From contig DAOVPS010000032.1 of NCBI GenBank assembly GCA_030629105.1, forward strand, positions 1-20,034: a stretch of 20,034 bases of DNA, written 5' to 3'. The notes under the pieces are model-generated. The model worked only from the letters and a program-made list of their open reading frames with translations, ran no database searches and was not told where the DNA came from. Numbering within the stretch: the first letter of the stretch is position 1; the number at the start of each line of letters is the position of its first letter. This stretch comes from Candidatus Heimdallarchaeota archaeon. GTDB lineage: Archaea > Asgardarchaeota > Heimdallarchaeia > JABLTI01. Below, one piece after another: positions 1-20,034 of the stretch. The position numbers and the translations under genes were made by a program.

Positions 1-512
1 ACAATACCGACCATCTCGGCAGCATCATTAAATATAATAGCTGCTTCAGTGTCTGAAAATTCCATAATCTTCTGACAAACTGGCAACGGTGTTTCTTGCC
101 AGACACCTAAAATTTTATTTGACATGTATGCTTCAATGGTTTTTTCAGAAGAAGCTATGGCAATTACTTTAGAAATAATATCACCTATTGTTATTAAACC
201 GACCAGTTTCTTATTAGAAATAACAGGAAGTTGTCTATATCCATTGTCAGTAAGAATGGGAATGACATCTGAAATAAGATCTTTTTTAGCTGCTGTTATG
301 GGTTTGGTAGTCATTAAAAGAGCTAGCTGTGTTTCCGATGGTTTATTCACTATGTCTGTTTCTGTGACGATACCTACTAATTCATCAGTATCGGCTTTAA
401 TTACAGGAAAGCATGTCAAATCTGTTTCTCGAATTAAAACGAATAATTCTTCTCTTGTACCTGGTACCTTTGCGCACACATGATCTGTTGTCATTATATC
501 TGCTACTTTCAA
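1..512 (-). CDS. CBS-domain (Bateman) protein, 3' end cut by the window edge
   Basis: Missing from the ORF track because it runs off the left edge. My minus-strand translation from TTG 510-512 (alternative ATG 492-494) reads LKVADIMTTDHVCAKVPGTREELFVLIRETDLTCFPVIKADTDELVGIVTETDIV...KPITAAKKDLISDVIPILTDNGYRQLPVISNKKLVGLITIGDIISKV... This shows tandem CBS repeats with the usual DIMT / PV / lvGIvT.Di pattern. An in-frame TAA lies at 558-560. The + ORF 124..483 is its antisense shadow. Confidence 0.75.
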   Translation of the reverse strand, partial: MKVADIMTTDHVCAKVPGTREELFVLIRETDLTCFPVIKADTDELVGIVTETDIVNKPSETQLALLMTTKPITAAKKDLISDVIPILTDNGYRQLPVISNKKLVGLITIGDIISKVIAIASSEKTIEAYMSNKILGVWQETPLPVCQKIMEFSDTEAAIIFNDAAEMVGI

Positions 513-668
513 GATTCTTCCTCCGGTAGTTTCAACTGGAACAATAGATTGTTTAAGTTATTATCATTAATCAATAATTTCATGATTAAAAGACTTTTTA
601 TGAATATTTTACTCATCATCTTTTATATTTTGTTTGGTTAATCATATTTAGTTGCATATTATTCCTTC

Positions 669-1694
669 TCAACAAACTCTTGGAATTTGTTCCCCTATCG
701 GTTTCTCAATAATCCTATGTCCCCCTACAATTGTCTTGGAGAATACATAACCAGGTCTATCTGCTTTAACTTCACCAATAATTGCTGCTTTAGCCCCATT
801 AGGTGTTTTCTTAATTGCTTTTAAAACTGCATCCACCTTATCTGCTTTGACGCCGAACAAAACTCTCCCTTCACAAGTGACCCCTAGTGGTTCTAAACCT
901 AGCATATCACTTGCAGCAGTTACAGCGGGATCTACGGGGATTTTTTCATCTTCTAGCCAAAGACTAACATTTGATTTTTCCGCGAATTCGTTTAATGCTG
1001 AAGCTAATCCTCCTCTTGTAGGATCTTTCATTGAAACTACCCCTCCAATTGCTAAAGCTGCTTCTACTATATCTTGAACAGAGGTGACATCGGATACAAG
1101 CTCAGTCTCAAAAGATATTCCTTCACGTCCTGCCATAAGTGCAATACCATGGTCACCAACAGTGCCCGAAATGATGAGTTTGTCTCCGGGTTGAAGCTTT
1201 GAATCTCGAATATCTAAATCTTCAGACTCTATAATCCCTATTCCAGCAGTAACAACGATCATTTGATCCAAGGTACCTCTTGGCATAACTTTGGTATCCC
1301 CAGCAACAATAGCTACATTATTTTTCTCTGCAGTGGATGCAATTGAATCCACTATTTTTTGTAAATCTTTAATCGGAAATCCTTCTTCAACAATTATACT
1401 CGAGAGAATCGCTAATGGTTTCCCTCCCATTACGCAGACATCATTAATCGTTCCAGTTATTGCCAGCTCTCCAAGGTCCCCTCCCGGGAAAAATATCGGA
1501 TGAACAGTGTGACCGTCAATTGATGTAACTATTCGAGTTTTTCCAATAGGAATAGTTGCTCCATCATCTTTTTCATCTAATCCTATACCTTCACCAACTT
1601 TTCTGATCTTGATGTTTTTCATGACAATTTCTAACATCTCATCCATTTTTTTTCCGCCAGCACCATGGGCGATTTCAACGAATTCTGGTAACAT
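669..1694 (-). CDS. hypE: [NiFe]-hydrogenase maturation protein HypE (PurM/AIR-synthase-like fold)
   Basis: 341 aa. The N-terminus is IAHGAGGKKMDEMLEIV. The PurM-like core has GDTKV and GTVGDHG motifs. The C-terminus ends ...EQIPRVC, matching the HypE PR(I/V)C terminal cysteine that carries the cyano group. GGTGA lies 4 nt upstream of the ATG. Confidence 0.93.
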   Translation of the reverse strand: MLPEFVEIAHGAGGKKMDEMLEIVMKNIKIRKVGEGIGLDEKDDGATIPIGKTRIVTSIDGHTVHPIFFPGGDLGELAITGTINDVCVMGGKPLAILSSIIVEEGFPIKDLQKIVDSIASTAEKNNVAIVAGDTKVMPRGTLDQMIVVTAGIGIIESEDLDIRDSKLQPGDKLIISGTVGDHGIALMAGREGISFETELVSDVTSVQDIVEAALAIGGVVSMKDPTRGGLASALNEFAEKSNVSLWLEDEKIPVDPAVTAASDMLGLEPLGVTCEGRVLFGVKADKVDAVLKAIKKTPNGAKAAIIGEVKADRPGYVFSKTIVGGHRIIEKPIGEQIPRVC

Positions 1695-1902
1695 TTTCTC
1701 ACCATCTTAAGATAATTAACAAAACAAATGAATTTTAGGGTTTAGTTTTTGAGATTAATGAGGAACATGATTTTAGAATAAATAGTCTTTTGTTAGATTT
1801 CATAAATTACAGTTAACTACAAATAAATTCATATATTACCGGGGAAAAAAATACAACTATTAATAAGGAAAAATTGAACGAATAACTTTAGGTGAAAAAA
1901 AA

Positions 1903-2193
1903 GTGAGTAAAGTAAAAGCATCACATATCCTTGTAGAAAAACATTCCAAAGCTGAAGAAATTTTAAACCAACTCAAATCAGCAAATCCAAAACAATTACC
2001 AAACCTCTTTGCTAAACTTGCGAGAGAAAAATCTACTTGTCCTTCAAAGAAAAGAGGAGGAAATTTAGGAGAATTTGGTCGAGGTAAAATGGCGAAAGAA
2101 TTTGAACGAGCTGCTTTTGCACTTGAGAAAGGAAAAATTTCTGGAGTTGTAAAAACGCAATTTGGTTATCATATAATTCTCAGAACCGGTTAA
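1903..2193 (+). CDS. Parvulin-type peptidyl-prolyl cis-trans isomerase (single-domain, archaeal PinA/Par10-like)
   Basis: 96 aa with a GTG start preceded by AGGTGA. KASHILV...LAREKSTCPSKKRGGNLGEFGRGKMAKEFERAAF...GVVKTQFGYHII is the canonical parvulin rotamase signature. Confidence 0.9.
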   Translation: MSKVKASHILVEKHSKAEEILNQLKSANPKQLPNLFAKLAREKSTCPSKKRGGNLGEFGRGKMAKEFERAAFALEKGKISGVVKTQFGYHIILRTG

Positions 2194-2235
2194 AATAAGC
2201 AATACAGAAATCTGAATAGTTCTTCTTGTTTAGTC

Positions 2236-2436
2236 TTACTTTCCATCATCATACCAATGAACGCAACCAACTGGACAATCATCCATGACTTTCTGAATTG
2301 CTGCTTTTTCGGCTTTGTCAGAGGCATATACTTCGGATTTACCCTCAGGTGCCATACGAAAAACTGCGGAAAGGGCAATTGAACAAAGACCACAGCCTGC
2401 ACATTCATAAATATTCACCCGAGGTATTTTTGTCAT
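2236..2436 (-). CDS. Small single-cluster ferredoxin ([4Fe-4S]/[3Fe-4S] type)
   Basis: 66 aa. The CAGCGLC...CP cysteine pattern (C12, C15, C18, C54-P) and the VFRMAPEGK segment resemble Pyrococcus-type monocluster ferredoxins. The 2190..2408 ORF is an overlapping alternate frame and is rejected. Confidence 0.8.
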   Translation of the reverse strand: MTKIPRVNIYECAGCGLCSIALSAVFRMAPEGKSEVYASDKAEKAAIQKVMDDCPVGCVHWYDDGK

Positions 2437-2540
2437 TTTCTTTTACACTCTAATTATTAATGGTCATTTTATCATGTTTTCAATTATAGAAGCTTCATTA
2501 TCATTTAATTTTTTCGCTTGAAATCACTAAAGATTTAAAT

Positions 2541-2590
2541 AAAAAAATAAGCGGAAAGAGAAGAAAATAGTGGAAGCAATTATTTGCTTC
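2541..2590 (-). terminator. Hairpin plus T-rich tract downstream of the ABC ATPase gene
   Basis: A perfect 7-bp stem GAAGCAA/TTGCTTC (2573-2579 / 2584-2590) with a 4-nt loop lies 8 nt past the stop. On the minus strand it is followed by CTATTTTCTTCTCTTTCCGCTTATTTTTTT. Confidence 0.4.
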
Positions 2591-2597
2591 ATTAGTT

Positions 2598-3758
2598 CTA
2601 TCCTAAATCTTCTTCTGTTTCTTTTCTTTTGAAGATTTTTTGCATTCGTTTGCGGAAGCCTTTTTCAGCAATTAGATCAAGTTGGTCGTCGACATATACT
2701 TCTCGCATTTTTTCTGTGTACTCTTCGACTTCTGAAATAGGATATTTGTTGAATAAATGGCATCTAACAGTGTGGTGTGGAGCAACTTGTCGTAATTTTG
2801 GAATGTCTACCTTACAGATGTCCATAGTATGGGAACATCGTGGGTGGAAACGACAACCATCAGGTGGTTCAATTAGATTCGGAATAGATCCAGGAATGAT
2901 TGTTAAATCATCATCTTTTCTTGTATCCGGTTTTGGAATTGCACCTAATAATGCGATAGTATATGGATGCATTGGGTTCTTGTAAACTTCAATGGTTGAA
3001 GCATATTCTACAATATAACCTGCATACATAACAGTAGTATAATCACACAATTCCGCAATAACTCCAAGGTCGTGAGTAATGAGCATAATAGACATGTTGA
3101 ACTCATTACGAATAGCCTTGAATATGTTCAAAATTTGTGCTTGAATAGTAACGTCTAATGCTGTTGTTGGTTCATCAGCTATTAGCAACTCTGGATTACA
3201 GGAAAGAGCCATAGCAATCATAACTCTTTGTCTCATACCTCCAGAGAACATAAATGGATAATCATCAACTCTATCAGCAGCACTTGGAATACCAACTAAA
3301 TCCATGATCTTAATAGAATTTTCTCTTGCAGTTTGAAGATCTACTTCTTGGTGAAGCCTAATGGCTTCCATGATTTGATCGCCAACAGTAAGAACTGGAT
3401 TAAGTGAAGTCATAGGATCTTGGAAGATCATAGCAATTTTGTTGCCACGAATGGTGCGCATTTCAGCATCCGATTTCTTTCTGAGATCTTCTCCTCTGAA
3501 CCAAACTTCTCCTTCAATAATTTTACCAGGTGGGTCAGGAACAATGCCCATAACAGATAAAGCACTCACTGATTTTCCACAACCAGATTCGCCTACAATT
3601 CCGAGTGTTTTTGATTCATAAACTTTATACCCGACGTTTTCAAGTGCTCTAACAATGCCTTCCTCGGTAAAGAAATAAGTCCGAATTCCACGGACGTCAA
3701 GTAAAACGCCTTCTTCTTCAGGTGGGCGCATTTCTTCTTCAAAGGTTGTATCGCTCAT
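2598..3758 (-). CDS. ABC transporter ATP-binding protein, oligopeptide/dipeptide (OppD/DppD) family
   Basis: Walker A is GESGCGKS, the signature is FSGGMRQR, Walker B is [12 protein letters not shown] and the H-loop is ITHDL. The Opp-type C-terminal domain has HPYT and a Cys-rich CRFHPRC...C...C segment. I prefer ATG 3758 (MSDTTF...), which has GGAGA 7 nt upstream, over the track start at 3815. Confidence 0.9.
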
Positions 3759-4107
3759 TTTCTTATCTCCGAAACAATTCCGCCTATTATTTTCTATTAT
3801 AGTACTATTAAACAATTTTCTTCGATTTAATTAATTTTCTATAGTAGACATAATCGAATGTGAAAATTACTTTCTTTTTATGAATAGAAACTATTAACAA
3901 ATTTTACTTTAAAAATAATGTGTTTGTTTCGTGGAATGCTTTTTTAAGTGATTTTGAGCTGTTTTTGTTAAAAAAAATATTGAAAAATCGGTGTTTACTC
4001 TCTTTAGTGAATTGACCAATTATTTTTTATATATCATAAAATTCACCTTTTGTTTGAAATTTACTTATTGATGATTTAATGAAACAATCTTTGGAGATAG
4101 AAACCAA

Positions 4108-5448
4108 ATGACACCTACTAAAGTTATCATTATGGGAGCAGCTGGAAGAGATTTCCATAATTTTAATACTTATTTTAGAGATAATGAGAATTATGAAGTC
4201 GTTGCCTTTACTGCAACACAAATCCCTGATATAGAAGGACGAACCTATCCTAAAGAACTTGCAGGGAATCTTTATCCAAAGGGAATCCCAATTTTTGATG
4301 AAGTAAAATTAGCAGAAGTTATTGAGAAGACAAAAGCAGATGTTTGTGTGCTTTCTTACAGTGATTTACCTTATGATTATGTTATGCATTTAGCTTCAAA
4401 GGTTATGGGCTTAGGACCCAACTTCTGGATGCTCGGAAAGAAGAAGACCTCAATTGAATCCTCAAAACCTGTTATTTCAGTTTGTGCTGTTAGAACAGGA
4501 TGTGGAAAGAGTCAAACTAGTCGAAAAATCGCAGTCAGTCTTTCCAAAATGGGTTTAAAAGTTGTGGCGATTCGTCATCCTATGCCTTATGATCCGGACC
4601 TAAATTCACAAGCTTGTCAAAGATATGCAACCTTAGATGATTTAGACAAATACCGTTGCACAATTGAGGAAAGAGAGGAATATGAACCCCTCATAATGAA
4701 TGGTATTATTCTCTACGCAGGCATTGATTATGGACTAATTCTAAAAGAAGCAGAGAAAGAAGCTGATATTATTTTATGGGATGGTGGTAACAACGATTTT
4801 CCATTCTATAAATCAGATTTAGAGATTGTGGTAACAGATCCCCACCGACCTGGTCATGAAGTTAGTTATTATCCGGGTGAAGTTAACCTAAGAACTGCAG
4901 ATGTTGTTATAATCAACAAAATGGCAACTGCTGATAGAGAAAACATTGCAATTGTAAGATCAAATATAGCGAGAGTCAATCCAAAAGCAACTGTGATTGA
5001 TGGAGCTTCTCCCTTGACCGTTGATGGTTATGAGAAGATAAAGGGTAAACGAGTTCTTGTAGTAGAAGATGGTCCAACTCTAACCCATGGTGACATGGAA
5101 TATGGTGCAGGAGCACTTGCAGCTTGGAAATTCGGAGCTAAGGAGCTTATAGATCCAAGACCGAAAGCAGTTGGATCCATTAAAGCAACTTTTGAGAAAT
5201 ACAATCACTTAGGAATTATCCTTCCAGCAATGGGTTATGGTCAGAAACAAGTCGACGAACTCGAAAAAACAATAAATGACATTGATTGTGATTTAGTTTT
5301 GATAGGAACACCAATCGATTTGGCACGAATCGTCAAAATAAAGCATGAAACTGTTAGAGTAAAGTATGACTTACAAGAAATTGGTCATCCCGATTTGATG
5401 GATGTCCTTAAACCATTCTTGAAGAAAAAAGGATTACTGAAAAAGTAG
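4108..5448 (+). CDS. Cyclic 2,3-diphosphoglycerate synthetase-like P-loop NTPase family protein (often annotated simply as GTPase)
   Basis: 446 aa. The N-terminus VIIMGAAGRDFHNFNTYFRDNENYEVVAFTATQIP matches my recollection of the cDPGS-like family. There is an internal P-loop-like RTGCGKSQTS. GGAG lies 11 nt upstream of the ATG. The family assignment is from memory and was not searched. Confidence 0.5.
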   Translation: MTPTKVIIMGAAGRDFHNFNTYFRDNENYEVVAFTATQIPDIEGRTYPKELAGNLYPKGIPIFDEVKLAEVIEKTKADVCVLSYSDLPYDYVMHLASKVMGLGPNFWMLGKKKTSIESSKPVISVCAVRTGCGKSQTSRKIAVSLSKMGLKVVAIRHPMPYDPDLNSQACQRYATLDDLDKYRCTIEEREEYEPLIMNGIILYAGIDYGLILKEAEKEADIILWDGGNNDFPFYKSDLEIVVTDPHRPGHEVSYYPGEVNLRTADVVIINKMATADRENIAIVRSNIARVNPKATVIDGASPLTVDGYEKIKGKRVLVVEDGPTLTHGDMEYGAGALAAWKFGAKELIDPRPKAVGSIKATFEKYNHLGIILPAMGYGQKQVDELEKTINDIDCDLVLIGTPIDLARIVKIKHETVRVKYDLQEIGHPDLMDVLKPFLKKKGLLKK

Positions 5449-5457
5449 ATTAACAAA

Positions 5458-5483
5458 GACGGTTAGAGGTTTTTCTCTCCGTC
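5458..5483. terminator. Hairpin between convergent genes
   Basis: GACGGttAGAGgtttttCTCTCCGTC is an interrupted 9-bp stem between the stop at 5448 (+) and the stop at 5487 (-). T-rich sequence follows on the + strand. Confidence 0.35.
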
Positions 5484-5486
5484 ACT

Positions 5487-6422
5487 TTATTTTCTTTTCT
5501 TTTTGCAATTTTTGGCAAATGTTTTTCGAAGAATTTTAATCTGAGCTGAAACATCTTCTTGTGGTTTATTACCTTTAATTTTTAAAATTGAACTATCATT
5601 AATCGCAAAAAGAATCGAGATTATTCGAAGATCGCCTAAACCAGGTAATATAGTCTGTCCTTCTTCTGCTACTACAATGCATAACTTCTTTGTAGCTTTA
5701 CATTTATTCTCACAATCGGAGCAATCTTCTATTTCAGCCTGGACATCATTGTTTTGTAAACTTACTCGGAATATGATATCATCTTGTTTAAGTAATACTT
5801 CGTGTTTTTCATTGATATCAAATCCCTGTTTCTTTACTAAATTCTCTATGGTTTCCAAGTTAAATCCTATTGGAATATATGTTGTTGTACGTTGTATATT
5901 GACAACTATATCTTCTACTAAATCTCTTAAGAGGGATGCAATATCATCTGGATTTTCCCATTGATGAAATGAAAAATTCTTAAGGTACTTTTCTCTGAAA
6001 ACTTTTCTAAATTTGGTCTTCATTTGTGAATAGGCTTTTTTGTTTTCAATTTTAGGTGTGAGTATTACTATTTCGTAAACAGCATTTATTTTGTCTTGAA
6101 CAATCTCCAAGGTATTTTTCACGAAATTGTGTGCATTTTTGGATCCGCACATGAAGATGTATTTCCTTGCTCCCACAAAGTAGAAGGGTAAAATTACTCG
6201 GTTTAAAGGTGTCCCGGTGACTGTTGTGACCCATATTTGTAAATCAACTTCCCCTCGAGAGGTATTAGTTCGAAAAACAATTGGATCTACTCCTATTAAT
6301 TGAAGGAGGTTTCCTTTGTGATGAGCAGTGATCTCTCTCAGATGTTCATGGTAATGATCTTTTAGAATGGTTGGTTCTAAAACCAACATGACTTTCGTGA
6401 GAAATCTTACCATGAAATGCAC
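5487..6422 (-). CDS. Rab/Ras-like small-GTPase-fold protein with degenerate nucleotide-binding motifs, plus a Cys-rich C-terminal domain (putative pseudo-GTPase)
   Basis: 311 aa. Aligned by eye to Rab: KVMLVLEPTILKD replaces KxxxxGxxGVGKS (G1 lost). LIGVDPIVFRT...VDLQIWVTTVTG parallels TIGVDF...VKLQIWDTAGQ (G3 Asp and Gly lost). FYFVGARKYIFMC parallels YYRGAxGxxxVYD. IVILTPKIE parallels LVGNKxDL (G4 lost). The C-terminal ~130 aa carry CSDCENKCKATKKLC and a polybasic tail. The ORF is solid; the fold call is inference. An alternative start is ATG 6413. Confidence 0.45.
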   Translation of the reverse strand: MHFMVRFLTKVMLVLEPTILKDHYHEHLREITAHHKGNLLQLIGVDPIVFRTNTSRGEVDLQIWVTTVTGTPLNRVILPFYFVGARKYIFMCGSKNAHNFVKNTLEIVQDKINAVYEIVILTPKIENKKAYSQMKTKFRKVFREKYLKNFSFHQWENPDDIASLLRDLVEDIVVNIQRTTTYIPIGFNLETIENLVKKQGFDINEKHEVLLKQDDIIFRVSLQNNDVQAEIEDCSDCENKCKATKKLCIVVAEEGQTILPGLGDLRIISILFAINDSSILKIKGNKPQEDVSAQIKILRKTFAKNCKKKRK

Positions 6423-6531
6423 CTGAACTATTCATTAACTGTCTGCTAACACAAACGTTAGTATTTAACAAATATTAATCTTTCAATCTCAGAATTAGAA
6501 TAAAAGCTTTTTTTAATTTCAATTGGTAAGT

Positions 6532-7287
6532 ATGATTATGGATCAGCATTACCCAATTATACCAGCAAATTCAATCCCATTCATAACTGTTGAACAAATG
6601 ATAGAAGTAGACCGATTAATGATGGAAGAATATCAGATATCATTAGTTCAAATGATGGAGAATGCTGCTTATAATCTTGCTTTACTAAGTAAAACTCTTT
6701 ATCCTGAAGTTGAGAATTTTATAATCTTAGCTGGTAAAGGAAATAATGGTGGAGGAGGATTAGGAGCTGCTCGTAGACTGCATAACTGGGGATTTTCTGT
6801 TACTGTTTTACTTGCAAGTGAAGAAGGATCATTAAAAGCAGTTCCTGCTAAACAACTTGAAATATTAAAAAAGCTAAAAATAAAAATCCTACACAATATA
6901 GCTGACTTTGATAAACTACTTGACAAAAAATCTGAAAGAACACTCATAATTGATGCTTTACTGGGTTATAGTTTGAAAGGGAATCCTCGAGGTAAATATA
7001 AACATTTAATCAATAAAGCAAAAGAATCTAATCTACCAATAATAAGTTTAGATATTCCATCCGGTATAGAAGGTACCAAAGGATTAGTTCTCAAACCAGC
7101 AATTGAAGCTGATATTACAATGACTTTAGCATTACCCAAAACAGCTTTTCTGAATAGAGCAGCCAAACAATTTCTTGGAAGATTATTTGTAGCAGATATT
7201 TCAGTGCCAATTGAACTTTACGAAGAAATGGGAGTTAAGGTTAACAAATCACTTTTTCATAGAAGTACTATAGTCGAGATTAAATGA
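6532..7287 (+). CDS. nnrE: NAD(P)H-hydrate epimerase (YjeF N-terminal domain, stand-alone)
   Basis: ILAGKGNNGGGGLGAARRLHNWGF...IIDALLGYSLKG...ISLDIPSG is the YjeF_N/NnrE signature. ATG 6532 is preferred over TTG 6523. An A/T-rich TATA-like box at ~6495-6506 lies ~26-37 nt upstream, so the transcript may be leaderless. Confidence 0.88.
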   Translation: MIMDQHYPIIPANSIPFITVEQMIEVDRLMMEEYQISLVQMMENAAYNLALLSKTLYPEVENFIILAGKGNNGGGGLGAARRLHNWGFSVTVLLASEEGSLKAVPAKQLEILKKLKIKILHNIADFDKLLDKKSERTLIIDALLGYSLKGNPRGKYKHLINKAKESNLPIISLDIPSGIEGTKGLVLKPAIEADITMTLALPKTAFLNRAAKQFLGRLFVADISVPIELYEEMGVKVNKSLFHRSTIVEIK

Positions 7288-7312
7288 AAAAAGAAGTATA
7301 TACGTGTAGATT

Positions 7313-9091
7313 TCAATCCACACGTTTAGTTGATGCAGCCATTTTATCTGGATCCGAGATTATCTCTATTAATGCTGGTTTTCCTGATTGTAGAGCTTGC
7401 TCAAATGCTACATCTAATTTCTTAGGATCTTTTACTCTTACACCGAAACCGCCACAAGAGTTTGCGAATTCTGCAAAATTTGGATTTGGAAATTCTACTC
7501 CAAAAACAGGATATCCATCTCGAAGTAATTCCTTTTTGATGTTCTTTAGAACGCCATCATTGAAAACCACAACAACTATATTCAATTTTTCTCGTACAGC
7601 AGTGGTAAAATCTGCCATTAACATAGCAAATCCACCATCGCCAGTTACACAAACAACTTGCTGTTTGGGATATTCAAGTTTCGCAACTAAAGCAGCAGGC
7701 AAACCAAAACCCATGCTTGCAATGTTGGCATTGAGATACGTTCTGTGACCTTCACAAATGAATTTCTTGTAAAACCAATATGTATGATCACCAACATCAA
7801 CGGTAAAAATAGTGTCTTTTTTGAAATTTCTTCTAAGAGCCTGAATAACAAATCCAGGATTTATTGGTATTGAGAAATCTTTTCCTTCTGTCTCGAGTTC
7901 CGCAAAGTGCTCAGCCCTCATCTTTTTGGCTTCAGCTAAAAACTCTTCATCTTCTGTTTTTTCTTTAACAAGAGGAACTATTTTCTGAAGAATTAAACCA
8001 GCATCACCTACGAGGCCAACATTCACATCAAATGTTTTCCCAATTCTTGTAGGATCTTTATCAATTTGTAGAATCTTGACTCCTGCAGGAACTAAGTTTG
8101 CTTGTCTGAACCCTGATCCTATGATTATAATGAGATCAGCTTTCTGAATGGCTTTTGCAGCATGTTTTGTACCAATTGATCCCAACACACCCAAAGCTAA
8201 TTCATGAGTTTCATGAACAACACCCTTCACTCGAGAGGTTGTAGCAATTGGAGCTTTTAATTTCTCAGCCAATTCAACAAGTAAATCACCACAATGACGT
8301 GCCCCCCAACCACCAAAAACTACTGGTTTCTTGCAACCATCGATTAGCTTTATAGCTTTCTTAATCTCATCATCTGTTGCAACGACTTCGCTTTGGAATA
8401 TTCGCTTCTCTGGTTGAATTATTGAATCTTCAATCGTTTCAGCAAGAACATCAGTTGGACAACTGAGAACGGATAAACCCGGCTTCTTAAGAGCGTATTT
8501 CGCAGCCATCATAGTAAGTTTGATAGCTTGATTTGATCGAGCAACAGTTTCTGCATATTCTGAAAACGGTCTAAAAAGCTCGATTTGATCTATTTCTTGG
8601 AACGCTTCACTCCCAAGATACACTTCAGGTATTTGCCCGACTAATGCTAAGACAGGACTCCTATCAGTCGCAGCATCCATTAAACCTGTGATCATATTTG
8701 TGGCACCAGGACCAGCAATGGACATGCAGACACCTAACTTGTCGGTAATTTTACCATGAGCAGAAGCCATAAAGGCGCCTGTTTCTTCGTGCCTAACAAG
8801 AATGAAATCAATATTATCGTTTTTCCGAATCGCATTAACTAATGGTAAATTGGAATCTCCCGGAATACCGAAAACATGCTTAACTCCAAAAGCAACTAAT
8901 TGCTCAATGATTTTTTCAGCAACAGTTGTATCTGTTTTTTCAGACTTTTTTTTTCCTCCTAATAAAACAAAAGCAGATTTTGGGGCTCCACAAACCGGAC
9001 AAGTATAAGAGTGAGGCAAATCAGAGAATTTCACTCCTCTAACATCTTCTTCATAAAGATAATTACAAACAGTACAACGATAAATTGCCAT
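7313..9091 (-). CDS. Rubredoxin-domain fused to a PoxB/pyruvate-oxidase-like thiamine-diphosphate (TPP/FAD) enzyme
   Basis: The N-terminus MAIYRCTVCNYLYEE...YTCPVCGAPKSAF has two CxxC knuckles and is rubredoxin-like. A ~20-aa linker follows, then the TPP_N domain (FGIPGDSNLP...RHEETGAFMASAHGK...GPGATN). The TPP-binding motif VTGDGGFAMLMADFTTAVREKLNIVVVVFNDG closely resembles E. coli PoxB GDGGFSMLMGDF...VVFNN. ATG 9091 (GGAG 9 nt upstream) is preferred over 9112. Confidence 0.85.
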   Translation of the reverse strand: MAIYRCTVCNYLYEEDVRGVKFSDLPHSYTCPVCGAPKSAFVLLGGKKKSEKTDTTVAEKIIEQLVAFGVKHVFGIPGDSNLPLVNAIRKNDNIDFILVRHEETGAFMASAHGKITDKLGVCMSIAGPGATNMITGLMDAATDRSPVLALVGQIPEVYLGSEAFQEIDQIELFRPFSEYAETVARSNQAIKLTMMAAKYALKKPGLSVLSCPTDVLAETIEDSIIQPEKRIFQSEVVATDDEIKKAIKLIDGCKKPVVFGGWGARHCGDLLVELAEKLKAPIATTSRVKGVVHETHELALGVLGSIGTKHAAKAIQKADLIIIIGSGFRQANLVPAGVKILQIDKDPTRIGKTFDVNVGLVGDAGLILQKIVPLVKEKTEDEEFLAEAKKMRAEHFAELETEGKDFSIPINPGFVIQALRRNFKKDTIFTVDVGDHTYWFYKKFICEGHRTYLNANIASMGFGLPAALVAKLEYPKQQVVCVTGDGGFAMLMADFTTAVREKLNIVVVVFNDGVLKNIKKELLRDGYPVFGVEFPNPNFAEFANSCGGFGVRVKDPKKLDVAFEQALQSGKPALIEIISDPDKMAASTKRVD

Positions 9092-16649: not shown

Positions 16650-17939
16650 ATGAAAAAGCAGAGAATTCTCATTTTAGTTGCTTTATTGATAACTCCAATG
16701 ATTCTCTCATTCATTAAAATTGATGGTGCAGTTGAAAACCCAATTGATGAAGTTATAACACCGAATGTTCTTCCTAATGGAGCACCAGCAATGGATTGGA
16801 ATTTAGAAGATATTATGAGTGACACAAATTATACTTTTTCATCTCTTGCAGGAAAAGTCGTTGTGATGGATTTCTTCTTTACAGGATGTACACCTTGTAT
16901 AATAGCTATGCCACTTTTACGAGAAATTAATGATAATTATTTCGGAAACTCAAACTTTGTTTTAATGAGCATAGACATAGAATCCGAAGAAGTTGCTAAT
17001 GAAACTGTTCTTGAAGATTTTGCAAGTACATACAATATGAATTGGATGATATTCCGAGATACTGTAAATATGGCTAATTATTATAATGTAAATAGTTACC
17101 CGACTCTAGTACTTTTCAGTAAAACACAGTATATTTACTACTCTGAAATTGGGGTGAGTGGAACTCCGCATTTAATCGATATGATTGATGATTTATTATC
17201 CTTCAGTGATAGCACTGATCCAGTAATAAATGAAATTGAAACTGATAAAACTTCATTTTCAGTTCTTGATAATAGGTTTGTTGTATTAGCTAATATCACA
17301 GACGATACTTTGAGACACGTAAGATATGAATTAGAGATGGGTAGCTACTCGGATTCTAAAGATTTCTGGAAACCAAGTACAAATGTAATCAATTATGAAT
17401 TCGTAGTTGATCCTGTAGCTATTTATAATGCCACACAAAATGGTATAACTAATACCACCATCAATGTTATTGCGGAAGATTTTGCAGGATTATCAACAAC
17501 AGATAATATAACAATAGATGTTGATAATTTAGTTGACGCAGAAAGCCCTTTTGTAAACATAACTGATATAAAAGAAATAGATGCTTCCGATGGTCATACT
17601 TTTGAGATATTAGCTACAATAACTGATGATTTATTGGTGGTTAATGCTTCAGTTGAGCTATTGAAAAATGGAGCATCTTTTGAATCAGGTATAATGGAAT
17701 TAGATTCCGGTGATACCTACAGTATAAAATTTTTTGATTTAACAGTCAAGAAAGGAGACATAATCACAGTTAAAGTGACAGGTGAAGATGTTGCTGGTAA
17801 AACTACAGTAGATGAGGGAGATCATATTATAACTGCTAGTTTAAGTTTAACTTTGCCAATAATTTTAGCAACCATTTTCCTTGCTAATTTGATTATCCTC
17901 CCAATACGAAGAATTCAAGTAAGAAAATTAACAAAATAA
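16650..17939 (+). CDS. Surface-anchored thioredoxin-fold (TlpA/ResA/redoxin-like, CTPC) protein with two tandem Ig-like repeats
   Basis: It has a signal-like N-terminus (MKKQRILILVALLITPMILSF). GKVVVMDFFFTGCTPCIIAMPLL...YPTLVLF is the TlpA-type CxxC motif plus cis-Pro segment, with the CxxC at nt 16887-16898. Two ~100-aa repeats follow, then a C-terminal TM plus RRIQVRKLTK. ATG 16650 is preferred over GTG 16635. Confidence 0.7.
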   Translation: MKKQRILILVALLITPMILSFIKIDGAVENPIDEVITPNVLPNGAPAMDWNLEDIMSDTNYTFSSLAGKVVVMDFFFTGCTPCIIAMPLLREINDNYFGNSNFVLMSIDIESEEVANETVLEDFASTYNMNWMIFRDTVNMANYYNVNSYPTLVLFSKTQYIYYSEIGVSGTPHLIDMIDDLLSFSDSTDPVINEIETDKTSFSVLDNRFVVLANITDDTLRHVRYELEMGSYSDSKDFWKPSTNVINYEFVVDPVAIYNATQNGITNTTINVIAEDFAGLSTTDNITIDVDNLVDAESPFVNITDIKEIDASDGHTFEILATITDDLLVVNASVELLKNGASFESGIMELDSGDTYSIKFFDLTVKKGDIITVKVTGEDVAGKTTVDEGDHIITASLSLTLPIILATIFLANLIILPIRRIQVRKLTK

Positions 17940-18035
17940 AACTTGACCTTATAAAATAATTAATACCTCTTATTGGGATTAGTTATCCCTATTTAGAATG
18001 ATGAGATGTGATAGTTCATTGGACAGGAAGTTTTC

Positions 18036-19409
18036 ATGGAAGAACTCGACAGCAAACCAAAAAGCTCTTTTCGATGGCTAAAAATCACTGGTTTAGTGCT
18101 TGCTAGTTTAGTCATTTTAGGTGGTATTGGTTATGGAACCTATTATTTCATGACTTATAACAATCTTGAACCTGCACATACTTTTTCAGTCTCAACTTTA
18201 TCTGGTGGTAATTTTACACTTATTGATCATCAAGGCAAAGTTGTTCTTTTGGATTTTATGAGTTTGAATTGTACTCCTTGTGAAGAGTTGATGCCTGAGC
18301 TTGTTGCTCTTTCAGAAGAATTCAATGAATCTCTCGTTATTTTTTCTATTGATGTAGATTTATCTGATAATGTAACAGATCTTCAAAATTACAGAGATTT
18401 TCATAATGCTACTTGGGATTTTGCTTTAGATACAGTTGGATTAACTACTGCTTATGCAGTTGTTACTCTACCAAAAACGGTAATCATTGATAGCGAAGGT
18501 TATGTTACGTTTGCAAACATTGGATTTTCAGCGGACATAAATTTGCGAGAGAAAATCCAGGAGACAATTGAAGGTAAAGCAACACGCATTAATGCCAGTT
18601 TGGGGGGAACCATGGCTGTTGCATTTTTTGCTGGTATTTTATCATTTTTCTCCCCTTGTGCATTTCCAATGCTTCCTGGTTATATGGCTTATAATTTAGA
18701 TCTTTTAATGAAAACTGAGAAAAGCGAAGATGAAATAGATGAAAAGGATAAAGATACGAAAGCAAGAGTACGACGTCGAGTTTTGCGATCACTTTTATGG
18801 GGAGGAGCTGCTGCACTTGGTATTTTCCTTTTCTATATGATAATTGGTTTAATTGTATCATTTGCTGGTGGAGCGGCAGGCAATTGGGAGTGGGTGGAAT
18901 ATATAATACCCGCAGTGGGCGGCTTATTGATTATTCTTGGAATTTTGACGTTTACTCCGTTTTCCTTTGATATGAGCAAAATTATCAGTCCAATTGCAAA
19001 TATTGGGAAGAGAAAGGAGAAAACCGAGTTAGATGACTCAGAACAAGAAAAGACGAAGAAGCGCTCTAAAGCTTTTAGTGAAGCTCCTCAACTTTTACAA
19101 TTATTTCTTTACGGAATAACTTATGCTTTAGCTTCTATTGGGTGTAATTTCCCAATTCTTATTGGATTAGTTCTTGGTGCTTTACAAGCTGGTTCTTTCT
19201 TTAATGCCATCATGATTTTTCTCGTGTATTCAATTGCTATGGCATTACTTATGATAATAATTACACTACTCGTTGGATTTTCTAAAGATGCATTAATCAA
19301 TAGATTACAAGCATCAACAAAAGCAGTCAAAATTATAAGCGGAATCTTACTCATTCTTGCAGGAGGATTCCTTATTGGTTGGTTCCTCTGGGACCGTTAC
19401 AAACTTTGA
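18036..19409 (+). CDS. ccdA: Fusion of a membrane-anchored TlpA-like thioredoxin domain (CTPC) with a CcdA/DsbD-family transmembrane thiol-disulfide electron transporter
   Basis: An N-terminal TM is followed by GKVVLLDFMSLNCTPCEELMPEL...LPKTVIID (redoxin fold, CxxC at nt 18270-18281). Then comes FFAGILSFFSPCAFPMLPGY, and later YALASIGCNFPIL. These are the two conserved Cys-x-x-Pro TM motifs of CcdA/DsbD. Two long charged loops are inserted. AGGA lies 7 nt upstream of the ATG. Confidence 0.8.
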   Translation: MEELDSKPKSSFRWLKITGLVLASLVILGGIGYGTYYFMTYNNLEPAHTFSVSTLSGGNFTLIDHQGKVVLLDFMSLNCTPCEELMPELVALSEEFNESLVIFSIDVDLSDNVTDLQNYRDFHNATWDFALDTVGLTTAYAVVTLPKTVIIDSEGYVTFANIGFSADINLREKIQETIEGKATRINASLGGTMAVAFFAGILSFFSPCAFPMLPGYMAYNLDLLMKTEKSEDEIDEKDKDTKARVRRRVLRSLLWGGAAALGIFLFYMIIGLIVSFAGGAAGNWEWVEYIIPAVGGLLIILGILTFTPFSFDMSKIISPIANIGKRKEKTELDDSEQEKTKKRSKAFSEAPQLLQLFLYGITYALASIGCNFPILIGLVLGALQAGSFFNAIMIFLVYSIAMALLMIIITLLVGFSKDALINRLQASTKAVKIISGILLILAGGFLIGWFLWDRYKL

Positions 19410-19436
19410 TAAATATAATAGAAGACCTGGTGCAAT

Positions 19437-20003
19437 ATGTTGATTAAAAAGAGAAGATTTGGATTCTTCATTACTCTACCTGTATTATTACTTGTTCTTT
19501 CAGTTGCAATGCAATCAGCTAAATATACTGATTCTATTCCACTACCAGCTGTTCTTTCAGTTACTCATCAACCAGTTGTTGTTACAACTCAAACCAATCT
19601 TACCGTTACAGTTTCTTTTGATTACAACATAAACGTGACAAGTGTACAAATTCAATATTGTCAAATCGAGCCTTCATTTACTTGTCATTTTCCAAAAATA
19701 GACATGATCCGAACTGGGAATTATTTCTGGAGTGGATCATTTATCATCTTGGAAGAAAGTGGGGTAATTGGTTACAAACTATACATTTATCTTCAAACTA
19801 CTGATTTCGTAGCCCCGAATGAAACCGGTTATTTAGGGTATGACAACATAGTAGAACCTGCAGCAGGAGAGTTTTACTTTTCAGTGGAATTAAATGCTAC
19901 TACAGATACAGCTCCGATGAGTTTTGGTTTACCATGTATAGCATTAACTTTTGGAGCAATGGTTCTAATAAGAAAGAAGTTGAGAAATATAAGGAACGTA
20001 TGA
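19437..20003 (+). CDS. Hypothetical secreted protein with a C-terminal membrane anchor
   Basis: 188 aa, starting 27 nt after ccdA with GGTG 5 nt upstream. It has an N-terminal signal-like TM, a beta-rich N-X-S/T-containing domain with a Cys pair (YCQIEPSFTC), and a C-terminal TM plus RKKLRNIRNV. No recognisable family. Confidence 0.6.
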   Translation: MLIKKRRFGFFITLPVLLLVLSVAMQSAKYTDSIPLPAVLSVTHQPVVVTTQTNLTVTVSFDYNINVTSVQIQYCQIEPSFTCHFPKIDMIRTGNYFWSGSFIILEESGVIGYKLYIYLQTTDFVAPNETGYLGYDNIVEPAAGEFYFSVELNATTDTAPMSFGLPCIALTFGAMVLIRKKLRNIRNV

Positions 20004-20034
20004 TCTTTCGTCCAATAACTTTTAACGTTCCTAT

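Follow-up and report, generated by a model that had tools for sequence, protein, structure and literature searches.

Interest in the enlarged set of small GTPases of Asgard archaea stems from its standing as a forerunner of eukaryotic membrane trafficking. To our knowledge, the Asgard small GTPases catalogued so far are active switches, and the idea of a non-catalytic scaffold built on the GTPase fold has rested until now on eukaryotic examples, CENP-M and p190RhoGAP among them. CENP-M is a eukaryotic kinetochore pseudo-GTPase that is reported to serve as a scaffold required for kinetochore assembly and stability (PMC10211241), and the pG1 and pG2 domains of p190RhoGAP are referred to as pseudo-GTPase domains (Stiegler and Boggon 2017, as cited in PMC10211241). 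Among archaeal proteins, the closest described systems are the Asgard Rab-like or RasL GTPases, including Thor-Rab (PDB 7EZB; PMC10933270) and the Lokiarchaeal Rab-like proteins (PMC4915359), and also Rup3, a Heimdallarchaeia-specific group of the Ras superfamily with large insertions inside the GTPase domain (bioRxiv 10.1101/2024.02.28.582541).

Here we describe a gene within a window of 20,034 nt (the whole stretch of Heimdallarchaeota DNA that was analysed), the product of which joins a Rab-type domain devoid of the usual nucleotide-binding motifs to a C-terminal domain with four conserved cysteines. CENP-M resembles this family in having a small-GTPase fold with degenerate nucleotide motifs in a conserved, functional protein; it is eukaryotic, however, whereas the window family is archaeal and keeps RabF1-, RabF2- and RabF4-like motifs. 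CENP-M is also a single domain lacking a Cys-rich C-terminal domain, and it was not among the matches listed from our PDB profile search or from Foldseek. The pG1 and pG2 domains of p190RhoGAP are similar to the window family in being GTPase-fold domains without G motifs in a multidomain protein. They bind no nucleotide, a property that for the window family we infer from sequence, and they differ in belonging to a large metazoan RhoGAP, in having no metal-binding partner domain and in their independent origin. With the Asgard Rab-like and RasL GTPases the window family shares superfamily, fold, host group, a RabF-type switch I and interswitch, and the lack of a C-terminal prenylation motif. 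Those proteins keep G1–G5, bind GDP and GTP and hydrolyse GTP, whereas the window family has lost all G motifs; moreover, they are mostly single-domain proteins or roadblock and longin fusions, unlike the fusion to a Cys4 domain seen here. Rup3 is likewise a divergent group of the Ras superfamily that is confined to Heimdallarchaeia and left no eukaryotic descendants, but, going by its description, it carries large insertions, whereas 169 of the ~178 residues of the window domain align to Rab with no more than small gaps and a 2-residue insertion. Locus tags of the family were not found in the GTPase tables of Vargova et al. (bioRxiv 10.1101/2024.02.28.582541), and the assemblies concerned may be outside that set.

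The ORF at 5487–6422 on the minus strand, to which the earlier note on this DNA had drawn attention, is a real gene, and its start codon is one of the points at which we depart from that reading. Counted from a GTG at 6422, the ORF has 311 aa (ORF list). In the alignment, however, MVRF or MPRF forms the N-terminus in all orthologues, and this GTG, with which the maximal ORF begins, is itself part of an AGGTG element. Because all orthologues begin there and the GTG lies inside this element, translation probably starts at the ATG at 6413 (MVRF…), yielding a protein of 308 aa. Residue numbers given throughout follow the 311-aa numbering, from the GTG. The features of the locus are the following.

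4108..5448, plus strand: neighbour in convergent orientation, encoding a P-loop (GCGKS) protein of 446 aa with weak PDB and NCBIfam matches
5487..6413, minus strand: coding sequence of the pseudo-GTPase/Cys-domain protein from its probable start, 308 aa plus stop (ORF list, checked translation, homologues, dN/dS)
5490..5507, minus strand: end of an amphipathic basic helix (residues 291–310), with the conserved C306 and then the basic tail KKKRK
5490..5891, minus strand: C-terminal alpha/beta domain, residues 178–311 (AF2, Foldseek, Pfam, PDB sequence search)
5679..5723, minus strand: Cys cluster C234-x2-C237-x3-C241-x6-C248, CSDCENKCKATKKLC (orthologue alignments)
5898..6404, minus strand: Rab/Ras-like G-domain fold, residues 7–175 (AF2, Foldseek, hhalign, PDB profile search)
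6048..6062, minus strand: G4 remnant, with LTPKI standing where (N/T)KxD is expected; hhalign pairs GNKAD with TPKI
6213..6245, minus strand: strand b3 with RabF2-like DLQIW, and the G3 remnant VTTVTG (HMMER and hhalign alignments)
6282..6296, minus strand: switch I, RabF1-like IGVDP (orthologue, HMMER and hhalign alignments)
6357..6380, minus strand: G1/P-loop remnant LEPTILKD; hhalign pairs it with GSENVGKT
6420..6424, minus strand: AGGTG, a putative Shine-Dalgarno-like element 6 nt upstream of the ATG at 6413 (read from the sequence)

The N-terminal domain truly descends from a Rab/Ras-like small GTPase. The likeness had originally been seen by eye over residues ~9–175, and hhalign against a Rab/Ras alignment bore it out over residues 7–184 (95.7 % probability, E=1.1e-8, 169 columns). 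When a profile of 32 orthologues was searched against PDB sequences, the matches were overwhelmingly Rabs (most of the 60 listed), with Sec4 the best (E=6e-4). In the two-domain AF2 model (pLDDT 82, pTM 0.75) the secondary structure of the G domain runs in the order b1-a1-b2-b3-a2-b4-a3-b5-a4-b6-a5, and the best 50 Foldseek matches to the model comprised 48 Rab chains and two Ran chains (E ~2e-8, probability 1.00; TM-score 0.55–0.75, normalised to target), many of which, such as 6ixv, 6djl, 4lhx and 7kmt, come from nucleotide-free Rab:GEF complexes. Profile and structure searches, both proposed at the outset as checks, therefore placed the domain in the Rab/Ras fold and in no other. Additionally, six of 13 distant two-domain relatives match Pfam Ras/Roc directly, and a profile of distant relatives reaches Rab-17 in the PDB (E=2e-7). 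The window protein on its own gave no meaningful match in Pfam, including Pfam Ras, or in NCBIfam, with Glyco_transf_61 (E 0.017) falling below threshold. The Heimdall members escape standard censuses of GTPases that rely on Pfam altogether, and consequently the Asgard Ras-superfamily gene counts are too low. RabF-like segments were scored in the hhalign alignment against the Rab consensus, giving 4/5 for IGVDP, 4/5 for DLQIW, 3/5 for YFVGA, 2/6 for LNRVIL and 2/6 for IFMCGS; the RabF1–F5 consensus of Pereira-Leal and Seabra from 2000 reportedly reads IGVDF, KLQIW, RFRSIT, YYRGA and LVYDIT.

The gene is under purifying selection. Relative to the L003 orthologue (dS 0.49), dN/dS was 0.19 for the whole gene, 0.11 for the N domain and 0.27 for the C domain. 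We found 39 intact homologues with 47–99 % identity, and no frameshifted relative was present among them. Homologues carry the names of Heimdallarchaeota or Asgard MAG proteins, which bears out the attribution to Asgard archaea. It might be argued that the gene is a decaying pseudogene, as the earlier note had itself named as a refutation, or that a generic alpha/beta fold resembles Rab by chance, since the window protein alone has no Pfam hit and its single-sequence PDB match is weak (Rab6, E=0.18). The chance of either is close to nil, however, and we consider this reading refuted: dN/dS lies at 0.11–0.19, the 39 orthologues are full length and free of frameshifts, none of the relatives has an intact P-loop, and all three kinds of search (profile, profile-profile and structure) lead specifically to Rabs.

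What this domain has lost is the machinery for nucleotide binding. G1, G3 and G4 had been read as replaced and G5 as gone; the coordinates of the G1, G3 and G4 remnants were verified by translation, the hhalign pairing agrees, and the threonine of G2 proved to be lost as well. In G1, GxxxxGK(S/T) has become LEPTILKD, with both glycines changed to Leu, a Pro inserted and the Mg-binding S/T replaced by Asp. E16 and P17 are nearly invariant across orthologues, and at the P-loop lysine position (K21) the window protein, like most orthologues, retains K, with K, Q, R or L found among the orthologues. The G2 threonine directly before IGVDP is replaced by Leu or Met, and G44, V45, D46 and P47 of switch I are invariant in orthologues. 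DTAGQ of G3 is lost through a change of Asp to Val, a 2-residue insertion and a change of Gln to Thr, hhalign pairing DTAGQE with VTT(VT)GTP, whilst SAK of G5 is deleted, being absent from the b6-a5 loop after LTPKI. The Rab-characteristic IGVD and LQIW, also picked out at first reading, are present in the translation (IGVDP at 6282–6296, DLQIWVTTVTG at 6213–6245).

The orthologue alignment that had been suggested as a check revealed that the loss is conserved. Of ~70 members of the family, spread over Heimdall-, Loki-, Jord/Frey-, Sigyn- and Promethearchaeota, none has the Walker A motif GxxxxGK[ST], whereas the same motif scan recovered G1, G3 and G4 in all three canonical Rabs used as controls. 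One distant relative, P0065, has kept an NKTD G4 motif. As read from these alignments, every orthologue and every two-domain Asgard relative that could be detected has undergone the replacement of G1–G5. With a GTPase fold, lost nucleotide motifs and conservation in evolution, the window family can, on its sequences, be classed as pseudo-GTPases. The classification of Stiegler and Boggon is said to include a type that neither binds nor hydrolyses nucleotide, into which the window protein would fit.

Conservation within the domain follows a distinct pattern. Among orthologues, entropy was 0.42 bits for b3 (the most conserved segment of the protein), 0.46 for b4 and 0.63 for switch I; it was 1.5–1.75 bits for a3, a4 and a5, and the G4 loop (b6-a5) was the most variable segment at 1.86 bits. 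RabF motifs mediate effector and regulator binding (PMC4915359). We consider it likely that the protein is a nucleotide-independent adaptor, which is the most probable role for it and the best explanation as a whole. To judge from the motif loss, the protein would neither bind nor hydrolyse GTP and so would act constitutively, independent of nucleotide. Its most conserved face would correspond to the effector and regulator face of Rabs, made up of IGVDP (RabF1), DLQIW (RabF2) and switch II/YFVGA (RabF4), and would probably hold a partner permanently or dock the protein's own C domain; the conserved switch face could accordingly be an intramolecular contact instead of a partner site. The Cys4 domain would bind a structural or sensory metal, and the basic C-terminal helix would provide a second interaction, with an acidic membrane or another polyanion.

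Near the former pocket, five polar residues are invariant (H25, R29, H34, N38 and T66). As many members also have K at the P-loop position, these residues raise the possibility of a non-canonical ligand, for which a remodelled pocket would bind a nucleotide or other phosphorylated compound via K21, H25, R29, H34/H35, N38 and T66/T67. Invariant polar residues cluster in a1 and in switch I, which would suit such a pocket, as would the NKTD retained by P0065. We nevertheless regard ligand binding of this kind as quite improbable, given that both P-loop glycines are Leu and a Pro sits in the loop, that Asp stands in for the Mg-binding S/T and Val for the G3 Asp, that G4 and G5 are gone with the G4 loop the least constrained region, and that K21 itself varies between K, Q, R and L among orthologues. 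The adaptor remains the reading that we favour.

The C-terminal ~130 aa had been described in the earlier note as an unassigned domain with a CX2CX3CX6C cluster, and this description stands. Modelled alone in AF2 (pLDDT 85.6, pTM 0.78), the domain consists of a helix, four strands, a Cys knuckle and three helices. It belongs to no Pfam family and has no PDB sequence match, and its best Foldseek match in the PDB had only E=1.3, with TM-scores of ≤ 0.28 normalised to query. Known metal-binding folds, including zinc-ribbon and Fe-S folds, were likewise not matched by the domain with its four conserved Cys in Foldseek against the PDB or in Pfam. Thor-TRAPPC3 is a Zn-Cys4 protein (PMC10933270), which suggested a comparison; identity of the C domain with V4R/TRAPPC3 (Bet3) was rejected on the grounds of no Pfam V4R match, no significant Foldseek PDB match and an hhalign probability of 0.1 %. 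No change at any of the four Cys of the cluster is seen across 32 orthologues or across 16 diverse C domains with 26–59 % identity, the exceptions being P0010, in which the second Cys is Ser, and the P0040 lineage, which lacks the first two. The cluster is a probable metal-binding site, for Zn or Fe-S. A strand of six residues separates C241 from C248 in the AF2 model, which makes it geometrically uncertain that one metal would be held by all four Cys.

Such a site might do more than stabilize the domain: when Fe-S or Zn is loaded, lost or oxidized, the docking of the C domain on the switch face could alter and thereby gate access of a partner. The four invariant Cys and a fifth conserved Cys occur in all clades, the dead G domain and its C-terminal companion always occur together, and a pTM of 0.75 for the model of both domains suggests that they are arranged in a defined way; by our own inference, a CX2CX3C triad plus a remote Cys would also be compatible with a cubane cluster. 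Still, we consider a metal- or redox-controlled switch unlikely, as a sensory site cannot be distinguished from a purely structural one, no known Fe-S or Zn domain was matched in Foldseek PDB or Pfam searches, the P0040 lineage is without two of the Cys and P0010 without one, and no conserved redox partner gene adjoins. A constitutive adaptor is preferred over it. Of the polybasic end previously noted, CKKKRK is present in the window protein (5490–5507); a polybasic tail is common though not universal in orthologues, in which the net charge of the last helix and tail has a median of +4 and a range of 0 to +8. C306 never varies among orthologues and hardly varies among distant relatives. A CAAX, CC or CXC prenylation box was ruled out for this residue because the distance of its equivalents from the C-terminus varies among orthologues, from 2 to > 30 residues, and the residues that follow are basic, not aliphatic.

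The same two-domain, P-loop-less architecture is found in Loki-, Jord/Frey-, Sigyn- and Promethearchaeota as in Heimdall. The supposition that a pseudo-GTPase had not been described for archaea agrees with our full-text literature search, which found no prior description: the combination of pseudo-GTPase and Asgard was not encountered, and pseudo-GTPase and archaea occurred together only in general pseudoenzyme or pseudokinase reviews, in one of which 'archaea' was confined to the pseudokinase section. No conserved 'dead GTPase' family seems to have been seen in archaea before this one. A bolder proposal, which we put forward only tentatively and would not yet favour, is that of an unrecognized Asgard-wide family, in which a Rab-type domain lost its nucleotide before the Heimdall/Loki/Jord-Frey/Sigyn split and was joined for good to a new metal-binding fold. 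This would then be the first prokaryotic pseudo-GTPase family, and it might serve, constitutively or under metal or redox gating, as an adaptor by way of the Rab effector face. If true, the strategy of using a dead GTPase as a scaffold would be older than eukaryotes, and the C-terminal domain would be a new fold without a solved counterpart. A conserved family, maintained by purifying selection, with a Rab effector face but without nucleotide would place non-catalytic GTPase-fold scaffolds in the archaeal kin of eukaryotes. The window protein could serve as bait for the binding partners of Asgard Rab-like proteins, and its Cys4 domain is a confidently modelled one with no solved structural relative.

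The gene neighbourhood, another of the checks suggested early on, proved to keep one neighbour constant within Heimdall-type loci and to differ between clades. The 446-aa neighbour lies tail-to-tail, directly downstream of the pseudo-GTPase gene, in the window and in 13/13 other Heimdall-type loci, whilst the other flanks differ among these loci. Weak matches suggest that it is a distant relative of cyclic 2,3-diphosphoglycerate synthetase and HypB-type NTPases; a search of the literature on this neighbour under COG2403 found nothing. No operon partner common to all clades was seen among the Heimdall, Loki, Jord/Frey and other loci examined: where Heimdall loci have the cDPGS-like NTPase, those of Jord/Frey have a SAMP-like Ubl. 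The latter is a ~65-aa ThiS/SAMP2-like gene ending in LPRIAGG, which in each of the four Jord/Frey loci examined lies upstream at a distance of 22–30 bp and in the same orientation; together with the analogy of Ras binding ubiquitin-fold RBD domains, it might suggest a part in a ubiquitin-like/sulfur-carrier (SAMP/ThiS) pathway, in which the Ras-like face would bind the beta-grasp protein and the Cys domain would act in conjugation or sulfur transfer. We consider this highly improbable, as the arrangement is seen only in one close clade (72–82 % identity) in which wider synteny is also conserved, the gene is absent from the window and from the 13 other Heimdall-type, Loki, P0068-type and Heimdall-paralogue loci, and no E1-like gene adjoins. 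Separately, ICMT/PEMT and prenyltransferase-repeat genes lie near two of the loci, where their placement is inconsistent and was treated as coincidence.

The open reading frame at 5487-6422 on the minus strand comprises 311 codons beginning with GTG (the residue numbering used here), and its translation contains every sequence feature listed in the earlier note, which had read by eye a Rab-like fold with eroded motifs, a Cys-rich C-terminal domain and a polybasic end. The frame itself thus stands, but its GTG start very probably does not: in the orthologue alignment every orthologue begins at the fourth codon of the window protein (MVRF/MPRF), and an AGGTG element, 6 nt 5' of the ATG at 6413, encloses the opening GTG, for which reasons the coding sequence is most likely 5487-6413 (308 aa). 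Coordinates of the main features, by translation, are:

6357-6380, minus strand, LEPTILKD
6282-6296, minus strand, IGVDP
6213-6245, minus strand, DLQIWVTTVTG
6048-6062, minus strand, LTPKI
5679-5723, minus strand, CSDCENKCKATKKLC, the Cys cluster
5490-5507, minus strand, CKKKRK

The N-terminal domain is Rab/Ras-derived, with profile, hhalign and AF2/Foldseek searches concordant with the likeness seen by eye. As a single query the window protein gave a marginal Rab6 match (E 0.18) and no match in Pfam. When the PDB sequences as a whole were searched with a profile built from 32 orthologues, nearly every match was a Rab, with Sec4 best (E 6e-4), followed by Rab3B, Rab35, Rab10, Ypt1 and Rab1; the matches cover residues ~32-178. 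Aligned by hhalign with a small Rab/Ras set, made up of H-Ras and three canonical Rabs from the database, this profile reached 95.7% probability and E 1.1e-8, the 169 aligned columns running from b1 to a5. The AF2 model (pLDDT 82.3, pTM 0.75) has the order b1-a1-b2-b3-a2-b4-a3-b5-a4-b6-a5, and its best 50 Foldseek matches in the PDB were 48 Rab and 2 Ran chains, with E values between about 2e-8 and 8e-7 and target-normalised TM-scores of 0.55-0.75; the top matches include several nucleotide-free Rab:GEF complexes. Moreover, distant two-domain relatives match Pfam Ras/Roc directly.

All nucleotide-binding motifs, G1 through G5, are replaced or deleted, so that the window protein retains no defining feature of an active GTPase; nor does it conform to the Rab pattern for prenylation.

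Canonical small-GTPase motifs and their counterparts by hhalign pairing
G1: GSENVGKT; window protein LEPTILKD
G2: Thr before IGVD; window family L/M
Base-stacking Phe: F; window protein H35
G3: DTAGQE; window protein VTT(VT)GTP
G4: GNKAD; window protein LTPKI
G5: SAK; deleted in the window protein

In G1 both glycines are gone, a Pro is inserted and S/T has become D, and E16 and P17 of the replacement are nearly invariant among orthologues. A search for intact P-loops (GxxxxGK[ST]) in all 76 collected proteins found them only in three canonical Rab controls and in no family member; at the level of sequence, the loss of G1-G5 is fixed across the family. Column entropy among orthologues is highest in the ex-G4 loop (1.86 bits) and in a3, a4 and a5 (1.5-1.75), and lowest in switch I (0.63), b3 (0.42) and b4 (0.46). 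The conserved switch/interswitch face carries RabF1-like IGVDP, RabF2-like DLQIW and RabF4-like YFVGA; such RabF motifs determine the binding of regulators and effectors to Rabs, and archaeal Rab-like proteins are known to have them too (PMC4915359). This entropy pattern indicates that selection is concentrated on the classical effector/regulator face and not on a guanine pocket. We propose that the pseudo-GTPase would be nucleotide-free and would act as a constitutive adaptor via its retained Rab effector face; a rival explanation is a remodelled pocket that accepts a non-canonical ligand.

A search of 5.8 billion proteins returned 39 homologues (47-99% identity), mostly of about 300-330 aa and none with a precomputed Pfam domain. 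Named entries are nearly all 'hypothetical protein', assigned to Candidatus Heimdallarchaeota or to Asgard-group MAGs, and the gene occurs in eight GTDB species representatives, of which six bear the label Heimdallarchaeota. Compared with its 84% identical orthologue at L003, a relative's locus, the gene has a dN/dS (Nei-Gojobori) of 0.19 at dS 0.49; by domain, the ratio is 0.11 (N-terminal) and 0.27 (C-terminal). In more divergent pairs, where dS is saturated, it lies at 0.12-0.15. The check for purifying selection named in the earlier note thus came out positive for the whole gene and the N-terminal domain, and because dN/dS is low (0.11-0.27 against L003), and with 39 homologues at hand, a decaying pseudogene is ruled out.

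Searched exhaustively with a profile, 1.84 billion representatives yielded 30 proteins at E <=1e-3. Apart from the orthologues, they include another clade, whose members have about 340 aa (P0048-P0050; a relative, P0077, is named Heimdallarchaeota), and further two-domain proteins named Lokiarchaeota/Lokiarchaeia, Freyarchaeota/Jordarchaeum, Sigynarchaeota and Promethearchaeota, all with a Rab-like N domain bearing a degenerate P-loop and a CX2CX3CX6C (Cys4) domain. N-domain-only matches were solely canonical Rabs with prenylation-type C-termini, and the profile search showed no C-domain match outside the two-domain family. On this distribution, fusion and motif loss appear to be old and Asgard-specific.

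The Cys4 domain is an obligatory partner of the Rab-derived domain. It spans residues ~178-311 (one helix, then four strands, then three more helices) and, modelled alone by AF2, is predicted with confidence (pLDDT 85.6, pTM 0.78); C241 and C248 flank a six-residue strand in the model, a placement that bears on which four cysteines would share a metal. Across the 32 orthologues, and likewise across a diverse set of 16 C domains (26-59% identity), C234, C237, C241 and C248 do not vary, and C306 varies little or not at all. The pattern is broken in P0010, with Ser for the second Cys, and in P0040, without the first two. The domain is still without assignment, as noted earlier: Foldseek gave no PDB fold match (the best had E 1.3, and query-normalised TM-scores were <=0.28), PDB sequences gave no match and Pfam no consistent one. 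Because Asgard TRAPPC3 binds Zn through four Cys (PMC10933270), a V4R/TRAPPC3 identity was tested, and is ruled out (hhalign 0.1%). At L016 (3697-4368, minus strand), two genes upstream of the Freyarchaeial relative, is a gene with XylR_N + V4R domains (PoxR-like); similarity of its product to the Cys4 domain was not detectable by hhalign (0.1%). The protein ends in a basic helix and tail (median net charge +4). In the proposed adaptor, the Cys4 domain would bind a metal, and through the basic helix the protein may also contact membrane or a polyanion; an alternative, compatible with this adaptor model, is a switch gated by metal or redox state.

By function the window protein resembles the eukaryotic pseudo-GTPases CENP-M and the p190RhoGAP pG domains (PMC10211241), whereas by descent its kin are Asgard Rab-like/RasL GTPases (PMC10933270, PMC4915359); it does not fit Rup3, described as a Heimdall-specific group with large insertions. 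A full-text literature search found no paper combining pseudoGTPase with Asgard, in keeping with the earlier view that none had been described for archaea. 'PseudoGTPase' and 'archaea' occurred together only in two general pseudoenzyme/pseudokinase reviews, one of which refers to archaea solely regarding pseudokinases, and a preprint by Vargova et al. (bioRxiv 10.1101/2024.02.28.582541) states that some divergent Asgard Ras-superfamily sequences are still unannotated. The first observation is thus confirmed, and fold, motif loss and selection support, computationally, its interpretation as a pseudo-GTPase: a known kind of protein, new in its archaeal host, in extending to a whole family and in its fusion to a putative metal-binding Cys4 domain without known fold.

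One neighbouring gene proved conserved within the Heimdall-type loci, and no neighbour was common to all clades among the loci compared. A gene for a 446-aa protein lies directly downstream in the window (4108-5448, plus strand) and in 13/13 other Heimdall-type loci, the remaining flanks being variable. Its product has a GCGKS P-loop (Walker A) and no Pfam match, and weakly resembles cyclic 2,3-diphosphoglycerate synthetase (9sxb, E 2.5e-6) and HypB. With 86-98% identity and dN/dS of 0.03-0.06, its conservation greatly exceeds that of the pseudo-GTPase. The orientation is convergent and therefore gives no operon; a functional link is possible. Two contigs, labelled 'candidate division Zixibacteria' (P0026) and 'Bathyarchaeia' (L013), carry a typical Heimdall gene, the latter also the 446-aa neighbour, and are probably mis-binned.

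Upstream of the Rab-like/Cys-domain gene, four Jord/Frey loci carry a ThiS/SAMP2-like (ubiquitin-like) gene of ~65 aa with LPRIAGG at its end; the two genes share a strand and are 22-30 bp apart:

L006 5780-5977, plus strand
L016 4671-4979, plus strand
L019 1619-1816, plus strand
L020 2743-2976, plus strand

At L020 a further ThiS-like gene (2241-2528) ends in AAGG. A role alongside a ubiquitin-like protein is a further rival to the adaptor reading, its sole evidence being this adjacency in the Jord/Frey clade. Two family members, at L003 and L007, have ICMT/PEMT-family methyltransferase genes nearby, and L007 has a prenyltransferase-repeat gene and an actin gene upstream (L003 4318-5076; for this set of genes in L007, 1843-3027, 3164-4609 and 11369-12124). 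Given the conserved C-terminal Cys, these neighbours are suggestive, but their positions are inconsistent and the Cys lies outside a CAAX context.

Elsewhere in the window, ORFs at 9931-11013 (plus), 12811-13206 (minus), 124-483 (plus) and 19437-20003 (plus), of 119-360 aa, have no Pfam match. A 599-aa thiamine-pyrophosphate enzyme (TPP_enzyme N, M, C) with a fused N-terminal rubredoxin domain is encoded at 7313-9112 (minus), and the 154-aa ORF antisense in it (7284-7748, plus) is probably spurious. Two tandem genes at 16635-17939 and 18036-19409 (plus), whose products of about 440-460 aa both contain a thioredoxin-like/AhpC-TSA domain and, in the second, DsbD-type transmembrane domains as well, look like a duplicated membrane thiol-disulfide oxidoreductase pair.
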